NCBI GenBank assembly: GCA_964623775.1 | Contig: CAZUVH010000001.1 | Span: 40,790-104,789 of the forward strand | Origin: an uncultured Candidatus Saccharibacteria bacterium | GTDB taxonomy: Bacteria > Patescibacteriota > Minisyncoccia > Phycocordibacterales > UBA2100 | DNA: 64,000 nucleotides | Reading direction: 5' to 3' | Part shown: piece after piece, positions 1 to 64,000 of the stretch | Layout: each line of letters starts with the position of its first letter | Position numbering within the stretch: position 1 is the first letter of the stretch | The notes under the pieces: generated by a model | The model's database searches: none | Told to the model about the DNA's origin: nothing | What the model saw: only the letters and a program-made list of their open reading frames with translations | Program-made: the position numbers and the translations under genes

Positions 1-673
1 GATTTGGATTTGTGCCGGTCACAGGATATGTCTGCGCAGTTGAGTATCCGCTCTTCGAGACGGTAATCTGATAATTACTCGCGGCGGGCGCGCCGATAAA
101 CGTGACCTCTCCATTTACATCGGAGTATGTGCGGATATTGATCGTGGGCGATGTGCTCGCGTTTACAATATCGACCTGCGCGTCATAGAGGGGTGCGTCC
201 ATTGCGTTCACGACCTTTATATTGAGTATGCCGCCAGGCACCGCCGTTTCTACGCCCTGCGGAGAGACGCGCCCGACAACAGTGACGCTGCGTGTCCCCT
301 GCTTCGACTGCCAAGATGTTTCTACGCGGATCGTTTTGAAATCGGCGACAATGCCGTTGGTATCGGCCACGCCGAGTCCATCTTCCGGATCGTCAGTGTA
401 TTCGACCGAGGTGCGGCGCGAATACACGATGCCGTCGGTCGTCGTCGCATTATCAAACTGCGGCACGTTGCCTGCCGGGATTCCCCCGATGACGCCGATT
501 TGCGAATACGTGAGTGATTTCAAATATTCCATGCGGTCGTTGCACAATGCAATCGCGCCAGCGCGCGCTTTGTTATTGCCGACGACGGTAAGTGACACTT
601 GAAATGCCGCGATAATGCCGACGAAAACAATCCCCATGAGAGCCGCCCCGACTAGAGTATCGATGAGCGTCAT
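1..673 (-). CDS. type IV pilin-like / pseudopilin, partial (reading frame runs off window start)
   Basis: The minus-strand frame from the ATG at 673-671 stays open to position 1. Its N-terminus, ...RDQRG|MTLIDTLVGAALMGIVFVGIIAAF, resembles a class III (prepilin) signal: Gly, then a hydrophobic helix with an acidic residue at +5. An in-frame upstream ATG would give a 24-aa leader. It lies just downstream of pilC in the same orientation. It is missing from the ORF track because there is no stop inside the window. Confidence 0.55.
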   Translation of the reverse strand, partial: MTLIDTLVGAALMGIVFVGIIAAFQVSLTVVGNNKARAGAIALCNDRMEYLKSLTYSQIGVIGGIPAGNVPQFDNATTTDGIVYSRRTSVEYTDDPEDGLGVADTNGIVADFKTIRVETSWQSKQGTRSVTVVGRVSPQGVETAVPGGILNIKVVNAMDAPLYDAQVDIVNASTSPTINIRTYSDVNGEVTFIGAPAASNYQITVSKSGYSTAQTYPVTGTNPN

Positions 674-770
674 GCCCCGCTGATCTCGCGTATGGCGTAT
701 GGCGTATGGCGTATGGCAGGTGTACGCAGTTGGATTTTCCTCCATACTCCATACTCCATACTCCATACGT

Positions 771-1985
771 TTAAATGTTGTTGCCCATCGAGTAGATCGG
801 CGCGATCATCGAGACCGCAAAAAATCCGACGGCGCCGCCGATAAAGAGCATGAGAATCGGCTCGATGACGGTGGAGAGATCTTTTGTCTTGCGGTCGACT
901 TCCTCTTCATAAAAGATGGCGAGACGCTTCATCATCTCATTGGTCTGTCCGGTCTCCTCGCCGACCGCCATCATTTCAGAGACGAATGGCGGATAAAGGT
1001 ACTCGTTGCGGCCAAATGTCTGCGAGAGCGGTTCGCCGCGGCGCACTGATTCCGACGCGCCGACTATCACCTCTTTGAAGTACGAATTTTGCACGACCTG
1101 TCCGACGATTTCGAGCGCCGTGAGGACATCCACGCCGGAAGAAAGGAGTGAGGCGAGTGTGCGTGACGTGCGCGCCGCATTTACCTCTCGGACAATTTGG
1201 CCAATCACCGGAATGCGCAAAAATGTCCAGTCCATCCCCCGATGGCCTATTTTTGTCCGCAGTGCGGCGACGATCATGCCTACGGCCACCATCACAATCA
1301 CGAGACTGAGGATGGTGTTTTGTGCCAAAAAGTCGCTGATTGCGATCACGACCTGAGTCGAGACCGGCAAATCAGCCCCGAGCTCCTTGAACGTCGCCGA
1401 CAAAGTCGGCACCACGGAAACCATCATGACGGCACCGATGCCGATGATCGCGACCACAATAATAGAAGGATAGATCAGGGCCCCGCGTATTTTTTTCTTG
1501 AGCGAATACATGCGATCCATCTGGTCGGCCACGACAGCGAGCGATCCCGGCAAGTCACCTCCCTCTTCTCCGGCACGCATCATCGCGATAAAGAGACGCG
1601 AAAAGACTTTGGGGAATTTCTCGAGCGCACCGTTCAAGGTCTCCCCGCGACGTACGTCGCCGGCAATCGAACTGATTACGCCAGCGAGCCTCGCGTTTTT
1701 CGTCTGGCGCTCCAAGACGGTGAGCGCGCGGGCAAGCGGCAAGCCGGCAGAGAGCATGGCGCCGAGATTGCGTGCAAAAAGGATTTTCTCGTACTCGCTC
1801 ACTCGAGAGAAAAGCGAGCTCCACCACTGCATGTTGAGGTACTTATTGCCCTGTTCTTCGGTGACGGAGATAATGCGACCACCCTCGCGTCGCACCATTG
1901 TGTAGAGTTCAAACCGATCGGCGGCTTCGGCAGATCCTTTGTACTGCTCGTCGTTTTTCTCCGCCGTGTACGTGAAATGAACCAT
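771..1985 (-). CDS. pilC: type IV pilus assembly protein PilC / T2SS protein F family (polytopic inner membrane platform)
   Basis: The 404-aa track ORF shows GspF/PilC-type conserved blocks and three TM regions. It sits in an operon with pilB. Confidence 0.9.
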   Translation of the reverse strand: MVHFTYTAEKNDEQYKGSAEAADRFELYTMVRREGGRIISVTEEQGNKYLNMQWWSSLFSRVSEYEKILFARNLGAMLSAGLPLARALTVLERQTKNARLAGVISSIAGDVRRGETLNGALEKFPKVFSRLFIAMMRAGEEGGDLPGSLAVVADQMDRMYSLKKKIRGALIYPSIIVVAIIGIGAVMMVSVVPTLSATFKELGADLPVSTQVVIAISDFLAQNTILSLVIVMVAVGMIVAALRTKIGHRGMDWTFLRIPVIGQIVREVNAARTSRTLASLLSSGVDVLTALEIVGQVVQNSYFKEVIVGASESVRRGEPLSQTFGRNEYLYPPFVSEMMAVGEETGQTNEMMKRLAIFYEEEVDRKTKDLSTVIEPILMLFIGGAVGFFAVSMIAPIYSMGNNI

Positions 1986-2040
1986 TACTCATAAGTATAG
2001 CGTATGGAGTATGGCGTATACCGGGAAAAAGCGGTACGTG

Positions 2041-2346
2041 TTAACGATCACTGGAACGCATGAGGCCCTTTATGAGAGCACCGACTGTATCGCTCCGGAT
2101 GTACAATTCAGAAAATTGTTCCTGCGAAATATAGTCGAGATCGCGCGAAATCATCAGTTGATTTTGCAATTCAGCGAGAGAGGTCTTCGCCATTGTGTAA
2201 AAGTGAAACTTATCTTTTGAAGAAAAACGGCCAAATCCTTCTGCGATGTTTGATGAAATTGAAACAGCCGCCCGCCTGCTCTGGTTCGCGAGTCCGAACT
2301 TTTCTTCGTTCGGATACTTCTTTGTGATTTTGTAGACAGCAAGCAC
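2041..2346 (-). CDS. four-helix-bundle protein (23S rRNA intervening-sequence protein family)
   Basis: VYKITKKYPNEEKFGLANQSRRAAVSISSNIAEGFGR matches the conserved core of this family. The frame stays open upstream to about 2388 (..FSDLKAWQKSHTF..) with no in-frame ATG. The track start is GTG, so the true N-terminus is uncertain. Confidence 0.65.
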   Translation of the reverse strand: MLAVYKITKKYPNEEKFGLANQSRRAAVSISSNIAEGFGRFSSKDKFHFYTMAKTSLAELQNQLMISRDLDYISQEQFSELYIRSDTVGALIKGLMRSSDR

Positions 2347-2427
2347 GAATGTGTGGGACTTTTGCCACGCTTTTAAATCTGAAAATCTCTAGATTTTGCC
2401 CTCCATACACAATACGCCATACTCTAT

Positions 2428-2455
2428 ACCTGATTTCTCCTACGGAGAAATCAGG
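2428..2455 (-). terminator. hairpin cctgatttctc-ctacg-gagaaatcagg straddling the DKNYY gene stop
   Basis: 11-bp perfect stem seen in the sequence. It may act as a terminator or attenuator inside the pilus operon. Confidence 0.4.
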
Positions 2456-3252
2456 ATTGGCGTCATGTCTGTCTCATCGCTTCCCGGTGTCACCACTGTG
2501 TCCACGATCACGCCGTCATTGAAAAGGTGTGAGCCGTCGACCGCATCCGCTGTCACGGTGCCTGAACCGTCGGATTTCTGAATGACTGTATCTTGAATTA
2601 CATGAAACGTATCGGGGTCGGCACCCACTACGATCACGAGCTCGAGCGTGCACGTCTCTCCCTGGCAGACCCAGCTGACTATATATACGTTGTTCGCGTC
2701 TTTCGCATACGTATCATTGAGAATTTGAAACGTCGCCGGATCGGCTGTGACTACGGTGGAGACCGAGGATTGCGTTGCTCCCGATTCTTGCGTGGTCGAC
2801 TGCGCGACAAAAACCTGGTCATTGTCGCGGTAGTACGTCACTGCAGTTTGCGAACCCGCCCCCGCATTACCAGGACTCTGCACCGACATCTTCTGTATCT
2901 CTGAGAACGTTGCGGGATCAGCCTCAGGTATCAGCGTGTAGGTGCCAGGCGGGGCGAGTTTATTTTTTTGAGTGCCACCGGTGCCCGCCGAAGCGACTGC
3001 GCTCGCGTTGTAGTACATACCTACAGGCGAGGAATAGACGAAGGAATCATACGAGATGAGCGACTGCGTGCCCGAACCATCAATCTCGACTTCCTCAGGC
3101 GCACCAGTCTGTGCAGCGATAGCAGCATTCCTCGCAGTCTCAAGTGATTCTTTGCTCCCGAAAATGTAATAGCTGAAAATACCTATCAGCACACTTGCGA
3201 GTCCGACAATCGCGACGGCGATGAGAGGCGACACTCCTCTTTCATTCGACAT
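2440..3252 (-). CDS. membrane-anchored DKNYY-repeat protein
   Basis: N-terminal TM anchor. Three repeats of the DPATF..I.....AKDANNVYI type (ADPATFSEI, ADPATFQILNDTYAKDANNVYI, ADPDTFHVI), typical of the DKNYY repeat family. Lies between pilB and pilC. Confidence 0.5.
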   Translation of the reverse strand: MSNERGVSPLIAVAIVGLASVLIGIFSYYIFGSKESLETARNAAIAAQTGAPEEVEIDGSGTQSLISYDSFVYSSPVGMYYNASAVASAGTGGTQKNKLAPPGTYTLIPEADPATFSEIQKMSVQSPGNAGAGSQTAVTYYRDNDQVFVAQSTTQESGATQSSVSTVVTADPATFQILNDTYAKDANNVYIVSWVCQGETCTLELVIVVGADPDTFHVIQDTVIQKSDGSGTVTADAVDGSHLFNDGVIVDTVVTPGSDETDMTPILISP

Positions 3253-3275
3253 ACCATTACTATCGCATGGATTCG

Positions 3276-5009
3276 CTACTCTGTAATGACTCTCAAGACC
3301 TCTTCAATGGTGGTGATGCCTTGAGCGGCTTTGAAGATGCCGTCTTCGCTCATGGTGAGCATACCTTCACTGTGCGCCTGCTTCGCGATCTCGTCACCTG
3401 TCGCATTTTTCATAATGAGTTCTTTGATGGTCGACGTGACGTTCATGACTTCGTAGATGCCGATACGTCCTGCATATCCCGTCGCGCACGCGGCGCTCGA
3501 TTTGGGCCGCGCGAACGAAATATTTTTCCACGTCGCGTCTTTTGCGATCACTTTTTCGTCTTTGAGCGCCTTGAGTACGATACCGGGATCGACGATATGC
3601 TCGAGCTGCGCCTGCTCATCGCGCGAAAGTTCGTACATGTCTTTCTCGGCACACAATCTTCGCACGAGGCGCTGTCCGATGACGGTACGCAATGTTGAGA
3701 CGAGGAGGAACGGCTCGATACCCATGTCGAGGAGGCGCGCGACGGCACCCGCAGCAGAGTTCGTGTGGAGCGTCGCGAGTACGAGGTGCCCGGTCAGAGA
3801 TGCATTGATCGCAAGCGACGCGGTCTCCTTGTCGCGGATTTCGCCGACCATGATGATGTCCGGATCCTGGCGCACGAGCGTGCGAAGACCGTTGGCAAAG
3901 GTGAAACCAATATCCGGACGCACCTGCGTCTGATTCACGCGCGCCATCTGGTATTCAATCGGATCTTCAATCGTTGAGATGTTTACGTTGGGCGTATTGA
4001 GGATATCGAGGAGCGTGTAGAGCGTCGTCGATTTACCGCTACCCGTCGGGCCTGTCGTGAGGATCATGCCTGTCGTCTTGCGCATCGCATCGTGCATGTG
4101 CTCAAGACCCGCACCGTGGAAGCCAATGCCCTCGAGTGTGAAGCCGGCGATGTTGTCGCGCAGCAAGCGCATGACGATCTTTTCACCAAAGTATGTGGGC
4201 AATATAGAGACGCGGAATGAAACTTTCTCGCCGCCACCTTCGGCACTGAAGCGACCGTCTTGCGGCAATCTCTTCTCGTCGAGTCGCATATTGGAGAGCA
4301 CCTTGAGGCGCGCAGTGATCGCAGCGGCCGCATGCTTGGGTAGCTCCATCGCATCGTGCAAGATACCGTCGATGCGATAGCGGATGAGGAGCGAGTCTTC
4401 GAGCGGCTCGATATGGATGTCGGACGCACCCTGCGCGCTCGCATGGCGCAAAAGTGTATCGACGATGCGTACCGCCGAGACGCCTTCTGCCATTTCCTTG
4501 AGATCTTGCTCTTTGTCGGAAGTCTTCGAGAGCGCTTCGGTCTCGTGTTTAATCACGTCGCCGAGATTGTCTTTGAGGGATTGTTGGTACTGCTTGAGCG
4601 CAGCCTTGACCGATGCAACATCCGTGAGGCGCGGCAGCACTTTCAGGTGCGTCTTCTTTTTAATGAAGTCGATCGCTGCGAGATCATCGGTGTCGAGCAT
4701 CGCGACTTCAAGCTCATTTGCATGATTACTGTACGCGATGATGTTGTTGCGTCTCGCGACAGGCTCGGGAATGAGTGAGAGTGTTTCGTACTTGATATTG
4801 GTCCCGACGAGCGAGACGAACGGGATACCGAGGATGTATGCATAGGTGCGGCGCAGCTCATCTTCGCCGATCGTATTGTGCGCAGTCAGGATCTCCGAGA
4901 CTGGCTTGCCGCTTTCTTTCGCCTCCTTCTCCGCCGCGTCAAAATCTTTTGCCGACACGAGTCCTGCATCGGCAAGAAACGTCTTCAGGTGCGAATCCGA
5001 AATGTACAT
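3276..5009 (-). CDS. pilB: type IV pilus assembly ATPase PilB (GspE family secretion ATPase)
   Basis: 577 aa with N-terminal GspII-like domain, Walker A GPTGSGKST, Asp box, His box and tetracysteine-like region. Canonical PilB/GspE architecture. Confidence 0.9.
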   Translation of the reverse strand: MYISDSHLKTFLADAGLVSAKDFDAAEKEAKESGKPVSEILTAHNTIGEDELRRTYAYILGIPFVSLVGTNIKYETLSLIPEPVARRNNIIAYSNHANELEVAMLDTDDLAAIDFIKKKTHLKVLPRLTDVASVKAALKQYQQSLKDNLGDVIKHETEALSKTSDKEQDLKEMAEGVSAVRIVDTLLRHASAQGASDIHIEPLEDSLLIRYRIDGILHDAMELPKHAAAAITARLKVLSNMRLDEKRLPQDGRFSAEGGGEKVSFRVSILPTYFGEKIVMRLLRDNIAGFTLEGIGFHGAGLEHMHDAMRKTTGMILTTGPTGSGKSTTLYTLLDILNTPNVNISTIEDPIEYQMARVNQTQVRPDIGFTFANGLRTLVRQDPDIIMVGEIRDKETASLAINASLTGHLVLATLHTNSAAGAVARLLDMGIEPFLLVSTLRTVIGQRLVRRLCAEKDMYELSRDEQAQLEHIVDPGIVLKALKDEKVIAKDATWKNISFARPKSSAACATGYAGRIGIYEVMNVTSTIKELIMKNATGDEIAKQAHSEGMLTMSEDGIFKAAQGITTIEEVLRVITE

Positions 5010-5065
5010 ATTTACTCAATTATATCGCACTGTTGATGCGTCTCGACATTTTTGTGGTGATACAC

Positions 5066-6177
5066 TTATCCGCATGACTGAGTCTCCCGTTCCACCTCCT
5101 ACTCCGGCACCGGACCCAATCACTCCGGAAAAAATGCCGGATCACCATCTCCCCGGCATCTACCTCATTGTTGGGGCCTTGGTCGTTGTGGGTGCCTGCG
5201 TGTACGCGTATTCATCGGGATCATTCGGACGGCCCGCACTCGCCGAGTGCAACATACCGAAGTCCGAAGAAGATCTCGCTGACGAAAAACAAATTGAGGA
5301 GCTCGTACAAAAAGCAGAATCGCTGAATAATCCGCTCATGAGCAGTGATTCCGCGTCGGATTTCGATATAGAAACGTATTTCTTAGAAAAAATGAAATTG
5401 GAGGACGAATACGCCGCAATTTACGAACAGATAGCAATGAAACAGATGTCCAGGGTAGCCCCCGCAGATCTCATATCTATATATGAACGCTACTGTACAC
5501 AGGAGCGACCGTTTGCGGCGGATTTGTCGCCGGAGCGATATGCAGCCTTGCGCGAAGAACTTGCGTCCTTAAATCTGCAAGAACTGACATGTAAGCTCAA
5601 GAGCGACGTCTATTGGCCCGGCGAAATTCCGTCCGTACTTTCGTCTGTCGGGCAGCGTCTCGCGGATGGCGGGGAATTCGACGCTGCCGTTCGGCTTTAT
5701 CAATGTGCTGCAAATCAATTCAACACGCTCGCTATGTATCGGATTGCTCAGGTCTTTGCCTACGGTAGTGACGGGATCATATCATCCGCTCCCGATACAA
5801 TTGCGTATACACCGATCGCTCGTGATCTAAAGAGTGCCTATTTCTGGATCGCTGCACTCGTCCACACGGAAAGACAGCAAAATTACGGGGTTCTCGACAC
5901 TGCGACTCAATTTGGATGGAATGCCATCGGCCTTCTTGATGCCCTCCAGCAAAGCAAGGAGCTCTCCGACAAAGACCTGCTCGACACGGAAGTCGAGGTG
6001 GTCGAGTTCGTACGAATCAGATATCCGTTTGCGCAGATCGACAAAACCAGCGTATACAACCATTCGATGCGTGCGATGTTGCCGGCGCTCGAAGCCGCCG
6101 CGGAAGGGAGAACCGAGATTCGACAGTCGCCAGACGATCCCAACACATATATTGTCGAACCTGTCACCCCTCGCTGA
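5066..6177 (+). CDS. hypothetical membrane-anchored protein with Sel1-like repeats
   Basis: The track ORF 4846..6177 overlaps pilB on the opposite strand. The internal Met at 5066 (MTESPVPPPTPAP...) precedes a Pro-rich stretch, one TM (IYLIVGALVVVGACVYAY) and Sel1/TPR-like repeats (AAVRLYQCAANQFNTLAMYRIAQVFAYGSDGI). Confidence 0.5.
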
Positions 6178-6258
6178 AGACACGAAATACATGCGCGTTG
6201 GATTTTTTTGGTGAATTGATGTAGAAATCGCATAGTTCCACAAGGATAGGAGTGACGT

Positions 6259-6477
6259 ATGTCGTATAAGAAGCAGGTGGACGTGGCTCTCTTTGTCTTC
6301 GCGCTGACCACCACAGCTCTCTTGTTCTTAAATATCGACACAGTGATGGCGGCGATCGCATCGGTAATCGAGAACGCCAAATTCTCGATCAATTTCGCGC
6401 TCATGACGATCGCCGCTTTCGCGATTGCTTTTGCGGGGGCGACGTACATGACCTTCCCAGAGGCATGGCGAGAATGA
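6259..6477 (+). CDS. small membrane protein (72 aa), hypothetical
   Basis: AGGAG ribosome-binding site 7 nt upstream. Two hydrophobic helices. Followed by an intrinsic terminator. Confidence 0.45.
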   Translation: MSYKKQVDVALFVFALTTTALLFLNIDTVMAAIASVIENAKFSINFALMTIAAFAIAFAGATYMTFPEAWRE

Positions 6478-6492
6478 TCTTTTCGCATTTTT

Positions 6493-6522
6493 AGGAGCCA
6501 CCCCGCGTGGCTCCTTTTGTTT
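6493..6522 (+). terminator. intrinsic terminator (ggagccacCCCGCgtggctcc + T-run)
   Basis: GC-rich hairpin with a TTTT tract directly after the small ORF. Confidence 0.6.
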
Positions 6523-6572
6523 GAGAGTCTCGACCGATACAATCACACGCAGAAGCGCCAAAGGAGTAGACG

Positions 6573-6830
6573 ATGCGGAATTGTACGAATCCAGAATGTC
6601 GACGTCCGATTGATGCATGCAACGGCTTCGTAAAAGCCGGCGACATCAACGAAGCGATTGCCGGCACGCGCCCCTGGAGAGAGGTGCGTGAATTATGCGG
6701 GAAGTGTGGCTTTTATATCGCTTGTCTGGGGATGATGGGACGAGATCAGGAGCTAAGCGAATTCTTCGTCAAGATCGGCTATGCCGACGCCCCTACTGTA
6801 CATAGTGAAGCAACAAACGGCCCGTCTTGA
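6573..6830 (+). CDS. small Cys-rich (CxxC...CxxC) zinc-ribbon-like protein, hypothetical
   Basis: aaaGGAGtagacgATG ribosome-binding site. CTNPEC and CGKC pairs. Confidence 0.4.
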   Translation: MRNCTNPECRRPIDACNGFVKAGDINEAIAGTRPWREVRELCGKCGFYIACLGMMGRDQELSEFFVKIGYADAPTVHSEATNGPS

Positions 6831-6851
6831 CGGGCCGTTGACTTTTTTATA
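6818..6851 (+). terminator. intrinsic terminator (acggcccgtcttgacgggccgt + TTTTTT)
   Basis: Perfect 9-bp stem with a T-run, seen directly in the sequence. Confidence 0.6.
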
Positions 6852-6943
6852 GTCGAAGCGTATAGTGCCCGCATTAGTTCCGCCGCTGGCGGGCGCTTTT
6901 TTTAAAGGGCGCCTTCGCGGCGAACAATAACAACATAATCCAT

Positions 6944-8269
6944 ATGGCACTGTTTGACCTTAAGACCCTGAATTCGGCTCTCGAGGAGCTCCAGCAGGAG
7001 CGCGGTATTACGCGTGACTCCGTTATTGATGCGCTCGCTACGGCGCTCGCCGCTGCGTATCGCCGTGAATACGGCAAGCGCGGGCAGATCATTCGCGCAA
7101 CCATGGATCCCCAGACGGGCGACGTGGAATTCCGCCAGGCCAAGATCGTCGTCGACTCATCTCTCGTCCGCAAGGAGGAAGAGGAGGCGAAGGATGAAAA
7201 TGACCACCGCTCACGATTCAATCCCGAACAGCACATCATGATCGAAGATGCGCGCCGTATCAAAAAGGATGCGCAGCTCGACGAAGAGATCTCCTTCCCT
7301 CTCGAGACGCAGGAAGATTTCGGCCGCATTGCAGCGCAGGCCGCAAAGCAAGTGATCATGCAGAAAGTCCGCGAGGCAGAGCGCGCTTCGATCATCGCCG
7401 AGTACGGCGAGCGCGAAGGTGAGATCGTCACTGGCCACGTGCAGCGCTTTGAGCGCGGCAATCTTTTCATCGACCTCGGTCGTGCGACCGCCATCTTGCC
7501 TTACGACGAACAAATCCCAGGCGAGCGTTATCGCCAGGGCGAGCGCGTCCGCGCACTCCTCCTTCGCGTAGACGAGGGCGTGCGTGGCACGTTCATCCGC
7601 CTCTCCCGTTCGCATCCGCGTTTCCTCACCAAGCTTTTCGAAGCAGAAGTGCCTGAAATGGCATCCGGTGTCGTGGAGGTAAAAGGAATCGTGCGCGAAC
7701 CAGGCAGCCGTGCCAAGATCGCTGTGTTCTCCAATGATGATCACGTCGACCCGGTCGGCGCACTCGTCGGTCAGCGCGGCGTACGCGTCGCGGTCGTCAC
7801 CTCCGAACTCGGCGGTGAAAAGATCGACGTCGTTGAATGGTCTGAGAAAGCAGAGGACTTCGTCAAAGAAGCGCTCAAGCCAGCACAGGTACTCGGTATC
7901 GAACTTGTGGAAGACGACAACCGCGCCACAGTGCAGGTCGCCGAAGACCAGCAGTCGCTCGCGATCGGCCGTGGCGGTCAAAATGTCCGCCTCGCAGCAC
8001 GCTTGACCGGCTGGAAGATCGATATCCGCTCCACAGGCGGCCAAGTCGTCAGCGAAGATGGCTCGCAGCAGAAACCCGTCCAGCCGACCGATGTCGAAGA
8101 TATTTCTGAGACAGAAAGCGGATTCGAGGAAACGAAAAAGGAAATGGGCGAAGATGAATCGAGCGAAGACACTATCGATCCCGTAGCTCAGGACCGCGAC
8201 ATCGCCGATGAAAAAGTAGAAGAGCAACAGGAAGAAACGGACGAGAGTAAAGAAAAGGACGCGGAGTAA
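6944..8269 (+). CDS. nusA: transcription termination/antitermination factor NusA
   Basis: N-terminal domain, S1 domain, two KH domains and an acidic C-terminal tail. Length 441 aa. Confidence 0.9.
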   Translation: MALFDLKTLNSALEELQQERGITRDSVIDALATALAAAYRREYGKRGQIIRATMDPQTGDVEFRQAKIVVDSSLVRKEEEEAKDENDHRSRFNPEQHIMIEDARRIKKDAQLDEEISFPLETQEDFGRIAAQAAKQVIMQKVREAERASIIAEYGEREGEIVTGHVQRFERGNLFIDLGRATAILPYDEQIPGERYRQGERVRALLLRVDEGVRGTFIRLSRSHPRFLTKLFEAEVPEMASGVVEVKGIVREPGSRAKIAVFSNDDHVDPVGALVGQRGVRVAVVTSELGGEKIDVVEWSEKAEDFVKEALKPAQVLGIELVEDDNRATVQVAEDQQSLAIGRGGQNVRLAARLTGWKIDIRSTGGQVVSEDGSQQKPVQPTDVEDISETESGFEETKKEMGEDESSEDTIDPVAQDRDIADEKVEEQQEETDESKEKDAE

Positions 8270-8289
8270 AAATCCCACGCATAAAAAAT

Positions 8290-8322
8290 TTAGAGGCGCG
8301 CCACCGTGGCGCGCCTCTGCAT
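8290..8322. terminator. bidirectional intrinsic terminator (agaggcgcgccaCCGtggcgcgcctct)
   Basis: 12-bp perfect stem between convergent nusA and the 8334..8768 gene. Confidence 0.6.
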
Positions 8323-8333
8323 TGAAGGAACAT

Positions 8334-8768
8334 TCACGCGCTGACGGAAATTTTCATGTCTTGGAGAAAAAATTCATCATAGCCGTCGTACTGAATGTGA
8401 ATCATACGGGGATACGGTTGTTTCTCGTTACCGATATCGGCCGGCAATCGTTGCGCAATGTACTGCGCAAGGTCTTTTAGAACCGTACACGCAATATTTC
8501 CGTGAAGAAAAAGGTCGGGAGTCTGCGGATTAATCGCGCCAAACAAATAAACGAACGGTTCTCCTGCCGCCTCCGACAACCCGAAACTCACATTGCACTC
8601 AAAACATCTCATCATGATGCGATGTGCTGGAATACACATCTTCCAGTTGTCACGATGTCGCATCGCTGAACCAACGAGGACGTGGGGTTCCTGTTCGATC
8701 TCGACAGGAATGCGGATCACGTACAACTTCGAACGCCCCCTGGTTTCACTAACCTTCTTCAACTCCAT
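8334..8768 (-). CDS. hypothetical protein (144 aa)
   Basis: AGGAGA ribosome-binding site 7 nt upstream of the ATG. No family recognised. Confidence 0.45.
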   Translation of the reverse strand: MELKKVSETRGRSKLYVIRIPVEIEQEPHVLVGSAMRHRDNWKMCIPAHRIMMRCFECNVSFGLSEAAGEPFVYLFGAINPQTPDLFLHGNIACTVLKDLAQYIAQRLPADIGNEKQPYPRMIHIQYDGYDEFFLQDMKISVSA

Positions 8769-8879
8769 GGCATATCTCCTGCGTCAAATGTACTGCGCGC
8801 CATTCAATATGATTACCGCCTTTCTGTCAAAAGATTCAGCGGCGGCGCCTATGGGCGCCGCCGCTGTTTTTGAAAAAGA

Positions 8880-9053
8880 TCATTGGGTCTTCTCTGGCCT
8901 TGCTGCCCACCACAGCGTAAGACCGAGCGCGATCATGCCTAACACAAGCATTAGAAGGTATTCTCGACCCGGATGCTCTGACATCTTGGCTGCCGACCAG
9001 CCTACGACACCCATCGCTATCACTAGTGGGAAAATCCTGAGCACAATTTTCAT
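8880..9053 (-). CDS. small two-TM membrane protein (57 aa)
   Basis: Internal Met MKIVLRIFPLVIAMGVV is preceded by GGGAGG at 6 nt. The longer track ORF 8880..9119 has a non-hydrophobic N-extension. Confidence 0.4.
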   Translation of the reverse strand: MKIVLRIFPLVIAMGVVGWSAAKMSEHPGREYLLMLVLGMIALGLTLWWAARPEKTQ

Positions 9054-9157
9054 AGCACCTCCCATGCTTCGCTCTGTGCCAACCTCGGGCACTCTAGACC
9101 TTTGTCCATTTTTTCGCAATAATGCGCGTACTTACCACGTAATCATCACTATCATCT

Positions 9158-9694
9158 ATGAATCTCTGGCACGGTGTACCACTCGGCGAAAAAGCCCCCG
9201 AAGAATTCCATGTAATTATCGAGATCCCGAAAGGCTCACACAATAAATACGAAATCGACAAAGACACGGGTCTTATCAAGCTCGACCGTGCAAATTTCAA
9301 CGCCGCAGCGTACCCATTTGATTACGGATTCGCACCACAAACACTCTGGGAAGACGGCGACGCACTCGATGTCATCGTCCTGACGACCTACCCCCTCAGT
9401 GTGGGTGTCCTCGTATCAGTCCGCCCGGTCGCTATCATGGAGATGACGGATTCCGGCGAGTCGGATCACAAAATCATCGCAGTTCCGACCGAAGACTATC
9501 GCTGGGACGATGTGCAGGATCTCAAAGATCTCAACAAGCACAATCTTAAGGAGTATCAGCACTTCTTTGAAACGATCAAGCAGCTGAAGAAAAAGCCTGC
9601 CGTTGTTACGATCCATGGCTACAAAGGCAAGAAGGAGGCTCTTGCCGCCGTCGAGAAATCGATCGAGCTCTATAAAAAGAAGTTCAAGGCGTAG
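9158..9694 (+). CDS. ppa: inorganic pyrophosphatase (family I)
   Basis: 178 aa. Conserved DALDVIVL and DHKIIAVP blocks of family I PPase. Confidence 0.9.
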   Translation: MNLWHGVPLGEKAPEEFHVIIEIPKGSHNKYEIDKDTGLIKLDRANFNAAAYPFDYGFAPQTLWEDGDALDVIVLTTYPLSVGVLVSVRPVAIMEMTDSGESDHKIIAVPTEDYRWDDVQDLKDLNKHNLKEYQHFFETIKQLKKKPAVVTIHGYKGKKEALAAVEKSIELYKKKFKA

Positions 9695-9760
9695 CTCTCG
9701 TCTGGTTGTCCACTCCTCTCTTTGCGACACACCTCCTATGGGGTGTTCTATACTACGCAT

Positions 9761-9949
9761 ATGCCACCTCAGACTCCCCCACCGCATAATCCTCAAAAAG
9801 AATCCGCTGGCCCGATCATCGGCGCGCTCATTATCGTGGTTCTCCTCATCGTCGGAGGATTGTATTTCTGGAGCGCACGATTGAGTCAGCAGAATATGCA
9901 GCAAGAAAATCTCCCCCTTATCGTCGGCGACGTGTCGGTCAATCCGTAA
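9761..9949 (+). CDS. small membrane protein, hypothetical
   Basis: Internal ATG giving MPPQTPPPHNPQ... plus a TM helix. The track ORF starts at a TTG. Confidence 0.3.
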   Translation: MPPQTPPPHNPQKESAGPIIGALIIVVLLIVGGLYFWSARLSQQNMQQENLPLIVGDVSVNP

Positions 9950-10073
9950 TACGTGCTTTTGGGCTCAAAGTGTGGTAAAAGTTATCGATAAATCGATAAC
10001 TTTGCTTGGCTTGTGTCGCTCGGAAGCGAAAGTAAACTTTCTCTTCCCTCGCTATCCTCGCAAGATAAAAAAC

Positions 10074-11165
10074 ATGATGACCGAACACCACAATCACGTG
10101 CATGGCGCACAAAACGTCAAAGTGACGCGCAATACCGATACCTGGGAAGTTGAGCTCAAGGCGGAGATCTCCGCTGAAGCACTCGCAGGATATCGCACCG
10201 AGGCGCTCAAGGAGATTCAGAGCACCGCCAAACTCGACGGCTTCCGCCCCGGCAAGGCCCCGGCCGATCGCATCATTGCCGTCTACGGCGAAGCGGCGAT
10301 CATGCGCGAAGCTGCTGAGCACGCTGTGCAGCACGAATTGCCCGAACTCCTCGCCAAGGAGAAGCTCATGATTATCGAATCCCCCCGCGTGGAGATCGCA
10401 TCTCCAGAGGCAGGCAAGCCGCTCGCCTTTACCGCTCGCGCACCGCTCGCGCCCGAAGTCACGCTCCCCGATTACAAAAAAATCGCCTCCAAGCACAACG
10501 CCAAAAAAGAGGAAATCACTATTTCAGACAAGGAGCACCAGGATGCCCTCATCCACTTGCGACGCGAGCGCGCCCGTATCGACAAAGTAGAATCCGGTAC
10601 AGATGCGCAGAAGGCATCCGAAGAGTCTCGCGCGATGAAAGAGGATGAACTGCCGGCACTCGACGATGAATTTTCAAAATCAATCGGCTACGAGAGCGCT
10701 GCTCATTTTACCGACACCATCCGCGTGAACATGCGAGAGGAAAAGGCGCGGCAGGCGATCGAGAAGCGTCGCACCATGATCCTCGACGATCTCATCAAGG
10801 AATCCCGCATTTCGTATCCGGCGATCCTTCGCGAATACGAGCTCAACGAGATGGAGGGCCGCATGAAGGATGACCTCGAGCGCATGGGCACCACCTTTGA
10901 AGCATATTTGAATCAGACAAAGAAGACGCACGAGCAAATCCGCGCAGATTGGAAAGACGCTGCAGACAAGCGCGCCCGCATGCGCCTCATCCTCGCGGAA
11001 ATTTCCCGCGCCGAAAAGATCGAGCCGAGCCGCGAAATGATTGATCAAGAAGTCGCTCATGCCAAAGAGCACTACAAAAATGCTGACGAAGGCGTCTTGC
11101 GCACCCACATCCAGCACGCGATGAAAAACGAAGCCGTGCTCAAATTCCTCGAGGCGCAAGAATAA
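10074..11165 (+). CDS. tig: trigger factor (short form, apparently lacking the PPIase domain)
   Basis: The conserved ribosome-binding signature GFRPGKAP sits in the N-domain, and the C-terminal arm domain is present. About 360 aa from the MMTEHH start. The track ORF begins earlier, at 9972. Confidence 0.8.
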   Translation: MMTEHHNHVHGAQNVKVTRNTDTWEVELKAEISAEALAGYRTEALKEIQSTAKLDGFRPGKAPADRIIAVYGEAAIMREAAEHAVQHELPELLAKEKLMIIESPRVEIASPEAGKPLAFTARAPLAPEVTLPDYKKIASKHNAKKEEITISDKEHQDALIHLRRERARIDKVESGTDAQKASEESRAMKEDELPALDDEFSKSIGYESAAHFTDTIRVNMREEKARQAIEKRRTMILDDLIKESRISYPAILREYELNEMEGRMKDDLERMGTTFEAYLNQTKKTHEQIRADWKDAADKRARMRLILAEISRAEKIEPSREMIDQEVAHAKEHYKNADEGVLRTHIQHAMKNEAVLKFLEAQE

Positions 11166-11196
11166 ATTCAACGCCGCACGTCTCCCGTACCTATCT

Positions 11197-11240
11197 TAAC
11201 CGGTCGGTTAAGATAGGTACCGATTCCAAGTTTGCTATTT
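11197..11240 (+). terminator. long perfect inverted repeat gtacctatcttaacc-GGTC-ggttaagataggtac followed by a T-rich tract
   Basis: 15-bp perfect stem just after the tig stop. Likely the tig terminator, though it could also serve as a protein-binding palindrome. Confidence 0.55.
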
Positions 11241-11284
11241 ATTTAATATCGTTGTAGAGTATTGACCGGAAAGGATTCGGTCAC

Positions 11285-11455
11285 ATGAGTGAATCGCGTC
11301 GCACTGAGGTCATCGCACGTACGGAGACTATGAAACGAGCGCTCAAGCTCGATCAAAAGACGCTCGCGGAGCTGGGTAAATTGTCTCTCCTGGGGCAAAT
11401 GTGCTTTCTCGCACTCATGCACGAAATGCGAAACGATTCAGACACAATCCACTGA
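11285..11455 (+). CDS. small protein (56 aa) MSESRRTEVIARTETMKRALKLDQKTLAELGKL..., hypothetical
   Basis: Below the ORF-track size cutoff. AAAGGA lies 10 nt upstream. Immediately followed by a perfect terminator, gggctcccgatcgggagccc + TTTT, at 11463-11488. Confidence 0.3.
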   Translation: MSESRRTEVIARTETMKRALKLDQKTLAELGKLSLLGQMCFLALMHEMRNDSDTIH

Positions 11456-11462
11456 TGTTTAA

Positions 11463-11488
11463 GGGCTCCCGATCGGGAGCCCTTTTGA
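11463..11488 (+). terminator. intrinsic terminator gggctccc-GATC-gggagccc + TTTT
   Basis: Perfect 8-bp stem with a T-run. Confidence 0.55.
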
Positions 11489-11497
11489 TTTTGAAAA

Positions 11498-11818
11498 TCA
11501 AAGCTCTGGGGCGCGCAACCCCTTCTCTTTCATATCAAGGCGCTCGGCCATTCCAGTCAAAACCGCTTCTTCAATTGTTTTATTCATATCTTCAGGCGAA
11601 ATATCCTCCGATTGCTTGAGTTTGCGATGCAGCCGATTCGCAACCAGATTGGATATGAGCCCAATCTCTTTATCATTCAAAGACTCGCCCTCTAAGAGAA
11701 GTCCCGAGGTATCAATAAATTGCTTTACCTGGCCCTCCATAGCTTGCATCTTTGCGGGATTCGTCGCGCGTAACTCCATCGCGTAATTTGCATGCTCTCC
11801 CTCCAAATGTTCGTTCAT
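11498..11818 (-). CDS. hypothetical protein (~106 aa, MNEHLEGEHANYAMELRATNPAK...)
   Basis: C-terminal two-fifths of track ORF 11498..12199. The Arg-rich N-terminal part of that ORF overlaps the better-supported small gene 11875..12081 and is probably not coding. Confidence 0.35.
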   Translation of the reverse strand: MNEHLEGEHANYAMELRATNPAKMQAMEGQVKQFIDTSGLLLEGESLNDKEIGLISNLVANRLHRKLKQSEDISPEDMNKTIEEAVLTGMAERLDMKEKGLRAPEL

Positions 11819-11874
11819 ATATTCGAGATTTGCTTGTATTGGGATAATAGTACTCCAATCAATCCAAAAGAAAA

Positions 11875-12081
11875 CTACCCCTTGGATTGCTCCTCGGAGT
11901 AGTGGGTGGGACCCATGTCGTCGACATAGTCGCCCGACATGGAATCGCCGTAGTAGGCGGTGTCGTCGAGCCCGCGCATCTCGTCGGCGCATCCGAGATA
12001 GTAGAGCACCGAAGCGAGTAGCGCCGCCGAAGTGACGACGCCGAAGACGAAACCGCCCGAAAAGATCAGAAACTTTTTCAT
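11875..12081 (-). CDS. small secreted/lipoprotein-like protein (68 aa), cassette A of a four-gene array
   Basis: GGAGG ribosome-binding site 5 nt upstream. N-terminal signal-like MKKFLIFSGGFVFGVVTSAALLASVLYYLGC. Preceded by conserved leader element A. Confidence 0.5.
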   Translation of the reverse strand: MKKFLIFSGGFVFGVVTSAALLASVLYYLGCADEMRGLDDTAYYGDSMSGDYVDDMGPTHYSEEQSKG

Positions 12082-12094
12082 GCGCCCCTCCAGG

Positions 12095-12133
12095 CTCTAT
12101 CAACCCACGAACCATTTCATGAGCTGAATAAAG
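12095..12133 (-). promoter_or_regulatory. conserved ~38-bp upstream element, copy A (minus-strand sense CTTTATTCAGCTCATGAAATGGTTCGTGGGTTGATAGAG)
   Basis: One of four near-identical copies (A 12095-12133, B ~12999-13035, C 13481-13519, D 13743-13779). Each ends 10-22 nt upstream of a minus-strand start codon. Each is preceded (on the RNA) by a hairpin that overlaps the stop of the previous gene. Confidence 0.6.
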
Positions 12134-12153
12134 GGGCGGATAGATATCCGCCC
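12133..12153 (-). terminator. hairpin ggggcggata-ga-tatccgcccc adjoining leader copy A
   Basis: Perfect stem seen in the sequence, at the end of the upstream minus-strand unit. Confidence 0.45.
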
Positions 12154-12422
12154 TAGTAGTCGTAGCAGGAGCGGCAATGTTGTCGCTCGGCCCGCGCAAT
12201 TATCTTGCGGTTATCGCGCGGAATGCGCCGTAAAGGTTTCCCTTTGACCTGCTTAATTCGTCCGCCACCGCCATACAGGCCATAGCGCAACGGCACGTCA
12301 TACAGACCGCCGCGGTGGCGGACTTGGTGAGAGCAATAATGCGCCATAGTTCCCCCTGTGTTGGCGATTACGTAAAACGAAGTTGCGGCTGCGTGATCCT
12401 GTTTTGTAGCGGCTATCAACAC
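12153..12422 (-). CDS. questionable small basic ORF (..RYGLYGGGGRIKQVKGKPLRRIPRDNRKIIARAERQHCRSCYDY)
   Basis: Track ORF only. Low-complexity and basic. Included because it occupies the gap between cassettes A and B. It may instead be non-coding. Confidence 0.15.
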   Translation of the reverse strand: MLIAATKQDHAAATSFYVIANTGGTMAHYCSHQVRHRGGLYDVPLRYGLYGGGGRIKQVKGKPLRRIPRDNRKIIARAERQHCRSCYDY

Positions 12423-12715
12423 CGCACATGCGCGATTCCTCGCGCATTTTCCTGGGACGAACCCCGGAAGTAGACAGGATCACGCAGTTTGTCCGCTTAC
12501 ATTGCTCGTCGACTTTGAGCAACGCTGTAACCCTCGGCAAAGGTCACAGTAGTTTTGGAAGAGTGCACGGTGATTTTTTCAGCACATGTGTTGATGCGCC
12601 GCAGTGTCCTTTGATTGCACATCCTGTAAGTACAGGGCACAAAGTCTTTGCCTGCCTTAGCAAAGCTGGACACGGGGAGGAGAAGCACCCCAAACACTCC
12701 ATCACCATTCTCTGC

Positions 12716-12976
12716 CTACGAGGAACTATCGGTCCCCGGAACTGGTTGCGCATTGCCGTGCGCTATCTGTAAAAGAACGATCTCTGTTAGCTCACGAAAG
12801 ATTCCCGAGCTAAATAGAGTCCTCGAAGATTCGTCGCCGAGTTTCTTCGAAGAGTTTTTCCCTTTGCGGGAATAGCGCTTTTTGTTGAGCACCACGCGGT
12901 GGTGGTAGCGGTTGTCAGCGAGCATACGCGCCGCCTCACTGCGGGGTTTCGGAAGCTGGATGACAATCTGCTTCAT
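12716..12976 (-). CDS. small basic protein (MKQIVIQLPKPRSEAARMLADNRYHHRVVLNKKRYSRKGK...), cassette B
   Basis: ATG at 12976 sits 22 nt after leader copy B, with an AGGAAA ribosome-binding site. The track ORF 12716..13003 starts slightly upstream. The C-terminal half is of doubtful coding quality. Confidence 0.35.
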   Translation of the reverse strand: MKQIVIQLPKPRSEAARMLADNRYHHRVVLNKKRYSRKGKNSSKKLGDESSRTLFSSGIFRELTEIVLLQIAHGNAQPVPGTDSSS

Positions 12977-12998
12977 GTGTTTTCCTTTCAAACAAAAT

Positions 12999-13035
12999 CT
13001 CAATCAGCCAACGACCATTCGCGGACTGAATAAAG
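12999..13035 (-). promoter_or_regulatory. conserved upstream element copy B (CTTTATTCAGTCCGCGAATGGTCGTTGGCTGATTGAG)
   Basis: See copy A. Copies B and D share the variant ..GCGAATGGTCGT.. Confidence 0.55.
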
Positions 13036-13468
13036 CGGGCGACGATGTGTCACCCATAGGAACTTCAACGAAGCCGGCGTGCCGGAACACCTGGACCTTT
13101 TTCACGGACCCGTCTTTCTGCATTTCATCCACGCTTTCGCGCTTCGAGAATGCATACAGAATTTTGATGTTGCGCGCACGGAGTGCGGCTTCGAGCGGCG
13201 CCATGAAGAAGGGCGCGCCGCCGATCATCACGGTGTCGTACTTGTCATACGCTACCATCTGCGCCAGCGCTTCTGCCTTTGCACGCAGCTCTTTTGCGAT
13301 GGGCAATTGCTCGAATGTGATGAGCGCTTGCACCAGCTCTTTGTCGGCCGGCTCCACTACACCAGCTGCAATTTGGTCCGCGGTCGCCACGTGCTGCGTG
13401 AGGTTGAGGATTTTCATCCGCTTGCCCTTTCTTTCGATTACTGATTCGATTGCGCCTTCAGATTTCAT
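13004..13468 (-). CDS. hypothetical protein (154 aa), cassette C
   Basis: ATG at 13468 sits 12 nt after leader copy C (GGGGCGGG ribosome-binding site). Motif MKILNLTQHVATADQIAAGVVEP. Probably a soluble alpha/beta protein. No confident family. Confidence 0.5.
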   Translation of the reverse strand: MKSEGAIESVIERKGKRMKILNLTQHVATADQIAAGVVEPADKELVQALITFEQLPIAKELRAKAEALAQMVAYDKYDTVMIGGAPFFMAPLEAALRARNIKILYAFSKRESVDEMQKDGSVKKVQVFRHAGFVEVPMGDTSSPALFSPRMVVG

Positions 13469-13480
13469 TTCCCGCCCCTA

Positions 13481-13519
13481 CTCTATCAACTCACGAGCCA
13501 TTTCATGAGCTGAATAAAG
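13481..13519 (-). promoter_or_regulatory. conserved upstream element copy C (CTTTATTCAGCTCATGAAATGGCTCGTGAGTTGATAGAG)
   Basis: Differs from copy A at 2 of 39 positions. Followed on the plus strand by the hairpin agatcgag-N15-ctcgatct at 13519-13549, which overlaps the stop of cassette D. Confidence 0.6.
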
Positions 13520-13548
13520 AGATCGAGAAACGCATGCGCCCCTCGATC

Positions 13549-13731
13549 TTAATGATTGGCCGGATGTTCGACGATGTAATCGATGATCGCCCACTGATCG
13601 ACCCGGCCCCAGTCCTTGCGGTCTTCGACCGCCTTCGCGTATCCCGCATATGCACGCGGATTCCGCTTGCGGAGATCCTTGACGAACGCGAGCTCGTCCT
13701 TGGTCTCCCAATAAACCTTCTGCTCGACCAT
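13549..13731 (-). CDS. small protein (60 aa, MVEQKVYWETKDELAFVKDLRKRNPRAYAGYAKAVEDRKDWGRVDQWAIIDYIVEHPANH), cassette D
   Basis: ATG sits 10 nt after leader copy D, with a GAGG ribosome-binding site. Stop overlaps the downstream hairpin. Confidence 0.45.
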   Translation of the reverse strand: MVEQKVYWETKDELAFVKDLRKRNPRAYAGYAKAVEDRKDWGRVDQWAIIDYIVEHPANH

Positions 13732-13742
13732 GACGGACCTCC

Positions 13743-13779
13743 TCTATCAACTCACGACCATTCGCAAGCTGAATAAAGT
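13743..13779 (-). promoter_or_regulatory. conserved upstream element copy D (CTTTATTCAGCTTGCGAATGGTCGTGAGTTGATAGAG)
   Basis: Preceded at 13779-13806 by the hairpin gtgcggag-N12-ctccgcac. Confidence 0.55.
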
Positions 13780-14790
13780 GCGGAGTATTTTTTGAGCCTC
13801 CGCACACTCAAGTTTTTTTCGAGAACCACTCGGCCATGCTTTTACACCGGAGCTTTTCATGTCTACTCTTTCGGCTCATCGCCGCTGTAGATCATTCAAA
13901 CCGGCAACCTCGGTCGAGGTGATTTCCCTGAAGTTGCGCTACCGACGCAGAGCTTCTCGAGCGTCTTTTAGAGTACGGTAGACGACACCGTTAATTACGT
14001 AATAGGTCATGAAGACACCCACCACGTCGCCGACATTCACGTCGACTTCCTCGCTCCCCCAGCCGCGAGGCCTGACTGTGCCACCAAAGCAGCAAAAAAT
14101 TGCAGGAGTTGTGCGTGGTTAGTGCACTTTTATTTAGTGGGACCAACCTCCCACTGAACCGGCTACTCCAAGCCGCACCTCTCCACGACCGGTCGCGAAG
14201 AGGATTACGATGAGGCCATCGTTTTACCGTGACCCCTCCTCCCTCACCTTACGGCGAAGGCCCTCTCAGCAGTCGTTCGCTGCTGCCTGAGCACCCTCAT
14301 CTTGGGGTGGCCAGGTACATTCTTGGAATCCTTTCAGATCCCTTCGCCCGACACCAGGTGCGATTGATCACCAAATAGTTATGATTGCGCTATAAAGCGC
14401 GTAAATTATTAATTGGTGATGTCAGCTGTTGATGTCGGGGCAAGGAATTACGAGTTTGCCCTGCGCCCGCCACCCCACCATGCTTTAAATGGGGTGGGAG
14501 GCGCAGGGCACCTCGCCGTGCCCGTCATCGCTTTCGCGATGGAGGGCTTTTTTGGACCATACAGCCTATTCCGAGGCCGTATGGGTTGAATACCTTTGAT
14601 TGGCTATGGGGTGTGTCAAAGATCAGAAGTCAGCTCGTACTGACAGCGGGAGTATACACATTTGAATCGATTTGTCAAGTATTTGTGACACTTTACATTC
14701 TATACCCAAAAAAGCTCTATAAATGAGCGGTTTGTAAGGCTTTGATTAGTCAGTCCTGTATGTCATTTTTGCCTTGTAAAATAACCACAT

Positions 14791-14819
14791 TTGACAACCT
14801 TCAGTGACCGGTATATAAT
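14791..14819 (+). promoter_or_regulatory. perfect consensus sigma70-type promoter TTGACA-N17-TATAAT
   Basis: ttgaca at 14791-14796 and tataat at 14814-14819 with a 17-nt spacer, read directly from the sequence. No ORF of 60 aa or more lies downstream. The transcript would start near 14826. Confidence 0.6.
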
Positions 14820-14825
14820 GTCCAT

Positions 14826-15075
14826 AGTGCTGAAGGAGGCACTCGGGTACTTCCCGGGCCCGCAACTTCGGGTTTCATGTGCAAAAGGGAGAATCTCGTG
14901 ATTCTCACACGTGGTGACGGCGGCGGCGCATAACCGACTGTCGTGAAAAGAGATGGAAAGTGATGTGTGAAGTTTGAGTCCGGCATCATTTCGGGTTCGG
15001 GATTGTCACATGTCCTTTCCCCAACAGGGCGGCTCTGCGAGAAGCAGAGCCGCCCACAACTTTATCTTTTTTGCT
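14826..15075 (+). ncRNA. candidate small RNA (or tiny-peptide transcript), unassigned
   Basis: ~240-nt unit bounded by the consensus promoter and the intrinsic terminator gggcggctctgc-gaga-gcagagccgccc + T-run at 15028-15075. Contains AAGGAGG with no usable start after it. Only 11-18-codon ORFs (MILTRGDGGGA, MCKRENLVILTRGDGGGA) are present. Several internal GC hairpins. Does not match RNase P, tmRNA, SRP or 5S rRNA signatures by eye. Confidence 0.3.
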
Positions 15076-15856
15076 CGAACTGACCCATTTCCCACAGTAA
15101 AGAGAACAACGTGCTAACACTTTGCGTTATTTCCTTACTTTCTATAGCAACGCCGAACACTTTCCCCTGTAATGCCATAATGGCGACTGTGTTGTTGTAA
15201 ATATAAATATCCGAATGTATCGGCATTCGATCATAGGGGATGAAACGACGCTCTGTAAATTCCACAATGTCGTCGCCGGAAAACGGACCATCCTTGCGCG
15301 TGTAAATAGCTTTGAGGTAAATCCCTTTCGCAGAACGTTTTTGAGCGTGGTCATATCGCTCCTTCTCGGAGTACACATTTGCGAGTGCGTCATGACAATA
15401 AATAAATTTTAATTCAGTGCCACTCGGCAGTGCGAGCAAGCTGTCTCGCATTCGTGCGACACCTTCTTTCCCATCAAAGAATCGTACGATAGGACGCTCG
15501 CCAGCTCCCTCAAACTTTTTTGTGAGTTCGGGAAGGATGGTGGCGAGGTCATTTTCCCTCGATTCAAATTCTCTTTTTTTCGCGTCGAAAATTTTCTTAA
15601 GCAATTCTGGTGATTCGGGGGCAAACATCGTCTTCTTCCCTTCTTCGTAGGTGCTCATGAGGCCCATTTTCATGAGCGACTCGAGCTGCACATAGGTAGT
15701 AGGGCGTTTGATCTTTGCATGCTTCGCGAGCTGATCAGCAGTAGCTTGGCCGATCTCGAGAGCTGCGAGATACACACGCGCTTCTTTTTCCGAGAGACCA
15801 AGATCTTGGAGTTCTTTTAACATCTTCGTATTGTATTGCACAAATGCCTGTATCAA
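15062..15856 (-). CDS. TrmB-family transcriptional regulator (paralog 1)
   Basis: N-terminal wHTH LGLSEKEARVYLAALEIGQATADQLAKHAKIKRPTTYVQLESLMKMGL plus a TrmB-type C-domain. The true start may be the internal Met near 15823. Confidence 0.75.
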   Translation of the reverse strand: MIQAFVQYNTKMLKELQDLGLSEKEARVYLAALEIGQATADQLAKHAKIKRPTTYVQLESLMKMGLMSTYEEGKKTMFAPESPELLKKIFDAKKREFESRENDLATILPELTKKFEGAGERPIVRFFDGKEGVARMRDSLLALPSGTELKFIYCHDALANVYSEKERYDHAQKRSAKGIYLKAIYTRKDGPFSGDDIVEFTERRFIPYDRMPIHSDIYIYNNTVAIMALQGKVFGVAIESKEITQSVSTLFSLLWEMGQFEQKR

Positions 15857-15934
15857 AAATGAATGCTGTTAAAAATTAATTTTAAAAGATTCGGAGGCAC
15901 CACTTTCGTGATACCTCCGTTTGTTGCAACGCGC

Positions 15935-16120
15935 CTACGCGCCGCCACCGTTCTTCTTGCGCGACCTGGCGGCCTTGCTGCCGACGCCGGCGACCGGCGC
16001 GCCGCGCTGGGGCAGGGTCGACTCCTTCTTTCCCTTGCGCCGCTGACGGATAAACCGCTTCGCGGCATTGTTGGAGCACTTGCGCGCGTCCGCCACGAGG
16101 GCGATCGTCTTCGAGTCCAT
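15935..16120 (-). CDS. small basic protein (61 aa, MDSKTIALVADARKCSNNAAKRFIRQRRKGKK...)
   Basis: GGGAGA ribosome-binding site 6 nt upstream of the ATG at 16120. Followed by the hairpin GGAGGUAUCAC-GAAA-GUGGUGCCUCC with a U-tract on the minus strand. Function unknown. Confidence 0.45.
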   Translation of the reverse strand: MDSKTIALVADARKCSNNAAKRFIRQRRKGKKESTLPQRGAPVAGVGSKAARSRKKNGGGA

Positions 16121-16227
16121 GTCAAATCTCCCATTGATGCACCGATCTTGATGCTGGCGAGAGTTTAGCACACTTAAATGCTTTTGTCAAGATCTATTTC
16201 TTGGCTCTATCGCTCGCTTTTTTTGGC

Positions 16228-16614
16228 TTAGTGGAGCGTCTCGTCCTGGTCACGATACGCATCGATTTCAAACCGCTTCACGATATCCTGCGCCAGCATT
16301 TTTAATGTTGCCTCATCATTGAGCGAGATTTTTTCCGGATCGAGGTCTTTCTCTCTCAAAATTTCATGAAAGTAGTGCGCCGGGACATGCTTATCGTCGT
16401 CGCCGGCACCCCATTCCATCATCGCATCTGAATGCTTATAACCTTCTTTTGTCCCGCCCTGACGTTGGATATTGAAAACGATCTCTGCGATCCTGCCTTG
16501 CAACAACATCTCGCGTTTGTATTTTTGCTTATCGAATCCTCCTTCAAATCCCATAGATAACAGTGTATCAGATGTGAAGAAAAATTTGGCCCTCATTGTC
16601 GATCTCTGATACAC
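16228..16614 (-). CDS. hypothetical protein (128 aa)
   Basis: Track ORF with plausible codon usage. No family recognised. Confidence 0.45.
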
Positions 16615-16623
16615 TCTTTTTAT

Positions 16624-17214
16624 ATGCAGAACATCAAATCCCAGCTCGTACCAATGGTCGTAGAGAAAACTTCCTTCGGCGAACGCGCATACGATATCTA
16701 TTCGCGACTTCTCAAAGAGCGCATCGTCTTTTTGGGCGGCCCGATCGACAATGAGGTGGCCAATCTCGTCGTCGCACAGCTCCTCTTCCTCGCATCAGAG
16801 GACCCAAAGAAAGACATCTCTTTCTATATCAACTCCCCCGGAGGCATGGTCACGGCCGGCCTTGCGATCCTCGACACCATGAATCATATCCAGCCCAATG
16901 TATCGACCGTCTGTGTGGGCATGGCCGCCTCGATGGGCGCCGTCCTCCTTTCGGCTGGTCAAAAGGGTAAGCGTTTTGCGCTCCCCAATGCCGAGGTGAT
17001 GATCCACCAGCCCTCAGGAGGTGCCGAGGGTATGGCTGCGGATATCGAGATCACAGCCAAGCAAATCCTCAAACTGCGCCAGCGTCTCAATATGATTTTG
17101 GCCAAAAATACCGGCCAAAAGCTCGAAAAAATCGAAAAAGACGTCGATCGCGACTTCTTTATGGATGCCCCGGAGGCCCTCAAGTACGGCATCATCGACA
17201 AGGTTCTCGGGTAG
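16624..17214 (+). CDS. clpP: ATP-dependent Clp protease proteolytic subunit ClpP
   Basis: Conserved catalytic-Ser (SMGA), His and Asp blocks of ClpP. 196 aa. Confidence 0.9.
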
Positions 17215-17424
17215 AAAACCTCTCACGTACCATCGAAAAGCGCGACACTAGCCACATTGTAAAATTGTGGTACACTCGCCGTGTACACTCTATTAGCTAT
17301 GAATTTCAAATTTTCCAAAACCGCTGGGGGCACCGACATGCAAAAGAAACCCATTCTTAATTTTCCGAATCTGGGGAGTTTTTCGCATTCGTAATCACTC
17401 ACGCGGTGGGAATAACCCACGCGT

Positions 17425-18957
17425 ATGTTATCAACAAAAATAATCCTTCTACTTCTCGCGGCAGCGGGAGTCACTGGTATTGCGGTCGGCTATTTCGCTC
17501 GACTGATCATTTCACTCGGTAAGCGAGGCTCTATGGAGCTCGAGATTCGCAAAATGCGACTCGACGCCGAGGAAAAAGCAAAACGCATCACCGAAGAAGC
17601 AGAGGTGAAGGCAAAGGAGAAGCACGACCAGCTTACTGCTGAATTCAAGGAGCGCGAGCGCGATCACAAAGCGACAGAAGAGCGCCTCATCCGCAAGGAA
17701 GAGCTTCTCGACAAGCGCCAGACGAATCAAGATACGGAACAGGAGACCCTGACCCGCAAGAATCAGGAGGTCGCTGAAGCGAAGGAGAAGGCAGAGGCTC
17801 TCCTTCGTGCCCAGCAAGAAAAACTCGAGAAGATCGCATCGCTCTCCGTCGAGGAGGCGAAGAACGAGCTCCTCAAATCAGTCGAGCAGCAATACGAGAA
17901 AGATATCGAGAGTCGCATGCGCAAGCTTGAGATCGCGGCCGACAACAAGATCGAACAGAAGGCCAATGAGATCCTCACGACTGCCGTACATCGCCTCGGC
18001 AATTCCGTCGTCTCTGATGTCCTCGCGACGACCGTGACGATCCCCAACGACGAGATCAAGGGCAAGATCATCGGCAAGGAGGGTCGCAATATTCGGCAAT
18101 TCGAACGCTCAACCGGTGTCGACGTGATCATCGACGACACGCCGGGCACGATTACCCTCTCTTCGTACGACCCGATTCGCCGCCAGATCGCCCGTATCGC
18201 GCTCGAGAATTTGATTCTCGACGGTCGCATCCAGCCGGCAAAGATCGAAGAGTCTGTGCAAAAGGCTGAGCAGGAGATCAACAACATCATCAAGAAAAAG
18301 GGTGCTGAGGCTGCGTACAACGCCAAGGTCCCGAATCTCGATCCGAAGCTCCTCATGATCCTCGGCCGCTTGTACTTCCGCACAAGCTACGGCCAGAATG
18401 TGCTCGACCATTCCGTAGAGGTCGCCCATCTCGCCGCCATGCTCGCAGCAGAGCTCGGTGCAGATGAAGCTGTCGCCCGCGCTGGCGCGCTCTTCCACGA
18501 CATCGGCAAGGCCGTCGACCATGAGGTCCCAGGTACGCACGTAGAGATCGGCCGCCGCATCCTTCAGAAATTCGGTATTTCAGAAGCAGTGGTCAAGGCG
18601 ATGCAGGCGCACCACGAGGAATATCCGTACGAGACTCCGGAATCCATGATCGTGCAGGTAGCCGATGCGATCTCTGGCGGACGCCCAGGCGCTCGCCGCG
18701 ATAGCGTTGAGAACTACATTAAGCGCCTCGAAGAGCTCGAAGCGATCGCCAACAACCAGCCAGGCGTCGAGAAAAGCTATGCAATCGCCGCAGGCCGCGA
18801 AATCCGCGTCATTGTGAAGCCGGAAGCCCTCTCCGACCTCGAGTCCCGCAAGCTTGCGCGCGATATCGCCGACAAGATCGAGAAAGAACTCCAGTATCCG
18901 GGCGAGATTAAAGTGAGTGTAATTAGAGAGATGAGGGTCATAGAATACGCGCGATAA
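17425..18957 (+). CDS. rny: ribonuclease Y
   Basis: N-terminal TM anchor, coiled coil, KH domain (GKIIGKEGRNIRQFE) and HD domain (HSVEVAHLAAML...FHDIGK). 510 aa. Confidence 0.9.
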   Translation: MLSTKIILLLLAAAGVTGIAVGYFARLIISLGKRGSMELEIRKMRLDAEEKAKRITEEAEVKAKEKHDQLTAEFKERERDHKATEERLIRKEELLDKRQTNQDTEQETLTRKNQEVAEAKEKAEALLRAQQEKLEKIASLSVEEAKNELLKSVEQQYEKDIESRMRKLEIAADNKIEQKANEILTTAVHRLGNSVVSDVLATTVTIPNDEIKGKIIGKEGRNIRQFERSTGVDVIIDDTPGTITLSSYDPIRRQIARIALENLILDGRIQPAKIEESVQKAEQEINNIIKKKGAEAAYNAKVPNLDPKLLMILGRLYFRTSYGQNVLDHSVEVAHLAAMLAAELGADEAVARAGALFHDIGKAVDHEVPGTHVEIGRRILQKFGISEAVVKAMQAHHEEYPYETPESMIVQVADAISGGRPGARRDSVENYIKRLEELEAIANNQPGVEKSYAIAAGREIRVIVKPEALSDLESRKLARDIADKIEKELQYPGEIKVSVIREMRVIEYAR

Positions 18958-19068
18958 AAAGTCTCCGCCTGCCCCGTAGTCAGCTTTGCTGTACTAATGG
19001 GGTCATTCGCGAGATGCGCGTGATCGAATACGCTCGATAAAAACGACACGTGTCATAAGTGTAACCAA

Positions 19069-19096
19069 AAAATGGCTCTGTGGAGCCATTTTTTGC
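19069..19096 (+). terminator. intrinsic terminator aaaaaATGGCTC-tgtg-GAGCCATttttt
   Basis: Perfect stem flanked by A- and T-runs, downstream of rny. Confidence 0.6.
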
Positions 19097-19225
19097 GTTC
19101 ATGGATTTTATGCCTTAAAGCCTGTGTATATATGCACTTACTTGATTGACAGGCTGAAAATACGGCTCAAAATGGTAAAAGAGTGGTCGAGAGGAGACTT
19201 TTTAACCATTTAATCAATACACACT

Positions 19226-19501
19226 ATGGCAAATAAAATGGATTTAGTAGATCGCGTACACTCGACAATCGGCTGCACCAAGGCCGATGCTGAGCGCGCC
19301 GTGGAATCGATGATCACCATGATCACTGAGACCCTCAAGAAGGGCGAGGAGGTATCTGTCGCCGGCTTGGGCATCTTCGAGGCAAAGACGCGTGCCGGCC
19401 GCATGGGACGCAATCCCCGCACCGGTGCGACGATTCAGATTCAGTCGATGCGCGTGCCAAAATTCCGCGCTTCAAAGACCTTGAAAGACGCGATCAAATA
19501 A
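19226..19501 (+). CDS. hup: DNA-binding protein HU
   Basis: 91 aa. Conserved HU arm RNPRTGATIQIQSMRVPKFRASK. Confidence 0.9.
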   Translation: MANKMDLVDRVHSTIGCTKADAERAVESMITMITETLKKGEEVSVAGLGIFEAKTRAGRMGRNPRTGATIQIQSMRVPKFRASKTLKDAIK

Positions 19502-19522
19502 TTTCTCCCTCTGAGAAATACA

Positions 19523-19551
19523 AAAACCGCTCAGCTGAGCGGTTTTTGCTC
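19523..19551. terminator. bidirectional terminator aaaaaccgctcagctgagcggttttt
   Basis: Perfect palindrome with flanking A/T runs, between convergent hup and the TrmB paralog. Confidence 0.6.
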
Positions 19552-19552
19552 T

Positions 19553-20332
19553 TTACTCGATCGACATGCGCCAGAGAGCTTCATAGATCTTCCGGAAGGA
19601 ATCTGCGGTGGACACACTTTCCATCACGACAGCAAAGTAGTCCTGCTTGATAGAGGTGATGATGACGCGGTTTCCATAAATGCCTATATCTGTTTCAAAT
19701 GGCGAGAATTCTGGGGGTAAAAACCTGACTTTTCGGTACTGTCCGCGGACTTTTTCGCCGTACTCTCTGCCTTCCGGAGTATCAAGTATCAGTTCCCTGA
19801 AATAAAATTCGTCCGACAGTGTTTTAAAGTCAACTCGACGGTACGTTTTCTCAAATACCTCTTGTGCAAGCTCCGCACTACTCAAAAAAAGGGCCTCGCC
19901 CTTGGTGATAAACCAATCGTCATAGGCTTTGTCTGCCCCTTCCTTTCCTTCAAAAATGAGGACCCGCGGCTTATTCTTTCCCTTCACAAAGAGTGTCTCC
20001 AACTGTGGAATAGCTTCTCGGATTTCCTTCAAGCGCATTTCTGCTTCAGAAACCAAGTATTTCGGATTTTGTGCAATATAGTATGTATGTTTCCCACGCT
20101 TGAATTGAGAAACGAAACCTTTTTCGGAAAGTTGATCCAATATCAGATATGCCGTCGGCCGCTTCAGAAGCGACTTTTGTGCAACCGCCGCGACTGTCCC
20201 TTCCCCGATTTCCAGGAGAGCCAAGTAAGCACTCTGCTCTTTCGGAGTAAGGCCTAAGTGCTGCAGGGGTTCGAAAGCTACCATTCTAACAAGAATGGCC
20301 CGAGAAACAATAAATGTCAATAAAACTGACAT
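19553..20332 (-). CDS. TrmB-family transcriptional regulator (paralog 2)
   Basis: wHTH LGLTPKEQSAYLALLEIGEGTVAAVAQKSLLKRPTAYLILDQLSEKGFV plus a TrmB C-domain. The likely true start is the internal Met near 20284 (MVAFEPLQHLGL). Confidence 0.75.
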   Translation of the reverse strand: MSVLLTFIVSRAILVRMVAFEPLQHLGLTPKEQSAYLALLEIGEGTVAAVAQKSLLKRPTAYLILDQLSEKGFVSQFKRGKHTYYIAQNPKYLVSEAEMRLKEIREAIPQLETLFVKGKNKPRVLIFEGKEGADKAYDDWFITKGEALFLSSAELAQEVFEKTYRRVDFKTLSDEFYFRELILDTPEGREYGEKVRGQYRKVRFLPPEFSPFETDIGIYGNRVIITSIKQDYFAVVMESVSTADSFRKIYEALWRMSIE

Positions 20333-20333
20333 T
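20313..20333. promoter_or_regulatory. palindrome AATGTCA-ATAAAAC-TGACATT (candidate TrmB operator)
   Basis: Perfect 7-bp arms. Same ATGTnn-AT-rich-nnACAT architecture as the 20-mer at 43119/43745. An extra half-site, ttattgacat, lies near 20388. Confidence 0.4.
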
Positions 20334-20428
20334 ATATGTCCAGGTATTGGCTAAAGTTCATTGAAATTTGCTCCAAAATTACCTAAATTTATTGACATAT
20401 ATGCACTTCAGGGGTAAAATATTCACGG

Positions 20429-20866
20429 TTGAACAACGGAGCACCGCACATGTCAGCATCATTAAGGGTCCTTACCGTCGGCATGACTATCTTTTCGATT
20501 ATCATTGCCCTACTTCTCTTGGACGTCATCTTCGGCCAGGCGAACAGGGAGGACGTTGGGCGCTGTCGGGCGGAAAGTCTTGTACTCACTGAAACTGCCA
20601 CTCGAGCTGGAATCTCGCGAATCGTTGATCGCGCAAAGGTCTCCTGTCCGCAACTCGCCCTCCGGATGGAAGACAGCATCATCTGGATCGAGGACAAAAA
20701 ATTTTGTTCTGATCCCAACAGCAAATTTTGTCGCGATCGGATTCTTGCAGATCTCAGCAATACGCGCATCGGAGACGTTTTCAAGTGCACTCAGGTGATC
20801 TACACAGACTACTCTCGATACCTAAAAGTGTTCTGGATTGAGAACTGTGCCCGAAAAACCGACTAA
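20429..20866 (+). CDS. hypothetical membrane-anchored Cys-rich protein
   Basis: TTGACA-N17-TAAAAT promoter upstream. TM anchor MTIFSIIIALLLLDVIF. Six Cys in the C-domain. Terminator ccggcg-N12-cgccgg + T-run at ~20872-20910. Confidence 0.4.
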   Translation: MNNGAPHMSASLRVLTVGMTIFSIIIALLLLDVIFGQANREDVGRCRAESLVLTETATRAGISRIVDRAKVSCPQLALRMEDSIIWIEDKKFCSDPNSKFCRDRILADLSNTRIGDVFKCTQVIYTDYSRYLKVFWIENCARKTD

Positions 20867-20941
20867 TCACTGCACCGGCGCCTCAATTGAGACGCCGGAC
20901 TTTTTTGTATTACGGCAACCATCGTGTAAAGTGACACTAAA

Positions 20942-21012
20942 GCGGGATTAGTTTAATGGCAAAATAGCGGTTTTCCAAACCGCGGTCGGGGGTCCGATTC
21001 CCCCATCCCGCA
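20942..21012 (+). tRNA. tRNA-Gly (anticodon UCC), T-loop atypical (TCCGATT)
   Basis: Hand-folded cloverleaf: acceptor GCGGGAT/ATCCCGC, D-stem GTTT/AAAT, anticodon stem GCGGT/ACCGC with loop TTTCCAA, T-stem GGGGG/CCCCC. Position 55 reads C instead of the usual U. Confidence 0.55.
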
Positions 21013-21041
21013 CAAATTCCAAAAATGTATAATGACCGCAC

Positions 21042-22220
21042 ATGAGGTTCCTTGGCGTGTATTTTTTTACTTTTTTGACGCTGCTTGTGGCGGGAGGAAT
21101 TTTGTACCTCAGTGCGGGCGCGCGCACAGATTTTCGAAGAGAGATTGAACGCCCCTCGGGGCAGATCTCTACGAGCTCCGTGCCGGGCATTGCATCATCG
21201 ACACCTCTGCGGGCCGCATCGACTACCGCGACTTCCACGATAAAAAAGGTAGCGACTGCACCCAAAAAACCAAGCGTTGAGGCCCCGGAAACGGCGGAAG
21301 AAGCTTCCCTTCCCCCTGCCGATCCCAACATGGCGACCCGCATAAATGATCCCTATCCATTTCCACCCCTCCCCGCCGAAACAATCAACGAAAAGGCCCG
21401 CGAGGCGCTTGTAAATATCTTTTGTGTGCCAAGTGGCGGTAGTATGAGGCCCACCTCCGGGAGCGGAATAATCATCGACCCTCGCGGCGTGATCCTGACC
21501 AACGCCCACGTGGCCCAGTACGTCCTCCTCTCTCAGAGCCAAAATATCGATCTCTCCTGCACCATTCGTTCAGGCTCGCCCGCTGCTCCAAAGTGGCGTG
21601 CTGAAGTGATGTATCTTCCACCAGTCTGGGTACAAGAGCACGTACAAGAGATAAAGTCGCAGCGAGCGTATGGGACGGGCGAGCACGATTACGCTCTCCT
21701 CCTTATCACTCAACCACTAGAAGGTCTGCCGCCTGCAGCCTATCCGTACCTCCCTATCGATACGAGACATGCGATCGGCTTCGAGGGTGATCCTGTCCTC
21801 GTCGCAAGCTATCCTGCCGAGCTTATTGGCGGATTTGCAGCCCAAAATAGCCTCTATGCGATCTCCTCTCATACAACAATCCAGAAACTCCTCACATTTG
21901 TCGCTCAGACGATTGACCTGATCTCCCTCGGTGGCGTCATTGGGGCCCAAAGCGGGTCTTCCGGCGGGGCCGCCGTCAATGCATGGGGGCGCCTCGTTGG
22001 GCTCGTGGTCACGACCAGCGCCGGCGACACCACTGGCGAACGCGACCTCCGTGCCCTTACCTTGAGCTATATAGACCGTGATTTGGCGGTACAGACGGGT
22101 CACAATCTGACGGAGATACTCAGCGCCGATGTAAACATCCTGACATCTGATTTCAGGCAAAAAACCGTCCCTACCCTCATAAAAAAATATATCGATACCC
22201 TCACTGGCTCGAGTCAGTAA
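21042..22220 (+). CDS. membrane-anchored trypsin-like (S1 family) serine peptidase
   Basis: N-terminal TM. His motif ILTNAHV and Ser motif GSSGGA (GDSGG-like) at the expected spacing. No PDZ domain recognised. Confidence 0.6.
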   Translation: MRFLGVYFFTFLTLLVAGGILYLSAGARTDFRREIERPSGQISTSSVPGIASSTPLRAASTTATSTIKKVATAPKKPSVEAPETAEEASLPPADPNMATRINDPYPFPPLPAETINEKAREALVNIFCVPSGGSMRPTSGSGIIIDPRGVILTNAHVAQYVLLSQSQNIDLSCTIRSGSPAAPKWRAEVMYLPPVWVQEHVQEIKSQRAYGTGEHDYALLLITQPLEGLPPAAYPYLPIDTRHAIGFEGDPVLVASYPAELIGGFAAQNSLYAISSHTTIQKLLTFVAQTIDLISLGGVIGAQSGSSGGAAVNAWGRLVGLVVTTSAGDTTGERDLRALTLSYIDRDLAVQTGHNLTEILSADVNILTSDFRQKTVPTLIKKYIDTLTGSSQ

Positions 22221-22270
22221 TCCCTGCGAGTGTGAAATGTGTGATAATATGCCCAAGTTCACATAACTTT

Positions 22271-22344
22271 TCGGGGCGTAGTATACCGGTAGTACGCTTG
22301 CTTTGGGAGCAAGTAGACCGAGTTCGATTCTCGGCGCCCCGACC
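22271..22344 (+). tRNA. tRNA-Pro (anticodon UGG), CCA encoded
   Basis: Cloverleaf with C1-G72 acceptor pair CGGGGCG/CGCCCCG, anticodon stem CTTGC/GCAAG with loop TTTGGGA, T-arm CCGAG-TTCGATT-CTCGG, and 3' ACCA. Confidence 0.85.
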
Positions 22345-22404
22345 AAAAGGTAGTATCTATAAAGGACATGCTGTAGGACACCGTGTCCTATAATGGCTCT
22401 GGGC

Positions 22405-22791
22405 CTACATTACCTGCTCATATAGCCTGCAGGACGCCCGCCGCGTCGAGGTGTTTAAGTATACCGTCACGACATCGATCTGAAAGTCCCTATCGTCCCG
22501 CTTGGTTTCCATATAGAGCTGGGCAGTCCTGGCGACTTTGCCAAGCTTAGACTCGTTGGCGAGCTCCTCGGCTGAGTTATACATTCTTTCACGTGTAACG
22601 TCTGGCGACGTGTCACGTGAAACTGTCTTGACCTCTACAAAGCGGACTTCCCCGCCCTTTTCCGCAATTATATCGATCTCTCCCCAGGGTTTCCTGAAGT
22701 TGCGCTCGATAATCTTGAACCCCTTGCGCTCGAGAAATTGGGCGGCAATTCCCTCTCCAATGTCCCCTGTTTTTCTCTTTTCGGTAACCAC
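22405..22791 (-). CDS. YraN-family (UPF0102) endonuclease-like protein
   Basis: 128 aa. Conserved GE.IA..FL...G..I...N.....GEIDIIA and E.K block layout of UPF0102. Confidence 0.75.
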   Translation of the reverse strand: MVTEKRKTGDIGEGIAAQFLERKGFKIIERNFRKPWGEIDIIAEKGGEVRFVEVKTVSRDTSPDVTRERMYNSAEELANESKLGKVARTAQLYMETKRDDRDFQIDVVTVYLNTSTRRASCRLYEQVM

Positions 22792-23268
22792 AGTCGGGAT
22801 TATATGCCAGATGCGCCATTAGCTATAATTTGGATGCTTTCACGTGAAAACATGCCTAAAACGTTACGTAGTAACATATTTCGTCCTTTATTTGGTCTGG
22901 AATTGGTATTAAATGGCTTAAAATAAGACTATTACAGACAAAAGGACGTTTTGGTAAGAAACATGTATCGAACGTCCTTTATCCCCATATCCCCAGAGTT
23001 TTCCCCAGTTATGCACATCCTGTACTTTTGCGTGCTTCTGGAAGTCCGATCAGGGGAGTCGGTGCATGTCTGCGTCTTTTACGTGTAACAGACAATTTCA
23101 CGCGCTCTTCATCCGGCTTGAGTTTAATACTGCCTGGCTTACTGCTGTGCGCTCTTTTCTTGTGATGCATGTGCTCCTTTTGATCTTTCGAATTCACACA
23201 AGCCCTGTCGGTCGATCTGGGTGAAAATTTTCACGACTGCGATCATGAAAAATTTATGAAATATCTTT

Positions 23269-24363
23269 TTGCTTGACGCAAGTCGTGGCCGTGTAATACG
23301 TTTTCCAGCATCTATGAATACCTCAAAAATCGGGTTGCAAAAACTCCTCATAACAACTGGAGTTGTTTTTGTCGTTCTTTTTTCGTGGATAATGCCGGTC
23401 GTCGCGAGCGCTGCAGAAATGTCAGCAAATGCATCCGCTCAAACGGTCCAGCTGCTTCCTCCGAATGTCGGCAATACGTGTCCACAGCTTCAGACGCCGA
23501 TTTTCAAGGCGTACGTATATGACAACGCGGTCAATTCATTCGATGTAACGATTGCAGATCCATCGTACGTCGCGATCGCAGGCACGATAGGGGAGACACA
23601 GATCCCATTCAACCTCATGACGAGATTCGTCGATGCGTCCGGCATACTCCACATGCATGTGGATACCGAGGCCGTATCAGTGCGTGGCACACTGCCAGTT
23701 ACGCTCACACTCCTTTCCGTTCGTCCCGACAAAACTGTCTGCGCCGCCACTATCTCGGCGACGCTCGTCGGTAGTTCCTCTGGATCGAGCGTTTCTTCTC
23801 CTACAGGGAGCGGCTCTGGTCAGAGCACCTACACGCCGCCGGCGAAAGGTCAGAAGCCTGTCATGGGCAAGCCTGACGTCGTGGGTGGCATCATTGATAC
23901 CAAGTCTCCAGACGGGGAAGTTGTAAAAAGCGTCGGCATACAAAATGCACTTGCTATGGTGTGCGCGACCGCAAGCGGTGCCACGCGCCTCTGGACCGTC
24001 CTTTTGGCCGTGTACCTGCTCATTGTCGCAGCGACAATCCTTGCACAGCCGAGCAACAAGCCTTCGGATCAATCATCTGTGCTCCTTGGCGCAGCGATTG
24101 TGATCCCGCTCATCGTTCTTTTAGGAGTATGGGGATCTGCTGCTTCGTGCAGGGTAGGGATGTGGGCACCAATCGCCGCCCTCGCAATAGCGGCCGTCGG
24201 GTTCGCACTCGGATTCCGCAACCACAATCAATTTTCAAAGACATTCACACCTGTGCAGGCTCCCAAATCTCCACCAATGCCGTCGACAAAGCCACTGATC
24301 ACTCCTCCACCCAAGTCTCCACCTCCTCCGCCTCCCACACCAAAGAGCGACAAAGACAAGTAA
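23269..24363 (+). CDS. hypothetical surface/membrane protein with Pro-rich C-terminus
   Basis: Probable start at the internal Met (MNTSKIGLQKLLITTGVVFVVLFSWIMPVVASAAE) acting as signal peptide. Two C-terminal TM helices. Tail PPPKSPPPPPPTPK. Terminator agactcccc-TA-ggggagtct at 24371-24390. Confidence 0.45.
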   Translation: MLDASRGRVIRFPASMNTSKIGLQKLLITTGVVFVVLFSWIMPVVASAAEMSANASAQTVQLLPPNVGNTCPQLQTPIFKAYVYDNAVNSFDVTIADPSYVAIAGTIGETQIPFNLMTRFVDASGILHMHVDTEAVSVRGTLPVTLTLLSVRPDKTVCAATISATLVGSSSGSSVSSPTGSGSGQSTYTPPAKGQKPVMGKPDVVGGIIDTKSPDGEVVKSVGIQNALAMVCATASGATRLWTVLLAVYLLIVAATILAQPSNKPSDQSSVLLGAAIVIPLIVLLGVWGSAASCRVGMWAPIAALAIAAVGFALGFRNHNQFSKTFTPVQAPKSPPMPSTKPLITPPPKSPPPPPPTPKSDKDK

Positions 24364-24397
24364 TCGATAAAGACTCCCCTAGGGGAGTCTTTATCTT

Positions 24398-24471
24398 TGG
24401 TGCGGATACGGGGAATCGAACCCCGATCTCCACCTTGGCAAGGTGGCGTTCTACCACTAAACCATATCCGC
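24398..24471 (-). tRNA. tRNA-Gly (anticodon GCC), CCA encoded
   Basis: Reverse complement GCGGATATGGTTTAGTGGTAGAACGCCACCTTGCCAAGGTGGAGATCGGGGTTCGATTCCCCGTATCCGCACCA folds into a canonical cloverleaf. Confidence 0.85.
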
Positions 24472-24639
24472 TAATTTCGAACGCTTAGTAAACCACTAAA
24501 ACTAACTACTATCGGGTACGCTTGGCGACAGTATCATCCACCGAAGCCATATCCGCGATTGCGCTTGATTATACAGAAGAAGTGACGGTCGGCAATTTTT
24601 TGTTGTATCTGAGCGGCCTCAGGGTATGATAGGAGCCAC

Positions 24640-24711
24640 GCTCCGATGGTGAAACGGATATCACGGCAGTCTTCGGAACTGCTATTCCAGGTTCGAATCC
24701 TGGTCGGAGCA
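24640..24711 (+). tRNA. tRNA-Arg (anticodon UCG), no encoded CCA
   Basis: GCTCCGA acceptor, D-arm GTGA-AACGGATA-TCAC, anticodon stem GCAGT/ACTGC with loop CTTCGGA, T-arm CCAGG-TTCGAATC-CTGG, then TCGGAGC-A. Ends 8 nt before the cca start codon. Confidence 0.8.
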
Positions 24712-24718
24712 CAACGCA

Positions 24719-26209
24719 ATGAGCTACAATACGTCGATGCAGACACACGATCTACGAGTCCCCGATACGGTCAAGAAGCTCGCTGAGACTCTAAAAACGG
24801 CCGGGTATGAGGCATATCTGGTAGGAGGGTGTGTGAGAGACCTCGTGCTCGAACGTACGCCAAAAGATTGGGATATCACGACCAACGCCACACCCGAAGA
24901 CATCCAGAAACTCTTCGCGGAGACGTTCTATGAGAACGATTACGGCACAGTCGGCGTGGTGACAGATTCGGAAGATCCACGGCTCAAGGTGGTGGAAATC
25001 ACTCCCTATCGTATCGAAGGGAAGTACTCCAACGCGAGACATCCCGACGAGGTGAAATTCAGCGACACGCTTTCCGACGATCTCAAACGACGCGATTTCA
25101 CGATCAATGCGATCGCATACGACCCGCTTTCGCACGGATTGATTGATGAGCACGGAGGCCAAGAAGATCTCAAACGTCGCGTCATCAAGACAGTGGGGAA
25201 TCCAGAGGAGCGTTTCGCCGAAGACGCGCTCCGCATGCTTCGAGCGGTGCGCATTTCTGCCGAACTCGACTTCGTGATTGAGGCGCAGACGGCTACCGGC
25301 ATCCTTGCATCAGCGGCACAATTGCAAAAAATTTCACGCGAGCGCGTGCGCGACGAACTCATCAGAATCCTCATGAGTCCGCGCCCCATGCAAGCGCTCT
25401 ATGTAGCCCAAAAGCTTGGCATATTAGGTGCCATTATCCCTGAGCTCGAGCAGTCGATCGGTGTCGACCAGAATCAGGCACACTCGTACGACGTATTCGA
25501 GCACTTGCTTCGATCGATGCAGCACGCAGCTGACAAAGAGTGGCCACTTGAAGTACGCCTCGCTGCGCTTTTGCATGACATCGGCAAACCAGCATCAAGG
25601 CGATGGTCTGACGAGAAAAAAGATTGGACCTTCCACGGGCACGAAGTGATCGGTGCAAAAATGGCGAAAAAAATCATGAGCGATTTGCGCCTCCCGAATG
25701 AAACGGTGGAAATGGTGACGAGACTTATTCGCTGGCATATGTTTTTCTCCGATCCCGAAAAAGTCACGCTCTCGGCCGTGCGTCGCATCATTGCAAATGT
25801 CGGTCAAGAACACATTAAAGACCTCCTCAATCTACGTATTTGTGACCGTATTGGTACAGGACGTCCTAAGGAACAGCCGTTTCGCCTGCGTAAATACATG
25901 TCGATGGTGGATGAGGCTCTCCGTGACCCGATTTCCGTAGCAATGCTCGCGATAGACGGGACAAAGATCATTGATATGGGTATTGCAAAGCCGGGACCGC
26001 GCATCGGATGGATCTTGCACGCACTTCTCGAAGAAGTACTTGACGATCCGAAGAAAAATACGCCCGACTATCTTTCAGAACAAGCGACAAATCTCGCAAA
26101 ATTACCCGACGAAGAGTTGAAAAAAATAGGGGAGAAGGGCAAGAGCCGGCGCGAGGAAGAGGATGAGGCGGTAATACGCGGCCTCCGGGAAAAGCATCAC
26201 GTGGATTAA
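24719..26209 (+). CDS. cca: CCA-adding tRNA nucleotidyltransferase with HD domain
   Basis: Pol-beta-type head with GGCVRD, PolyA-pol body, and a C-terminal HD phosphohydrolase domain (HD.GK). 496 aa. Confidence 0.9.
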   Translation: MSYNTSMQTHDLRVPDTVKKLAETLKTAGYEAYLVGGCVRDLVLERTPKDWDITTNATPEDIQKLFAETFYENDYGTVGVVTDSEDPRLKVVEITPYRIEGKYSNARHPDEVKFSDTLSDDLKRRDFTINAIAYDPLSHGLIDEHGGQEDLKRRVIKTVGNPEERFAEDALRMLRAVRISAELDFVIEAQTATGILASAAQLQKISRERVRDELIRILMSPRPMQALYVAQKLGILGAIIPELEQSIGVDQNQAHSYDVFEHLLRSMQHAADKEWPLEVRLAALLHDIGKPASRRWSDEKKDWTFHGHEVIGAKMAKKIMSDLRLPNETVEMVTRLIRWHMFFSDPEKVTLSAVRRIIANVGQEHIKDLLNLRICDRIGTGRPKEQPFRLRKYMSMVDEALRDPISVAMLAIDGTKIIDMGIAKPGPRIGWILHALLEEVLDDPKKNTPDYLSEQATNLAKLPDEELKKIGEKGKSRREEEDEAVIRGLREKHHVD

Positions 26210-26526
26210 GGCCGCACATAAGAAAAACCGCCTCGCGGGATAATTCGTTCGTTTTTTCTTTTTTGAACAAATCATCGCCGCGAGGCGGCTTTGTGTGGTT
26301 TGTCTTTTCCTTTAAAGATCTCGGTTAATGATGTACCTTAGCATCCAATACGGAACAGAGGTTCCGTTATAATTTTTTTTGCTGTGGTACTTATATACCG
26401 TTTAATTCCTTGATGGAATTAAGGACGACAAAACCTGAAAGAGCGACTGAGATTGATTCTAATATGTCCGATACAAGTGTAAAGGACATGCGTGTGGATA
26501 ACTTGTCCTTTATAAAGGACGCGGCT

Positions 26527-27324
26527 TCATAGGCTGATCTCGAGCAGAATGGGGCAGTGGTCTGACCCACAGAGATCGGCGTGGATCTCAGATTTTTTGA
26601 CCTTCTTCTTCAATGACTCGCTCACAAACCAGTAGTCTATTCTCCAGCCAATATTACGAGCCCTCGCATTACCAAAGTTGCTCCACCAACTATAGTGACC
26701 GTTTCCTTTGTGGAACATGCGGAAGGTGTCTATAAAACCAGCATCTATGACTTTCTGGAGACCCTCCCGCTCTTCCTTCGTGAAACCATGCTCTCCCTCG
26801 TTGGCCTCTGGCCTCGCGAGGTCTTCGGCGGTATGGGCGACATTGAGATCTCCGCAAAAAATGACCGGCTTCTTCTTTTCGAGCTGTTTCACGAATACCA
26901 AAAAGGCAGGGTCCCAATGCTTGTGCCGCAGGGGAAGGCGGCTCAGGTCGGGCTTTGAGTTCGGTGTGTACACGTTTACCACATAAAAGTCCTCGTATTC
27001 GGCGGCAATGACACGCCCCTCCTTGTTGGGATCGCCATATCCATCTACGAGGTGGAATTTTTTGATGATCTCCTCAGGGAAGCCGAGAATAACGCTTAAA
27101 GGCTTCGTTTTCGTAAAAATTGCCGTCCCTGCATAGCCCTTTTTACCTGCGGATGAGTGCCAATACTCTTCATATTGAGGGAGGTCTACTTCAGACTGGT
27201 GCTGCTCTGCCTTGGTCTCCTGGAGGCACAAAATATCGGGTTTCAGGGTTTCGATGACCGGCAGAAGCAAATTCTTCTTGTGTACTGCCCGTATGCCATT
27301 TACGTTCCATGAAACGAGTTTCAT
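26527..27324 (-). CDS. xth: exodeoxyribonuclease III (Xth/APE family)
   Basis: MKLVSWNVNGIRA start and conserved ETK..., ..GD.N and D...SDH blocks. The track ORF carries an implausible 47-aa N-extension back to 27465. Confidence 0.85.
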   Translation of the reverse strand: MKLVSWNVNGIRAVHKKNLLLPVIETLKPDILCLQETKAEQHQSEVDLPQYEEYWHSSAGKKGYAGTAIFTKTKPLSVILGFPEEIIKKFHLVDGYGDPNKEGRVIAAEYEDFYVVNVYTPNSKPDLSRLPLRHKHWDPAFLVFVKQLEKKKPVIFCGDLNVAHTAEDLARPEANEGEHGFTKEEREGLQKVIDAGFIDTFRMFHKGNGHYSWWSNFGNARARNIGWRIDYWFVSESLKKKVKKSEIHADLCGSDHCPILLEISL

Positions 27325-27661
27325 GTGACAAACCATACCATATTTGATCGGTTCATCCCGCCCTTTCCAGAGAGGGGGCGGATTCACCTGAAAGTCATCG
27401 CGGATAGGGTACAAGTGAAAGCCCGACCCGATAGCAACTAGCAACCATCGCCATGAAAAATTCAAATAATAGCCGCAAAATAAGCATTTTTGAGCCGGTT
27501 CATGAGAAAGGTAGCCGCGAATGGCGGACCTTTGAGGCTATTCGAGACGAACTCGCTAAAAAACCGCAGGAAGCCCCTCGAAGGAGGCCGCAGCCCGGGT
27601 ACATTGAGCCGCTCCCCCAAGCTCCACGACCCGTGCGACCATCGCCCGAATTTGGTCGGGG

Positions 27662-28573
27662 TTAACTCTTGCGTCTTTTGCCGTGAAAGGCTCTGTGGAC
27701 CTCTCTGAGATGTTTGTCGGTGACATGTGTATAGACTTGGGTCGTCGCGATATTGGCATGACCAAGGAGCGCTTGCACTGAGCGGAGGTCTGCACCATTT
27801 TCGAGAAGGTCGGTCGCAAATGAGTGCCGAATCACGTGCGGCGTCACTTTGCGCGTGATACCTGCCTTGATGGCGTATTGTTTCACGAGGCGCTCGACGG
27901 AGCGCGGTGTGATCGCCGCAAGATCTTTACCCTTTTTTGCCTTGCCGTATCCCACGAAAAGCGCGTCACTCATGTCGCCGCGTTTTTTGAGATATGCAGC
28001 GACGGCCTCCTTTGCCGAAGGGGAGAGGAACACGACCCGCACTTTGTCGCCCTTACCGCGCACTGAAAATTCATCACGGGTGAGATCAATATCGCTCTTG
28101 AGGGAGCAGAGTTCGGATACGCGAAGTCCTGTCGAAAAGAGGAGCTCAAGTATGGCTCGATCCCTGAGGGAGGCGAGATCATCGCCCGAGGGCGCTTTCA
28201 TGATGCGGTTGAGTTCATCGGCGGTAATGAGGTCGAGATCTCTGCCACCCGTCTTTGCGAGCTCGATGCGTTCGGGGTTGAGCGATTCCACATCGCGTTT
28301 ACGGAGAAATTTGAGGAACGCGCGCAGCGCTATCAGGTGATAATTCTGCGTATTTTTCTTCATGGTCCCCGATGTGCCGCTCGAGCGATTGAGATTGATG
28401 CGAAACTCACGCACCATTTGCTCGGTGACCTGCGAAGGGGATTTTACTTTTGCGAATTCGAGGAAGCGATTGAGGTAGCGATCGTAATTTTCGACTGTCT
28501 TTACACCACGCCCCTTCTCGATCTCAAGGTACTCAAGAAATTGTATTTTCAGGGTCTTAAGATCAACTGCCAT
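27662..28573 (-). CDS. tyrosine site-specific recombinase XerC/XerD family
   Basis: N-terminal SAM-like domain. Catalytic R...H..R.....Y signature (ARDRAILELL, HVIRHSFAT, LGHANIATTQVYTHV). Start taken at the internal Met MAVDLKTL. Confidence 0.85.
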   Translation of the reverse strand: MAVDLKTLKIQFLEYLEIEKGRGVKTVENYDRYLNRFLEFAKVKSPSQVTEQMVREFRINLNRSSGTSGTMKKNTQNYHLIALRAFLKFLRKRDVESLNPERIELAKTGGRDLDLITADELNRIMKAPSGDDLASLRDRAILELLFSTGLRVSELCSLKSDIDLTRDEFSVRGKGDKVRVVFLSPSAKEAVAAYLKKRGDMSDALFVGYGKAKKGKDLAAITPRSVERLVKQYAIKAGITRKVTPHVIRHSFATDLLENGADLRSVQALLGHANIATTQVYTHVTDKHLREVHRAFHGKRRKS

Positions 28574-28718
28574 ATCTTCATAATAGCAGTAAATATTGTG
28601 CGACCTATTTTTCTTGCCCGTACTTGGGTCTGGAAACAACGGAAGTGCCCTTGTGGCGCGACATTGAATTCATACACATGTCGCGCGTGCTAGATTTGAA
28701 ACGGGAAGGAGACTGGCT

Positions 28719-29009
28719 ATGGCGCTCTGGCACGACGTCTATATAGATAGAATGTTTCGTGCTGCGGCACGATACCGCCTCGCAATGGGAGGGGAGATCA
28801 AGGTACACGATGGGATACGTGCTCATGCATGGGAGATTGCACGAGACGCAATTCGCCTTGAGGAGATCAACTGCCTCAACATGGACGGGCTTACCCATGC
28901 GGTCATGAAGCTCGGCGAATACCGGCACCGCTACGATAGGCAGGGGGAGCAGCTTAAAATCATCGCGAATTTTTACGATCTCGTGTGGTTTTCGCGGATT
29001 CTCGTATAA
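28719..29009 (+). CDS. hypothetical protein (96 aa)
   Basis: GGAAGGAG ribosome-binding site. Followed by the terminator ggcgcgcgac-acac-tgtcgcgcgcc + TTTT at ~29012-29045. Confidence 0.45.
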   Translation: MALWHDVYIDRMFRAAARYRLAMGGEIKVHDGIRAHAWEIARDAIRLEEINCLNMDGLTHAVMKLGEYRHRYDRQGEQLKIIANFYDLVWFSRILV

Positions 29010-29141
29010 CGGCGCGCGACACACTGTCGCGCGCCTTTTCAATTTTCGAAATTTTTATATCTATTTGGAGTGCCGGAGCGGAAGTGCTAAAGTGCCGGCA
29101 GTGTTCATTGACAGAACACGTCAACTCCAGAGGAAGCCGCA

Positions 29142-30605
29142 GTGGCCAACGGAATTAAAACCGCAGTGAAACCAGTCGTGAAGCTCCAAAAGCAGGGAGT
29201 TTCGAGCAAAAAGCTCATCATCCTCGATACGAGCGTTCTCCTGCACGATCCCGAATCGCTTTTTCGTTTCCAAGAGCATGACATCTTTATGCCCCGAGAA
29301 GTGCTCGCACAGATCGACCACCATAAAAAGGGGCAGACCGACGTCGCTCGTAACGCTCGCCAGGTCACGCGAACCATGGATCATCTCTTTAGGGGTGACA
29401 GAAATCTGATGAGCAAAGGTGCCTCTCTTGCAGAGGCTTCCAATGGCTCGGCAACAGGAAAATTCTTTTTCCAAACCGACGAGCTCACGGCGAAGTTGCC
29501 ACAAGACCTCCTTCGCGATGAGGGGGACCGTCGGATTATTGCCGCCGCCGTCGCTCTTCGAGATAAAAAAAGTCGATCTGAGTACAGTGAAGTCGTTCTC
29601 GTGACGAAGGATGCGAACATGCGATATGCCGCCCTCTGTTTCGAAAACGGCGACATCGAGGCTCAGGATTACCTCAGTGATCGCGTCCTCCTCAAGGATT
29701 CAGATGTCTTACCGACCGGCTATGTAGAACTCCCGGCAAACTTCTGGGAGACACATGACGTCGTTTGGGTAAAGAAAGATGGTCCACATAATTTTTGGCA
29801 CGCTCAGGGTCCGATTTGCACCCAACTTGCGTTCAATGATTGTGTCTACGGCAAATCAAAAGACGGCAGTGATTTTTTCGCCAAGGTTTCTCAAATGAAT
29901 GATGGCGGCGTGACCTTAAAAAGTCTCACTCGCTATGATCATAACAAGAATGCCGTGTCCGGTATTGTGGCAAGAAATCGAGAGCAGATCATCGCGCTCG
30001 ACCATCTTATGGATCCAGAGATAGATCTCGTCTGTCTGCTCGGCGAAGCAGGTACTGGCAAATCACTGTGTGCAATCGCGGCTGGCTACGAACACATTAA
30101 ACAGGGGAAAATTACCAGCATCCTCGCGACCCGTGCAATGGTAAAGGTCGAGGGCGAAGATGCGGGGTTTCTCCCGGGCGACATGAATGATAAGTTCGGG
30201 CCCTGGATGGAAGCACTCGAAGATAGTAAGGCGGTACTGCTCAGGAATGCGGGTAAGACAAAAGACAATAAGATTGAACAAAATGTTCAGGATAAGGACT
30301 TGTTCGAGATTAAGCCTATCGGCTTTCTACGAGGTCGCACCTTTGAAGACCGTTTCGTCATCATTGATGAGGCACAGAATCTGACATTGCGCCAAGTGAA
30401 ATTGCTCGCCACGCGACCAGGCAATGGTGCAAAGCTCGTCTTTTGCGGTAATCTGGGCCAGATTGATACGCCGTTCCTCGACGAAATGAGCTCCGGCCTG
30501 ACCAATCTCATCATGAAAATGCGAGGTAGCCGACATGTGGCCCACGTGATCCTTCAAGAATGCGTGCGGTCGCGACTTGCAGAACTCGCAGTCGAGCGAC
30601 TCTGA
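29142..30605 (+). CDS. PhoH2: N-terminal PIN-domain nuclease fused to PhoH-like ATPase
   Basis: GTG start with GAGGAAG ribosome-binding site. PIN acidic residues at the N-terminus (ILDTSVLL). Walker A GEAGTGKS and PhoH signature blocks (IIDEAQNLT, GQIDTPFL). Confidence 0.85.
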   Translation: MANGIKTAVKPVVKLQKQGVSSKKLIILDTSVLLHDPESLFRFQEHDIFMPREVLAQIDHHKKGQTDVARNARQVTRTMDHLFRGDRNLMSKGASLAEASNGSATGKFFFQTDELTAKLPQDLLRDEGDRRIIAAAVALRDKKSRSEYSEVVLVTKDANMRYAALCFENGDIEAQDYLSDRVLLKDSDVLPTGYVELPANFWETHDVVWVKKDGPHNFWHAQGPICTQLAFNDCVYGKSKDGSDFFAKVSQMNDGGVTLKSLTRYDHNKNAVSGIVARNREQIIALDHLMDPEIDLVCLLGEAGTGKSLCAIAAGYEHIKQGKITSILATRAMVKVEGEDAGFLPGDMNDKFGPWMEALEDSKAVLLRNAGKTKDNKIEQNVQDKDLFEIKPIGFLRGRTFEDRFVIIDEAQNLTLRQVKLLATRPGNGAKLVFCGNLGQIDTPFLDEMSSGLTNLIMKMRGSRHVAHVILQECVRSRLAELAVERL

Positions 30606-30647
30606 CAGCCAGCAACGTGGGGAGAGGCATGCGCCTCTCCCCATTTT

Positions 30648-31835
30648 TTATTCATCTCTCAGATACTTTTTCTTGTTGATTTTCTCAGGTAGATACGACT
30701 CCTTGTCGTACATTTCATACCCTTTTCCGTACTTCAAATTTTTCATGAGCTTGGTCGGCGCGTTGCGCACCTTGAGTGGAATGGGGAGATTGCCGAATTT
30801 TTTCACATCGTCGAGCGCCTCGAAGACCGCGTCATAGGCGCGGCGATCTTTCTTACATTGTGCGAGGTAGGCGACACCGTGAGCCAGGTTGATCGTGGCC
30901 TCCGGATAGCCGATCTTGTTGACCGCCTCGAATACCGCGTTGGCGACGACGAGTGCTGTCGGCTGTGCGAGTCCGATGTCTTCGCTCGCAAAGATCACCA
31001 TGCGCCGCGCGATGAATTTCGGATCTTCTCCCGCATCTACCATACGCGCCAGATAGTAGAGCGCCGCGTCCGGCTGAGACGCACGCATGGATTTTATAAA
31101 CGCGGAGATAGTGTTGTAGTGCTCTTCGCCCTTCTTGTCATAGCGCAGATGTTTGGACTGTACAGCCTCTTTCAGTGTATCGAGCGTGATTTTTCCGTAC
31201 AATTTTTGCGCAGTTTCCAAGACCGTTATGACTTGTCGCGCATCACCCTGCACCATTTGTATGAGCCAATCACGTGCAGCTTTCGGCACTTTTCCGCCCG
31301 AGGCGGATCCGCCTTGGGCGGATATTTTCTTTACAGCATTCGAGATTATTATCTCCATATCATCATTAGAGTGTTCGTTGAGTACAAAAACGCGGCAACG
31401 CGAAAGGAGTGGGGAGATCACCTCAAAGCTCGGATTTTCCGTCGTCGCACCGACGAGTGTGATGTCGCCACGCTCCACGAAGGGGAGGAGAAAGTCCTGC
31501 TGCGCCTTATTGAAGCGGTGGATTTCGTCGACAAACAATACTTTCGGTTTTTGGGTGAGGAGTGATCTGCCGCCACCAATGACTTTCCGTATATCTTCCT
31601 TGCCCGCGTCGACTGCGGAGAGTTCAAAAAAGTCTGCGCCGAGTGCGTTGGCGTAGATGCGCGCGAGTGTCGTCTTGCCGCACCCAGGCGGGCCCCACAA
31701 AATGAACGAGAAGAGCTCTTTCTTCTCGATAGCGACGCGCAGCGGCTTACCTGGACCGGTCAGATGCTTTTGTCCCACGAATTCACTCAAATTTTTTGGC
31801 CGAATTTTCGATGCGAGCGGTTCCATACAGGTCAC
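30648..31835 (-). CDS. rarA: replication-associated recombination protein A (AAA+ ATPase, MgsA/WRNIP1 family)
   Basis: Walker A GPPGCGKTT, Walker B VLFVDEIHR, sensor motifs and the MgsA C-terminal domain. 395 aa. Confidence 0.9.
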   Translation of the reverse strand: MTCMEPLASKIRPKNLSEFVGQKHLTGPGKPLRVAIEKKELFSFILWGPPGCGKTTLARIYANALGADFFELSAVDAGKEDIRKVIGGGRSLLTQKPKVLFVDEIHRFNKAQQDFLLPFVERGDITLVGATTENPSFEVISPLLSRCRVFVLNEHSNDDMEIIISNAVKKISAQGGSASGGKVPKAARDWLIQMVQGDARQVITVLETAQKLYGKITLDTLKEAVQSKHLRYDKKGEEHYNTISAFIKSMRASQPDAALYYLARMVDAGEDPKFIARRMVIFASEDIGLAQPTALVVANAVFEAVNKIGYPEATINLAHGVAYLAQCKKDRRAYDAVFEALDDVKKFGNLPIPLKVRNAPTKLMKNLKYGKGYEMYDKESYLPEKINKKKYLRDE

Positions 31836-31891
31836 TCTACTCCTCGAAATACGTAAACGAAAGCGGAGTCGTGAGTGCTATTATTGCGACC

Positions 31892-32824
31892 ATGGAGTCG
31901 ATCGATAAAAAGCGGCGCCCGACGATAGAGGGGACCCTTATCGCAAGGAAGGTTGAACGAGGTATCGAGCAAACAAGGTGGCGACTCGATGCGGGTGACT
32001 ATGTTGCTGATATAGGATTTCGCCAGTTCGGCAAATTCGAATCAGACTGGTTTTCCGGCGCGAACAACAGTGAAGAAATGCGGCAGCGTCCACTGGTCTT
32101 GGACCATCAAAACCAGGATGTGCAGCGTTTTGCAGAAAAACTACTCAGTGGAGATGTATATCCTGATTCACACGATTTTATTCACCATATCGACGAGCGT
32201 CTCTCGCGCCTCCTGCCTTCCGCGGATCTTTCTGAATACGAACACTACGAGAGACTGAGTGACATTGTGAACGCCGGGCGAGCAATGTGTGACGCAAAAT
32301 GCACGGTGCTCGGTACCCTGCTCGTGCACGAAATTCCTTCGCTTAAGGCGCAAATGATCTACGGACAGATCGCACCAATCCGCGAGCGTGCTTCGTATCC
32401 ATTTGGTCATGCGTGGCTCCGAGTCGAATCGAATTCCTACGTGTCTCTGTACGATGCAATGTATTCGAGGACGACTGTGTTTGAAAAAAGTGGACGAGAT
32501 TTTACGTCTTTAGACGACGGATACATGACGTTTCAGAAATACGGTGCTCAATTCGGCCAATTCGGTAAACTCATGAGCGAACTGGGCATTTCCGCTTGGA
32601 CGGGAAACATAACTTTTGTCGAAGACTACGAAAACGATCGGAGCGTGACTCCATACGTTGCCCAGGAAGAATCGCTCGATGCACAGGTCGCAGGATCAGT
32701 TAGTTTCGGCTTTAGAATCGACGAGCCGGCTGAACTTGAGCTTTTCAACGATCACCTTCGGGCTACGAAGAGAGCAGGTGCAGCACTGTACTACCCAGTA
32801 CAAAGAATCAAAAGGAATTTTTAG
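31892..32824 (+). CDS. transglutaminase-like superfamily protein (putative Cys protease fold)
   Basis: Cys-His-Asp core in transglutaminase-like spacing: GRAMCDAKCTVLGTLL ... GHAWLRVESNSYVSLYD. The track ORF start at 31796 overlaps rarA; an internal Met is used instead. Confidence 0.5.
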   Translation: MESIDKKRRPTIEGTLIARKVERGIEQTRWRLDAGDYVADIGFRQFGKFESDWFSGANNSEEMRQRPLVLDHQNQDVQRFAEKLLSGDVYPDSHDFIHHIDERLSRLLPSADLSEYEHYERLSDIVNAGRAMCDAKCTVLGTLLVHEIPSLKAQMIYGQIAPIRERASYPFGHAWLRVESNSYVSLYDAMYSRTTVFEKSGRDFTSLDDGYMTFQKYGAQFGQFGKLMSELGISAWTGNITFVEDYENDRSVTPYVAQEESLDAQVAGSVSFGFRIDEPAELELFNDHLRATKRAGAALYYPVQRIKRNF

Positions 32825-32899
32825 ATATTTCATACGCTCCACAATTTTTTCCCCACGTATGCAAGTTGCACATTATTTCTCGCGCGCTATTCTGCTCTG

Positions 32900-33412
32900 A
32901 TGAGTTCAAAATCTATAATTATTTGGGTTGTCGTTATTATTATCGTAGCAGCAGGTGCATATTTTATTGTTAAACGCTCATCAACAGCTCCTGCAACTAC
33001 AGATACCCCCGCTGCGGCTAACACCAACGCAACCACGACCGATCAGGTCCAGGGTCAGGATGTCACTGTCGGCACCGGAGCCGAGGCGCAGCCGGGTACT
33101 GTCGTCTCTGTCTTGTACGTCGGCAAGTTGCAAGACGGAACCGTCTTCGACAGTTCGGCCGCACATGACAATCAGCCGCTTATGTTTACGCTTGGTCAGC
33201 AAGGCCTCATCGCAGGATTCCAGATCGGCATCAACGGCATGAAAGAGGGGGGTGAACGCCTCCTCGCGATCCCGCCGTCACTCGGTTATGGAGACCAGGA
33301 TGTCAAAGATGCCAATGGCAAGGTCATAATCCCGGCCAATTCCACCCTCCTTTTTGACGTCAAACTCGTCAAAGTAGCCCCCGCGACCACCGAAACCCCC
33401 GCCAAGAAATAG
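32900..33412 (+). CDS. FKBP-type peptidyl-prolyl cis-trans isomerase, membrane-anchored
   Basis: N-terminal TM, then an FKBP domain (VSVLYVGKLQDGTVFDSS...GLIAGFQIGINGMKEGGERLLAIPPSLGYG...LLFDVKLVKV). Confidence 0.85.
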   Translation: MSSKSIIIWVVVIIIVAAGAYFIVKRSSTAPATTDTPAAANTNATTTDQVQGQDVTVGTGAEAQPGTVVSVLYVGKLQDGTVFDSSAAHDNQPLMFTLGQQGLIAGFQIGINGMKEGGERLLAIPPSLGYGDQDVKDANGKVIIPANSTLLFDVKLVKVAPATTETPAKK

Positions 33413-33446
33413 GCTTACCGAGGGCTTTGCCGAGACTTGCAACCAT

Positions 33447-33472
33447 GGTCGGAATGTGATATCATTCCGACC
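33447..33472 (+). promoter_or_regulatory. hairpin GGTCGGAATG-tgatatc-CATTCCGACC abutting the rpsO start codon
   Basis: 10-bp perfect stem ending at the ATG. Candidate S15 autoregulatory leader structure. Confidence 0.35.
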
Positions 33473-33739
33473 ATGCTCACGAAGCGCAAGAAACAGAACG
33501 AGATCGCGAAAACGCGACGCCATGACACCGACACCGGTTCTCCGGAGGTGCAGGTCGCCGTTTTGACCCGCCGAATCGCAGAACTTTCGGCCCACCTTGA
33601 TAAAAATCGCAAAGATAAGCACTCGCGCCGCGGCCTCCTCGGCCTCGTAGCGGACCGCCGCAAGCACTTGAAGTATCTCGAAGAGACCAACAAGCGCGCA
33701 TACGGCGTTTTGGTGAAGAAGCTCGGTTTGAAGAAGTAA
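33473..33739 (+). CDS. rpsO: 30S ribosomal protein S15
   Basis: 88 aa. Conserved S15 blocks TGSPEVQVAVLTRRI..L..HL..N.KD.HSRRGLL..V..RRK.L.YL. Confidence 0.9.
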   Translation: MLTKRKKQNEIAKTRRHDTDTGSPEVQVAVLTRRIAELSAHLDKNRKDKHSRRGLLGLVADRRKHLKYLEETNKRAYGVLVKKLGLKK

Positions 33740-33849
33740 TCTCTCCTTCGTTTCGTACGCTATACTCTATCTAGAGGGTATTTTTAATAAATGTATGCAC
33801 TAGTGACTAGATCCTGGTGCACAAAAACAGTTAATTTTAATTATTTTAT

Positions 33850-34497
33850 ATGGCAATCATTAAACATCCAGAGCAGCGCGTCGGTGTATTCATCGATACG
33901 CAAAATCTCTATCACAGCGCCAAGAACATCTATCACGCGCGTGTCAATTTCGGCAACGTCCTCAAAGATGCTGTCGCGGGTCGTCGCCTCATCCGCGCAC
34001 GTGCCTACTCGGTCACGACGGAAAGCGGCGAAGAAAAGGGCTTCTTTGAAGCACTTGCAAAAGTCGGCATCGAGATGCGCACAAAAGACCTTCAGGTCTT
34101 CTTCGGTGGCGCCAAGAAGGCCGACTGGGACGTCGGACTGGCAGTCGACGCGATCACCGCAGCGCCCAAGCTCGACACGGTGGTCTTGGTGACCGGCGAT
34201 GGCGACTTCATCCCGCTCGTCGAATACCTTCGCACCCATTCAGGCTGCCAGGTAGAAGTCGTCTCATTCGGCCGCTCCACGTCAGGCAAGCTCAAAGAAG
34301 CGACCGACCACTTCCTCGATCTCGATGAAGATCCCCGCCGCTATCTCATTAATTATCGTGGAGGGAGCGCGGGCGGTGCGCGTCGCTCGACAAGCTCACG
34401 TGCCGGAAGGGATATTTCGGTCTCTGCTCCTGACGATTCAATCGCGGAAAACGAGGAAATACCTGCCGAAGAGAGCGGCGAAAATAGTAATCAGTAG
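33850..34497 (+). CDS. NYN-domain (LabA-like) protein
   Basis: GVFIDTQNL, ...DVGLAVDA... and LVTGDGDF blocks of the NYN/LabA nuclease fold. Acidic C-tail. Confidence 0.7.
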   Translation: MAIIKHPEQRVGVFIDTQNLYHSAKNIYHARVNFGNVLKDAVAGRRLIRARAYSVTTESGEEKGFFEALAKVGIEMRTKDLQVFFGGAKKADWDVGLAVDAITAAPKLDTVVLVTGDGDFIPLVEYLRTHSGCQVEVVSFGRSTSGKLKEATDHFLDLDEDPRRYLINYRGGSAGGARRSTSSRAGRDISVSAPDDSIAENEEIPAEESGENSNQ

Positions 34498-34498
34498 A

Positions 34499-34531
34499 AA
34501 AACGCCCCGACGAGTCGGGGCGTTTTTTTGA
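34499..34531 (+). terminator. intrinsic terminator aaaaacgccccgac-gagt-cggggcgttttttt
   Basis: Perfect stem with a T-run. Confidence 0.6.
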
Positions 34532-34535
34532 TAAT

Positions 34536-34760
34536 TTAACGTGAGCGGACGGCGTACAGGAGCCCGAGAAGCAGGGTAGTACCACTCACGGTGAGCGCCG
34601 CCAATTCGCCGCCGCCAAGGAACGTGAAGTCTTTGTTGATCGTCCAGCGCACATATATTTCAAATCCACTGACGACGAGCGCGAGCGCGAGCATGACGAT
34701 CGCCGATACAAGAGAGATCAAAAAAACAGTGCTCTGATATTTTTCCATTTGGGTGTTCAT
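34536..34760 (-). CDS. small two-TM membrane protein
   Basis: Start placed downstream of the upstream gene's terminator hairpin (ccgtcgc-aaa-gcgacgg, 34781-34797). Hydrophobic helices. Confidence 0.35.
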   Translation of the reverse strand: MNTQMEKYQSTVFLISLVSAIVMLALALVVSGFEIYVRWTINKDFTFLGGGELAALTVSGTTLLLGLLYAVRSR

Positions 34761-34816
34761 GCGGCCATCGTAGCACGCCATATGAAAAGACCGTCGCAAA
34801 GCGACGGCCTTTAAGT

Positions 34817-35131
34817 TTAGAGCTCGAAGTTACATTCGATCGCCAAACGACCTTCCTCAAGATGAGGCCGGACCGGTATACCATCGGCCCGTAGCAGTGA
34901 AAGGATCATGTTGTCTAGATAGAGCTCCGGCCAACGACCGAGATGCGGTTTTAACGCCGCCTGTCCTTCTAGAATCTTTTTCTCCGCCCCGGTAAAAACG
35001 AGATGGAGTTTCCGTTTTTCATTCTCCATATACTGCCGAAGAAATGTATGGAGACCATCCTCGGTGGTGTATACGTGCGGCTCCTGGAGAGCGACCAAGA
35101 TCTCTGCACCGTCCCGATACCATATCTGCAT
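34817..35131 (-). CDS. hypothetical protein (104 aa)
   Basis: Track ORF. No family recognised. Confidence 0.4.
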   Translation of the reverse strand: MQIWYRDGAEILVALQEPHVYTTEDGLHTFLRQYMENEKRKLHLVFTGAEKKILEGQAALKPHLGRWPELYLDNMILSLLRADGIPVRPHLEEGRLAIECNFEL

Positions 35132-35296
35132 GACGCAATTCCTTTCTTTTTTCCGCGCAAACTATAGTTGCGATGCGATTCATTGTCAAAACAGATCTCG
35201 CGAGTATACTGGCTCTATTAGTCACTAGTTGTGGCGTACGGATAGGCAGGACTGGCTTCTAGCCAGCGCTGAAATCCGGACGTCACCAAAAAGAAA

Positions 35297-37510
35297 ATGC
35301 AGAAAAAAGAATATTCCCTCGAAATCGGGGGGAAAACGATGATCGCCGAGTTCAATGACTGGGCTGATCAGGCAAATGGAAGTGTGCTCTTGCGCTACGG
35401 CAACAGCGCCGTACTCGCAACGGTTGTTATGGGCAGTAAAGAGTCGAATCTCGATTATTTTCCACTCTCAGTCGAATACGAGGAGAAGTTTTATGCTGTC
35501 GGCGCAATCCTCGGATCGCGCTTTATGCGACGCGAGGGCAGGCCGTCGGATGAGGCCGTGCTCTCGGGCCGCATTGTGGATCGCACGATCCGTCCACTCT
35601 TTCCGAAAGGTCTGAAACGCGATGTGCAGGTCATCATCTCGGTCATATCGATCGAGGACTACGATACCGATATCCTTGCAGTAAATGCAGCGTCACTTGC
35701 GATCGCCACATCAAACATCCCGTGGAATGGTCCCGTCTCCGCTGTACGCATCGGTATAGAGGATCAGAGCGACGAACTTCTCATTAATCCGACGTACGGT
35801 CAACGCAGCGAAGAGTTGCCGCCTCGCGCACGCATGGATCTCACGGTATCCGGCAAGGACGGTCTTGTGAATATGATCGAGGTCAATGCCCGAGAGGTCT
35901 CCGAAGAGGTGCTCGCAAAATCACTCGCGCGCGCGAGCGAAGAAATCGAAAAGATCCAGACATGGCAGAAAAAGATCATTTCCGAGATCGGTAAAGAGAA
36001 GAAATCGTTTCCTGCTCCAGATCATCCCGAGACACTCGGGGCCATGTGGAGCGAGATCATGATCTCAAAGATCGCGACCTACAAAGGAATCCTCGGAAAA
36101 GAGGAGCTCGGTACGCTCAAAAGTGAGTGGATGAAAGCAGTCACCGAGAAAAATCCGGACATCAAACCCGGCACGATCGACAGCTTCTACGAACACAAAA
36201 TGGATGAATACGTCCACGACCTTGCCATCAAAGAAGGGAAGCGAGTCGACGGCCGCGCATTCGACCAGATACGACCGCTCTATGCACAGGCTGGCGGTAT
36301 TTCCCCAGTCATTCACGGCACCGGCCTCTTCTACCGTGGCCAGACGCACGTATTGGCAGCGCTTACGCTTGGCGGCCCCGGTGACGCACAGCTTCTCGAC
36401 ACGATCGAGTTCCAAGACAAAAAGAAAACATTCATGCTCCACTACAACTTCCCGCCGTTTTCCGTGGGCGAAACGGGGCGCGTCGGTGGTATGAATCGAC
36501 GCATGATCGGACACGGCGCGCTTGCGGAAAAATCGATCCGCGCCGTCCTTCCCGAGAAAGAAGTCTTCCCGTACACGATCCGTATCGTCGCCGATTGTCT
36601 CGCATCCAACGGCTCCACATCGATGGCGACCGTCTGCGCGAGCACTCTCGCACTCATGGACGCAGGTGTGCCGATTTCAAAGCCGGTCGCCGGCATCGCA
36701 ATGGGTATGATGTCCGCCCCAGGCGGATCCGCCTTGGGCGGAAACGAGGGCGTATACAAGGTCCTGACTGACATCCAAGGTCCGGAAGATCACCACGGTG
36801 ATATGGACTTCAAGGTCGCGGGTACTCGCGACGGTGTCACGGGCGTGCAGATGGACGTGAAGGTCAACGGTGTTCCTGTCGACGTGCTCGTCCAGGCTTT
36901 CACTCAGGCGAAGAAAGCTCGCCTTCAAATTCTTGACGTTATCACGAAAGAGATCGCCTCACCGCGACCGGACATTTCTCCTCGTGCACCGAAGATACTT
37001 ACAACACATGTCATGGTTGACCAGATCGGCCTCGTCATTGGTCCCGGCGGTAAGACGATCAACGGCATCCGCGAGCGCACCAAGTGCGATGACATCACGA
37101 TCGAAGAGGATGGCACGATCTTCATCACGGGAAGCAACGGTACTGCAGAAGCTGCACTCAAGGAGGTGGAAGATCTCACGCGCATCCTCCAGGTAGGGGA
37201 TCGCTTCGAGGGCCCGGTCGTACGAATGATGGATTTCGGCGCGTTCGTGAAGATCACGCCAAATCAGGACGGCCTCGTGCATGTATCCGAAGTCGCGCCG
37301 TTCAGGATCGGAAAAATTTCCGATGCGGTGCAGCTCGGCGATGTTGTGCCAGTCGTTATTAAGGAAATCGACGACAAAGGACGTTATAATCTTTCTATCA
37401 AAGCAGCTGATCCAGAGTGGGCCAAACGAAAGGGTCTCACTCCGAGTGAAGGCGGCTCAGATAATTATGGCGGACGAAACAGGGAAGACAGGCCAAGGAG
37501 ACGCATCTAA
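35297..37510 (+). CDS. pnp: polynucleotide phosphorylase
   Basis: Two RNase PH domains, a KH domain (VDQIGLVIGPGGKTIN) and an S1 domain. 737 aa. Confidence 0.95.
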   Translation: MQKKEYSLEIGGKTMIAEFNDWADQANGSVLLRYGNSAVLATVVMGSKESNLDYFPLSVEYEEKFYAVGAILGSRFMRREGRPSDEAVLSGRIVDRTIRPLFPKGLKRDVQVIISVISIEDYDTDILAVNAASLAIATSNIPWNGPVSAVRIGIEDQSDELLINPTYGQRSEELPPRARMDLTVSGKDGLVNMIEVNAREVSEEVLAKSLARASEEIEKIQTWQKKIISEIGKEKKSFPAPDHPETLGAMWSEIMISKIATYKGILGKEELGTLKSEWMKAVTEKNPDIKPGTIDSFYEHKMDEYVHDLAIKEGKRVDGRAFDQIRPLYAQAGGISPVIHGTGLFYRGQTHVLAALTLGGPGDAQLLDTIEFQDKKKTFMLHYNFPPFSVGETGRVGGMNRRMIGHGALAEKSIRAVLPEKEVFPYTIRIVADCLASNGSTSMATVCASTLALMDAGVPISKPVAGIAMGMMSAPGGSALGGNEGVYKVLTDIQGPEDHHGDMDFKVAGTRDGVTGVQMDVKVNGVPVDVLVQAFTQAKKARLQILDVITKEIASPRPDISPRAPKILTTHVMVDQIGLVIGPGGKTINGIRERTKCDDITIEEDGTIFITGSNGTAEAALKEVEDLTRILQVGDRFEGPVVRMMDFGAFVKITPNQDGLVHVSEVAPFRIGKISDAVQLGDVVPVVIKEIDDKGRYNLSIKAADPEWAKRKGLTPSEGGSDNYGGRNREDRPRRRI

Positions 37511-39362
37511 ACAGCAGGACCCTCTGCAGGGCAATGTTCCATTGCCAAAACCAGAGGATATAAAAATAATTCCTCCGGCAATGCCGGTATCGCAAAGGGC
37601 GATACCGGCATTGCCACTTGATGACCTGCTTGCACCCGACACGAGCGAGCTTCCTCCATCAAAAATCATTCCTCCGATTTCGGTGATGCCGTCGGTCTCT
37701 GTAACGCCCACACCCACGCCTCCTCCACCCGCACACGTGCCGCCGAACACTCCTCCGGTACCACCCGCACCAGCGACGCGGCCGGTCCCCCCGGAAGTTG
37801 AACCATTTATCCGCAAGACGACACAGCCGACACCCCCTGTCAGTGTGCCGGTTTCTGACCGTATCACTCCTGTGCCTCTCACCCCTTTGAAGCCTCTCGC
37901 ACCTCTTCCACCCAAACCGGCCCCGATTACACCACCCACTTCTGAGCAAGAAATCCCAGAGCCGGTGATTCTTTCTGAGACTGTGAGGCCAAAAGAAAGT
38001 CCGGTGCCCCCTGGAGCGAGTCCGAATATCGCAGGGGAGAGTGCGTCAGCACCCAACAAATCATGGGGGCCGTTTAGCGACAATATTTCCAACATCCTGA
38101 ACGCCATCAAACTACCCGAGCGATTTGATGCAAAGGCATCGGGCGACATCAAAACCCGACCGCCACAAAAAAATCCAGAACCGATTGTGGTTTCCGAAAA
38201 AGTTGTCCCGACGACGAAACAGCCTGCAGCGCCGATAGGTCATAGTGCACCCGTCCCCACACAATCTGCCGCCCAAGAGACTCCTATTCCGGACGTCGGT
38301 CTCCCAAGTCGCGCCGCTGTATCTACGCATGCGCCTGCAGCTTCCACCCCAAGAATGCCGCTTCCTGATCCGGGGCCGTTTATGCCGCCTCCCCCGGCTC
38401 CACCTCCCGCGCCGCCACAACCAACCCCGGTCGCGAATCCCGCCCCGGCTCCAATGCCCGAGCCTGCTGTAGAGACCGCTCCGGATCACTCGATCACACC
38501 ACTGCGCACGTTTAAAGAAGACCTCATGCATGTGGTCCACGATCGCAAGATCTCACTCGTGAGCGCGGCTGCACTCGAACAAGATAAGAAGCGCGACCTC
38601 CCACAGCCGACTCCGGCGGAAATCGCGATAACACGCCACAAGCGGCGACGCATATTTGCAGTACTGTACACAGTGGTAATCCTCATAGGGCTCAGTGCAG
38701 CGGCGCTCTACGGCGTATACACGGTACAGACCCAGCACGCGACGCCCGCACCAAATCCCAATAACACGTCGATCATTTTTGCGGAGCAGACATTTTCTTT
38801 CCCTCTCCAAGACCTCACTCCCAACGACATCAAGCGCACACTCTCACAATCAAGTGGCTCTTCCAACCCATCTTTAGGCTCGATCACACGCATCGTCCCG
38901 ACCGTGAAAACAGAGGAGGGGGGTGCGCGCCTCGCAACGACGGCGGAATTTTTCAAAGCGATAGACCTTCATGTGTCCGATGATCTCGTCCGTGCACTCA
39001 GCAGCGAATTTTTCCTCGGTATTCATACGATCGACAAAAATTCGGCGATGATCATCATCCCCGTCTACTCATACGAACGTGCGTTCGCGGGTATGCTCGA
39101 CTGGGAAGCGGCAATGAATACTGACCTCGCGCCCGCCTTCACCCCAGTTTCTCAATTCACGACCGATGAAAACGGCCTGCCAAAACGACGCGTGTTTGAA
39201 GATGTCGTCATGCGCAATTACGATACACGTGCGCTCAAAGATGATTCGGGTACGGTCCAGCTGTATTACTCGTTCCCGACACCCAATGTCCTGATTATTT
39301 CCGAGAATCCGTTCAGTTTTACGGAAATACTGAGCCGTCTCCAGGTGCAGCGCAGGCTCTAG
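37474..39362 (+). CDS. proline-rich single-pass membrane protein, hypothetical
   Basis: Track ORF 37281..39362 overlaps the pnp 3' end. The internal Met MADETGKTGQ at ~37474 overlaps the pnp stop by ~37 nt. Long Pro-rich N-region, TM IFAVLYTVVILIGLSAAALYGVYTV, and a C-terminal extracytoplasmic domain. Confidence 0.45.
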
Positions 39363-39391
39363 TACGAAAATTTGATGAAGTTGAAAGAATG

Positions 39392-39435
39392 GTATACCCC
39401 GCACCACTTTTCAAAAAAAGTGGTGCGGGGTATAC
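39392..39435. promoter_or_regulatory. 20-bp inverted repeat GTATACCCCGCACCACTTTT-caaa-AAAAGTGGTGCGGGGTATAC, with TATACT -10 inside the right arm
   Basis: Perfect palindrome. The right arm ends 8 nt before the ATG of the DksA/TraR-like gene. The same arms recur at 56923-56942 and 57015-57033. Confidence 0.55.
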
Positions 39436-39443
39436 TGCACGTC

Positions 39444-39818
39444 ATGAAAAAACTCAGCCAAGTAGAAATCGACGAGCTGCGCGAAGCGCTCGAAATTGAA
39501 GAATCGAATCTTGTAGAAGAATTGGCATCGCATGGTCGCGTACAAAATGAGACCGGCGACTGGCAGGGGAATTCAAGCGGTCTCGAGGGCGAAGAAGCGG
39601 ACCCAAATGACGCTGCTGATCAGATCGAGGAACTCGTCACCAATATTCCACTCGTCGAAGAGCTTGAAGCCCGCCACAACGACGTGGAGGAAGCGCTCGA
39701 GAGAATGGATCAGGGAATCTACGGCATCTGCGAAGAATGTGGCGAACAGATCAAGCTCGATCGCCTCAAGGCCAATCCCGCCGCACGCACCTGCGTCGAA
39801 CACGCGGAGGAAGAGTAA
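39444..39818 (+). CDS. DksA/TraR-family C4 zinc-finger protein
   Basis: C-terminal CEECGEQI...C...C zinc finger and the acidic coiled-coil region typical of the DksA/TraR family. ~124 aa from the MKKLSQ start. Confidence 0.7.
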   Translation: MKKLSQVEIDELREALEIEESNLVEELASHGRVQNETGDWQGNSSGLEGEEADPNDAADQIEELVTNIPLVEELEARHNDVEEALERMDQGIYGICEECGEQIKLDRLKANPAARTCVEHAEEE

Positions 39819-39861
39819 ATTCTATTTGCTCAAGCGGAAAGAGGGAACGGCCTGATTTTTA

Positions 39862-40401
39862 TCAGGCCGTTTTAAAAAGTACTCGCTTCGTTTCTTTTGC
39901 AATCGTTTCGCTCACCTGTTTGTTGTGCACAATGTCGGTTAGGTGATTTGAGTGCAGTTTGATGTGCTCCAGAGCCTGCGGATGCTCTGCCCCCCACCAC
40001 ACGAGTTCATCATACTTGGCAGCAAACGATACGATCGGCACATCGGCACTGAGGGCTCGTGAGTTCAAACTTTGCGTAAAAACTCCACCCCAAGATCGGT
40101 GCGGCGAAAAGATCGTAGCTATTCCACATACCGGTGACCTCTTGAACGAAGGCGAACTCGCACAAGCGATGACGCCGCCCATACTATGTCCGACGAGAAG
40201 CAGTCTCTCTCCATCGTCATGTTTTGCGACCACTTCAGCTGTAAATGAACGCAGTCGTTCAATTTCCCACGGGTGACAAAAATATTCTTCCTCGACCGAA
40301 AATTGGGCCGACGGAAAGACGTCCAGAAACGCCGCCCCCAGATTTTTCCATGGATTTTTGTTTTCGTTTGACCACACGCCACTTATGCCGACGATGCGCA
40401 T
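39862..40401 (-). CDS. alpha/beta-hydrolase fold esterase/lipase-like protein
   Basis: Nucleophile elbow GHSMGG. Length 179 aa. Confidence 0.65.
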   Translation of the reverse strand: MRIVGISGVWSNENKNPWKNLGAAFLDVFPSAQFSVEEEYFCHPWEIERLRSFTAEVVAKHDDGERLLLVGHSMGGVIACASSPSFKRSPVCGIATIFSPHRSWGGVFTQSLNSRALSADVPIVSFAAKYDELVWWGAEHPQALEHIKLHSNHLTDIVHNKQVSETIAKETKRVLFKTA

Positions 40402-40488
40402 TCGCGCCTCCCGGTTTGAGTTCCTAATCTGGTATTACCGCCAATCAGTGAGCGGGTCAAGGCGAATCAGTTCGTCAATATTGCGCAC

Positions 40489-42096
40489 GTGTACATACCC
40501 GCCTACAATGTCCCCACTATGGGGTCAAAGCAGGCGATCGCTTCCGGTTTTGCTCGTGTCTTTGGCGCACAACCGATGCTGCCGAAAGCCACAATCGTCT
40601 CGATCGAGTGCGACATTGTAAAAGGACTGCACGCATTCACGATCGTGGGACTACCTGACAAATCGGTGGAAGAAGCAAAAGATCGCATCGCTGCTGCGAT
40701 CAAAAACACCGAGCCACCAGTCCCGACAGGACGCGAAGAGAACGGCTATGAATCTCCAAAGCGCAGTAATAAAAAGATCGTGCTCTCACTCGCGCCCGCC
40801 GAGCTCAAGAAAGAGGGTGCGGCTTTTGATATTCCACTCGCACTTGCGTTTTTACTTGCATCCAAGCAAGTCAAATTCGATCCCAAGGGAAAAATATTTG
40901 CCGGGGAGCTCGCGCTCGATGGCAGCGTACGAAAAATCCTCGGCACGCTTTCCATTACAGCTGCAGCACGTGACGCAGGTTACACAGACGTCTACATACC
41001 GGCAGAAAATGCCGAGGAGGCGTCGCTCATTACGGGATTGCGAATACATCCGGTCGTTTCACTTCAGGGGCTTGTCGAAGAACTCTCCGGTGACACACTC
41101 ACTGAATACGTACCGAGAATGAAGGATGTTTCATACGAGAGTGCCGACGCCGCACTCGATGAGATCCGCGGGCAAGAGAGCGCGAAGCGCGGTCTCATCA
41201 TCGCCGCAGCGGGCGGTCACAATATCGCGCTTTATGGACCGCCAGGCACTGGCAAGACGCTGCTCGCACGCGCAGCCACCTCCATTCTTCCAGATCTTTC
41301 AGAGGATGAGATAGTCGAAGTAACGACCATTCATTCGCTTGCAGGTGTGTTACACGGCGGCCCGATGTTTCGTCCACCGTTTCGCTCGCCACATCACACA
41401 TCATCATACGCGTCGCTTATAGGTGGCGGTTCATCGACAATCCGTCCTGGCGAGGCAACACTCGCCCACAGGGGAGTGCTCTTCGCCGATGAATTTCCTG
41501 AGTTTCACCGTGATGTGATCAACGCACTGCGCGAACCGCTCGAAGATCGCGTTGTCTCGATTTCACGCGCGAAAGGTTCTGCAATATTTCCCGCGAATTT
41601 TATGCTCATCGCCGCACTCAATCCGTGTCCGTGCGGATTTGCCGGCACCTCGCAATGCCAGTGCATGCCGCACTCTATAGAAAAATATCGCCGCAAAATT
41701 TCCGGACCAATCGCGGATCGCATCGATATGTGGGTGTCGGTCGGACATTTGCCGATCGAGACGCTCTCGACACAACAAAAAGCGGTGAGTGGAGAAACGG
41801 CGCGCGCACGAAGGTCAGTCGCTGATGCGCGCAAACGACAAAGGGAGCGATTCAAGGGTGCACGCGGCATGTCGACCAACGCCGACATGGGACCCAAAGA
41901 AATCGAGTCGCACGCAAACCTCTCTCCGAAAGCTGAGGAGACGCTTGTGGGCGCAGCAAAATCCCTGAAGCTCTCCCCGCGTGGCTACCACCGCACCATC
42001 AAGCTCGCACGCACCATTGCCGATCTCGCCAGTAGCGACACGATCGAGCCTTCACACATGCTCGAAGCTCTACAATATCGCGCACGTGAAATATAA
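40489..42096 (+). CDS. comM: Mg-chelatase-like AAA+ protein ComM/YifB family
   Basis: Lon-like N-domain, Walker A GPPGTGKT and the ChlI-type C-domain. The start could be an internal Met at 40519 or 40576. Confidence 0.85.
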   Translation: MYIPAYNVPTMGSKQAIASGFARVFGAQPMLPKATIVSIECDIVKGLHAFTIVGLPDKSVEEAKDRIAAAIKNTEPPVPTGREENGYESPKRSNKKIVLSLAPAELKKEGAAFDIPLALAFLLASKQVKFDPKGKIFAGELALDGSVRKILGTLSITAAARDAGYTDVYIPAENAEEASLITGLRIHPVVSLQGLVEELSGDTLTEYVPRMKDVSYESADAALDEIRGQESAKRGLIIAAAGGHNIALYGPPGTGKTLLARAATSILPDLSEDEIVEVTTIHSLAGVLHGGPMFRPPFRSPHHTSSYASLIGGGSSTIRPGEATLAHRGVLFADEFPEFHRDVINALREPLEDRVVSISRAKGSAIFPANFMLIAALNPCPCGFAGTSQCQCMPHSIEKYRRKISGPIADRIDMWVSVGHLPIETLSTQQKAVSGETARARRSVADARKRQRERFKGARGMSTNADMGPKEIESHANLSPKAEETLVGAAKSLKLSPRGYHRTIKLARTIADLASSDTIEPSHMLEALQYRAREI

Positions 42097-42108
42097 AGAA
42101 AACCCCGG

Positions 42109-42522
42109 TCATTGACCGGGGTTTTGATTTATGTAGTCAGAGAACATCTGAAAGTGATCGGCGATGAACTCTCCGCTTCGCGATTCGATTTCGGCTCGCG
42201 AGAGGAGAAGTACGCGCGTCTTGCCGGCTTCAGATTTCGGCTTGCCGGTCGCGATACCGCGAAACGCGACGGAGATATACGGGCCGCGAGGATCACGCCC
42301 CGCCGCGTCATACAGCCCGACACTACCTTCGATGAAAAATGAAAGGCCAGTTTCTTCGGCGACCTCTCTCATCACGGCTGCCTCGGAACTCTCTCCCGGC
42401 TCGATCTTGCCGCCGGGGAAGGCGAGACCATACGGCTCCGTCAGGCGCTCAGTGACGACAAACTTGTCGTCAAGCCTCGCCAGGGCGTCCACACAGCGGA
42501 TCGGAATGACACTGTGGCTCAT
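42109..42522 (-). CDS. Nudix hydrolase
   Basis: Nudix box GGKIEPGESSEAAVMREVAEETGL. Confidence 0.75.
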   Translation of the reverse strand: MSHSVIPIRCVDALARLDDKFVVTERLTEPYGLAFPGGKIEPGESSEAAVMREVAEETGLSFFIEGSVGLYDAAGRDPRGPYISVAFRGIATGKPKSEAGKTRVLLLSRAEIESRSGEFIADHFQMFSDYINQNPGQ

Positions 42523-42526
42523 GGGA

Positions 42527-43051
42527 TTACTCCTTTTCCCCGTAGGTCACGAGCGACTGGATCGCCCGCGCACCGAGCTTACCCTTCCCGCCGAGGCCGT
42601 CAAGCTCGATGACGAATGCACATCCCGCGACCGTGGCACCCACCGATTCAATGAGAGCACACGCCGCAGCGGCAGTACCGCCAGTGGCCAAGAGGTCGTC
42701 AACCAAGAGCACCTTCATACCGGCATTCACCGCATCTTTCTTGATCTCGATGGTGTCCTCTCCGTACTCCAGCGAGTAGGTCATCTTGACTGTTTCACCG
42801 GGCAACTTGCCCTTCTTACGCACCATCACGAATGGCACACCGAGTGCGAGAGCGATGGGAGCGCCGAAGACAAAGCCACGGGCGTCGAGCGCCGCGACCA
42901 TATCAACTTTTCCCTTCCACTCATCAGTGACCTTCTTCACGACCCATACAAACACCTCAGGGTTCGCAAGAAGCGGCGTGATATCACGGAACATGATCCC
43001 TTTCTTCGGGAAGTCCGGCACATTTCCGATGACTGATTTGAGATTCATCAT
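42527..43051 (-). CDS. apt: adenine phosphoribosyltransferase
   Basis: PRPP-binding motif VLLVDDLLATGGTA. 174 aa. Confidence 0.9.
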   Translation of the reverse strand: MMNLKSVIGNVPDFPKKGIMFRDITPLLANPEVFVWVVKKVTDEWKGKVDMVAALDARGFVFGAPIALALGVPFVMVRKKGKLPGETVKMTYSLEYGEDTIEIKKDAVNAGMKVLLVDDLLATGGTAAAACALIESVGATVAGCAFVIELDGLGGKGKLGARAIQSLVTYGEKE

Positions 43052-43118
43052 ATCCTCCTGTCAAAGAACTTTTGTATTGTGGAGTACATGTATGAAAAAT
43101 GTTGTCGTGACAGATAGT

Positions 43119-43138
43119 ATGTACTAAATAAAGTACAT
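43119..43138. promoter_or_regulatory. palindromic 20-mer ATGTACTAAATAAAGTACAT (copy 1)
   Basis: Identical to the copy at 43745-43764. Sits ~68 nt upstream of the apt start. Confidence 0.5.
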
Positions 43139-43181
43139 ATGTGTATAAAAAAACCGCGGCCAGATGGCCGCGGCGAAGACG

Positions 43182-43469
43182 CTAGATACTGTGATCGGTC
43201 CCATCGAATACTGCCTGCTTCTTACTCACCTTGCCCCAGACGGAATCGGGCACGTTTTTGACCGCAGAATACGCCCCGCACTGCGGACACAAGATACCTG
43301 GATACTTATGGGCGAAATGCGTTCCGTACCACAGCATCGGCACAAGATCATCGGTTTCGACTTCCAGTTCGGCACCACAGCCCTTACTCTTCATTGATTT
43401 GATGCCCTTGCACTCCACCTTGGTCTTCCAATTCTTGCCGACGTTGCCGTCCTTTAACACCTTAACCAT
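43182..43469 (-). CDS. small zinc-ribbon protein (CxxxxxxxxxC ... CPQC)
   Basis: AGGAGG ribosome-binding site before MVKVLKDG. Four Cys in two pairs. The track ORF starts slightly upstream. Confidence 0.45.
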   Translation of the reverse strand: MVKVLKDGNVGKNWKTKVECKGIKSMKSKGCGAELEVETDDLVPMLWYGTHFAHKYPGILCPQCGAYSAVKNVPDSVWGKVSKKQAVFDGTDHSI

Positions 43470-43477
43470 GCTTCCTC

Positions 43478-43669
43478 CTACCAACTACTGATCGTGATGT
43501 CCTTCTTGCAAGTCGGGCACACCACATATTCACCGCCACACGAACCGCCCATGTCCCGTCCAGACCAACTCTTGAGGTCGTTGGGCACATAGGCGATCGT
43601 GGTGCCACAACCCTTGCAGGTTACCTTCTTCTCGACTTCCTTCGAGGGCTTCGTGCTGATGATCCGCAT
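43478..43669 (-). CDS. small zinc-ribbon protein (CKGC ... CPTC), paralog of the downstream gene
   Basis: GGAGAA ribosome-binding site. 63 aa. VTCKGCGTT... resembles VECKG..GCGAE of its neighbour. Confidence 0.45.
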   Translation of the reverse strand: MRIISTKPSKEVEKKVTCKGCGTTIAYVPNDLKSWSGRDMGGSCGGEYVVCPTCKKDITISSW

Positions 43670-43744
43670 GATGGTTCTCCTTTTTTCAAAGAACTACTTG
43701 TAGGATACCGGGAGGGGGCGAGAAAGTCGTCGATGGTTGTAAAA

Positions 43745-43764
43745 ATGTACTAAATAAAGTACAT
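43745..43764. promoter_or_regulatory. palindromic 20-mer ATGTACTAAATAAAGTACAT (copy 2)
   Basis: 8 nt upstream of the TrmB paralog 3 start, in the divergent promoter region shared with the zinc-ribbon gene pair. Confidence 0.5.
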
Positions 43765-43771
43765 TCAGGAC

Positions 43772-44482
43772 ATGAATCTCCGTGAGACTTTCACACGACT
43801 TGGGCTGCCAAAACACAGCGACGAGATTTTTTCGACTCTGGAGAAAAGCGGACCGTCATCGGTGAGTGCACTCAAAAACGCGACCGGCGTGCATCGCCCC
43901 GCCATCTACCGTTCACTCAAGGCGCTTTTAAAGAGAAGGCTTGTTTCCGAAAAAACGTTTGGCAAGCGAATCTACTACGTGGCTGAATCCCGTGCGCATA
44001 TAACAAAAATCTTTGTGCACACAGCCGAAGAGGTGACACGTCTTGAAAGTGGTGCACCAAAAAATAGTGCGGGGGCAGTCAGATACTTCGAAGGGGAGAG
44101 TGCCGTCACCGCGCTTTTCAATGACCTCGTTGAGCACAGCAGGCGCGGCGACACCTTTTACCGATATACGTCGGAAAAAAACCTCGATCAGGTGAATCGG
44201 CTTTTGCCTTCCGATTACCGCAAGCGTCGAGACGCAAAGAGGCTCGAGCGCCTTGTGATCAGTAATCCCGAGTCGGGCAAGCGCAAACAAAACAGGCTCG
44301 AGCGTTTTATAAAATTCCTCGGCTCAGAAAAAGAATCGTTCCATCAAAACGCAATCCAGCTCATCTACGGAGATCGCCTCGCGTTTATTGATCTCAATAC
44401 ATTCAAAGGCTTCATTATAGAAAACAAAACCCTCGCCGAATTCCAAAAAACGATCTTCCGAGCGCTCTACAAGCGTCTTTAG
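43772..44482 (+). CDS. TrmB-like HTH transcriptional regulator (paralog 3)
   Basis: N-terminal wHTH LGLPKHSDEIFSTLEKSGPSSVSALKNATGVHRPAIYRSLKALLKRRLV, with a C-domain collinear with the other two paralogs. Confidence 0.65.
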   Translation: MNLRETFTRLGLPKHSDEIFSTLEKSGPSSVSALKNATGVHRPAIYRSLKALLKRRLVSEKTFGKRIYYVAESRAHITKIFVHTAEEVTRLESGAPKNSAGAVRYFEGESAVTALFNDLVEHSRRGDTFYRYTSEKNLDQVNRLLPSDYRKRRDAKRLERLVISNPESGKRKQNRLERFIKFLGSEKESFHQNAIQLIYGDRLAFIDLNTFKGFIIENKTLAEFQKTIFRALYKRL

Positions 44483-44483
44483 A

Positions 44484-44783
44484 CTACACCTCGGTCTTTG
44501 CGAGCTGCCTAACGACTTCCGAGGGAGAGGCCCCGATGATCTTCGCCTTCATAATGCGATGATTGTGGAGTCCCCAGAAGAAGATAAAGACGGCCGTCGC
44601 GAGTGAAAGGGGCCCGAAGATCATTGCTTCAAATGGCGTGGCGAATTTGAATATAACGATTGCGGCACCGATGAGACCCAGTGACGTGCGCACATAGGAG
44701 AGGAGAGTGCTTTCATTGGCGAGAAGTGTACGATCACGTGCCATCTCTAATTGATCGTATGTTTCACTGTGATACTCGAACAT
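44484..44783 (-). CDS. DUF202 (YidH-like) small membrane protein
   Basis: RDRTLLANESTLLSYVRTSLGL signature followed by two TM helices. Confidence 0.55.
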   Translation of the reverse strand: MFEYHSETYDQLEMARDRTLLANESTLLSYVRTSLGLIGAAIVIFKFATPFEAMIFGPLSLATAVFIFFWGLHNHRIMKAKIIGASPSEVVRQLAKTEV

Positions 44784-44885
44784 ACTAAAAGTATACGCCT
44801 ATTGCTACTATACTTTTTACTATGCTCCCGGAAAGGGGATAACGCAAGAGAAAAGGCCAGTCCGTCGCCGGATTGGCCTTTAAAA

Positions 44886-45875
44886 TCATTCCTTCGGAGA
44901 AACACAATCTTCGGGGCGCTTATCTCCCCGGTCGCGTACGCGCAGGATGTGCGCGCCGATTAGACGCTTGTTCGGCGTCCGTCGCTCAAACTCGACCTCG
45001 ACGACGTAATGGTACGTTCTACTCATGAGATCCCGCCTCTCATCTGTACTGAGACCAGTACCAACCTTGCCCCAAGAGACGAGTTCCCCCGTCGCGGGAT
45101 CATACTGTGCGATATTCAGATCTTCGATGAGACCGTAATGTGTCGGTGCCGTCGATGGGTTCCAACCCGTAACCACGAAGTCATCTTCATCGTAGTCCTT
45201 CCACTTCCATGACCCCTTGTCGCGGGGAATGTTCCCACCGTCGGTTCGGTAGGAAGAGCCCGTATGCTTGTCGTAGAGAACGAGGCCTTCCCATTTACTG
45301 GAGATGCTCAGGGCTTTTGCTTCTTCGAACGTCATGTTAAGCGGTTTGACGACGCTCACATTCGGTCGATCGCACTTCACCAGCATTTCTTGGAGAATCT
45401 CGAGTCGGTCGATATACGGCAGCCCGATAACCGACTTCCCCTTATATACGGCGATATTGAAGAACGAAAGATGTACCGGGGCATACTCTTTCTGTAGCGC
45501 AATCGCCCTTTCCGGATTCGACAGAGAAAGTCGGCCAAACGTGGTCGGGTTTTGAACACCATCCACGAGTAGGGTCATTTCTCCCAAAGGCATCGTGTCA
45601 TGAGGGATATTCATCGACAGTAACGTGTCGGTGATGCTCGGAAACTTTTCAGTCCACTCCTGAATACCGCGTGAATAAATACCCACATGCCGCTTGCGCA
45701 GACCAGTCACAGGCGTGAAGACGCCGTGACCGTTCTCTTTGCGCTCGATCAAAATATTACCGCCAGCCTCGAGCTCATGAATCTTCTTGAGACTTGGAGT
45801 TTTCTTGATGGGCTTCGCAGCAACGAAATTCGGCTCGAGCGGACGAAGAGAGAATAAGGATGTGCTCCCGTGCAC
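44886..45875 (-). CDS. ATP-dependent polynucleotide ligase-like nucleotidyltransferase (DNA/RNA ligase superfamily)
   Basis: Motif III LLVDGV, motif IV EGLVLY and motif V KGSWKWK are at ligase-like spacing. Motif I reads ERKENGHG (KxNG rather than KxDGxR), so DNA versus RNA ligase is unresolved. Confidence 0.6.
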   Translation of the reverse strand: MHGSTSLFSLRPLEPNFVAAKPIKKTPSLKKIHELEAGGNILIERKENGHGVFTPVTGLRKRHVGIYSRGIQEWTEKFPSITDTLLSMNIPHDTMPLGEMTLLVDGVQNPTTFGRLSLSNPERAIALQKEYAPVHLSFFNIAVYKGKSVIGLPYIDRLEILQEMLVKCDRPNVSVVKPLNMTFEEAKALSISSKWEGLVLYDKHTGSSYRTDGGNIPRDKGSWKWKDYDEDDFVVTGWNPSTAPTHYGLIEDLNIAQYDPATGELVSWGKVGTGLSTDERRDLMSRTYHYVVEVEFERRTPNKRLIGAHILRVRDRGDKRPEDCVSPKE

Positions 45876-46019
45876 GTATGTCTCCTATTTGATGACGAAA
45901 AGAACTACGTGGCGGAATAATGCCACAAAAAAGTTACCGGGTCAATTTAGAAGGGGAGAAACCCGCGGAGAGTGCGTATGAGTAATACAAAAGTATCAAA
46001 GTATCGTAAGTCCCACATT

Positions 46020-47048
46020 TTAGAATGGATTGCGGATGCCGTTGCGGATCTCGAAGTGGAGGTGCGGGCCGGTGGCTTTACCTGTCGCGCCCACGTAGCC
46101 GATCACTTGCCCCTTCATCACATGCTGTGCACCGTATGCCGTAACTCTCGACATGTGGCTGTAGAGCGTCTGGCTGCCGTTGCCATGCTGGATCACGACA
46201 TAGCTGCCGTAGCCGCCGTTGTATCCGCCCTGCTTCGCGATAATCACATCGCCTTCAGCAGACGCGAGGACCGGCGTCCCGACTGGAGCTGCGAGGTCAA
46301 CGCCGTTATACCCGTGCACACCCTGGGTGCGCGTACCGCCGATGAGCGGTCGCAGGTAGTAGCCGATCTCCATAGGATTACCCGCTGGTCCGACGTTGCG
46401 GGCTGGTGCAGTAGAAATCCTGGTCGGGGCAGGGGCGGCAGCGATTTCGCCATCAGGGATGATGATTTCAGCGCCTACGGCGAGCTCGTCGATGCCGTTG
46501 TAACTCGCGATTTCGTCGGCATTTCCGCCGTATTTCTTGGCAATTGATGAAAGCGTGTCACCCTTCTTGACCGTGTATTTGATACCGGTGACAGGGAGGA
46601 TGGTAAGCATTTGCCCGATTTGGAGACTAGAGCCACGGGGGATGTCATTGGCCCAGAGAATGGTGTTGGGGGAGACGTTGAACATCTTGGCGATGCCCGT
46701 TAGGGTATCGCCCGCATGTACGACATACACACTGATGGTCGCGTCTTTCGGTTTCTCAATATCGGCTATCGTGCCCGATGGACCCTCTTCCGGCATGAGC
46801 GCTGTGTCGTCGACGATCGTGATCTCGCCACCGCCACGAGCGGCAGAGGGGTCGATATTCATGGCGGGTCGGAGAAGTGGCATGGTCTGAAGATTGCTCG
46901 TACTTGAGATCGCCTCGGCATCCACCGGCCGGCCTGCAAACATGTCTATAATGTCAGTGAAGACACCTGCATGTACGCGAAACGGTAAGAGCGCGCCGAT
47001 GAGAAGCGTCAAAGAGATGAGTGGGACCGCTGTGCGAACAGCGCGCAA
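46020..47048 (-). CDS. LysM-domain M23 family metallopeptidase
   Basis: Signal peptide, two LysM repeats (YVVHAGDTLTGIA..., YTVKKGDTLSSIA...) and an M23 catalytic domain with the HLHFE motif. Confidence 0.85.
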   Translation of the reverse strand: MRAVRTAVPLISLTLLIGALLPFRVHAGVFTDIIDMFAGRPVDAEAISSTSNLQTMPLLRPAMNIDPSAARGGGEITIVDDTALMPEEGPSGTIADIEKPKDATISVYVVHAGDTLTGIAKMFNVSPNTILWANDIPRGSSLQIGQMLTILPVTGIKYTVKKGDTLSSIAKKYGGNADEIASYNGIDELAVGAEIIIPDGEIAAAPAPTRISTAPARNVGPAGNPMEIGYYLRPLIGGTRTQGVHGYNGVDLAAPVGTPVLASAEGDVIIAKQGGYNGGYGSYVVIQHGNGSQTLYSHMSRVTAYGAQHVMKGQVIGYVGATGKATGPHLHFEIRNGIRNPF

Positions 47049-47314
47049 ACGCGTATATGTCCTTCTCCGCAGGTTGTTGCGTGCAGAGAGATTCTTTTTT
47101 TTGCCTGTAATAAGCCAATGTAAGGTGATTTTTCTGTGGGGCGGAAAAATATGGCTCTAAATAAGGATTTTTTTCTTATTTAGAAACACGGAAAACTCAG
47201 GTATCACCGTACTTTTCACTGTAGCGTTCAGGGCTTCAGAGTCAATTCATCTAGAAAGATGCAGTGGATATCTCAAAAAGGCACCCCCGTGCTCGTGTGT
47301 GATATCATTCACCG

Positions 47315-49207
47315 GTGAGTTACATAAATGGCTTAAATGAACGACAAAAAGAGGCTGTTCTCTTGACAGAGGGGCCTCTTTTGATCATAGCGGGTGCCGG
47401 GGCGGGAAAAACGAAAACAATAACACACCGTATTGCGCACCTTATGGCAAGGGGTATTCCTGCTCACCGCATTCTGGCCGTGACATTCACCAACAAGGCT
47501 GCGGGGGAGATGCGTGAGCGTGTCCGTGCACTGCTGGGGGGCCAGTCGGGAATGCCTCTCATCACAACATTCCATAGTTTGGGTGTACGAATCCTGCGCG
47601 AATTCCACCACCAGGCAAACCTGCCGCGCAACTTTTCGATCTGGGATCGCGACGACAGCATCAAGGCGATCAAGAGAATCCAGGGTGGGGCGGAGGAACA
47701 GGGTTACAAGGCGAGCGCGCTCATCTCCGCAATCTCAAGAGAGAAGGGAAACGGCACGTCGGCACGGGAATTTGAGGAAAATGCGAAGAATTTCCGCGAG
47801 AAAGAGCTCGCCCGCATCTGGCGTTCGTATGAAACGGCACTGAAAGAAGAGGGCGCCTTGGACTTTGATGACCTTCTTTTGCATACTGTGACGCTTCTCA
47901 AAGCATCTGAGGCGACCCTGGAGAAACTCCGCGAACGGTACGCTTACATTACGATCGATGAATACCAAGACACCAACAAGACTCAGTACGAGATCGCCCG
48001 TCTCCTTGCAGGGGAGCGCAAGAATATCTGCGTAGTCGGTGACATCGATCAAAACATCTACAGCTGGCGTGGTGCCGATATCGAACACCTTATGTCATTT
48101 GAGAAGTCATTCCCTGGAGCCGCGACCGTGCTTTTGGAGCAAAATTACCGCTCCACCCGCACCATTCTCGCGGCGGCAAACGGCGTCATTTCAAAAAATA
48201 TCCGCCGCAAAGAAAAAAATCTTTTTACCGAGAACGAAACGGGGGAGCCGATCGCGATCTATGGCGCACGCAACGAGATCGACGAAGCGTGGTTTGTCGC
48301 GGCAACAGCACAAAAAATGATCTCGAGTGGTATACCTGCGTCTCAAATCGCCGTACTTTACCGCGAAAATTTCCAATCGCGCGCGATTGAAGAAGCGCTT
48401 CTCCATCTGGAGGTGCCGTATCGCGTCCTTGGTACGCGCTTTTTCGAGCGCAAGGAGGTGAAAGACCTACTTTCGTACGTCCGCGCCGCTCTTAATCCGC
48501 TCAGTAAGGTGGATTTCGCACGCGCCGTCGCTACCCCTTCGCGCGGCATCGGGAAGACGACGCTTGAGAAGGTGTTTGCCGGCCAAGAGGCCGCGCTTCC
48601 TGCCGCTGCGCGCGCAAAGGTCGCGACCTTCAAAGATACCCTCACAAAGATCGCGCACGCGGCAAAGACACTGCCACCATCAGAGGCACTCCGATATACG
48701 CTCGAGGCGAGCGGCATCGAAGTGATGCTCAAGAAAGACGCCGAGGAGGGGAGCGAGCGCATGGAAAACTTGAACGAACTCCTCAATCTCGCGGTACGCT
48801 ACGACGAAATGCTCCCCCCGGAGGGTATCGAGAAAATGCTCGAGGAGGCCGCGCTCCAATCCGATCAGGACGAACTCGCCGAAAAAAGCGACGGCGTCGT
48901 GCTTCTGACAGTACACGCATCGAAAGGATTGGAATTCGACGTGGTCTTCGTGACCGGCCTTGAGCAAGGCCTTTTTCCCTCTCTTCGCGAAGGTACGCGC
49001 GACCCAGAGGAGGAACGTCGGCTTTTTTATGTGGCAATCACGCGTGCCCGAAAGCAGGTATATCTTTCATACGCGCACGATCGCATGCGGTGGGGATCAC
49101 GTGAGCTCACGACACCTTCGGAATTTTTCGACGACATCGACCCGCGACTTATCGTTTCCGTAAACCCCGGCGAGCAGAGTGAGGAGAGTACGATCGAATT
49201 TCTATGA
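47315..49207 (+). CDS. uvrD: ATP-dependent DNA helicase UvrD/PcrA family
   Basis: GTG start. Helicase motifs I (AGAGAGKT), II (DEYQDTN) and III-VI. 630 aa. Confidence 0.9.
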   Translation: MSYINGLNERQKEAVLLTEGPLLIIAGAGAGKTKTITHRIAHLMARGIPAHRILAVTFTNKAAGEMRERVRALLGGQSGMPLITTFHSLGVRILREFHHQANLPRNFSIWDRDDSIKAIKRIQGGAEEQGYKASALISAISREKGNGTSAREFEENAKNFREKELARIWRSYETALKEEGALDFDDLLLHTVTLLKASEATLEKLRERYAYITIDEYQDTNKTQYEIARLLAGERKNICVVGDIDQNIYSWRGADIEHLMSFEKSFPGAATVLLEQNYRSTRTILAAANGVISKNIRRKEKNLFTENETGEPIAIYGARNEIDEAWFVAATAQKMISSGIPASQIAVLYRENFQSRAIEEALLHLEVPYRVLGTRFFERKEVKDLLSYVRAALNPLSKVDFARAVATPSRGIGKTTLEKVFAGQEAALPAAARAKVATFKDTLTKIAHAAKTLPPSEALRYTLEASGIEVMLKKDAEEGSERMENLNELLNLAVRYDEMLPPEGIEKMLEEAALQSDQDELAEKSDGVVLLTVHASKGLEFDVVFVTGLEQGLFPSLREGTRDPEEERRLFYVAITRARKQVYLSYAHDRMRWGSRELTTPSEFFDDIDPRLIVSVNPGEQSEESTIEFL

Positions 49208-50004
49208 AGAAGAACCGGGGGGCACGCAAAGGAGCACGATTGGGTCAGCACTTTCTCACAGGCACCTGGGCTGCTGTGTCGCTTGTGAAAGCGACGGCGA
49301 TGAAGGAGGGTGATATCACGCTCGAGATCGGCCCCGGGAAAGGTGCGCTCACAAAGGAAATTCTCAAGACAGGTGCGCATGTCGTTGCGGTAGAGAAAGA
49401 CGAGGCGCTTGCCGATCTTCTTGCTGCGATATTTTCGAAAGAAATTTTTCACAAGCAGCTGGAAATTGTACGGGATGATGTGCGCAACTTTCTGCCGGAA
49501 AAAGCTGGTTTGCGAGCAGGGGAGTACATACTTGCGGCCAACATCCCGTATTACATCACCGGTGAGATCATACGGCAGTTTCTTTCGTGCAATGTGCAGC
49601 CACACACGATGGCAATCCTCATACAAAAAGAGGTCGCGGAGCGCATTCTCGCGCGTGATGGCAAAGAAAGCATCCTCTCGATCGCGGTCAAAGTGTATGG
49701 CACGCCAAAGATCGCAGCAAAAGTGTCGAGAGGAAATTTCAATCCGCCACCGTCTGTTGATTCCGCGATCCTGCTCGTGACGAATATTTCAAAAAAGTCA
49801 TTCGATGATGTGAGTGAAGAGATGTTTTTTAGAGTATTGCGTGCAGGTTTTTCGTCAAAAAGAAAGTTGCTCGCAAGTAATCTAGGTAATGTGTTTGGGA
49901 GGGAAAGGGTAGACACCGCACTTGAGAACTGCAAGATTCCGGGGAAGGCGCGGGCGGAGGATTTGAAGGTAGGGGATTGGTTGGGGTTGGCGACGAACCT
50001 TTAA
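49204..50004 (+). CDS. rsmA: 16S rRNA (adenine1518/1519-N6)-dimethyltransferase RsmA/KsgA
   Basis: LGQHFL motif and SAM-binding fold. ATGA start/stop overlap with uvrD. Confidence 0.9.
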   Translation: MKKNRGARKGARLGQHFLTGTWAAVSLVKATAMKEGDITLEIGPGKGALTKEILKTGAHVVAVEKDEALADLLAAIFSKEIFHKQLEIVRDDVRNFLPEKAGLRAGEYILAANIPYYITGEIIRQFLSCNVQPHTMAILIQKEVAERILARDGKESILSIAVKVYGTPKIAAKVSRGNFNPPPSVDSAILLVTNISKKSFDDVSEEMFFRVLRAGFSSKRKLLASNLGNVFGRERVDTALENCKIPGKARAEDLKVGDWLGLATNL

Positions 50005-50039
50005 CACAAGACTGCGGCCGTGCCCTTCGGGCGTCACAA

Positions 50040-50068
50040 ATATTTTGCCCGCCGTCGCGGGCAAAATT
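50040..50068 (+). terminator. intrinsic terminator ttttgcccgc-cgtc-gcgggcaaaa + T-run
   Basis: Perfect stem downstream of rsmA. Confidence 0.55.
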
Positions 50069-50185
50069 TTCTGACCACGGCTCGCCGGCGCAGCCCATGG
50101 ACTGTTTTTATCTCAGGCACGGATCAAATTTTGCCGTCCCCACGCCTCGCGGTCGCGCAAGCTTGCGCGACATCGCTCCGGCCGT

Positions 50186-50240
50186 CCAGTAGGAGAAAAA
50201 AGGGTGCGCAGGCACCCTTTTTCTACCTACTGGACCCCAT
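50186..50240. terminator. long nested hairpin gtccagtaggagaaaaaagggtgc-gcag-gcaccctttttctacctactggac
   Basis: ~24-bp stem between rsmA (+) and the minus-strand gene ending at 50223. Likely a bidirectional terminator. A second 20-bp perfect palindrome, GTCGCGCAAGCTTGCGCGAC, lies at ~50148-50168. Confidence 0.5.
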
Positions 50241-50567
50241 CATCGTAATCAAGATTCCGGGCCAAACGATAACTGGTTCGATAGAGACCACGCAGTAGTA
50301 GGGAGGACCGGCGAGACCAAGGTGCCACTGGCCTGCATGCGACGGCGGACCGAATTGATACGTGCGAGTAGAAGGCGTCCAGATGAAATCGCCTCCGCGT
50401 GGCGGGCCGGTGCGTGCAAAGATCGCACTGTTGTAACAAAAGATGATTTGAGAAATCTGTCCGCCGTACGGAAATGCCGAGGTGAATGTGGGGACGACGA
50501 GCGCAAGTATTATGAGGATCGCGGCAAACATGAGAATGAGTCGTATCACAGACAATTTCATGTGCAT
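50223..50567 (-). CDS. hypothetical membrane/secreted protein (114 aa)
   Basis: N-terminal hydrophobic helix MKLSVIRLILMFAAILIILALVVP. Divergent from the T4SS-like cluster. Confidence 0.4.
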   Translation of the reverse strand: MHMKLSVIRLILMFAAILIILALVVPTFTSAFPYGGQISQIIFCYNSAIFARTGPPRGGDFIWTPSTRTYQFGPPSHAGQWHLGLAGPPYYCVVSIEPVIVWPGILITMMGSSR

Positions 50568-50606
50568 AGCAAAATTCTACCATGTATTCAGTGGTACAAT
50601 TTTTGA

Positions 50607-51575
50607 ATGGGGAAATTACCGCCAATGCACATAATCGAGATCGAAAATCAAAGTACTCCAGAAGTCGTCGCCCCGCATTCGCAGCACTGGGTCTCTGCGC
50701 ATCCCATCACCGCATCTTTGATAGCATCGACGGCGTTACTCTTGATTGGCAGCGCGATCGTGTTTCGTCACTCTGCAGCAAACCCGCCAGCACCCGTCAT
50801 CACCGCCTGGGGCGGGGGCGGTATTGATCCATACAACACGGTCACCGGCTCGGTGACCGCAGATCAGGAAGAGATCGTACAACAGGTACAAAACAACCCG
50901 CCCTACACATACGTCATACCTGATCTAAAAGGCAACACGACCCCCTCGTCTCCGCAGCCCACCGAAAATTCCAACGATCTGCTGGATTTTGAGCAGTTTA
51001 TGGCGGGATTGGGGCAAAGCACCGCACCGGGAAATACCGCACCAAAAGAGGTCGCCGATATTACCAACGCGTTTCCTCCCACTTCACTCTTTATCGCGCC
51101 CACACCGAAAACGGATCGGACACCTCTCCAACAGGCGCTTTACAACTACGGGAACGAGATCGGGTCGTACATCCAGTCATACGAGCAGCAGCATCCAGAT
51201 CAGACACAAGTCCTGAAAAATCACATCGAGGACCAGAATAATCCGATCAAAATAAATGCGGTCGTCCAGATGGGACGCGACCTTCAGGGTATTGGCACAA
51301 GCCTTCTCGGTATGGAAGATGTGCCAGCGCAGGTAAGCGCGGCGCACAAGAAGCTCGCCGAAAGCTACCAGACCATCGGTAAAAACCTCACACTTGTACC
51401 GCAAGCCAAGGGAAATGATGCGCTCTTAAGCGCGATTGGCACGTACAACGCCTCTGCGGATGTGTTTGCAAAAGATCTCGTTGCGCTCGTAGGATTTTTC
51501 TCAATGTACGGTGTCACCTTTAGCGCCGAAGATGCGGGAAACATCTTCACGTTTACCTATTCGGGCGGAATGTAG
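50607..51575 (+). CDS. hypothetical single-pass membrane protein
   Basis: TGGTACAAT extended -10 just upstream (near-leaderless). TM ITASLIASTALLLIGSAIVF. The C-domain loosely resembles that of the next gene. Confidence 0.4.
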   Translation: MGKLPPMHIIEIENQSTPEVVAPHSQHWVSAHPITASLIASTALLLIGSAIVFRHSAANPPAPVITAWGGGGIDPYNTVTGSVTADQEEIVQQVQNNPPYTYVIPDLKGNTTPSSPQPTENSNDLLDFEQFMAGLGQSTAPGNTAPKEVADITNAFPPTSLFIAPTPKTDRTPLQQALYNYGNEIGSYIQSYEQQHPDQTQVLKNHIEDQNNPIKINAVVQMGRDLQGIGTSLLGMEDVPAQVSAAHKKLAESYQTIGKNLTLVPQAKGNDALLSAIGTYNASADVFAKDLVALVGFFSMYGVTFSAEDAGNIFTFTYSGGM

Positions 51576-51704
51576 CATCACGTATGACGCGCCCTGCCCC
51601 AACGCCAACGCTGGCATTTTCTTGCTGCGCCTTTAAGACTCAAAGTGAAATACACGAGTGACGTTGTGTGACTTTCTATCCCCGAAAACACCAGATATGC
51701 AGCC

Positions 51705-52544
51705 ATGCCAACGTTGGTGAGGGGGTATAATTCTAGTGTGGAAAAAGAACGCTCACACGAAAGCGGTTTTTCGGTTATTGAGGTCACTGCGATCCTTGCC
51801 GTTCTCGTCTTGATCGGATCAGCACTCTGGCAATCGCAGGCAAAAATCGATACGCAGAAAAAAAATCTCACCTACGAACAGCAGTCTGCCCCCGAATCTA
51901 CGGACTCGCTCGAAGACGACCCGCTCGCGCAAGCACTTGCCGATGTCACCGCAGCAGGGAAGCCCGGCACGATCGGCACCGCTGTCATGAATCAGATGTT
52001 GAACTCCTACCTCGTCTCCAAAAACAACGGTACGTATTCGCCCGAATATGCTGCGGCACTCGGGAGCTCACTCGCACCGATGATTCAAAACACGCTCGCG
52101 TACCAGACCTTTTCCGAGAAAAATCTCGTGATCAATCCAGACACATCGGAGAAAGCGTCCGTTGCATACCAGAAGGCGCTGTATGACGCGCTCGCGCCAC
52201 TGCGCACCAACACCGCGCCCGAGTTTGAGTTTTTCGCTCTCTACGTGCAGACGAAAGACCCCGTACATCTCGTGCGCCTACAAAGCGTGGCAACACTCTA
52301 TCGAGACGCGGTCGCCAATGCGGCTGTCCTTTTCGTGCCGTCTGACGTAGCTCAGAGGCATGTGGCGATTCTCAATGCGATGGGGGAATTCGCTGCCGCA
52401 CTCGACGCGCTTGCCCTGCATGCTGATGATCCTATCGAATCCGTCGCGCTCTTGCGCGATTACAACGCGGGCGAACAGCACGTGCTCGCCGCATTCAACG
52501 CACTTCAGTCCTACTACGCCACCAAATATGCAAAACGCTCATAA
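51705..52544 (+). CDS. prepilin-type N-terminal cleavage/methylation-domain protein (pilin/pseudopilin-like)
   Basis: ...ERSHESG|FSVIEVTAILAVLVLIGSAL fits the class III signal (G|F-x-x-I-E-hydrophobic), followed by a 250-aa extracellular domain. Confidence 0.55.
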   Translation: MPTLVRGYNSSVEKERSHESGFSVIEVTAILAVLVLIGSALWQSQAKIDTQKKNLTYEQQSAPESTDSLEDDPLAQALADVTAAGKPGTIGTAVMNQMLNSYLVSKNNGTYSPEYAAALGSSLAPMIQNTLAYQTFSEKNLVINPDTSEKASVAYQKALYDALAPLRTNTAPEFEFFALYVQTKDPVHLVRLQSVATLYRDAVANAAVLFVPSDVAQRHVAILNAMGEFAAALDALALHADDPIESVALLRDYNAGEQHVLAAFNALQSYYATKYAKRS

Positions 52545-53997
52545 CATCACCCTGTATATTGTGGGCGCAGCGCTCGTGCTTTTACTGAGTGCGACGCATA
52601 GTGCATACGCACAGACAGTCCAGTATCCGAGCGGTATCACGACGTGCGAACGCACCGGCGCTGCGGGACTCAGCTCGTCGGTCGGCTCGTTCTCCCCGAT
52701 TGGCGGGCCATATGTGCCGGTCGTCGATTATGCCGTCGAGCTCAATTCAGCAACACTTGTCTACAAAGAATGCGTGCTGCGGCAACTCGTCGATCAGCAA
52801 AGAAAAGCGGCCGTTGCGCTCATCACGAAAGATACGTTGCAAAAATTCATGACACAGCGAAATGGCCGCCCGATGTTCCCGGGGTATCTCCAGGGCGAAG
52901 TCGTCGAGAGAGAGGACGCCGCGATGGCTCGCACACTCAGGAGTCCGTCGCTTGCGACGATCAACCCGGCTTATAAAAACCTGATCCTGGGTGCTATCGC
53001 GCTCGACTACCGCGTCGACACGCGCGCGTACAACAACACAGTTACCTGCCCGTACCAGGGCAACCTCGATACGATACATAAGGCGCGAGATTTTACGTTT
53101 GATGGATTGTGGATAGGGGTGGGCGATCCGCGATGCCGGCCACTCGACGTATACTACCCAGCTTCCGATATCGCACACAACGACGTCGCGCTCGATCAGC
53201 AAGAGATGGGGTATCGCCTTAACACAAGCAATGGCCTCTACGGTCTTGAAGCGATCGATGCAAACGGCAATCGCATCACGCTCACGCCCGGTATATTCAC
53301 GCGCGACGTCGCGAGCCAGGCACTCACATCTGGTTTCCGAATGCTCGAAAGTGCGGATGATGTCGGTGAAGTCGTCGACGCGCTTTTTGCGGCAATGGGC
53401 GATCAAGCTCTCACGAGTGCTCCCGGGGGTGGGACGAGCGGGCTTTCGGGTCTCGGCGGTGGACTCTCGGGCATGATGAATGGTTCCAACAATTACTTCA
53501 ATCAGGTGTTGCAAAGTCAGCTCGGGGGCTTGGGTGGCACGATCACGACCGGTATTCTCGCTACACTGCAAAATCTGCTCGCCAACGAGCAGCTCTACAA
53601 CCAGGTCGTGATCGCGGTAGGACAACTCATTCAAAAAGCGACGGACGATCTCAAAAAATACGAGGCGAAATGCTTCTCCGACACTACGCACTCTGAGCAG
53701 GTTATCAGCACGAATTTTGCTCCAATCGTCGTCGATATCGCCCCAAAAATCGCAAGCTCGACTGCCGCTGTTACTGGCTTGCAGGCACTCATTGCGCAGG
53801 TGAGCGGGCCGAATCCGCCGAGCAATGCGCAGATCACCGCGACGCTCACTTCGCTGGGATTGCACTCACAACAACAAACACAGGCAGAGCAGTCGCGCCT
53901 GCAGACACTCCAGGTCGATATCACACAATTTGTGCAAAATGTCGTTGCCGGCTGGCAAAACAGTGCATCCGTTCCCGTCGGGTGCGGACAACTATGA
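52526..53997 (+). CDS. secreted hypothetical protein with Gly-rich segment
   Basis: Signal peptide MQNAHNITLYIVGAALVLLLSATHSAYA. Internal Met start overlapping the previous gene's end. The track ORF start at 52360 is out of context. Confidence 0.45.
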
Positions 53998-56321
53998 TAT
54001 CCATGACTCACTCATCAAGAATAATTCGCGACGCGATCATCGGAGTCGTTCTTTTCATGAGCATCGCGCTCCCACTCCTCACACCCTCGTACGCTTCGGC
54101 GCAAGCGCCGAGTGGCGGCGCAGCAGCGAGTGTAAACACTCCGAATGCACGGCCGACCGTATGCGACGGCGGATTACTTTCGATGTCGTCTCTTGATCCG
54201 GTGTGCTGGTTCCGCAGAATCACCGCCGCACTCGGCGCATCCATCATACAAATCGCCATATGGGTCCTTACGGTCTCTGGCATGCTCTTCAATCTGCTCG
54301 TGGATCACACGATAATCAACTTTGGACAATTTCTATACGGTAGTGAAATGAAAAGCGCGATCGAGACGGCCTGGACCGCCTTCCGCGACATTTCCAATAT
54401 TGTGATCATCGGCATGTTCGTATTTATGGCGATCATGACAATCCTCGGCAGCATCGACTATGGGTATAAAAAGCTTGTCGCAAAAATCATCATCATCGCC
54501 GTTCTCATCAATTTCAGCCTGCTCTTTACGAAGATTATTATCGATTTCTCGAATTTTGCGGCACTGCAGTTTTACAACGCGGCCAGCCTCCAGGCGAGCC
54601 CCTCTTCTACGGGAGCTGCGACCGACCCAAATACGACACAGCAAAAAGGCATTTCCGGAGCGTTTCTCGACTACATGGGCGTCACCGGCATCGGCGACAG
54701 TTATTCCGCAGTGAGAAAAGTCGCTGAATCGAGCGATAGTGGAGGATTGGCGCTCCTTCATGCGATTATCGCGAGTATTTTTATACTTGCTGCAGCGATC
54801 GTACTCTTCTACGGATCGTTCCTGCTCGCCTCTCGTGCACTGCTTCTGATTTTCCTCCTCCTCACCTCATCCATTGCATTCGCCACATACTTGATACCGA
54901 TTGGGGTTGTGAATTCCACCTGGGGGTGGAAAAAGTGGTGGAGCTCACTTCTTCAAAGCGCCGTCTTCGCCCCGCTTCTCATGATATTTCTGTGGGTAAC
55001 GCTCGCGATTGGGAGGGCACTAAAGGATCAGGCGGGGACGCTCGGCGACCTCCTCACCAACCCAACAAAGGGGGCTAATTATGAGTCGCTCTTTGGCTAC
55101 ATTATAGTGCTCGGGCTTCTCTTCATCTCGTTCAAGATTTCATCAAGTTTTGCGGCCGGCATCGGCGGATTCAATTACGCCGCGATGATACCTGCGGGCC
55201 TCGCCGGGATCGGTGCTCGAGCTGCAGCCATGTCAACAAGATGGACTGTCGGGGCAGGAGGTAGATGGGCTGGTGAAAAACTACAGGCGCAGGCTCGCAA
55301 CACAAATCGTTCTGACTTGAGTAGATCTCTCTTTGATTTCGGCGCAAAACCATTCCAGGCTCTCGCTAAGAAAGACTTCAATCCTTTACGGAACGCGCTG
55401 GGTGGCCAGATGGCAAAGATGGCAGGCCTGAAGAAGGAGACACTCGGTGGTGAAAAGGTTGGCGGATTCGAGGGTACAGTTAAAAATTTCCAGAAGGCGC
55501 TCGGGGAACGAGCAAAGAACATGACTCCGACGAAGGAGGAGTTGGAAAAGCAGCTGGAAGCTCGTAAAGCTGCAACAACCACACTAAAACCTGAGGTTCC
55601 AAAACCATCGACGATGGCTCCGCCCGAGGACAAAAAGAAAGACACTGAGACGGTTCGCGCAGAAGAGCTCAAGGCGTACTTTGACAATAATCCGAAAGAA
55701 AAAGAGGTTCATGAAAAGGCGAAAGAAGAGGTGCACATCAGTAAGGAGGACATGGATGCATCCCGCCGCACAAATGCTGACGTGGTTGCGAAGTTGTCAC
55801 AAAGCATCAAGGGTCTCAAGGAACAGCAGGCTACTTTGCGTAGCAACAAAGCCGACACCGTGGCCATAGCCCGCGCTGATGAAATCCAGAAAAAAGTTTC
55901 GGAATCTAAAGTGGAATTGGGCAGAGCACTGAAAGAGCGGCGCGAACAAATTAGGGAGGCCACAAAAAAATCTCAGGTGGCGGATGAAAAACTAAGAGAG
56001 ATTGAGAAGAAGGCGGTGGACGCGATGCAAGATCGCGTGCGAACACAACAGGAGCAGAACGCGAGCATAAAGGAGAGTGACGTTAAGGAAAAGAATACCA
56101 CAGAGGCCATCGCACAGAGACTTGCCGATAAAAGTCTCACTGGCGTGCTACTGAAGTCGCTTGGGGTGTCGAGTAAATCCCTTTCTAGTGGCGCAGTAAA
56201 ACATCTGAAAGAGCAGGCGAAGAGGGAGCGAGCGAAACTAAATGCTGAGGAGCGTAAGAAACTTGACGACAAAGACAAGCCAAAGAGCGAGCCCCCAGCG
56301 CCTGCTGGCGATAAACACTAA
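53994..56321 (+). CDS. VirB6/TrbL-like polytopic membrane protein with long charged coiled-coil C-terminal tail
   Basis: ATGA overlap with the upstream gene. Signal/TM plus about 6-8 TM helices over ~450 aa, then ~300 aa rich in K/E. This architecture is common in T4SS VirB6/TrbL proteins. Confidence 0.45.
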   Translation: MISMTHSSRIIRDAIIGVVLFMSIALPLLTPSYASAQAPSGGAAASVNTPNARPTVCDGGLLSMSSLDPVCWFRRITAALGASIIQIAIWVLTVSGMLFNLLVDHTIINFGQFLYGSEMKSAIETAWTAFRDISNIVIIGMFVFMAIMTILGSIDYGYKKLVAKIIIIAVLINFSLLFTKIIIDFSNFAALQFYNAASLQASPSSTGAATDPNTTQQKGISGAFLDYMGVTGIGDSYSAVRKVAESSDSGGLALLHAIIASIFILAAAIVLFYGSFLLASRALLLIFLLLTSSIAFATYLIPIGVVNSTWGWKKWWSSLLQSAVFAPLLMIFLWVTLAIGRALKDQAGTLGDLLTNPTKGANYESLFGYIIVLGLLFISFKISSSFAAGIGGFNYAAMIPAGLAGIGARAAAMSTRWTVGAGGRWAGEKLQAQARNTNRSDLSRSLFDFGAKPFQALAKKDFNPLRNALGGQMAKMAGLKKETLGGEKVGGFEGTVKNFQKALGERAKNMTPTKEELEKQLEARKAATTTLKPEVPKPSTMAPPEDKKKDTETVRAEELKAYFDNNPKEKEVHEKAKEEVHISKEDMDASRRTNADVVAKLSQSIKGLKEQQATLRSNKADTVAIARADEIQKKVSESKVELGRALKERREQIREATKKSQVADEKLREIEKKAVDAMQDRVRTQQEQNASIKESDVKEKNTTEAIAQRLADKSLTGVLLKSLGVSSKSLSSGAVKHLKEQAKRERAKLNAEERKKLDDKDKPKSEPPAPAGDKH

Positions 56322-56325
56322 AACC

Positions 56326-56910
56326 ATGAACGATCAGATTGAAGAGAAAAAGTATGACGAGGTAATTCAGGAGAGACTCTCGCAACTGCCGAAAGTTGTC
56401 CAAGACGCTATACGCTCCGGTAATGTAACAGAACACATGCGTAAGCTTGCCGAGGCCCATAAACTACACTTGGATCAGTGGCAAACGCTTGAACAGGAGG
56501 TCCAGTTTACTTTACTCGGTTTTCAACCTGCTGAAGAGCTCGAACAAAATATTAAAAATGAAGTGGGGGTCTTGGACGAGGTTGCTCACGCGCTTACCCT
56601 TGATATCTCTCACACTGTGTTCGAGCCAATTCGCCAAGAGCTTGAGCGCACTCTCGGAAATCCCGAGGCGAAGAAAGTGGAGGTGAGTGACATGGAGGCG
56701 TCGCGAACACAGGCGATAGCGATCGAAAAAAAGTCGGCCACTCCAGAGGCTGCTGCAGCGCCCAAGACTGTCGCACCCGCCACGCCGCCTGCTCCCGCAC
56801 CTCAGGGCACCGCAAAGCGCGCACCGATTGCTGATACCTATCTCTCGAGCAGTCCGAGTCACGAGCGCAAAGTAATCGAGGGTGATCCGTACAGGGAGCA
56901 GACTTCTTGA
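56326..56910 (+). CDS. hypothetical soluble protein (~194 aa)
   Basis: Internal Met MNDQIEEKKYDEV directly after the previous stop. No family recognised. Confidence 0.4.
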   Translation: MNDQIEEKKYDEVIQERLSQLPKVVQDAIRSGNVTEHMRKLAEAHKLHLDQWQTLEQEVQFTLLGFQPAEELEQNIKNEVGVLDEVAHALTLDISHTVFEPIRQELERTLGNPEAKKVEVSDMEASRTQAIAIEKKSATPEAAAAPKTVAPATPPAPAPQGTAKRAPIADTYLSSSPSHERKVIEGDPYREQTS

Positions 56911-56922
56911 CGCCAACAAGGG

Positions 56923-57033
56923 GTATACCCCGCACCACTTTTAACACCCGGGCGATGGGCGACTAACTTCATTAAGTTTTGAGTGGCTAGTTATCAACGA
57001 ATTATAAAAGGTTTAAAAGTGGTGCGGGGTATA
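56923..57033. promoter_or_regulatory. inverted-repeat arms GTATACCCCGCACCACTTTT (56923-56942) and AAAAGTGGTGCGGGGTATA (57015-57033) separated by ~72 bp, with TATAAT inside the right arm
   Basis: Same 20-mer arms as at 39392-39435. The right arm ends 8 nt before the ATG at 57042, so the mRNA is essentially leaderless. Confidence 0.55.
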
Positions 57034-57041
57034 ATTACTGA

Positions 57042-57614
57042 ATGCAGTTTCAGGTTCCTCAATTCATCGAGGTGGAGGACAAGATCTTCGGCCCGCTCAC
57101 GTTTAAGCAGTTCATATATATAGGAGGGGGGATAGGGGCAGCTTACTTACTCTGGCGCGTCCTGCCGATGTACGTCGCGGCCCCCATCATTGCGGTAGTG
57201 GGTGGACTTGCCGCAGCGCTTGCGTTTTTCCAATACAACGGGCGTCCATTCATAATAGCGCTCGAAAACGCCTTCTTTTTCCTTGTTCGCAGCAAGCTCT
57301 ACCTCTGGAACAATGAAAACAAGAAAAAGTCACGAGAGGTGGTCGAGCAAAATTTTGCACAGGCGTCTAATCTATATGTTCCGAAACTCTCGGGCAGCAA
57401 GCTGCACGAACTCGCGTGGAGCCTCGACATCAAGGAGCGTATCGCCGGCGGTGTCGCCACAGAGTCCGAGCGCACAGGAAATCGGCCTCCCGAAGATATA
57501 TTGGCTCCCATAAAGACCGCGAGGGCAGCAGCAGCGACCAGAGAGCAATCACTTGCGCAGCAGATTGAGAGCTTGGCACGCCAGCGCGCCAATACTGCGC
57601 CGTCTACACAATAA
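57042..57614 (+). CDS. PrgI-family (VirB3-like) T4SS membrane protein
   Basis: MQFQVPQFIEVEDKIFGPLTFKQFIYIGGGIGAAYLLW matches the PrgI-family N-terminal signature (..VP..I...E.KIF..LT.RQ...), followed by a TM hairpin. Confidence 0.5.
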   Translation: MQFQVPQFIEVEDKIFGPLTFKQFIYIGGGIGAAYLLWRVLPMYVAAPIIAVVGGLAAALAFFQYNGRPFIIALENAFFFLVRSKLYLWNNENKKKSREVVEQNFAQASNLYVPKLSGSKLHELAWSLDIKERIAGGVATESERTGNRPPEDILAPIKTARAAAATREQSLAQQIESLARQRANTAPSTQ

Positions 57615-57616
57615 AT

Positions 57617-58285
57617 ATGCCTCCACAGACATCTCTTCGCTCCAATACGAAATCGACGCAGGAATTCGTTCCGATCTCTGAAGTACGCGACGGTATCGTG
57701 GTTATGAAAGACGGAAGCCTGCGTGGCATCCTCCTCGCCTCATCGATCAACTTTGCCCTCAAATCGGAAGATGAACAGACGGCGTTTATAGTTCAATTTC
57801 AAAACTTTCTCAACTCACTCGATTTTTCGGTGCAAATTTTCGTACAGTCGCGCATGCTCGATATTCGTCCATACATCACCACGCTCGAAGCGCAGTTCAA
57901 ACAGCAGCTCGACGACCTTATGCGCGTACAGATTCGTGAATACATTCAATTCATCAAGAGCTTTACCGAGGCTGCAAACATCATGACGAAAAATTTCTTC
58001 GTCGTTGTACCGTACTCACCGAGTATCGCCGTGACGGCGGCGAGCGCGAGCTCATTCTTGCCGTTTGGAAAAAAGAGCACAAAGGCGGAGGACAACAAGA
58101 CATTCGAGGAACAAGCCTCTCAGCTCGAGCAACGCATCTCGATCGTACAGCAGGGTCTTGTGCGTACAGGCGTACGCACTGTGCAGCTTGGTACCGAGGA
58201 GACTATCGAGCTTCTCTACAAGATGTTCAATCCGGGCGAAGAGGGAAAGCCGATTCCGGTCTCGGAGCTCGCAAATCAAAGATAG
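57617..58285 (+). CDS. VirB4/TrbE N-terminal domain (separate ORF)
   Basis: FVPISEVRDGIVVMKDGSLRGILLASSINFALKSEDEQ..IQIFVQSRMLDIRPY is collinear with the N-domain of Gram-positive-type VirB4 (PrgJ/TrsE). Ends with TAG 1 nt before the next ATG, in a different frame. Confidence 0.6.
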   Translation: MPPQTSLRSNTKSTQEFVPISEVRDGIVVMKDGSLRGILLASSINFALKSEDEQTAFIVQFQNFLNSLDFSVQIFVQSRMLDIRPYITTLEAQFKQQLDDLMRVQIREYIQFIKSFTEAANIMTKNFFVVVPYSPSIAVTAASASSFLPFGKKSTKAEDNKTFEEQASQLEQRISIVQQGLVRTGVRTVQLGTEETIELLYKMFNPGEEGKPIPVSELANQR

Positions 58286-58286
58286 T

Positions 58287-60206
58287 ATGGCACTCCTCGA
58301 CTTATTCAGAAAAAAACCCGCCGCAGACGACGCCGCACGCGTACTGCCGGTTTTGCCCGAAGAAATCTACAATACCGGCGTTCTCGATCTGCAGGACGTG
58401 ATCGCCCCACACGCGCTCAAGGTCAACTCCCGCGAACTCGATCTCGGCGAAAAGATCGCCCGTACATTCTTCGTCATTTCGTATCCACGCTTTCTGACGA
58501 CGGGCTGGTTTGCGCCGATCATCAACATGGACAAAGTGATCGATATTTCGATTTTTGTACACCCGATGGATACGAATGAGATGCTCCGTAAGTTCCAGAA
58601 AAAAGTCGCCGAAGTACAGAGCCAGATCGCGACCCGCGAAGAAAAGGGGATGGTGCGCGATCCAATGCTGGACACTGCATATACCGACCTCGAGCAACTG
58701 CGTAATTCGCTACAACAGGCGCAGGAGCGCATCTTCGAAGTGGGTCTCTACCTTACGATCTACGGCAATTCGCGTGAAGAGATCGATAAGATCGAGAGCG
58801 AGGTCCGTTCGATCCTTGAATCCCGCCTCGTGTACATCCGCCCGGCACTCTTCCAGCAGGAGCAGGGCTTCAGGAGCGTTTTGCCGCTTTCGACCGACGA
58901 GCTTGCGGTCCACACCAAACTCAATTCCGCGCCGCTTTCTTCAATCTTTCCATTCATCTCTTTCGACCTCACGTCCGACCGCGGCATTCTCTACGGCATC
59001 AACAGACACAACTCATCGCTCATTCTTTTCGATCGATTCTCGCTCGAAAACTACAACTCAGTGACGTTTGCAAAATCGGGTGCCGGCAAGTCGTACACGA
59101 CAAAACTCGAAATTCTACGCTCACTCATGTTCGATACAGAGGTGATCGTGATCGATCCTGAGCGTGAATACGAGTATTTGGCGGAGACCGTGGGCGGCCG
59201 CTACTTCAATATTTCGCTCTCTTCCGAACACCACATCAATCCGTTTGATCTTCCGATTCCGCGTGAGGATGAAAATCCGGGCGACATCTTGCGCAACAAC
59301 ATCATCACGCTCGTCGGGCTCTTCCGCATCATGCTCGGAGGACTTACGCCCGAAGAAGATGCTGTTATCGACAAGGCAATCACCGAGACCTACGCGCTCA
59401 AAGACATCACGGCCGATGCCAATTTTGCCGCTGTCGAGCCGCCGCTGCTCTCAGACTTCGAGCTCGTGCTCTCCGGCATGGAGGGAAGTGACTCACTCGT
59501 CGCGCGCCTTTCGAAATACACGAAGGGCACCTGGTCGGGATTCATGAATCGCCCGACAAACGTGGACATGAATAAAAAGTTGATCGTGTTTTCCGTCCGC
59601 GACATGGAGGACGACTTGAAGCCCGTGGCGATGTATATAATCACGCACCACATCTGGAATGCGGTGCGAAAAGAGCTCCGCAAGCGCCTCCTCGTGATCG
59701 ACGAGGCCTGGTGGATGATGAAATCTCAGGATACGGCGAGCTTCCTCTTCGGTATTGCAAAACGCGGACGCAAATACTATCTTGGCCTCTCTACAATCAC
59801 ACAAGACGTCAACGACTTCCTTACATCACCGTACGGGACAGCGATGATCACAAACTCTTCGATCCAGCTACTCTTGCGTCAATCGCCCACCTCCGTCGAT
59901 CTCGTACAAAGCACCTTTAAACTCTCCGACGAGGAAAAGTACCTGTTGCTCGAATCCGACGTAGGGGAAGGCATCTTCTTCGCAGGCCTCAAGCACGTCG
60001 CGATCAAGGTGATTGCCTCTTACACAGAAGATCAGATTATCACCTCCGATCCTTCACAAATTCTCGCGATCAAGAAGGCGAAGCGAGAGCTTGCCGCATC
60101 AACAGAAATTCCTGAAGAAGCGCTCCCTGGTGCGCAGCATGCTGCTCCGGGTGCTGATACTGCACCTGTCTCCAAGATGACTTCGCAGAGTATTTCGACT
60201 CAATAA
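58287..60206 (+). CDS. VirB4/TrbE-family T4SS ATPase (C-terminal two-thirds)
   Basis: P..I..........F.ISYPRFL.TGWF membrane-proximal region, Walker A KSGAGKSYT, Walker B VIVIDPEREY, and C-terminal motifs DEAWWMM and GLSTITQ. The track ORF 58065..60206 starts inside the previous gene. Confidence 0.85.
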   Translation: MALLDLFRKKPAADDAARVLPVLPEEIYNTGVLDLQDVIAPHALKVNSRELDLGEKIARTFFVISYPRFLTTGWFAPIINMDKVIDISIFVHPMDTNEMLRKFQKKVAEVQSQIATREEKGMVRDPMLDTAYTDLEQLRNSLQQAQERIFEVGLYLTIYGNSREEIDKIESEVRSILESRLVYIRPALFQQEQGFRSVLPLSTDELAVHTKLNSAPLSSIFPFISFDLTSDRGILYGINRHNSSLILFDRFSLENYNSVTFAKSGAGKSYTTKLEILRSLMFDTEVIVIDPEREYEYLAETVGGRYFNISLSSEHHINPFDLPIPREDENPGDILRNNIITLVGLFRIMLGGLTPEEDAVIDKAITETYALKDITADANFAAVEPPLLSDFELVLSGMEGSDSLVARLSKYTKGTWSGFMNRPTNVDMNKKLIVFSVRDMEDDLKPVAMYIITHHIWNAVRKELRKRLLVIDEAWWMMKSQDTASFLFGIAKRGRKYYLGLSTITQDVNDFLTSPYGTAMITNSSIQLLLRQSPTSVDLVQSTFKLSDEEKYLLLESDVGEGIFFAGLKHVAIKVIASYTEDQIITSDPSQILAIKKAKRELAASTEIPEEALPGAQHAAPGADTAPVSKMTSQSISTQ

Positions 60207-60553
60207 TGAACTATTCCCGTATCAGCAAGACGACGGGGATCGCCCTCATCGTGGCCGCCACACTCGTTGACCTCGCGCAATTCTTCGCGACATTTCTCGC
60301 GCTTATCCCTTTTATCGGCTTTGTTATTGTCTTCGCTGCAAACACCCTGATCAGTGTGTGTGCGCTCATTTTTTTCGGAATATGCTTTTCGCACGTGGGC
60401 GTGAGCCTACTTGATTCGAGACGCGCCCTCGGGACCCTTGGCACAATTCTTGGAGAGGCGGTGCCGTTTATAAACAGTATGTTGTGGTGGACATGTCTTG
60501 TTTCGTACATTGTCATCACAGAGTGGAGAAAGCCGGAAGGTGCTGTGGAATGA
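60206..60553 (+). CDS. small three-TM membrane protein (T4SS-associated, hypothetical)
   Basis: Start overlaps the VirB4 stop (ATGA-type coupling). Very hydrophobic. Confidence 0.4.
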   Translation: MNYSRISKTTGIALIVAATLVDLAQFFATFLALIPFIGFVIVFAANTLISVCALIFFGICFSHVGVSLLDSRRALGTLGTILGEAVPFINSMLWWTCLVSYIVITEWRKPEGAVE

Positions 60554-60566
60554 GCGGTATAATTAC

Positions 60567-61637
60567 ATGATGCTCGTGGTGCGAAACATCCTAACCACTT
60601 CGCTTTTATCGATTAGCTTTCTTTTGGTTCTCAATCTCCCTGTATACGCGCAACTTGAATTACCGAACATGGCGAGTTCTATATTCATCACCACCATCCC
60701 CGAACATCCTGGGCCGGGAGAGACCGTGCGTGTCTACGCACAAAGTGTTTTCTACGACCTCCTGAAGGCAAACAATGTGTGGGAGGTCAACGGCAAGGTG
60801 GTCGCTCAGGGGATAGGGGTGACGGAGGGCACGTTTGTAGTGGGAGCGCTCGGATCCCGAAATACCGTCGTGTTTGAGGCACAGTCCGATACGAGCACTG
60901 CCAGTGCCCGCCTGACCATCATCCCGACCGAAGTCGACCTCTTGTATGAGGCAAGTTCCTACGTGCCACCTTTCTATCGCGGACGCGCGCTTCCTTCAGA
61001 GGGGACCCTTGTGCGGCTCACAGCCTTGCCGCGATTTCAGAGTTCAGGCGGAAATTTTATCCCTGCCAGCTCTCTCTTATATACATGGAAGCGAAACGGC
61101 TCGACGGTGGCTGCTGTTTCAGGAAGAGGAAAAAGTTCTGCCGTATTTCCCTCGCCGGTTCTTTTTGGTACCGACGTGATCGCGGTTGATGTCACAACAG
61201 CAGATGGCACCATGACTGGCAGTGCACTTATTAATATCCCCTCGACGAAACCCTTGCTTTTACTCTACGAGGATCATCCGCTTTTCGGTGTGACCTATCA
61301 TAAAGCGCTCGGGCCTGCGACTTTCGTCCCTGAATCAGAGGCGACCTTCGTCGCGGTACCGTTTTATACCAATGCAGTGAGTTCTAATGACAATTCGTTT
61401 GACTACAACTGGACCGTCAACGGTCAGCGCATTCCTGCCGATACTGTTAGGAAAGGTTCGATTACAATCAGTTCTGCTGGGCAAAAGACGGGGGTCGCAC
61501 ACGTGCAACTCGATCTCACGCAGCCGCAAAATCCGTTCTTTAGCGCTCGAGGTGAGTGGAGTATTTCTTTCTCCGAAATACGCGGAAACAGGGCTCCCGA
61601 CGGTACAATCAATAATCCATTCTTACCTCGCCAATAA
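60567..61637 (+). CDS. secreted hypothetical protein (beta-rich)
   Basis: Internal Met MMLVVRNILTTSLLSISFLLVLNLPVYAQ acts as a signal peptide. Confidence 0.4.
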   Translation: MMLVVRNILTTSLLSISFLLVLNLPVYAQLELPNMASSIFITTIPEHPGPGETVRVYAQSVFYDLLKANNVWEVNGKVVAQGIGVTEGTFVVGALGSRNTVVFEAQSDTSTASARLTIIPTEVDLLYEASSYVPPFYRGRALPSEGTLVRLTALPRFQSSGGNFIPASSLLYTWKRNGSTVAAVSGRGKSSAVFPSPVLFGTDVIAVDVTTADGTMTGSALINIPSTKPLLLLYEDHPLFGVTYHKALGPATFVPESEATFVAVPFYTNAVSSNDNSFDYNWTVNGQRIPADTVRKGSITISSAGQKTGVAHVQLDLTQPQNPFFSARGEWSISFSEIRGNRAPDGTINNPFLPRQ

Positions 61638-61638
61638 T

Positions 61639-62934
61639 ATGCAAAAGAGCCTGCTCGTCGTTCGATACCTGATAGTCATAGTTGTCGTATTTGCGCTGGT
61701 GGGGTTATTGGGCTGGTATTTCTTCTTGAAGTCCCGCACAAGCACGACTGTCGCGCTTGATGACGCTCGCGGACTTGATTCAACTGCACCTTCGTTTACC
61801 GGAAGCACCGGCAGTACGTACGAAAACATCGCACAAACCACAGTAGAAGATACCGGGCAAGTGAGTGCGGAGACAGTAAGTGCTCCGCCCCAACTCTGGC
61901 GCGTATCACAAACACCGACCTCCGGTATGGGATTCGTGGAGGATAGTGCATTTCTAAAAGTGTATTTTGTCGAACGCGCAAGCGGCAATGTATTTTCTGC
62001 AGATGTCATAAACGGGAAGGTCGAACGCCTCACAAACACACTCTTACCGAGGACATACTCAGCAGCAATAACTCGTGACGGTGCCGTAGCTCTTCGTGGT
62101 ATCGATGACGGGGGCAAAACAACTCTTTTCGCGGGCACTATCCCTCCGAAGACGGCGCCCGCCACGGCCGAGATATCCTCCTCGTCACCTGTGGCGATGA
62201 AAGGCACGAGCCTTGCAGCAGACGTGAGTGACCTCGCAATAAATCCAAAAACGAACGAGGTCTTTTACGTCCTTCCTGATGCAAAAATCGGCGCAATCGG
62301 CATCCGAAGCTCGTGGGATGGGAAGGTGCAAAAGCGTGTACTTGAATCCGGCATTATCGGCTGGCGACCACTGTGGCTCTCCGATGGCCGCATCGTTCTC
62401 ACACAATACCCGGCGTACGATCTTCCCGGTAACGCATACGTGCTTGAGAGTGGGGGTACTTTGACACCACTTATCCGCAACATCCCGGGTCTTACAATAT
62501 TGCCGCGCGCCTCATCGAAGACGTTTGTGTACGGCACTGCGACGGGCGGGACAATCGCAATGTACGTCCAGAAAGAAAAGAAGGAGCCAGAACTACTCCC
62601 AATCAAAACAATTGCCGATAAATGCGTGTGGGCGCCAAAAAAAGAGTTTATTCTTTACTGCGCAGTGCCCCAGACGCTTGGCTCGGGTAATTTCATTGAT
62701 AATTACCTGCAGGGTAGAATTCACACATCCGATACGTGGTGGGAAGTGAACACTGCGGACGGCACTGCACAGATATTCTTTGTGTCGGATAGTTCTTCCG
62801 GGGCGATTGATGTAATTCAGCCGACAATCGACGAAAACGGCAAATACATTTCATTTATGAACGGGTTTGACCAGTCTTTGTGGGTACTTCGGATGCCGAC
62901 CAATACAGAAAACACCGCAGCATCAGTAATATGA
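61639..62934 (+). CDS. membrane-anchored hypothetical protein, possibly beta-propeller-like
   Basis: ATG 1 nt after the previous stop. N-terminal TM LIVIVVVFALVGLLGWYFF, then a ~400-aa extracytoplasmic domain. Confidence 0.4.
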   Translation: MQKSLLVVRYLIVIVVVFALVGLLGWYFFLKSRTSTTVALDDARGLDSTAPSFTGSTGSTYENIAQTTVEDTGQVSAETVSAPPQLWRVSQTPTSGMGFVEDSAFLKVYFVERASGNVFSADVINGKVERLTNTLLPRTYSAAITRDGAVALRGIDDGGKTTLFAGTIPPKTAPATAEISSSSPVAMKGTSLAADVSDLAINPKTNEVFYVLPDAKIGAIGIRSSWDGKVQKRVLESGIIGWRPLWLSDGRIVLTQYPAYDLPGNAYVLESGGTLTPLIRNIPGLTILPRASSKTFVYGTATGGTIAMYVQKEKKEPELLPIKTIADKCVWAPKKEFILYCAVPQTLGSGNFIDNYLQGRIHTSDTWWEVNTADGTAQIFFVSDSSSGAIDVIQPTIDENGKYISFMNGFDQSLWVLRMPTNTENTAASVI

Positions 62935-63443
62935 AAGACAAAATAAAAAAATGGTTTAGGAACATGAGGACCACAAGTTCTGGTCTTCTCTTCCAGGCGA
63001 CGACGCAATTCGTCCCGCTCGCGCCGATAGACGCGCAGCAGGGGAGCAAACTTTCGGGTATTTATACCGGTGGCGATCTTTCGACCTATATCAGTAAGAT
63101 GTTTGTTTTTGCACTCTCAATCGGCGCCATAATCGCCGTGGTTCGTCTCATGTGGGCTGGGTATCTCTACATGGGGGAGGGCACCATCGGGAGCATTTCA
63201 AAGGCAAAGGAGGTCTTTCGTGAGGTTATTATCGGATTGCTGTTGCTGCTCGCAATCTACCTGATACTTCAAAAGATAAATCCACAGCTCTTAAACATTA
63301 CAATTCTCAACAGTATAAAAAGTACGCCGTCGACAGGGCAGCAAGTACCTGCCGGGACACAGAAACAAGGTACTCAAACATGCGGGGGATCGTGCTCGTG
63401 GTGCGACACCGGGACAGGACAGTGCATTATTCCGGCCAACTAA
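62931..63443 (+). CDS. two-TM small protein, candidate VirB2/TrbC-like pilin with Cys-rich C-terminus
   Basis: ATGA overlap with the previous gene. Hydrophobic helices FVFALSIGAIIAVVRLMWAGYLYM and VIIGLLLLLAIYLIL separated by a short loop. Tail CGGSCSWCDTGTGQC. Confidence 0.3.
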   Translation: MKDKIKKWFRNMRTTSSGLLFQATTQFVPLAPIDAQQGSKLSGIYTGGDLSTYISKMFVFALSIGAIIAVVRLMWAGYLYMGEGTIGSISKAKEVFREVIIGLLLLLAIYLILQKINPQLLNITILNSIKSTPSTGQQVPAGTQKQGTQTCGGSCSWCDTGTGQCIIPAN

Positions 63444-63452
63444 GGCGCAATG

Positions 63453-63932
63453 CTACTCTGCCGAGTATTTAATGACTACACGTCTGTTGCGTCCCTCTCC
63501 CTGGGACTCGGTTTTTACGTTGGGGGCGTTTTGCAGTGCTGTGTGGATTATGAGGCGCTCGTATCCTGACATTGGGGTGAGTTCGACATCATACTGGAAG
63601 GATCGGGCGCGTTCGGCCATCATAAGTGCCTTAGTCTCCAGGTCTTTGATCTGCTTTGTGCGGTAATCATTCACATCCACGAGGAACTTAGGCCCGCCAT
63701 CTGACGCTCCTTCACCGGAGGTTTCGGGAGGGAGGCGTTTTTCTGCAATTTTCTTTACCAGAAAATCGATCGCGTGTACCGTATCGCCGTGAGCGCCTAT
63801 AAGTTGGCGAGAGTTGTCTCCGGCTTCGATTGAAAAAATGACCTGCCCCACCGCTTCTACACGGTTGACCTTCGCCGCGCCGAGGCCAAGCGAAGAGAGA
63901 AGTTCCTTGAGGATGGTTTCGATCGTATCGTG
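63453..63932 (-). CDS. khpB: Jag/KhpB RNA-binding protein (KH + R3H domains)
   Basis: Jag N-domain, KH-like region and C-terminal R3H motif (LTPMSGYERLIIHTAL..RRVVI). Confidence 0.7.
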   Translation of the reverse strand, partial: HDTIETILKELLSSLGLGAAKVNRVEAVGQVIFSIEAGDNSRQLIGAHGDTVHAIDFLVKKIAEKRLPPETSGEGASDGGPKFLVDVNDYRTKQIKDLETKALMMAERARSFQYDVELTPMSGYERLIIHTALQNAPNVKTESQGEGRNRRVVIKYSAE

Positions 63933-64000
63933 CATGCAGGGCACTATACGCCTTTTTTAGCGAATGAGCAAAATTGGCGGCTTGTTTTACAGCGCCGGGC

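What the first reader, a model, noticed from the sequence alone, without database searches (positions are those of the whole stretch)
686..2455. GTATGGC/GTATGGA heptad arrays in every intergenic spacer of the type IV pilus operon
Three separate spacers of the pilB-DKNYY-4HB-pilC-pilin operon carry the same 7-mer repeats. Between pilC and the pilin gene (~686-760) there are 3 tandem GTATGGC units followed by 3-4 units of the reverse complement CCATACT; the exact count is uncertain from hand reading. These can fold into a ~20-bp imperfect hairpin. Related units (gtatggagtatggcgtat, ccatac..gccatactc) flank the four-helix-bundle gene at ~1995-2030 and ~2400-2430. Recurring short direct and inverted heptads confined to one operon look like binding sites for an oligomeric regulator or attenuator structures that control pilin stoichiometry. 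They do not look like generic terminators.
Basis: seen in the sequence. Interest (0 to 1): 0.55.

Follow-up and report, generated by a model that had tools for sequence, protein, structure and literature searches.

The report
Heptad stems flanking a four-helix-bundle cassette
The 7-base repeats are not pilus-specific control sites but the paired arms of a small selfish-looking gene cassette (the kind first found inside 23S rRNA) inserted in a pilus operon, plus a gene-less copy of that cassette that now forms the start of the neighbouring pilin-like gene.

Summary
Four tandem 7-mer arrays lie in three junctions of a minus-strand pilB–DKNYY–4HB–pilC–pilin operon, and nowhere else in the 64 kb. 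They form two inverted pairs. Pair B (2399-2429 / 1994-2025) encloses the whole four-helix-bundle gene (PF05635, "23S rRNA intervening-sequence protein"). Pair A (741-769 / 688-717) is a 28-bp hairpin around a 23-nt loop.

Comparison shows this is a hallmark of the gene family, not of pili. Dozens of PF05635 genes, sitting in unrelated operons (dnaB|recR, thyX|tmk, polA, groEL), are flanked by inverted heptad arrays. The unit differs from locus to locus, but the two arms stay complementary.

Pair A is an internally deleted cassette. Its loop keeps the first codons and the 3' tail of a 4HB cassette. The pilin-like reading frame runs through it, so its upstream arm probably supplies the ATG and the hairpin encodes the prepilin leader.

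The closest precedent is the Coxiella 23S rRNA IVS, which has heptamers before the S23p ATG and a stem cut by RNase III. RNase III-type processing of the operon transcript is therefore my preferred mechanism. It is inferred, not shown, and a G·U wobble test gave no RNA-specific signal.

The parts
741..769 (-). Pair A, 5' arm on the sense (minus) strand: C + (GTATGGA)x4. It contains two ATGs in frame with the pilin-like ORF, at 766-764 and 745-743.
   Evidence: (I2). Public gene calls on identical contigs start the pilin-like ORF at exactly these ATGs. L001 position 3083 equals window 766, and L002 position 1509 equals window 745.
718..740 (-). Pair A loop (23 nt, GGAAAATCCAACTGCGTACACCT). Its 5' part matches the first codons of 4HB genes (ATGGAGG.AAAATCC). 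In relatives the 3' part of the loop matches the cassette 3' tail (ATTCCC next to the arm).
   Evidence: side-by-side comparison of solo hairpins and cassette ends.
688..717 (-). Pair A, 3' arm on the sense strand: (GCCATAC)x4 + GC. In the pilin-like frame it reads HTPYAIRHT.
1..766 (-). Pilin-like gene (595 aa in the longer contig L001, CarboxypepD_reg domain). The predicted prepilin leader MEENPTAYTCHTPYAIRHTRDQRG is followed by MTLIDTLVG. The ATG at 673-671 is therefore most likely residue +1 of the mature protein, not the start codon.
   Evidence: Relatives for comparison: L128 MRRTARSG|VSLID, L122 ...RRASRG|VTLID, L216 ...SSSRG|VTLID.
771..1985 (-). pilC (T2SSF, 404 aa). Its stop codon lies 4 nt before the first in-frame ATG of pair A.
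1994..2025 (-). Pair B, 3' arm of the 4HB cassette on the sense strand: ccc GGTATAC GCCATAC TCCATAC GCTATAC t. It ends 9 nt before the pilC ATG.
   Evidence: (I10, I18).
2041..2406 (-). Four-helix-bundle gene (PF05635 / TIGR02436). The ancestral ATG is at 2406-2404, inside the last heptad. A premature TAG lies at 2391-2389 (codon 6, CAG in relatives). The remaining ORF can restart only at GTG 2346 (101 aa), which loses the invariant Trp, so this is probably a pseudogene.
   Evidence: The identical sequence occurs in independent assembly L001.
2399..2429 (-). Pair B, 5' arm of the 4HB cassette on the sense strand: GTATAGA GTATGGC GTATTGT GTATGGA GGG.
2429..2455 (.). Perfect 12-bp hairpin (CCTGATTTCTCC gta GGAGAAATCAGG) spanning the DKNYY stop codon and abutting the first heptad. 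It is not part of the heptad system in relatives.
   Evidence: (I19).
2440..5009 (-). Upstream operon genes: DKNYY-domain gene (2440-3252) and pilB/T2SSE ATPase (3276-5009). A promoter-like site lies at 5046-5019.

Best explanation
The heptad arrays are the two complementary arms of an 'intervening-sequence-type' cassette. This is a small four-helix-bundle (PF05635/S23p) gene bracketed by inverted arrays of about four tandem 7-mers, inserted co-directionally between pilB/DKNYY and pilC.

The second pair, between pilC and the pilin-like gene, is a derivative of such a cassette that has lost the 4HB ORF by internal deletion. It keeps the cassette's ATG-bearing 5' arm, a few first codons, the 3' tail and the 3' arm. 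It is fused in frame to the pilin-like gene, so it now encodes the dispensable prepilin leader.

How it most likely works (inferred): in the polycistronic transcript each pair forms a duplex of about 25-30 bp with regular single mismatches. That duplex is a substrate for RNase III, as shown experimentally for the Coxiella 23S rRNA IVS, which has the same ORF family, heptamers before the ATG and a 28-bp stem. Cleavage would excise the 4HB segment and cut the operon mRNA into pilB-DKNYY, pilC and pilin pieces. For pair A, either the stem or its cleavage would hide or remove the pilin-like gene's start codon.

Confidence differs by step. Identity and origin of the repeats (cassette arms plus deleted derivative): about 0.85. 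RNA-level RNase III processing as the operating mechanism: about 0.45.
For: (1) The gene between the degenerate arrays is PF05635, E = 2e-31, and TIGR02436.

(2) The arms pair across the gene in the MFE fold. Pair A has dG -41.8 kcal/mol, z = -5.6.

(3) All syntenic relatives have GTATGGA-type arrays before the 4HB ATG and CCATAC-type arrays after its stop. These are L122, L124, L128 and L216, all with nusA..pilB-4HB-pilC-pilin synteny, at 59-76% protein identity. In several of them (window, L122, L124) the ATG lies inside the last unit. L131, in a T4SS-like operon, uses GTATTTC/GAAATAC instead.

(4) Eighty further PF05635 loci were examined.
- Lag-7 periodicity appears in at least one flank in 37 of 67 evaluable loci, against 0.6% of shuffled flanks. 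Periods 5, 6 and 9 appear in at most 1 locus, and period 8 in 8 loci.
- Arm complementarity exceeds the 95th percentile of mismatched locus pairs in 42 of 67 loci.
- Period-7 arrays are 26 times denser within about 100 nt of 4HB ORF ends than elsewhere in the same loci.

(5) In 28 of 32 loci the cassettes have co-oriented ORFs on both sides, and the neighbours are unrelated housekeeping genes. None of 40 loci tested lies in rRNA.

(6) The solo hairpin loops keep the 4HB start region and the cassette 3' tail.

(7) The pilin-like frame is open through the hairpin from an in-frame ATG in five genomes (window, L122, L216, L100, L066). In four of these the ATG lies in the last upstream unit; in L216 it overlaps the last two units. 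L128 lacks the hairpin and has an ordinary 8-residue leader.

(8) Precedent: the Coxiella IVS has three tandem heptamers GACAGAT before the S23p ATG and a 28-bp terminal stem. RNase III cleavage was mapped at the first heptamer, and the ORF is decaying (PMC4990558).
Against: No transcript or cleavage data exist for this organism, and no RNase III gene was found in the 64-kb window (motif search).

Mismatches in 39 cassette stems show no sense-strand wobble bias: 36 G·U against 43 A·C. Arm complementarity could therefore be kept at the DNA level, for example by template switching or gene conversion between inverted repeats, rather than by selection on RNA.

RNase III cleavage of pair A would remove the only available start codon of the pilin-like gene in L122, L100 and L066. 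That is awkward unless the hairpin acts as a negative control element or is simply tolerated.

Heptad arrays also occur widely without 4HB genes. None of 119 loci carrying GTATGGC x3 encodes a 4HB protein, and only 15 of them have an inverted partner.
Confidence: 0.6

Rival explanations
1. DNA-level element only. The inverted heptad arrays are terminal inverted repeats of a mobile or formerly mobile cassette, and pair A is its MITE-like derivative. The complementarity is produced and kept by DNA processes (hairpin or cruciform formation, template-switch repair, gene conversion), and the RNA structure has no function.
For: There is no G·U over A·C bias in 39 stems. Pair A is an internal-deletion derivative. 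The solo hairpin is present or absent among syntenic relatives: L128 has a 20-nt spacer. Units are homogenised within a genome. L216 uses GTATGAA/TTCATAC in both its cassette and its solo hairpin, and the solo 3' arm is the exact reverse complement of the cassette 5' arm over 26 nt.
Against: No transposase or recombinase is associated with the cassettes. The arms are not conserved across the family, as recognition TIRs normally are. Orientation is co-directional with host operons in 28 of 32 loci. The pilB|pilC cassette has stayed at one site while its protein diverged to 59% identity, which argues against active mobility.
Confidence: 0.25
2. Co-opted translational control of the pilin-like gene. 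Pair A sequesters the start codon in a -42 kcal/mol stem. The gene is then translated only when ribosomes finishing pilC (stop codon 4 nt upstream of the first in-frame ATG) melt the stem. This would couple pilin-like protein output to pilC.
For: In-frame ATGs lie at 766-764 and 745-743, inside the 5' arm. The pilC TAA is at 773-771. The same layout occurs in L122 and L216 at the pilC|pilin junction and in L100 and L066 before other pilin genes.
Against: The layout is what any in-frame fusion of a deleted cassette to a tolerant leader peptide would give. L128 manages with a plain 20-nt spacer. There are no expression data. In the window an alternative ATG (673) exists just after the hairpin.
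Confidence: 0.25
3. One reading: pilus-operon-specific binding sites for an oligomeric regulator, or attenuators that set pilin stoichiometry.
For: Within the window the arrays are confined to this operon. In CPR genomes carrying the same GTATGGC unit, three of four hits lie next to pilin or pilC genes (L066, L079, L100).
Against: The same architecture flanks 4HB genes in many unrelated operons, with unrelated unit sequences. The pair B arms are not independent local structures. No terminator features are present. The CPR pilus-associated copies are explained by inheritance or spread of one cassette lineage.
Confidence: 0.07
4. Phase-variation switch. Slippage of 7-nt units between the start codon and the mature pilin-like sequence shifts the frame and switches the protein on and off.
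For: The unit length is not a multiple of 3, and the arrays lie inside the ORF. Heptamer copy number varies among Coxiella strains (PMC4990558).
Against: Simulation shows that with at least 3 upstream units, any 2-6 downstream units still leave an in-frame ATG with no stop. GTATGGA x3 offers an ATG in all three frames, and both arms are stop-free in every sense frame. Only four copies are present per arm. The two independent assemblies L001 and L002 are 100% identical to the window.
Confidence: 0.05

Closest known systems
ORF-containing intervening sequence (IVS) of 23S rRNA (Coxiella burnetii, Leptospira, Brucella, Xanthomonas type; S23p/PF05635 ORF)
   Same: The ORF family is the same (PF05635). 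The ORF is in sense orientation in a host transcript. Terminal complementary sequences form a stem of about 28 bp that encloses the ORF. Tandem heptamers lie immediately before the ATG. The ORF is decaying: S23p in Coxiella, and a premature TAG here. RNase III excision was shown for the rRNA versions (PMC4990558).
   Different: Here the host transcript is a protein-coding operon, not 23S rRNA. No rRNA occurs in the window or in 40 related loci. The whole stem is built from heptad units on both sides. A gene-less derivative is embedded in a neighbouring ORF. Processing is untested.
Heptanucleotide tandem repeats of bacterial intergenic regions (cyanobacterial STRR; TAACTGA repeats of Beggiatoaceae; Geobacter GGGACCG/MTYCTGA elements)
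   Same: These are short arrays (2-6 units) of 7-mers between genes, often directly upstream of start codons. They are phylogenetically scattered and of unknown function (PMC4679880, PMC2700814).
   Different: Those are described mainly as direct repeats, and the papers read do not report a link to a gene family. Here the arrays come as inverted pairs bracketing a PF05635 gene or its remnant.
MITEs / internally deleted non-autonomous derivatives of mobile elements
   Same: Pair A keeps both ends of the cassette and lacks the internal gene. It is present or absent among close relatives.
   Different: No transposase is present, no clear target-site duplication was found, and only a single solo copy occurs in 64 kb. 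The arms are tandem heptads rather than a unique TIR.
Avd, the accessory protein of diversity-generating retroelements (bAvd, PF22296)
   Same: It has a homologous four-helix-bundle fold. XCC0516 (2GSC) has five chains in the crystal and was described as a homopentamer in PMC4990558.
   Different: The DGR-Avd equivalog model scores 28 bits against a cut-off of 80. The immediate neighbours are pilus genes, not a reverse transcriptase.

Membership tests
ORF-type 23S rRNA intervening sequence (IVS) | Encodes a PF05635 / S23p four-helix-bundle ORF | tested here: met
   PF05635 E = 2.4e-31, 108.5 bits against cut-off 33.8. TIGR02436 105.9 bits against cut-off 24.
ORF-type 23S rRNA intervening sequence (IVS) | Terminal complementary sequences form a stem that encloses the ORF | tested here: met
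   Arms 1995-2019 and 2401-2429 are complementary (I10/I18). They pair in the MFE and centroid folds of 1980-2460. The downstream arm alone does not fold.
ORF-type 23S rRNA intervening sequence (IVS) | Tandem heptamers immediately upstream of the ORF start (described for Coxiella) | tested here: met
   GTATAGA GTATGGC GTATTGT GTATGGA, with the ATG inside the last unit. The Coxiella description is in PMC4990558.
ORF-type 23S rRNA intervening sequence (IVS) | Inserted in a 23S rRNA helix | tested here: not met
   Rfam finds only four tRNAs in the window. The element lies between protein-coding genes.
ORF-type 23S rRNA intervening sequence (IVS) | Excised from the transcript by RNase III | not testable with these tools
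   This needs RNA end mapping or an in-vitro cleavage assay.
Rho-independent terminator / attenuator | GC-rich stem followed by a U-tract on the transcribed strand | tested here: not met
   No minus-strand terminator-like site lies in 680-780, 1990-2040 or 2395-2440. Pair A is followed by GCGAGATCAGCGGGGCATG.
MITE-like non-autonomous element | Both termini of a parent element retained, internal part deleted | tested here: met
   The loop keeps ATGGAGG.AAAATCC (the 4HB start). In relatives it also keeps ATTCCC next to the 3' arm.
MITE-like non-autonomous element | Target-site duplication and many dispersed copies | tested here: inconclusive
   Comparison of the filled sites (window, L122) with the empty site (L128) gives no clear duplication. 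Only one solo copy occurs in the 64-kb window.
DGR accessory protein Avd | Scores above the NF033474 equivalog cut-off | tested here: not met
   28 bits against a cut-off of 80.
Contingency-locus simple sequence repeat (phase variation) | A change in copy number switches the downstream ORF out of frame | tested here: not met
   Simulated copy numbers of 2-6 keep an in-frame ATG whenever at least 3 upstream units are present.

The most novel reading that the evidence does not exclude
Heptad-armed PF05635 cassettes are a widespread and largely undescribed class of operon-resident elements, that is, 'IVSs outside rRNA'. Their arms would be read sequence-specifically by their own pentameric four-helix-bundle protein, one subunit per 7-nt unit across about 4-5 units.

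This would explain three things. The unit sequence is locus- or genome-specific. It is homogenised between a cassette and its gene-less copies within one genome (window: GTATGGM in both; L216: GTATGAA in both). And gene-less copies persist at gene starts, where they could place host genes such as pilins under the control of the element's protein.
Probability: 0.15. Interest if true: 0.85.

Novelty: new variant of a known kind. Interest (0 to 1): 0.6.

Why it matters
PF05635 'four helix bundle protein' is one of the commonest unexplained small gene families in bacterial genomes, and especially in CPR genomes. Heptanucleotide arrays are a long-standing unexplained feature of intergenic DNA. The evidence here links the two. 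Most PF05635 genes examined sit between inverted, co-varying heptad arrays inside ordinary operons, just like the RNase III-processed IVS of 23S rRNA.

If confirmed, IVS elements are not an rRNA oddity. They would be a general class of transcript-embedded cassettes that can fragment polycistronic mRNAs. They also leave gene-less hairpins that are recruited as start-codon and leader regions of genes such as pilins.

There are practical consequences for annotation. The pilin-like gene's start is mis-assigned if the hairpin is taken for a spacer, and the 4HB gene in this window is a pseudogene.

Tried and rejected
- I looked for an empty site using the contigs that encode the identical PilC (L001, L002). 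They are 100% identical to the window, so they are uninformative.
- I asked whether GTATGGC arrays elsewhere mark 4HB genes. In 119 loci from diverse phyla, tblastn found none and a family HMM found none, and only 15 of the 119 have an inverted partner. The association therefore runs one way: 4HB genes have heptad arms, but heptad arrays do not imply a 4HB gene.
- A G·U versus A·C wobble test for RNA-level selection showed no bias (36 against 43).
- Rfam returned nothing at gathering score for the window or at E <= 1 for 600-2600.
- The promoter and terminator scan found nothing in the spacers on the sense strand.
- The phase-variation idea was rejected by the slippage simulation.
- A motif search for RNase III in the window found nothing.
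- The literature search found heptamers next to a PF05635 ORF only in the Coxiella IVS paper. No general description turned up in the searchable library. This does not exclude subscription-journal literature.
Full report
**1. Observation**

The operon lies on the minus strand:
- pilB/T2SSE: 3276-5009
- a DKNYY-domain gene: 2440-3252
- a four-helix-bundle (4HB) gene: 2041-2346 as listed
- pilC/T2SSF: 771-1985
- a large pilin-like gene that runs off the left end of the window.

Tandem Repeats Finder reports four period-7 arrays:
- 688-717: 4.3 copies, 100% match
- 740-768: 4.1 copies, 100% match
- 1994-2019: 3.7 copies, 78% match
- 2401-2429: 4.1 copies, 72% match

The pattern GTATGGMGTATGG with up to 1 mismatch gives 10 hits, all inside 690-2429. 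Shuffles give 0.09.

The arrays form two inverted pairs.
- Pair A (689-716 / 742-769) is a hairpin of 6-bp blocks separated by single mismatches, about 28 bp in all, around a 23-nt loop. dG is -41.8 kcal/mol, z = -5.6.
- Pair B (1995-2019 / 2401-2429) brackets the whole 4HB gene. The two arms pair with each other in the MFE and centroid folds of 1980-2460. The downstream arm tested alone (1990-2035) does not fold, z = -0.7.

The pilB-DKNYY junction has no heptads. On the sense strand none of the arrays is followed by a U-tract. Rfam has no match.

**2. The bracketed gene**

It is a member of PF05635, '23S rRNA-intervening sequence protein' (E = 2e-31). It also matches TIGR02436, 'four helix bundle protein'. 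It falls well below the DGR-Avd equivalog cut-off (28 bits against 80).

On the sense strand the sequence reads ATG GAG GGC AAA ATC TAG AGA TTT TCA GAT TTA AAA GCG TGG. The ancestral ATG (2406-2404) lies inside the last heptad. Codon 6 is TAG, where relatives have CAG.

Only a GTG restart at 2346 is left. That restart loses the invariant Trp of the family. The copy is therefore probably a pseudogene. The independent assembly L001 has the identical sequence.

**3. Relatives at the same site**

Homologues at 59-76% identity lie in the same synteny, nusA...pilB-4HB-pilC-pilin. They are L122, L124, L128 and L216, the last from a Candidatus Kaiserbacteria MAG.
- In every one, GTATGGA-type units precede the 4HB ATG and CCATAC-type units follow the stop.
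- The variable positions of the unit change together in the two arms. The window has C with G, L124 has T with A, and L128 has G with C. L216 uses GTATGAA with TTCATAC.
- A homologue in a different, T4SS-like operon (L131, before PrgI and TraC-like genes) has GTATTTC/GTATCTG upstream and GAAATAC/CAGATAC downstream.

**4. Family-wide test**

A profile of 25 homologues retrieved 80 further PF05635 loci from metagenomes. Inspection shows inverted arrays whose unit is locus-specific, for example GTAGCTA/ATACAAG, GGCCAGG/CCTGGCC, GTTCTCA/TGAGAAC, GTACCAA/TTGGTAC, GGAGTCA/TGACTCC, GGATTGA/TCAATCC and GTAGGCA/TGCCTAC.

Quantitative results:
- Of 67 evaluable loci, 37 show strong lag-7 periodicity in at least one flank, against 0.6% of shuffled flanks. 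Period 8 is seen in 8 loci, and periods 5, 6 and 9 in at most 1.
- Upstream-downstream complementarity exceeds the 95th percentile of mismatched locus pairs in 42 of 67 loci, and the 99th percentile in 28 of 67.
- Period-7 arrays are 3.3 per kb within about 100 nt of the 4HB ORF ends, against 0.13 per kb elsewhere in the same loci.
- In 28 of 32 loci with enough flank, co-oriented ORFs abut the cassette on both sides.

The neighbours are unrelated. They include dnaB|recR, thyX|tmk, polA, groEL, prfB, porA, an amidase, leuA, sdhA, fadB, a solute-binding protein, and once more pilB (L190). None of 40 loci tested contains rRNA.

The heptad arms therefore belong to the 4HB gene family, not to pili.

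The converse does not hold. The exact 20-mer (GTATGGC x3) occurs in more than 119 places in very diverse bacteria. None of those loci encodes a 4HB protein, and only 15 have an inverted partner within 600 nt. Heptanucleotide arrays as such are a known, common and unexplained class of bacterial repeats (PMC4679880, PMC2700814).

**5. Pair A is a cassette that lost its gene**

Solo hairpins of the same type occur in five other places:
- at the pilC|pilin junction of L122 and L216
- before other pilin genes in two Kaiserbacteria MAGs (L100, L066)
- directly before pilC in L079, the place where the window carries the full cassette.

Their loops begin with the first 15-20 nt of a 4HB ORF. Compare ATGGAGGAAAATCC in the window with ATGGAGGGAAAAATCC at the L124 4HB start. 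In the relatives the loops end with the cassette 3' tail, ATTCCC, abutting the 3' arm. All fold significantly better than shuffles, z from -3.1 to -5.6.

L128, a syntenic relative, has only a 20-nt spacer. The solo element is therefore either a gain or a loss.

**6. The 'spacer' is coding**

In the window, L122, L216, L100 and L066 the pilin-like frame is open through the entire hairpin, starting from an in-frame ATG in the upstream arm. In four of the five that ATG lies in the last upstream unit; in L216 it overlaps the last two units. The predicted leaders run up to the G|(F/V/M)TLI(D/E) prepilin motif:
- window: MEENPTAYTCHTPYAIRHTRDQRG|MTLID
- L122: MGREIPDVESHSRHTPYAIRHTRRASRG|VTLID
- L216: MKYGANTSAWLRFHTSYFIHDTSYISSSRG|VTLID
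- L100: MEEKTQKKANQTSRHTPYAIRHTRG|FTLIE
- L128, which has no hairpin: MRRTARSG|VSLID.

L122, L100 and L066 have no other possible start codon. Gene callers on the identical contigs L001 and L002 start the ORF at window 766 and 745, both inside the arm. The ATG at 673 is thus most likely residue +1 of the mature protein.

A cleaved leader peptide is a place where an insertion is tolerated. That may be why these copies survive at pilin genes; this is my inference.

**7. Properties of the arrays**

(GTATGGA)x3 offers an ATG in all three frames, and neither arm contains a stop in any sense frame. A simulation with 2-6 units per arm keeps an in-frame ATG whenever at least 3 upstream units are present. 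The arrangement is robust to slippage, so a simple on/off phase switch is unlikely.

Within a genome the unit is shared between the cassette and the solo copy. The window has GTATGGM in both. In L216 the solo 3' arm is the exact reverse complement of the cassette 5' arm over 26 nt. This indicates concerted evolution. It also means that alternative long-range pairings, enclosing pilC alone or 4HB plus pilC, are possible (I1 and I3).

**8. Mechanism**

The only experimentally studied relatives are the ORF-containing IVSs of 23S rRNA. In Coxiella the IVS carries an S23p (PF05635) ORF. It has three tandem heptamers (GACAGAT) plus a degenerate fourth directly before the ATG, and their copy number varies between strains. 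It also has a 28-bp terminal stem that RNase III cuts at the first heptamer. The ORF is decaying and apparently untranslated (PMC4990558).

By analogy I propose that the arms pair in the operon transcript and are cut by RNase III. This would excise the 4HB segment and separate the pilB-DKNYY, pilC and pilin segments. That step is inferred.

Evidence that weakens it:
- There is no sense-strand G·U excess among stem mismatches (36 G·U against 43 A·C, 115 other, 1052 Watson-Crick).
- No RNase III gene is visible in the window.
- Cutting pair A would remove the pilin-like gene's start codon.

A purely DNA-level explanation (inverted-repeat maintenance by template switching or gene conversion, mobile-element ends) therefore remains a serious rival. 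A co-opted translational-coupling role for pair A is also possible, since the pilC stop lies 4 nt before the first in-frame ATG.

**9. Comparison with known systems, and novelty**

The cassette meets three descriptive features of ORF-type IVSs: the ORF family, the enclosing stem, and heptamers at the ATG. It fails the defining location, since it is in mRNA and not in 23S rRNA. RNase III excision could not be tested. It is not a DGR Avd, not a terminator, and only partly MITE-like.

In the searchable literature I found heptamers next to a PF05635 ORF described only for Coxiella. I found no description of the family-wide inverted-heptad architecture in operons, nor of gene-less derivatives forming pilin leaders. 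I cannot exclude such descriptions outside the open-access library.

I rate it a new variant of a known kind.

**10. Verdict**

- The pilus-specific regulatory interpretation is not supported.
- The arrays are the arms of an IVS-type 4HB cassette and of its deleted derivative.
- Interest is moderate to high because the result generalises well beyond this window.

Noticed in passing
window 2389-2406 (minus strand): The 4HB gene has a premature TAG at codon 6 (CAG in relatives). Only a GTG restart at 2346 remains, which loses the invariant Trp. It is probably a pseudogene, mirroring the decaying S23p ORF of the Coxiella IVS.
   Followed up: yes
window 2429-2455 and 2440-3252: A DKNYY-domain gene lies between pilB and the 4HB cassette. 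It is absent at this position in the syntenic relatives L122, L124, L128 and L216. A perfect 12-bp hairpin with a 3-nt loop spans its stop codon and abuts the first heptad.
   Followed up: partly
window 671-673: The ATG that looks like the pilin-like gene's start follows a ...RG motif and aligns with residue +1 of the prepilin cleavage site in relatives. Annotations that start there would miss the leader.
   Followed up: yes
L122 5664-5790: The solo hairpin at the pilC|pilin junction has a duplicated upstream arm: two arrays of four GTATGGR-type units separated by 14 nt, facing a single downstream arm.
   Followed up: partly
L216 3950-4000, 4372-4420 and 5633-5730: Within one genome the cassette arms and the solo hairpin share a lineage-specific unit (GTATGAA/TTCATAC). 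The solo 3' arm is the exact reverse complement of the cassette 5' arm over 26 nt. This indicates concerted evolution or recognition by a common factor.
   Followed up: partly
L163 2330-2830 and 3174-3223: Two 4HB genes lie in tandem, the second with an early stop. They are separated by a direct copy of the upstream AGTAGGT array, and the inverted arm appears only after the second gene.
   Followed up: no
L180 635-712; L144 5135-5208; L137 294-441: Further gene-less inverted heptad hairpins occur in contigs that also carry a 4HB cassette. In L144 the units resemble those of the cassette. In L180 they differ.
   Followed up: partly
L003-L121: The exact 20-mer (GTATGGC)x3 occurs in more than 119 places across very diverse phyla. 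It is often embedded in longer arrays of drifting 7-mers (GCGTGAG, GCGTACG, GCCATAA). Some MAGs carry many copies: an Acidobacteria MAG, JAEZDP01, has at least 12 contigs with hits, and a Flavobacteriales MAG, QIJL01, has at least 6.
   Followed up: partly
L190 729-2866: A distant 4HB homologue (41% identity) on a TARA ocean contig again sits directly downstream of a pilB/T2SSE gene. The pilB junction may be a recurrent or ancient site.
   Followed up: no
L200 2303-2348: An Acido-Lenti-1 sRNA (Rfam RF01687, 55.7 bits) lies about 75 nt upstream of a heptad array (2423-2468) on a contig that carries a 4HB gene.
   Followed up: no

Follow-up and report, generated by a model that had tools for sequence, protein, structure and literature searches.

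A putative composite junction module, pairing a terminator-like hairpin with a conserved element, in a hyperplastic small-gene array of a candidate-phyla-radiation bacterium

Genes of the array and their neighbourhood

Between the gene of a TrmB-family regulator and that of trigger factor, the 64,000-nucleotide stretch analyzed here (the window) carries an array of small genes on the minus strand, and nearly identical copies of a short element precede several of their start codons. This raises the question of whether the element is a promoter, a regulatory RNA structure in front of a co-regulated set of genes, or a boundary between exchangeable cassettes. As judged from the sequence, the region is best read as a hyperplastic small-gene array with a terminator-like hairpin and the conserved element at each junction. 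The host appears as a groundwater-type bacterium of the candidate phyla radiation (CPR) with a Parcubacteria-like chromosome. The following genes were assigned:

15062-15856, minus strand: TrmB-family regulator gene (Pfam PF01978, E=2e-14)
13549-13731, minus strand: 60-aa ORFan cassette gene (ORF)
13004-13468, minus strand: gene of an MJ1673/Csx20-like protein, 154 aa (homology)
12716-12976, minus strand: ORF of an ArfA-like basic protein, 86 aa as read (profile match)
12153-12347, minus strand: putative 64-aa basic ORF reaching up to the hairpin before element copy A (ORF and ribosome-binding site)
11875-12081, minus strand: gene of a 68-aa acidic protein with an N-terminal hydrophobic segment (ORF)
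11498-11818, minus strand: conserved 106-aa gene closing the array (synteny with locus L188, 5811-6143)

The preliminary description had reported four unrelated small genes, and the encoded proteins indeed show no significant mutual similarity, so that conserved elements alternate with unconserved coding sequence. The four genes stand, but they do not complete the array, since a fifth small ORF (64 aa) lies before copy A; family searches with this ORF returned no hits, and the approximately 430 nt between element copy E and its start hold short unconserved ORFs and no convincing gene. Two of the genes described as being of unknown function can now be placed, and these two, encoding the MJ1673/Csx20-like protein and the ArfA-like ribosome-rescue factor, represent the recurrent core of such arrays. 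The 60-aa gene remains an ORFan, its product having a single relative among 5.8 billion proteins, which is likewise element-flanked. A homologue of the 68-aa protein (family F7) was found in the array of locus L206, and the counterpart of the 106-aa gene in L188 is located immediately behind an E-type element.

Homologues of the MJ1673-like protein start at the residue corresponding to an internal ATG (13417), giving a length of 137 aa, and its ORF borrows its stop codon, the TGA inside copy B, having none of its own. The product of the basic ORF can be placed, on sequence grounds, as a putative ArfA-like ribosome-rescue factor: a profile built from five CPR homologues matches the E. coli ArfA PDB chains (E=4e-4), and distant members of the family carry PF23876 or PF03889. 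Its conserved core extends to about residue 41, after which the ORF stays open across a terminator-like hairpin (hairpin 1) and then across copy E, the first stop lying beyond both. This read-through design was found at most loci, including the window, L188, L198, and L200, while in L329 the ORF stops at a TAG in the U-tract of the element. In L183 the ArfA-like gene is the last of the array and retains the in-ORF terminator with no element behind it, which assigns the element to the following cassette, as part of its 5' side.

Copies of the conserved element

Using a covariance model, five copies of the element, 40-42 nt long and all on the minus strand, were detected within 1.7 kb:

13740-13779, minus strand: copy D, 36-nt core variant, before the 60-aa gene (cmsearch 60.7 bits, pattern match)
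13479-13520, minus strand: copy C, 38-nt core variant (cmsearch 60.4 bits)
12997-13036, minus strand: copy B (cmsearch 54.4 bits)
12780-12820, minus strand: copy E, degenerate (cmsearch 50.8 bits)
12093-12134, minus strand: copy A (cmsearch 61 bits)

When filters were switched off and the 4.1 kb surrounding the array (11000-15100) were searched, the same five copies were recovered, with nothing else above 11 bits. The pattern TTTATTCAG-N17-23-TGATWGAG matched four times on the minus strand (12095-12132, 12999-13034, 13481-13518, and 13742-13777), compared to an expectation of zero from 100 shuffles. All four copies described previously were thus recovered, including the difference between A and C at 2 of 39 positions and the common shorter variant of B and D, but the degenerate copy E brings their total to five. 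Each of the four small-gene starts is preceded by an element, with the model match ending 13, 22, 12, and 10 nt before the ATG and the ribosome-binding sites GGAG, AAGG, GGGG, and GAGG lying behind the four copies. Copy E lies in the 3' part of the ArfA-like ORF with no start codon nearby, and has orthologues in L188 (6181-6220) and L329 (1856-1896); further copies without a close downstream ORF occur in L183 (844) and L186 (2855). Regarding a longer duplication that includes coding sequence, the repeat families were found to span only 37-39 nt and to stop short of coding sequence; regarding a dispersed REP-like repeat, cmsearch with the covariance model found the element nowhere else in the 64-kb window.

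Structure of the element on the sense strand

The conserved hairpin with G-U and compensatory changes that had been proposed was upheld by two alignments; its stem, however, is not of 6 bp but consists of 9 bp plus a 6-bp outer helix, in which the 5' strand CUUUAU pairs with AUAGAG, and the loop reads GAAUGGU. The whole element is hence predicted to form a bulged hairpin of approximately 15 bp, on the sense strand only. In the model-fitted alignment A2, whose covariation counts are biased towards the model, 96% of cells were paired and double changes occurred in six of the nine inner pairs, a level reached by none of 500 shuffles; double changes were also present in the outer helix, which had been left out of the model. 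An independent alignment of 44 copies (MAFFT and RNAalifold) gave 13 pairs, nine of them with compensatory changes, as well as approximately 108 G.U cells versus 4 A.C cells, which lessens the concern about bias, with the copies remaining related to one another. Among the copies of the window and first set, what distinguishes the 38-nt from the 36-nt variant is, in all but one case, an A...U pair inserted beside the loop (winC has A...C in its place). Folding was more stable for the sense than for the antisense strand in 46 of 49 copies (mean -17.5 versus -10.1 kcal/mol), as exemplified by copies D (-16.9 versus -3.7 kcal/mol) and C (-17.8 versus -6.6 kcal/mol). Searching Rfam gave no match to the junction module. 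Sequence conservation of loop and flanks across genera exceeds what RNase III usually needs, and therefore implies a sequence-specific partner.

Architecture of the junctions

The hairpins quoted between the units in the preliminary description are all present, and three of them were called terminator-like (tail CTTTATTCAG):

13778-13805, minus strand: hairpin 1 (gtgcggag...ctccgcac), GC-rich, abutting copy D (sequence, predicted fold)
13520-13549, minus strand: hairpin 1 before copy C (terminator-like call, 13 pairs, tail CTTTATTCAG)
13036-13056, minus strand: hairpin 1 before copy B, weaker, within the MJ1673-like ORF (terminator-like call, 8 pairs)
12821-12853, minus strand: hairpin 1 (cttcgaaga...tcttcgagg), within the ArfA-like ORF (predicted fold)
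12134-12153, minus strand: hairpin 1 (gggcggata...tatccgccc) before copy A (terminator-like call)

Each junction is thus a composite of approximately 70-80 nt, in which the variable, GC-rich hairpin 1 with its U-tract CUUUAUU is directly abutted by hairpin 2, i.e., the conserved element, followed by the ribosome-binding site and start codon. The gap between hairpin 1 and the element is 0 nt in 41 of 49 copies, and the TTTATT of the element doubles as the U-tract of the preceding hairpin. Because hairpin 2 spans the whole element including the shared TTTATT, the unit represents a composite junction module and not, as first described, a simple 5' UTR motif. Hairpin 1 received terminator-like calls in L186 and L207 as well as in the window, and z-scores of the intergenic folds ranged between about -3 and -6 in seven of the eight junctions folded, the exception being L198 (-0.5). 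The hairpin before copy C extends into the stop codon that ends the 60-aa gene, and the orthologous junction of L329 keeps its pairing via changes from G.U to A-U and G-C.

Related loci and exchange of cassettes

The module was detected in more than 15 loci on Parcubacteria-like (CPR) metagenomic contigs, with one co-oriented cluster each. A strict pattern scan of metagenomes yielded 14 stretches with one cluster apiece, even on contigs of 98-370 kb. The element is common to contigs labelled Kaiserbacteria, Saccharibacteria, Pacebacteria, and others; no genuine viral copy of it was found, nor any phage or plasmid match to the module. Cassette-like modularity, as suggested earlier, was supported, since gene families and their order vary across the 15 loci compared. 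In L329, a close relative, the arrangement 61-aa gene, element, ArfA-like gene corresponds to the window arrangement 60-aa gene, copy C, MJ1673-like gene, copy B, ArfA-like gene, with exactly one cassette missing, and the two alignments overlap inside the element, which places the breakpoints there. The module accordingly looks like an undescribed kind of junction that also lets genes be swapped.

Expression of the array and alternative explanations

One canonical promoter faces the array:

14651-14678, minus strand: sigma-70 promoter, TTGACA-16-TATACT (promoter scan)

It is the sole promoter-like site upstream of the array on this strand, and L188 keeps both its hexamers and the first transcribed hairpin. 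Canonical promoters were likewise found only upstream of the first gene in L207 (3629-3657) and L186 (6076-6105), and, reading the sequence by eye, in L198 and L200. The co-regulated accessory regulon proposed earlier is unsupported, because the element is limited to a single cluster per genome-scale contig, downstream of one canonical promoter. Within the element, the promoter scan found no sigma-70 match. Readings of it as a sigma-54, sigma-28, or ECF promoter were discarded by inspection on spacing or motif mismatches.

We favor, with a probability of roughly 45%, an intercistronic RNA module that would act in the formation of 3' ends, in processing, or in insulation, and would in addition provide portable homology through which cassettes are shuffled. 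The whole array, including the elements, would be transcribed from the single upstream promoter. Hairpin 1 may act as a leaky intrinsic terminator or as a 3'-end protector of the upstream gene, so that transcripts would either stop there or continue through it. In read-through RNA, hairpin 2 could be a recognition or processing site, candidate nucleases being RNase III or RNase Y (the gene of the latter is located 3.6 kb from the array), and might also serve as a 5' structural insulator, so that every downstream cistron would be expressed as a separate stable unit. In the case of the ArfA-like gene, the module would provide the mRNA truncation needed for regulation of the ArfA/BrfA type. As a direct repeat, the module would offer approximately 40 bp of portable homology, through which recombination could delete, insert, or swap whole cassettes. 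Conservation of loop and flanks beyond the usual needs of RNase III counts against this reading, as do the copies that lack a close downstream ORF.

Unlikely, in our estimation, is a composite terminator-promoter, i.e., a true analogue of the PeSL (promoter-early stem-loop) motifs, in which hairpin 1 terminates efficiently and the element acts as a dedicated promoter, recognised by an alternative sigma factor or by another polymerase, with transcription starting at or near the GATA-GAG boundary of ...GATAGAG and each cassette being its own transcription unit. With terminator-like hairpins at nearly every junction, re-initiation is logically attractive: were termination efficient, the genes behind the hairpins would depend on a further promoter, for which no conserved candidate other than the element is seen. 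Its 3' part (GTGAnnnnATAGA) presumably resembles promoters of phage single-subunit polymerases such as SP6, but a phage-type polymerase gene is absent from all locus gene maps. The end of the element is the beginning of the ribosome-binding site, the MJ1673-like gene has a canonical promoter when first and the element when internal, and the PeSL motifs provide a precedent (PMC4122927, PMC2839356). However, the element lacks sigma-70 -35/-10 hexamers in a genome using textbook TTGACA/TATAAT promoters, the would-be -7 position is unconserved, the spacing of the conserved flanks varies by 2 nt via the paired indel, and the excess of G.U over A.C together with the compensatory changes is unexpected for a duplex-DNA promoter.

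An operator for a sequence-specific regulator, bound as RNA or DNA by one protein that co-regulates all cassettes at the level of translation, stability, or transcription, appears distinctly unlikely. This protein could be an RNA-binding protein or the TrmB-family factor encoded next to the array, for which CTYTATYMA...TKRATARAG, a long-spaced inverted repeat, would be a possible target. TrmB is the one invariant neighbour, adjoining the array in every locus whose neighbouring region was covered by a gene map or homology search, even where other neighbours change. Furthermore, the loop GAAUGGU and its flanks are kept across genera more than pairing demands, and in several copies, e.g., window D and L329, the ribosome-binding site (AGAGGA) lies partly within the outer helix, on its 3' strand. 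On the other hand, stem sequences vary freely with pairing kept (e.g., the three L185 copies), which argues against base-specific recognition of duplex DNA; a repressor would be expected to act at the canonical promoter, which has no element, and the arrays do not consistently encode an RNA-binding protein.

It is very unlikely that the folded sense strand is the substrate of a recombinase, i.e., a structure-specific single-strand DNA site of the attC-like or HUH/Xer type. Unrelated, co-oriented ORFs with conserved folded junctions would fit such a site, as would the conservation of structure over stem sequence on one strand only and the 9-bp arms around a conserved centre of 6-8 nt, a tyrosine-recombinase core geometry. 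The breakpoints of the cassette indel within the element are equally explained by homologous recombination in a 40-bp direct repeat, and the Xer-like recombinase genes located 2-4 kb away in L204 and L208 lie in a conserved housekeeping context beside rpsO. The earlier statement that no integrase or attC core is evident stood after gene maps and a domain search: no integrase was found within 8-10 kb (window, L197-L200, L206, and L207), and GTTRRRY/RYYYAAC cores were not seen in the sequence. The element is also placed 5' of its ORF and is only 41 nt long, every attC known to us being longer.

A processive antitermination site (nut- or put-like), modifying RNA polymerase to pass the next terminator-like hairpin, with CUUUAUUCAG likened to boxA and the hairpin to boxB, is highly improbable. 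A single-strand motif containing CUUUA and then a hairpin do recur behind each terminator-like hairpin, NusA is encoded near the array, and CUUUAUUCAG presumably resembles boxA (CUCUUUAACAA). By prediction, however, the boxA-like stretch forms part of the outer helix, whose pairing has covariation support, and would therefore not be free for NusB/NusE; moreover, the first element copy follows rather than precedes the first terminator-like hairpin, and no N- or Q-like protein was found. Scarcely credible and already disfavoured is a functionless passenger duplicated with the cassettes and conserved through recency alone, for which the close similarity of within-genome copies speaks, but against which stand its conservation across differently labelled contigs with adjacent MJ1673-like proteins whose identity to that of the window is only ~53-82% among the homologues listed, the pairing retained by divergent copies via compensatory changes, and its fixed position relative to hairpin 1 and the start codons.

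Comparison with known systems

The intercistronic RNA module that we favor shares features with several known systems. PeSL motifs of T4-like phages are small composite motifs that include a terminator stem-loop and mark the boundaries of small ORFs, most of them orphans, in hyperplastic regions; where relatives differ by indels or replacements, these break in the motif, and shuffling by homologous recombination between motifs has been proposed (PMC2839356, PMC4122927). The array, in contrast, resides on a bacterial (CPR) chromosome, is seen once per genome-scale contig, and has as the second half of its module a covarying sense-strand hairpin with no recognisable sigma-70 early promoter.

In E. 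coli, arfA is controlled by an RNase III hairpin and premature termination (PMC3989581), and in B. subtilis, brfA contains an internal terminator (PMC6881298). The ArfA-like ORF similarly meets a stem-loop/terminator before its stop, which would give non-stop mRNA, and the two-step logic of E. coli arfA, premature termination plus RNase III cutting of an imperfect hairpin, matches hairpin 1 plus hairpin 2. Unlike these genes, the array reuses one module at junctions of unrelated genes, its conserved hairpin is, as L183 shows, part of the cassette that follows, and its cleavage and termination are predictions from sequence.

Among the early genes of T7, RNase III sites cut the polycistronic transcript into stable single-gene mRNAs. 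These are similar irregular hairpins between cistrons of one polycistronic transcript; however, they are not each preceded by a terminator, whereas in the array loop and flanks are conserved across genera and cleavage is putative.

With integron attC arrays, the locus has in common unrelated, mostly promoterless, co-oriented small ORFs, folded strand-specific junctions, and cassette content that differs between relatives, but it has no intI integrase, attI, or R'/R'' core sequences, and its 41-nt element is located 5' of the ORF and conserved in sequence besides structure. Finally, REP/BIME elements are likewise intergenic hairpins repeated in operons, where they can shield the mRNA upstream of them and bring about differential expression; REPs occupy hundreds of dispersed sites in both orientations and are associated with RAYT transposases, whereas the element of the array is confined to one locus and one orientation.

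Copies of the conserved element and genes of the array

The conserved repeat of the array, hereafter the element, was searched for with the pattern TTTATTCAG-N17-23-TGATWGAG, which, within 11,875-13,810, matched the minus strand at the four places named in the preliminary description, compared with no match in 100 shuffled sequences. These four copies were thus confirmed, but their total had to be raised to five (A to E), since a degenerate copy, E (CTCTATTTAGCTCGGGAATCTTTCGTGAGCTAACAGAG), was found inside the basic ORF, in its 3' portion. With a length of 40-42 nt, the element lies 5' of its ORF. The repeat finder reported two repeat pairs, one of 39 nt (95% identity) and one of 37 nt (81% identity), and these stopped short of coding sequence, so that a longer duplication reaching into the genes was not observed.

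Element copies and selected ORFs of the array
12095-12132, minus strand: element copy (pattern match)
12999-13034, minus strand: element copy (pattern match)
13481-13518, minus strand: element copy (pattern match)
13742-13777, minus strand: element copy (pattern match)
12780-12820: fifth, degenerate element copy (read from the sequence)
12153-12347: additional small ORF, 64 aa (read from the sequence)
12716-12976, minus strand: basic ORF, 86 aa, ArfA-like (family F1)
13004-13468, minus strand: 154-aa gene, MJ1673-like (family F2)

A covariance model built from 16 distinct element copies recovered five copies in the 64-kb window, all of them within the array, and no others. When the region 11000-15100 was searched with filters off, the five copies scored between 51 and 61 bits, and the next-best candidate reached 11 bits. 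Rfam at gathering score returned four tRNAs only for the whole window, leaving the element unmatched; at relaxed thresholds, no hit in 11000-15200 had an E-value below 0.01, and the weak hits overlapped neither the elements nor the terminator-like hairpins.

The four ORFs described previously (68, 86, 154, and 60 aa) were borne out, without significant mutual similarity, and the 64-aa ORF has to be added to them. Searches of the 60-, 64-, 68-, and 106-aa proteins against Pfam, NCBIfam, and PHROGs yielded nothing usable. Clustering of the ORFs from 15 arrays resulted in two recurrent families (F1 and F2) and many singletons. The remote-homology search suggested earlier for the 154-aa and 60-aa proteins was successful for the former, which belongs to Pfam family PF27247 (MJ1673; precomputed Pfam assignment), while the latter stayed an orphan, 5.8 billion proteins yielding just one relative. 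Nearly all of the 338 PF27247 homologues originated from CPR-type sources. F2 also matched the NCBIfam model Csx20 with 31 bits (E = 2.2e-7), the family cutoff being 70. Csx20 has been confirmed by experiment as a cA4 ring nuclease and has a CARF-like fold (bioRxiv 10.1101/2024.09.24.614671).

The MJ1673/Csx20-like gene, possibly encoding a CARF-type ring nuclease, is widely conserved in Parcubacteria beside the TrmB gene, with cas genes absent nearby. In the window, this ORF no longer ends at a stop codon of its own but continues through the preceding hairpin of the junction into copy B. Homologue P0116 is a fusion with the C-terminal domain of RNA polymerase alpha, to which a cassette at 3051-3374 of the related locus L186 is weakly similar. 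Two pig-gut metagenome contigs of approximately 175 kb (L202 and L203) carry an MJ1673-like homologue amid many unannotated co-oriented genes, without the element and without TrmB, indicating that the family also exists outside the array context.

Some parts of the arrays appeared to be free of genes. No convincing gene was detected in the approximately 430 nt between copy E and the 64-aa ORF (12348-12780, minus strand), which contain a perfect inverted repeat with 14-bp arms (12389-12402 and 12474-12487) separated by 71 nt and may represent a decayed cassette or a small RNA. Likewise, behind element copies in L183 (846-1285) and L186 (2855-2896), the strand lacks an ORF for several hundred nucleotides or carries nothing further. 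Decay of cassettes is one possible reading, and units that encode RNA instead of protein are another.

Two abutting hairpins at each junction

The conserved hairpin proposed in the preliminary description was found to exist, but it is larger than the 6 bp assigned to it, comprising an inner helix of 9 bp (CAGCUCGCG/CGUGGGUUG), an outer helix of 6 bp (CUUUAU with AUAGAG, one bulged U), and the loop GAAUGGU. When 27 distinct copies were aligned by fitting them to the model, 96% of the cells paired, and six of the nine inner pairs had changed on both sides, the observed values being reached by none of 500 shuffles. The outer helix, which lies outside the model, pairs equally well, with double changes in three of six pairs. 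An independent alignment of 44 copies (MAFFT and RNAalifold) gave the same structure, with compensatory changes in 9 of its 13 pairs. The covariance analysis recommended at the outset thus showed that pairing is kept through compensatory changes. Furthermore, the 36- and 38-nt variants of the repeat differ by an extra A 5' and an extra U 3' of the loop, resulting in one added base pair; this paired difference holds in all copies of the window and the first set except copy C of the window (A...C). A conserved micro-ORF starting at the AUG of the loop was rejected, because frame and stop codon differ between the two variants.

The structure is also specific for one strand. The mean folding energy was -17.5 kcal/mol for the sense strand vs. 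-10.1 kcal/mol for the antisense strand, the sense strand being more stable in 46 of 49 copies, and the RNAalifold pair table of the 44 copies contained about 108 G·U cells vs. about 4 A·C cells. Such an asymmetry is unexpected for a palindrome bound by protein as duplex DNA, and the structure therefore belongs to the sense strand. Compensatory pairing on the presumably transcribed strand only is the property of a structured cis-acting RNA, and the modeled structure probably acts as RNA or, less likely, as single-stranded DNA.

Directly upstream of each element copy, a second GC-rich hairpin of variable sequence (hairpin 1) was found, which forms a junction module together with the element. 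It abuts the element with a gap of 0 nt in 41 of the 49 copies from the window and related loci. Folding of the intergenic regions likewise showed two abutting hairpins, with z-scores between about -3 and -6 in seven of eight junctions (L198 being the exception with -0.5). Hairpin 1 has the composition of an intrinsic terminator, i.e., a GC-rich stem-loop and a U-rich tract within 0-2 nt (UUUAUU, 5/6 U), so that termination is predicted here. The consensus scan made intrinsic-terminator-like calls at three of the four junctions described before (U-rich tail CTTTATTCAG) and at 14 sites in the region altogether, compared to 4.4 ± 2.2 expected. The U-tract of the terminator also forms one strand of the conserved hairpin. 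In the orthologous hairpin 1 of L329, the contig carrying the relative of the 60-aa gene, pairing has been kept through changes from G·U to A-U and from G·U to G-C.

The ArfA-like gene reads into the junction

The six top-ranking PDB matches of a profile of five CPR members of family F1, the basic ORF, were chains of E. coli ArfA (E-values between 4e-4 and 2e-3), the alignment spanning the LxDPxFxQRVxxxKK…YxRKGK core; the ArfA core motif tested for was …F.QRV…KKGKGSY.RKGK. The single sequence of the window did not match the Pfam ArfA model. Distant members of the family carry PF23876, one carries PF03889, and one was named ArfA by JGI. In total, the profile search returned 44 homologues, the CPR family being mostly unannotated in the source databases.

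Positions of the ArfA-like gene in related loci
L188, 6171-6392
L183, 1981-2140
L329, 1709-1864
L198, from approximately 8485
L200, from approximately 9269

In the window, L188, L198, and L200, the ArfA-like ORF has no stop codon before it has passed hairpin 1 and the element; L329 is an exception, with a TAG inside the U-tract of the element. In L183, the ArfA-like gene is the last one of the array, and it has kept the terminator within the ORF with no element following. This arrangement indicates that hairpin 1 is part of the gene upstream of the junction, and that the element goes with the cassette downstream of it. In E. coli, arfA mRNA is truncated in two ways, namely, when RNase III cuts an imperfect hairpin and when transcription terminates prematurely (PMC3989581), and B. 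subtilis brfA contains an intrinsic terminator within its ORF (PMC6881298). Similarly, the ArfA-like ORF reaches a hairpin or terminator before its stop codon, and the CPR family, a candidate rescue factor, is predicted from its sequences to have the classic non-stop-mRNA design.

Cassette variation and distribution

Comparison with related loci showed that the content of the array varies between relatives. The L329 array consists of an element, a 61-aa gene, a second element, the ArfA-like gene, and an E-type element. Its positions 1377-1688 align to 13792-13481 of the window and positions 1651-1911 to 13035-12765. These alignments overlap only inside the element; the window therefore possesses exactly one extra cassette with breakpoints in the repeat, namely, the MJ1673-like gene and one junction module. 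The window and L188 share a segment (ArfA-like gene, E-type element, and 106-aa gene), which in the window is flanked on either side by additional units.

To the genome contigs, a loose pattern was applied; among the matches listed, most were chance singles and two were genuine, both originating from MAGs, namely, L114 (Kaiserbacteria) and L059 (labelled Saccharibacteria). Loci L183, L189, and L114 derive from groundwater or aquifer sources (Hainich, Rifle, or similar). The strict pattern detected 14 stretches in metagenome contigs, all CPR-like, each contig carrying a single cluster even at lengths of 98, 126, 162, and 370 kb. Further copies of the repeat, for which a search had been advised, were thus found neither elsewhere in the 64-kb window nor outside the single cluster of each metagenome contig. 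Further arrays with one to six copies each were reached via homologues of the 154-aa protein, and all element copies in these added loci point in the same direction as the genes. It follows that the element is specific to this locus, and neither a genome-wide repeat nor a general promoter.

Viral contigs contained no match to the strict pattern. Looser viral matches were attributed to chance, the best one (L261) lying inside a large phage ORF resembling a terminase large subunit. BLAST of the array DNA against phage and plasmid collections returned no match, and PHROGs gave weak hits only, to families of unknown function; a phage or plasmid origin of the array was rejected.

Genomic context and promoters

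The window represents a CPR housekeeping region with, in order, T2SS/T4P genes, NusA, pyrophosphatase, trigger factor, the array, TrmB, ClpP, and RNase Y. The array also lies between TrmB and tig in L186, L188, L197-199, L206, and L207, and TrmB still adjoins it in L200, L204, and L208, where the other neighbors differ. In the window, the gap between TrmB and the array comprises 1.25 kb without long ORFs and contains a divergent promoter pair (14600-14840), both members of which are conserved in L188.

Promoters detected by the promoter scan between TrmB and the array
14651-14678, minus strand: sigma-70 promoter TTGACA-16-TATACT, facing the array
14791-14819, plus strand: divergent 12/12 sigma-70 promoter, antisense to the end of trmB

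In L186 and L207, promoter-like sites on the array strand were found only upstream of the first element, except for a weak site in L207, and in L198 and L200, a canonical promoter, as read from the sequence by eye, directly precedes the first gene. Within or after the element, no -35/-10 pair of at least 9/12 was detected in the window, L186, or L207, apart from the weak site in L207, a 9/12 match towards the distal end of its array.

The leader region has several conserved features of its own. A minus-strand transcript from the promoter at 14651-14678 would start with a conserved small hairpin (GUCAG-UACGAG-CUGAC). At 14457-14510 there is a 21-nt inverted repeat (90% complementary, 12-nt loop); conservation of its surroundings (14324-14516) extends to L188 and, in part, to L206. 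The stretch 13815-14010 (minus strand), immediately before the first junction, contains a conserved 23-codon micro-ORF (MTYYVINGVVYRTLKDAREALRR, ATG at approximately 14010) and, after it, about 130 nt of non-coding sequence that is likewise highly conserved. This stretch has approximately 75-80% identity to L207 4511-4784. It has no match in Rfam and could be a small structured RNA or leader. A palindromic motif, ATGTACTTTATTTAGTACAT, occurs twice elsewhere on the minus strand (43114-43133 and 43740-43759), approximately 60-80 nt upstream of small-gene starts; one copy precedes two small cysteine-rich proteins, the other a separate gene. It looks like a separate operator site, only the TTTATTTAG core being common to the array element.

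Proposed mechanism and alternative explanations

The most economical reading is an operon-like array in which each junction has a leaky terminator and an RNA hairpin. The upstream canonical promoter would drive the whole array, and hairpin 1 would act at each junction as a leaky terminator or 3' protector, after which the conserved sense-strand RNA hairpin would precede the next ribosome-binding site. The irregular 15-bp hairpin is a candidate processing or protein-recognition site, by analogy with arfA and the RNase III sites that separate the early genes of phage T7, and a gene for RNase Y is located near the array. Alternatively, the element may serve as a 5' insulator or stabilizer of the downstream cistron. 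The direct repeats could allow cassettes to be gained or lost through homologous recombination, as was proposed for the PeSL motifs of T4-like phages (PMC4122927, PMC2839356). Logan contig ends were discarded as a proxy for transcript ends because of assembly breaks at repeats.

The strongest rival is a terminator-promoter composite, in which the element re-initiates transcription after hairpin 1. Terminator-like hairpins at every junction invite such re-initiation, and the MJ1673 gene carries either a promoter or the element. However, the element has no sigma-70 features (the hexamer pair is absent and the would-be -7 position is not conserved), yet the genome uses canonical promoters. The spacing of the conserved parts varies via the paired indel, and recognition as duplex would leave the G·U/A·C asymmetry unexplained. 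Sigma-54 (TGG-N-TTGA) was rejected from the sequence, given that the variants differ by 1 nt in spacing and have GA in place of the -12 GC, and the consensus sequences of sigma-28, sigma-B, sigma-H, and ECF factors were rejected by eye owing to mismatches in spacing or motif. Binding of the element by an RNA-binding protein or TrmB, i.e., a regulator operator, would explain the conservation of the loop, but no partner was identified. An attC-like single-strand DNA site fits in part, as the strand-specific structure and the breakpoints agree with it, but integrase and core sequences are absent, and position and length are wrong. The stretch resembling boxA is paired, which argues against a nut/put-like antiterminator, and conservation across genera with compensatory change contradicts a functionless passenger.

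Two more radical possibilities were also considered, both of which we regard as long shots. The element could be the recombination site of a CPR cassette capture without linked integrase, served by a distant Xer-type or unrecognized recombinase, or by natural transformation combined with element-to-element recombination; this would be a new integron-independent platform for acquiring small genes. Less radically, a dedicated endonuclease might cut the array transcript at each element, as in CRISPR repeats.

CPR bacteria (Patescibacteria) make up a large, uncultured share of bacterial diversity and, to our knowledge, almost nothing is known about their gene regulation. The array provides a structured element of 41 nt, supported by covariation, without an Rfam family and tied to a defined locus, which can be modeled and searched across thousands of genomes, and it shows orphan small genes being gained and lost at one locus of otherwise minimal, stable genomes. 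The ArfA-like candidate and a Csx20-like protein outside a CRISPR context raise the subjects of translation quality control and cyclic-nucleotide signaling in symbiotic ultra-small bacteria. If the hairpin is a nuclease or protein target, it might be a natural part for cistron insulation.

Comparison with known systems

The element, the architecture, the CPR-specific single-locus distribution, and the association with MJ1673-like and ArfA-like genes were not found in Rfam or the literature searched. CRISPR repeats and REP elements were rejected on account of spacing and distribution. CRISPR arrays have regular repeats and non-coding spacers of 25-70 bp, whereas the element copies follow each other at 259, 484, 216, and 686 bp (start to start), and all intervals but the 216-bp one hold an ORF with a ribosome-binding site. 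REP sequences occur in many dispersed copies in both orientations together with a RAYT gene, in contrast to five copies in one 1.7-kb cluster and one orientation.

The array resembles an integron in its co-oriented, unrelated ORFs and its variable content among relatives (15 loci, including L329). In agreement with the preliminary description, a Pfam scan of the longer ORFs and the gene maps showed no integrase within 8-10 kb in the window or most loci, and the array-flanking genes in the window and syntenic loci (TrmB, ClpP, RNase Y, tig, NusA, PPase) include neither IntI nor attI. Xer-like genes were found 2-4 kb from the array in two loci, in a housekeeping context beside rpsO.

Xer-type tyrosine recombinase genes near the array
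L208, 8146-10341
L204, 12191-13111

The L208 gene is interrupted by an intein with a LAGLIDADG domain. attC sites are 57-141 nt long, lie 3' of the ORF, and have RYYYAAC and GTTRRRY cores and extrahelical bases, unlike the element with its 40-42 nt 5' of the ORF. An attC core had not been evident at first sight either, and the best partial core matches read from the sequence (5/7 and 6/7) occurred on the opposite strand only.

The array also resembles the PeSL motifs, for which shuffling via homologous recombination has been proposed (PMC4122927, PMC2839356). As with PeSL, the module flanks small variable ORFs, and the indel breakpoints fall in the motif (L329, L188, and the 15 loci); the terminator-like hairpin is present here, but the sigma-70 early promoter following it in PeSL is absent. 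The arrangement hints at recombination at the repeated junction module as the mechanism, which has a parallel in the hyperplastic regions of T4 phages, but in a cellular chromosome. Composite junction motifs bounding shuffled small genes, ArfA-type truncating hairpins, and intercistronic processing hairpins are each already known in kind.

Follow-up and report, generated by a model that had tools for sequence, protein, structure and literature searches.

An ORF-free kilobase beside a trmB-family gene

The window analysed here is the whole stretch of 64,000 nucleotides. It carries a gene for a TrmB-family regulator, an array of small genes and, between them, 993 bp (13808-14800) in which a scan of all six frames found no ORF of 60 aa or more (Table 1). 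The runner-up gap in the 64 kb measures 256 bp, which bears out the earlier note in calling this the longest ORF-free stretch of the window. Dinucleotide-preserving shuffles of the same segment were wholly ORF-free in just 2 of 300 cases, and its G+C content is coding-like. The range first proposed, 13807-15075, is slightly over-wide because a 62-aa minus-strand ORF (14801-14989) overlaps its right end; this ORF lies antisense to the conserved micro-ORF RNA described below and is most likely spurious. The GC hairpins that had been remarked upon are present, including an inverted repeat with 21-nt arms of 90% complementarity (14457-14477 and 14490-14510) and the hairpin catcgc-tttc-gcgatg with its T-run (14525-14547), which was terminator-like on the plus strand in our scan.

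Relatives of the TrmB protein place the window in the Paceibacterota (Kaiserbacteria/Adlerbacteria), and the non-coding DNA after trmB is conserved blockwise in these relatives, though TrmB identity is only 53-68%. In these loci, annotation by gene callers shows nothing for 700-960 bp after trmB. A profile search with the promoter region found about 25 distinct relatives, and the region is also present in 13 of 13 distinct loci fetched via TrmB alone. The trmB-family gene is convergent to the plus-strand unit and lies 200-350 nt past its promoter in all 30 oriented relatives with room for it (about 25 distinct sequences, with TrmB identity down to 30%). The module is placed between tig and clpP, with both flanks seen in two loci (the window and L103). 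It would comprise the trmB-family gene, two back-to-back sigma-70-type promoters and two transcription units. Among the papers we searched, none dealt with regulatory RNAs, leader peptides or TrmB regulators of Parcubacteria or Patescibacteria.

The small genes gave no assigned function in searches against Pfam, PHROGs and NCBIfam; the sole hints in the array are a weak Csx20-like match and the phage protein family phrog_5063. Most relatives have a family of 67-72 aa as their first gene; no member of it was found anywhere in the window. At the boundary of the array, a hairpin and an inter-cassette motif stand directly upstream of a 60-aa gene (13731 to 13549). We considered whether such motifs mark integron cassettes. 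An attC site consists of R''/L''-L'/R' inverted cores (RYYYAAC ... GTTRRRY) after each cassette, with intI and attI adjacent. This reading was dropped: the motif here lies upstream of each gene beside the Shine-Dalgarno sequence (SD), its GTTGATA misfits GTTRRRY, and no integrase gene was found flanking the array. Inspection also set aside the motif as a promoter, there being no acceptable -35/-10 spacing.

Table 1. Positions of genes and predicted elements in the window
Feature	Position	Strand	Remarks
Hairpin GUGCGGAG..CUCCGCAC, then inter-cassette motif CUUUAUUCAG-hairpin-UUGAUAGAGGAGG	13742..13808	-	Boundary with array
Micro-ORF ATG..TAG, MTYYVINGVVYRTLKDAREALRR (23 aa, MTYYVINGVVY...)	13939..14010	-	First reading frame after leader
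Structured leader RNA, ~550 nt (predicted)	14644->~14095	-	Fold z, blockwise conservation, covariation
Switch core	14324..14449	-	Pair counts, covariation, S2:S3 tables
S3, GGAUUCC	14330->14324	-	
S2, GAAGGGAUC	14345->14337	-	Purine-rich
P2, GCCCCGAC : GUCGGGC	14441->14434 : 14352->14346	-	
S1, AAUUCCUU	14449->14442	-	
O2, operator-like palindrome AGTCAGCTCGTACTGACA	14628..14645		At minus transcript start; also folds as RNA 5' hairpin
Minus promoter TTGACA-N16-TATACT (predicted)	14678->14651	-	11/12 in scan
O1, operator-like palindrome TGTCAAGTATTTGTGACA	14673..14690		Overlaps minus -35; not transcribed; same position and geometry in relatives
Plus promoter TTGACA-N17-TATAAT (predicted)	14791..14819	+	Sigma-70-type, 12/12 in scan
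Short transcript, ~240 nt (predicted)	14826..15072	+	5' hairpin 14827-14843, micro-ORF, further hairpins, terminator
Micro-ORF GTG..TAA, MILTRGDGGGA (11 aa)	14898..14933	+	SD GGGAG 14887-14891; G-D-G codons 14913-14921
Terminator hairpin GGGCGGCUCUGC-GAGAA-GCAGAGCCGCCC, 12 bp, GC-rich (predicted)	15027..15055	+	Sequence and fold
TrmB-family regulator gene, 253 aa from ATG at 15823	15062..15823	-	Pfam TrmB E = 2e-14; convergent; part of conserved module

Two predicted back-to-back promoters bear operator-like palindromes

Two predicted promoters lie back-to-back about 110 bp apart and bear TGTCA-N8-TGACA palindromes. Both have sigma-70-type hexamers at 16-18 nt spacing that are conserved in the relatives; promoters, transcript starts, terminators and translation are all read from the sequence here. 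The plus-strand promoter is the perfect consensus that had been described, and all aligned relatives keep its -35 TTGAC, a TAnnnT -10 box and, in the spacer between them, one more TGAC; its transcript should start near 14826. On the minus strand, CTTGACAAA and the -10 box show little or no variation across all the relatives, and transcription should start near 14644. This minus-strand promoter is absent from the earlier note.

Pentamers of the form TGACA/TGTCA occur about five times per 240 bp, against an expected 0.3-0.5, at fixed positions. When one mismatch is allowed, O1 and O2, whose centres are 45 bp apart, are the sole matches to TGTCA-N8-TGACA in 64 kb. The O2 half-sites covary (GTCAG/CTGAC versus GTCAA/TTGAC), a pattern that by itself cannot separate an operator from an RNA hairpin. 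A palindrome of the O1 type is also found on the promoter of a TrmB paralogue in one relative (L005); upstream of the window's own trmB there is no such palindrome. In a PDB sequence search the regulator matched TrmBL2 through its N-terminal winged helix only, and its C-terminal 170 residues belong to no Pfam family. Adjacency alone makes the TrmB-family protein the probable candidate to bind the TGTCA-N8-TGACA palindromes.

The minus strand encodes a structured leader with a proposed three-strand switch core

The predicted minus-strand leader folds at -247.8 kcal/mol, against -177.6 +/- 6.6 for shuffled sequences (z = -10.7). From its 5' end it consists of a hairpin, a UUUGACA box, a YGGAAU-loop hairpin (~14573-14547), and long hairpin 1 (14510-14457); then come the S1-S3 core and, last, a 3' domain made up of a CGAACGA-loop hairpin, the CGUAAUCCUC box and other hairpins. 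Relatives with TrmB proteins only 53-68% identical show covariation in the leader's helices; covariation supports hairpin 1, and compensatory changes are seen in 22 of the 44 pairs predicted for the 3' domain. We assign the structure to the minus strand because the minus promoter is conserved, because G-U pairs are many where the opposite strand would have A-C, and because model R1, which derives from the commoner clade, reaches 83-131 bits in the forward and 13-22 bits in the reverse direction. Run on the 64 kb, R1 detected neither the window's own leader nor a second copy. Behind a conserved promoter there is a structured 5'-leader domain with covariation, as in riboswitches. The comparison with relatives that the earlier note had advised did find covarying helices, on the minus strand. 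Its suggestion of uncharacterised structured RNA holds insofar as the region is conserved, strongly structured, without long ORFs and not in Rfam; a free-standing plus-strand RNA gene is not what was found, since the bulk of the structure is the minus-strand 5' leader of the small-gene array. A functional tie to that array, which the earlier note has directly abutting the region, is likewise supported.

Among relatives the leader ranges from about 180 nt (L014 and L017, with an SD and ATG directly after it) to about 600 nt. It continues for a further 250-300 nt beyond the switch and, in the window, would then run into a 23-codon ORF and the small-gene array. L043/L074, L101 and L022 have homologues of this MTYY ORF, 23-24 aa long, preceded by an SD and at 520-640 nt from the start site.

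The best-conserved letters of the leader are the strands S1, S2 and S3. S2 has two possible partners. With S1 it would enclose a domain of about 110 nt; with S3, a near-copy of S1 downstream of S2, it would form a local hairpin. An upstream strand, S0, can also pair with S1, making a four-strand scheme. An automated three-strand scan of duplex energies proved too noisy in G+C-rich RNA, and anchored hairpin tables were used instead. These give the S2:S3 hairpin in 20 of 22 lineages; two of its positions exchange pairs (A-U/G-C and C-G/U-A), and the S1:S2 versus S2:S3 alternative is kept by co-variation in 20 of 22, the three strands changing jointly (GAUUCC/GGGAUC/GAUUCC; GGCCCC/GGGGUC/GGCCUC; AGCUCC/GGGGUU/AGCUCC). 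Pairs were counted on alignments of 7-10 distinct sequences each, related by descent, from which the structures had themselves been derived. In clade B the core has 27 pairs with 94.8% of cells paired and 13 compensatory pairs, against 4.0 +/- 1.5 in shuffles (0/500) and 2-7 in slid controls. The core of the window's clade has 25 pairs, 92.4% paired, with 20 compensatory cells against 8.4 (0/500) and 1-4 pairs in slid controls; P1 and P2 are predicted helices whose pairs were counted in this clade.

How could such a core act? In L014, L017, L095, L034 and L097 the S2:S3 hairpin is followed by a U-rich tail (4-6 U in ten), and in L014 and L017 an SD and ATG come directly behind this tail. A hairpin and U tract standing directly before the first gene, as in several relatives, should terminate transcription there. 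L019/L105 have a different leader, also with a hairpin and U tract. The window's clade has no U tract after S2:S3, and no convincing intrinsic terminator was found in the window's leader. We infer that the leader may be a riboswitch-like or factor-dependent attenuator for the small-gene array: when the long-range S1:S2 helix forms, the terminator or blocking hairpin would be excluded and the array expressed. In a typical small-molecule riboswitch the aptamer is the conserved part. Here the switch strands are best conserved, and the window's clade and the commoner one have different interiors in the switch domain, which weakens the reading as a small-molecule binding site; nor do the regulated genes carry an annotated function that would point to a ligand. 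A trp/his-type leader peptide over S0/S1 was rejected on inspection of the leader sequences, which have no conserved SD-preceded ORF there. An ORF starting after the SD-like S2 (GGGRUCGUAUG) was also discarded, as neither its start codon nor its frame length is conserved.

Only one strong conserved promoter stands upstream of the whole array, with the leader directly behind it, and each cassette boundary holds a terminator-like hairpin followed by CUUUAUUCAG. Together with an S2:S3 hairpin that is not a terminator in the window's clade, this layout would also suit a processive antitermination element such as HK022 put RNA or EAR, rather than a conditional on/off attenuator: polymerase modified near the promoter would read through the hairpin-plus-UUUAUU signals between the small genes. 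We think this unlikely. Co-varying, mutually exclusive S1:S2 and S2:S3 helices with U tracts suit a conditional switch, and a constitutive antiterminator needs none of them; moreover, the leader is far larger and more complex than put RNA and matches neither EAR nor any other family in Rfam, and termination at the inter-cassette hairpins is only putative. Quite unlikely, in our judgement, is a stable free-standing large RNA that acts in trans (as a scaffold, sponge or ribozyme) and whose co-transcription with, or processing from, the small-gene operon is incidental. Such an RNA could well have the ~550 nt, 8-10 helices and strong fold seen here, as well as conserved loop and junction sequences (YGGAAU, CGAACGA, CGUAAUCCUC) kept across a class-level clade. 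It would not be expected to vary from ~180 nt (L014, L017) to ~600 nt with the switch core as its only universal part, to lack a terminator or conserved 3' end before the downstream genes, or to take in every case the position of a 5' leader on the array's strand.

The predicted plus-strand RNA contains a conserved G-D-G micro-ORF

The plus promoter heads a short terminator-bounded unit, as the earlier note had proposed, and does so in every relative; the unit's layout recurs in more than 20. The predicted RNA has two conserved hairpins within 14842-14874 (CUCGGG..CCCGGG and GCCCG..CGGGU) and folds at -108.7 kcal/mol (z = -5.25 against shuffles). An AAGGAGG does lie at 14834-14840, with no start codon following it, and does not serve as a ribosome-binding site. 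It belongs to the loop and 3' arm of the transcript's 5'-terminal hairpin, and relatives have GAAGTCGGCAC or GAAGTAGGCAC in place of AGGAGG. The terminator said to be clean and shared with the TrmB gene is only partly so: the 12-bp hairpin is there, but the T-rich run (15061-15072) starts 5 nt past the stem and overlaps the trmB stop codon (15062-15064), which is why it escaped our consensus scan. At this place a canonical hairpin and U tract are found in most relatives.

The earlier note saw only ORFs of 11-18 codons in the unit. The unit is not ORF-less in substance, for the 11-codon ORF is kept in relatives and its substitutions are of the coding type. In 19 of 23 tabulated lineages there is an ORF of 4-17 codons that follows an SD and carries G-D-G at 0-3 residues from its stop, which answers the question of whether the 11-aa peptide is conserved; the other four miss the Asp (GGGG, TGGG, DGNGGG and GDPSG). 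Of three relatives examined in addition, two have a G-D-G ORF and one (L109) a G-H-G. The G-D-G codons change at third positions only (GGT/GGC/GGA/GGG, GAC/GAT and GGC/GGA/GGG/GGT). They also pair, as the 5' arm of a hairpin, with sequence past the stop codon, so that translation must remodel the RNA. As in arrest peptides, this is a short SD-preceded ORF with residues conserved as amino acids.

In the preferred reading the plus RNA would be translated into MILTRGDGGGA. We infer that the unit is coupled to trmB in cis and may be a sensor, a device of the leader-peptide type or a gene for a micropeptide. Against this, antisense trmB is all that lies downstream of the micro-ORF to be regulated. 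Pairing in trans with the inter-cassette motifs or the 5' regions of trmB, MTYY and the leader gave z values of -0.06 to +0.99 against shuffles, which leaves targets of the plus RNA unsupported.

These values also bear on whether the unit is a purely non-coding small RNA, with GGYGAYGG kept for structure or partner binding and the ORF incidental: complementarity to the local candidate targets does not exceed that of shuffles. In favour of this idea, the hairpin arm formed by the G-D-G codons has a covarying partner (GAU with AUCG in L017), the 5' hairpins (CUCGGG/CCCGAG and GCCCG/CGGGU) are conserved in sequence, and the fold is markedly stable. We nevertheless regard it as improbable. All tabulated lineages but L019, where our script found no such plus-strand ORF, retain a start codon preceded at 5-10 nt by an SD, followed by an open frame that reaches its stop 0-3 codons past the motif. 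These features persist though ORF length and N-terminal sequence vary freely, and variation of the motif is confined to third codon positions.

The locus matches no Rfam family

We searched Rfam 15 in gathering-score and E-value modes. No family was found in the window at even E = 0.001; RNase P families, whose models cover the P4 helix and the conserved regions CR-I to CR-V, gave nothing at gathering score in the window, and nothing at E up to 10 in 13600-15300. A tmRNA would combine a tRNA-like domain with a tag reading frame. ARAGORN reported four tRNAs only in the window and no tmRNA, and there was no Rfam tmRNA match. The relatives' loci (18 at gathering score and 6 in E-value mode) returned tRNAs and scattered, non-recurring weak matches only. 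Covariance-model scans and ARAGORN agree with the judgement first made by eye that there is no RNase P, tmRNA, SRP RNA, 6S or 5S signature, and the Rfam scan advised at that time, run on the window and 24 relatives' loci, gave nothing credible. The segment near 14140 once likened to RNase P P4 falls on the wrong strand, within one of the hairpins that covary in the 3' domain of the leader, and matches no RNase P model. To check for a pseudogene, all small proteins encoded beside the region in relatives were compared with 13700-14700 by tblastn; the matches were frame-independent and at the DNA level, over the conserved RNA, except at the MTYY micro-ORF.

Housekeeping RNAs of CPR genomes can be divergent, and an ORF-free stretch of coding-like G+C might be decayed coding sequence, but an unrecognised RNase P RNA, tmRNA, SRP RNA or 6S RNA, or such decay, is scarcely credible here given the empty Rfam and ARAGORN searches, the non-transcribed strand of the RNase P-like segment, the frame-independent tblastn matches and the covariation, which speaks against decay.

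A proposed control region

We consider it rather probable, from the comparative sequence evidence above, that the ORF-free kilobase acts as control region for a module of genes that is kept across the Paceibacteria (Parcubacteria, CPR). As an explanation of the locus we favour, with moderate confidence, a two-promoter control region that combines a leader switch for the array, a translated G-D-G micro-ORF and TrmB operators. The conservation, covariation, alternative complementarity, coding-type substitution pattern and synteny are features of the alignments; transcription, termination, translation, TrmB binding and a ligand or factor are what these features would imply.

A bolder, joint reading is tentative, and we hold it to be less likely true than false: the leader would be a new CPR-specific RNA switch, responding to a ligand or factor and gating a lineage-specific small-protein operon, and the G-D-G micro-ORF a new nascent-peptide or translation-coupled sensor. 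Translation of the micro-ORF would then open the hairpin formed by its own codons, and transcription would either stop at the shared terminator or run antisense into trmB. With TrmB on the TGTCA-N8-TGACA operators, this would make a self-contained circuit of three layers (protein, RNA switch and micro-ORF) across Paceibacteria.

Regulation in CPR bacteria is poorly charted. The locus adds a covariation-supported RNA family outside Rfam, a conserved micropeptide ORF missed by gene callers and a candidate operator for a bacterial TrmB-family regulator, all at one syntenic site. It offers a concrete, testable case for the control of lineage-specific small proteins in reduced genomes, and illustrates that 'empty' intergenic kilobases in metagenome-assembled genomes can hide several functional elements below annotation thresholds.

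Comparison with known systems

As with known TrmB-family regulators, a winged-helix TrmB-domain protein is encoded beside promoters with palindromes over the -35 box and start site. Operators of the family in Thermococcales carry the TGM motif TATCAC-N5-GTGATA. Here both the half-site (TGTCA) and the spacing (N8) differ, the host is bacterial (CPR), the operators are predicted and the C-terminal 170 residues fall outside Pfam.

Large RNAs such as OLE, GOLLD, ROOL, HEARO and raiA resemble the leader in being several hundred nucleotides long, with many covarying helices, and confined to one lineage. It differs from them in that none of their Rfam models matches it and in that it is no discrete gene but a leader whose length varies. 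With HK022 put RNA and EAR it shares the design of a cis-acting structured RNA right after a promoter, heading a long multi-gene unit with internal terminator-like signals; it is several-fold larger, has no match in sequence or structure and contains a conserved mutually exclusive helix pair.

Known regulatory leader and arrest peptides include TnaC, ErmCL/ErmBL, the cat/cmlA leaders, SpeFL and SecM. The G-D-G micro-ORF is like these in being very short and SD-preceded, with conserved residues only beside the stop and a free N-terminus, and in overlapping an RNA hairpin that a translating ribosome must open. It differs in having no same-strand downstream gene, the unit ending at a terminator that faces the 3' end of trmB, and in a motif-to-stop distance that varies between 0 and 3 codons. 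To our knowledge, G-D-G is not a known arrest motif.

Leaders with competing helices are well known from the pbuE adenine ON-switch and from the 1:2 / 2:3 / 3:4 scheme of the trp leader. The minus-strand leader departs from such systems in having no leader peptide over strand 1, a hairpin without a U tract in the window's clade and 250-300 nt beyond the switch, and from described riboswitch and attenuator classes in that it has no Rfam 15 match and an interior that is clade-dependent and not the best-conserved part. What it shares with riboswitch and attenuator leaders is its place as a 5' leader on the strand of the genes, an S1:S2 closing helix that competes with a downstream S2:S3 hairpin, a U tract behind that hairpin in some lineages and, through S0:S1, a set of four strands.

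An ORF-free region with divergent promoters

The 993 bp of 13808-14800 contain no ORF of at least 60 aa in any of the six frames; the runner-up gap in the window is 256 bp. When this stretch was shuffled 300 times with its dinucleotides preserved, only 2 of the shuffles stayed ORF-free, and stop codons are denser there (4.2% over all frames, vs 2.9% for the whole window). The earlier note, written from sequence alone, had drawn the gap as far as 15075. It is indeed the single outstanding gap in the window, but the right part of that range is overlapped by a 62-aa ORF (14801-14989, minus strand). The hairpins named there were found in the sequence, and the promoter it had called perfect matches the consensus at every position. 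A second, minus-strand promoter had been overlooked. Together the two are predicted to drive a plus-strand RNA of about 240 nt (the plus unit) and a minus-strand leader RNA heading into an array of small genes (Table).

The proposed Rfam scan (Rfam 15) returned only four tRNAs in the whole window at gathering score and nothing credible over 13600-15300 in E-value mode, and ARAGORN found no tmRNA in the window. The loci of relatives gave the same picture, both at gathering score (18 loci) and in E-value mode (6 loci). Because none of the features that define a described family was found, we reject both a divergent housekeeping RNA and junk as descriptions of 13808-14800. Rather, the region is probably a compact regulatory hub whose parts fall below the size that standard annotation picks up, and it is absent from Rfam and from the literature searched. 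Its conservation, covariation and synteny are shown by the comparisons below, and its transcription, switching, translation and protein binding are predicted from them.

Table. Features of the region and its flanks (window positions; arrows run 5' to 3' on the minus strand)
Feature	Sequence	Position	Strand	Remarks
trmB (TrmB-family regulator)		15062-15823		convergent to plus unit; Pfam E = 2e-14
Plus promoter	TTGACA-N17-TATAAT	14791-14819	plus	12/12 match
Minus promoter	TTGACA-N16-TATACT	14678->14651	minus	11/12 match
Palindrome O1	TGTCAAGTATTTGTGACA	14673-14690		overlaps -35 of minus promoter; outside predicted transcript
Palindrome O2	AGTCAGCTCGTACTGACA	14628-14645		at predicted minus transcript start, 45 bp from O1
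Third, weaker palindrome		near 14748-14765
Leader hairpin 1		14510-14457	minus	backed by comparative folding
S1	AAUUCCUU	14449->14442	minus
S2	GAAGGGAUC	14345->14337	minus
S3	GGAUUCC	14330->14324	minus
Leader micro-ORF	MTYYVINGVVYRTLKDAREALRR	14010->13939	minus	conserved; ~630 nt into predicted minus transcript; SD-like GGUGGGUG
G-D-G micro-ORF	MILTRGDGGGA	GTG 14898 - TAA 14933	plus
Plus-unit end hairpin		15027-15055	plus	strong, 12 bp
Inter-cassette motif, window		12095-12133, 12999-13035, 13481-13519, 13742-13778	minus
Inter-cassette motif, relatives				L008, L010, L014, L017, L019, L083, L095, L097, L100, L105, L109

The region is conserved beside trmB

Relatives of the window's TrmB occur in Paceibacterota / Kaiserbacteria / Adlerbacteria metagenome-assembled genomes, which makes the source of the window a CPR bacterium. 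Although the proteins share only 53-68% identity, the DNA downstream of trmB can be aligned to the window block by block, with variable insertions between the blocks. A degenerate pattern drawn from the most conserved block matched once in the window and once in each of all nine relatives. Run against metagenome contigs, it yielded 91 stretches, among which a promoter-region profile split about 25 distinct true relatives (loci with L handles) from chance matches. Four further TrmB homologues were retrieved without reference to the RNA (eight loci, four distinct). Each has the region, and in the loci retrieved via TrmB the public gene calls are empty for 700-960 bp past trmB. Synteny is conserved as well: in 30/30 relatives that could be oriented and extend far enough (about 25 distinct), the plus promoter is followed after 200-350 nt by a TrmB-family gene in convergent orientation, an arrangement that persists at TrmB identity as low as 30-34%.

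The genes tig (trigger factor) and clpP are adjacent in many bacteria. In the window (9972-17214) and in L103, the whole module of small-gene array, leader, micro-ORF RNA and trmB is inserted between them. Public contigs often break within or beside the region (L001, L004, L007, L011, L014, L057, L071, L083, L097), that of L001 stopping 32 bp downstream of the stop codon of trmB; breaks at leader and array suggest strain-level variation or assembly trouble.

Palindromes near the promoters are candidate TrmB operators

Both promoters are kept in every relative, and the sequence around them holds about 5 TGACA/TGTCA pentamers per 240 bp, against 0.3-0.5 expected, at fixed positions. The pentamers form palindromes that share one geometry, and with one mismatch allowed, O1 and O2 are the sole matches to TGTCA-N8-TGACA in 64 kb. 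In L005, the same O1-type palindrome lies in a second promoter pair, one side of which would directly drive expression of a TrmB paralogue of 280 aa (Pfam TrmB E = 5e-12; across its entire length 24% identical to the TrmB of the window). The opposite side of this divergent pair (L005:15050-16250) would make an RNA with a 6-codon ORF, MRGGSK. We infer that the palindromes are operators, to which the TrmB-family regulator would bind; no such site lies upstream of the window's own trmB.

The minus-strand leader may be a conditional attenuator

Folded from ~14644, the leader has an MFE of -247.8 kcal/mol, vs -177.6 +/- 6.6 for shuffles (z = -10.7). Covariation is seen both in the window's clade and in a commoner clade. 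The core domain of the window's clade has 25 pairs (92.4% paired) and 20 compensatory cells, vs 8.4 in shuffles (0/500), and slid controls gave 1-4 compensatory pairs. The homologous core of the commoner clade has 27 pairs, 13 with compensatory changes, vs 4.0 +/- 1.5 in shuffles (0/500) and 2-7 in slid controls. Of the 44 pairs predicted in the 3' domain, which includes a hairpin with a conserved CGAACGA loop, 22 have changed in a compensatory way. A covariance model of the commoner-clade core gives its members 83-131 bits for the promoter-defined strand, against 13-22 bits for the opposite one; this asymmetry, the promoter and the many U-G pairs assign the leader to the minus strand. The string near 14140 once likened to RNase P P4 falls within a covarying hairpin, on the strand opposite to the predicted transcript. 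The model picks up L101 at 44 bits and does not detect the window, whose interior domain is therefore a variant.

The best-conserved letters of the leader are the strands S1, S2 and S3. S1:S2, stacked on helix P2 (GCCCCGAC / GUCGGGC), closes a domain of ~110 nt, and S2:S3 can form a local hairpin in 20/22 lineages, in which base pairs are exchanged (A-U/G-C, C-G/U-A) and the upper stem is free to vary. S1 and S3 nearly duplicate each other and change in step with S2 (GAUUCC/GGGAUC/GAUUCC; GGCCCC/GGGGUC/GGCCUC; AGCUCC/GGGGUU/AGCUCC), as expected if selection maintains two pairings that exclude each other. A further strand upstream, S0, is another possible partner of S1 (e.g. GCGAAG/CUUCGC), giving a four-strand scheme. 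After the S2:S3 hairpin, L014, L017, L095, L034 and L097 have 4-6 U in ten nt, followed in L014 and L017 by an SD and the ATG of the first gene; L019/L105 have a quite different leader, likewise with a hairpin and U tract.

Because the pairings are mutually exclusive and U tracts follow S2:S3 in some relatives, we read this element as a conditional attenuator, in which formation of S1:S2 would prevent a terminator or blocking hairpin from forming. This reading is weakened by three observations: a U tract is missing downstream of S3 in the window's clade, S0/S1 are not overlapped by a leader peptide, and, in contrast to a classical small-molecule aptamer, conservation is lower in the interior domain than in the switch strands.

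In the L013 leader, ~85 nt are tandemly duplicated (CGAGCCGTCGCCGAGATCTTCTTGACGGTACTCCGTCTTAGAAGATCCAAGTGCGGTCGCGAAG, twice) at ~130-300 nt from the start site; L004, near-identical otherwise, has no such duplication. On the plus strand, 14525-14556 holds a terminator-like hairpin with a TTTTTT tail, upstream of which that strand has no gene; read on the minus strand it is an A-run and then a hairpin, and it is not kept in relatives.

The plus unit encodes a predicted micropeptide

Every relative with sequence there shares one plus-unit layout: promoter, variable 5' hairpin, SD, short ORF, further hairpins and terminator. Of the 29 units examined, 14 also have a motif, CUCGGGUA..CCCGAGCCCG..UUCGGGYU, between the 5' hairpin and the SD. 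The AAGGAGG of the window, which the earlier note listed as a strong site, sits inside the 5' hairpin and as an SD is not kept in relatives. The terminator is also less clean than claimed: the hairpin is strong, but 5 nt separate its stem from the T-rich run, which in turn shares sequence with the stop codon of trmB (15062-15064), and a terminator scan did not list it.

The 11-aa peptide, one of two that the earlier note had proposed for a conservation check, has a conserved motif near its end, with G-D-G standing 0-3 residues ahead of the stop in 19/23 tabulated lineages (MSHRRGDGGGA, MRNLGDGGGG, MKNVLWLRTGDGG, MRDTHWRFGDGE, MKKLKLFGDGW, MTRIFSPGDGE and MENINFVAPGDG among relatives); three added relatives have GDGGGA, GDGGGV and GHGGGI. 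Within the motif, substitutions are confined to third codon positions (GGT/C/A/G, GAC/T, GGC/A/G/T), while length (4-17 codons) and N-terminus vary freely, a coding signature from which we predict translation. In the RNA, the G-D-G codons double as the 5' arm of a hairpin; its 3' arm lies past the stop codon and covaries (GAU with AUCG in L017), so that a translating ribosome would have to open it. The plus RNA showed no complementarity above shuffles to local candidate targets. Since the trmB 3' end is the only conserved partner downstream of it, the candidate readings are antisense control of read-through or a micropeptide that may act with TrmB.

A variable small-gene array follows the leader

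The leader micro-ORF has homologues in L043/L074 (MTYYIVDGIVFRSRAEAVAYKTR), L101 (MVYYIINGIVFRSRAEAIAYKTSK) and L022 (MTYYVVNGVVYTCPVSARQAKSA), and is followed by a hairpin and inter-cassette motif (13808->13742) and then small genes. In the final 130 nt ahead of the first inter-cassette hairpin (13808-13938, minus strand), to which relatives offer no comparator, the window has two more candidate tiny ORFs, MIYSGDEPKE (10 aa) and MSRKSRHEKLRCKSMAEWFSKKT (23 aa).

Gene content varies among relatives. The first gene in most encodes a 67-72-aa family (MCHATIVATADGHVRGV..WTEGYKPLKCPRK..) not found in the window, and no small protein of the array has a Pfam family. A 154-aa protein (13004-13468, minus strand) weakly resembles the CRISPR-associated Csx20 (NCBIfam E = 3e-7; 30.8 bits vs a curated cut-off of 70), and phage family phrog_5063 includes one found in L097 and L014 (MNYLTNAFSLNM...; E = 2e-19). 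Each small gene has, immediately ahead of its SD, a motif of 36-45 nt, UYUAUUCAG-[7-bp hairpin]-YUGAUWGAG, preceded at each window copy by a terminator-like hairpin. Its arms covary (CUCAUGA/UCGUGAG, CCCGGGA/UCCUUGG, CUUACGA/UCGCGAG), and it has no Rfam match.

Comparison with known systems

In working principle, the leader is nearest to terminator/antiterminator riboswitches and attenuators. For the plus-unit micro-ORF the nearest known kind is leader or arrest peptides, and for the palindromes it is the operators of TrmB-family regulators.
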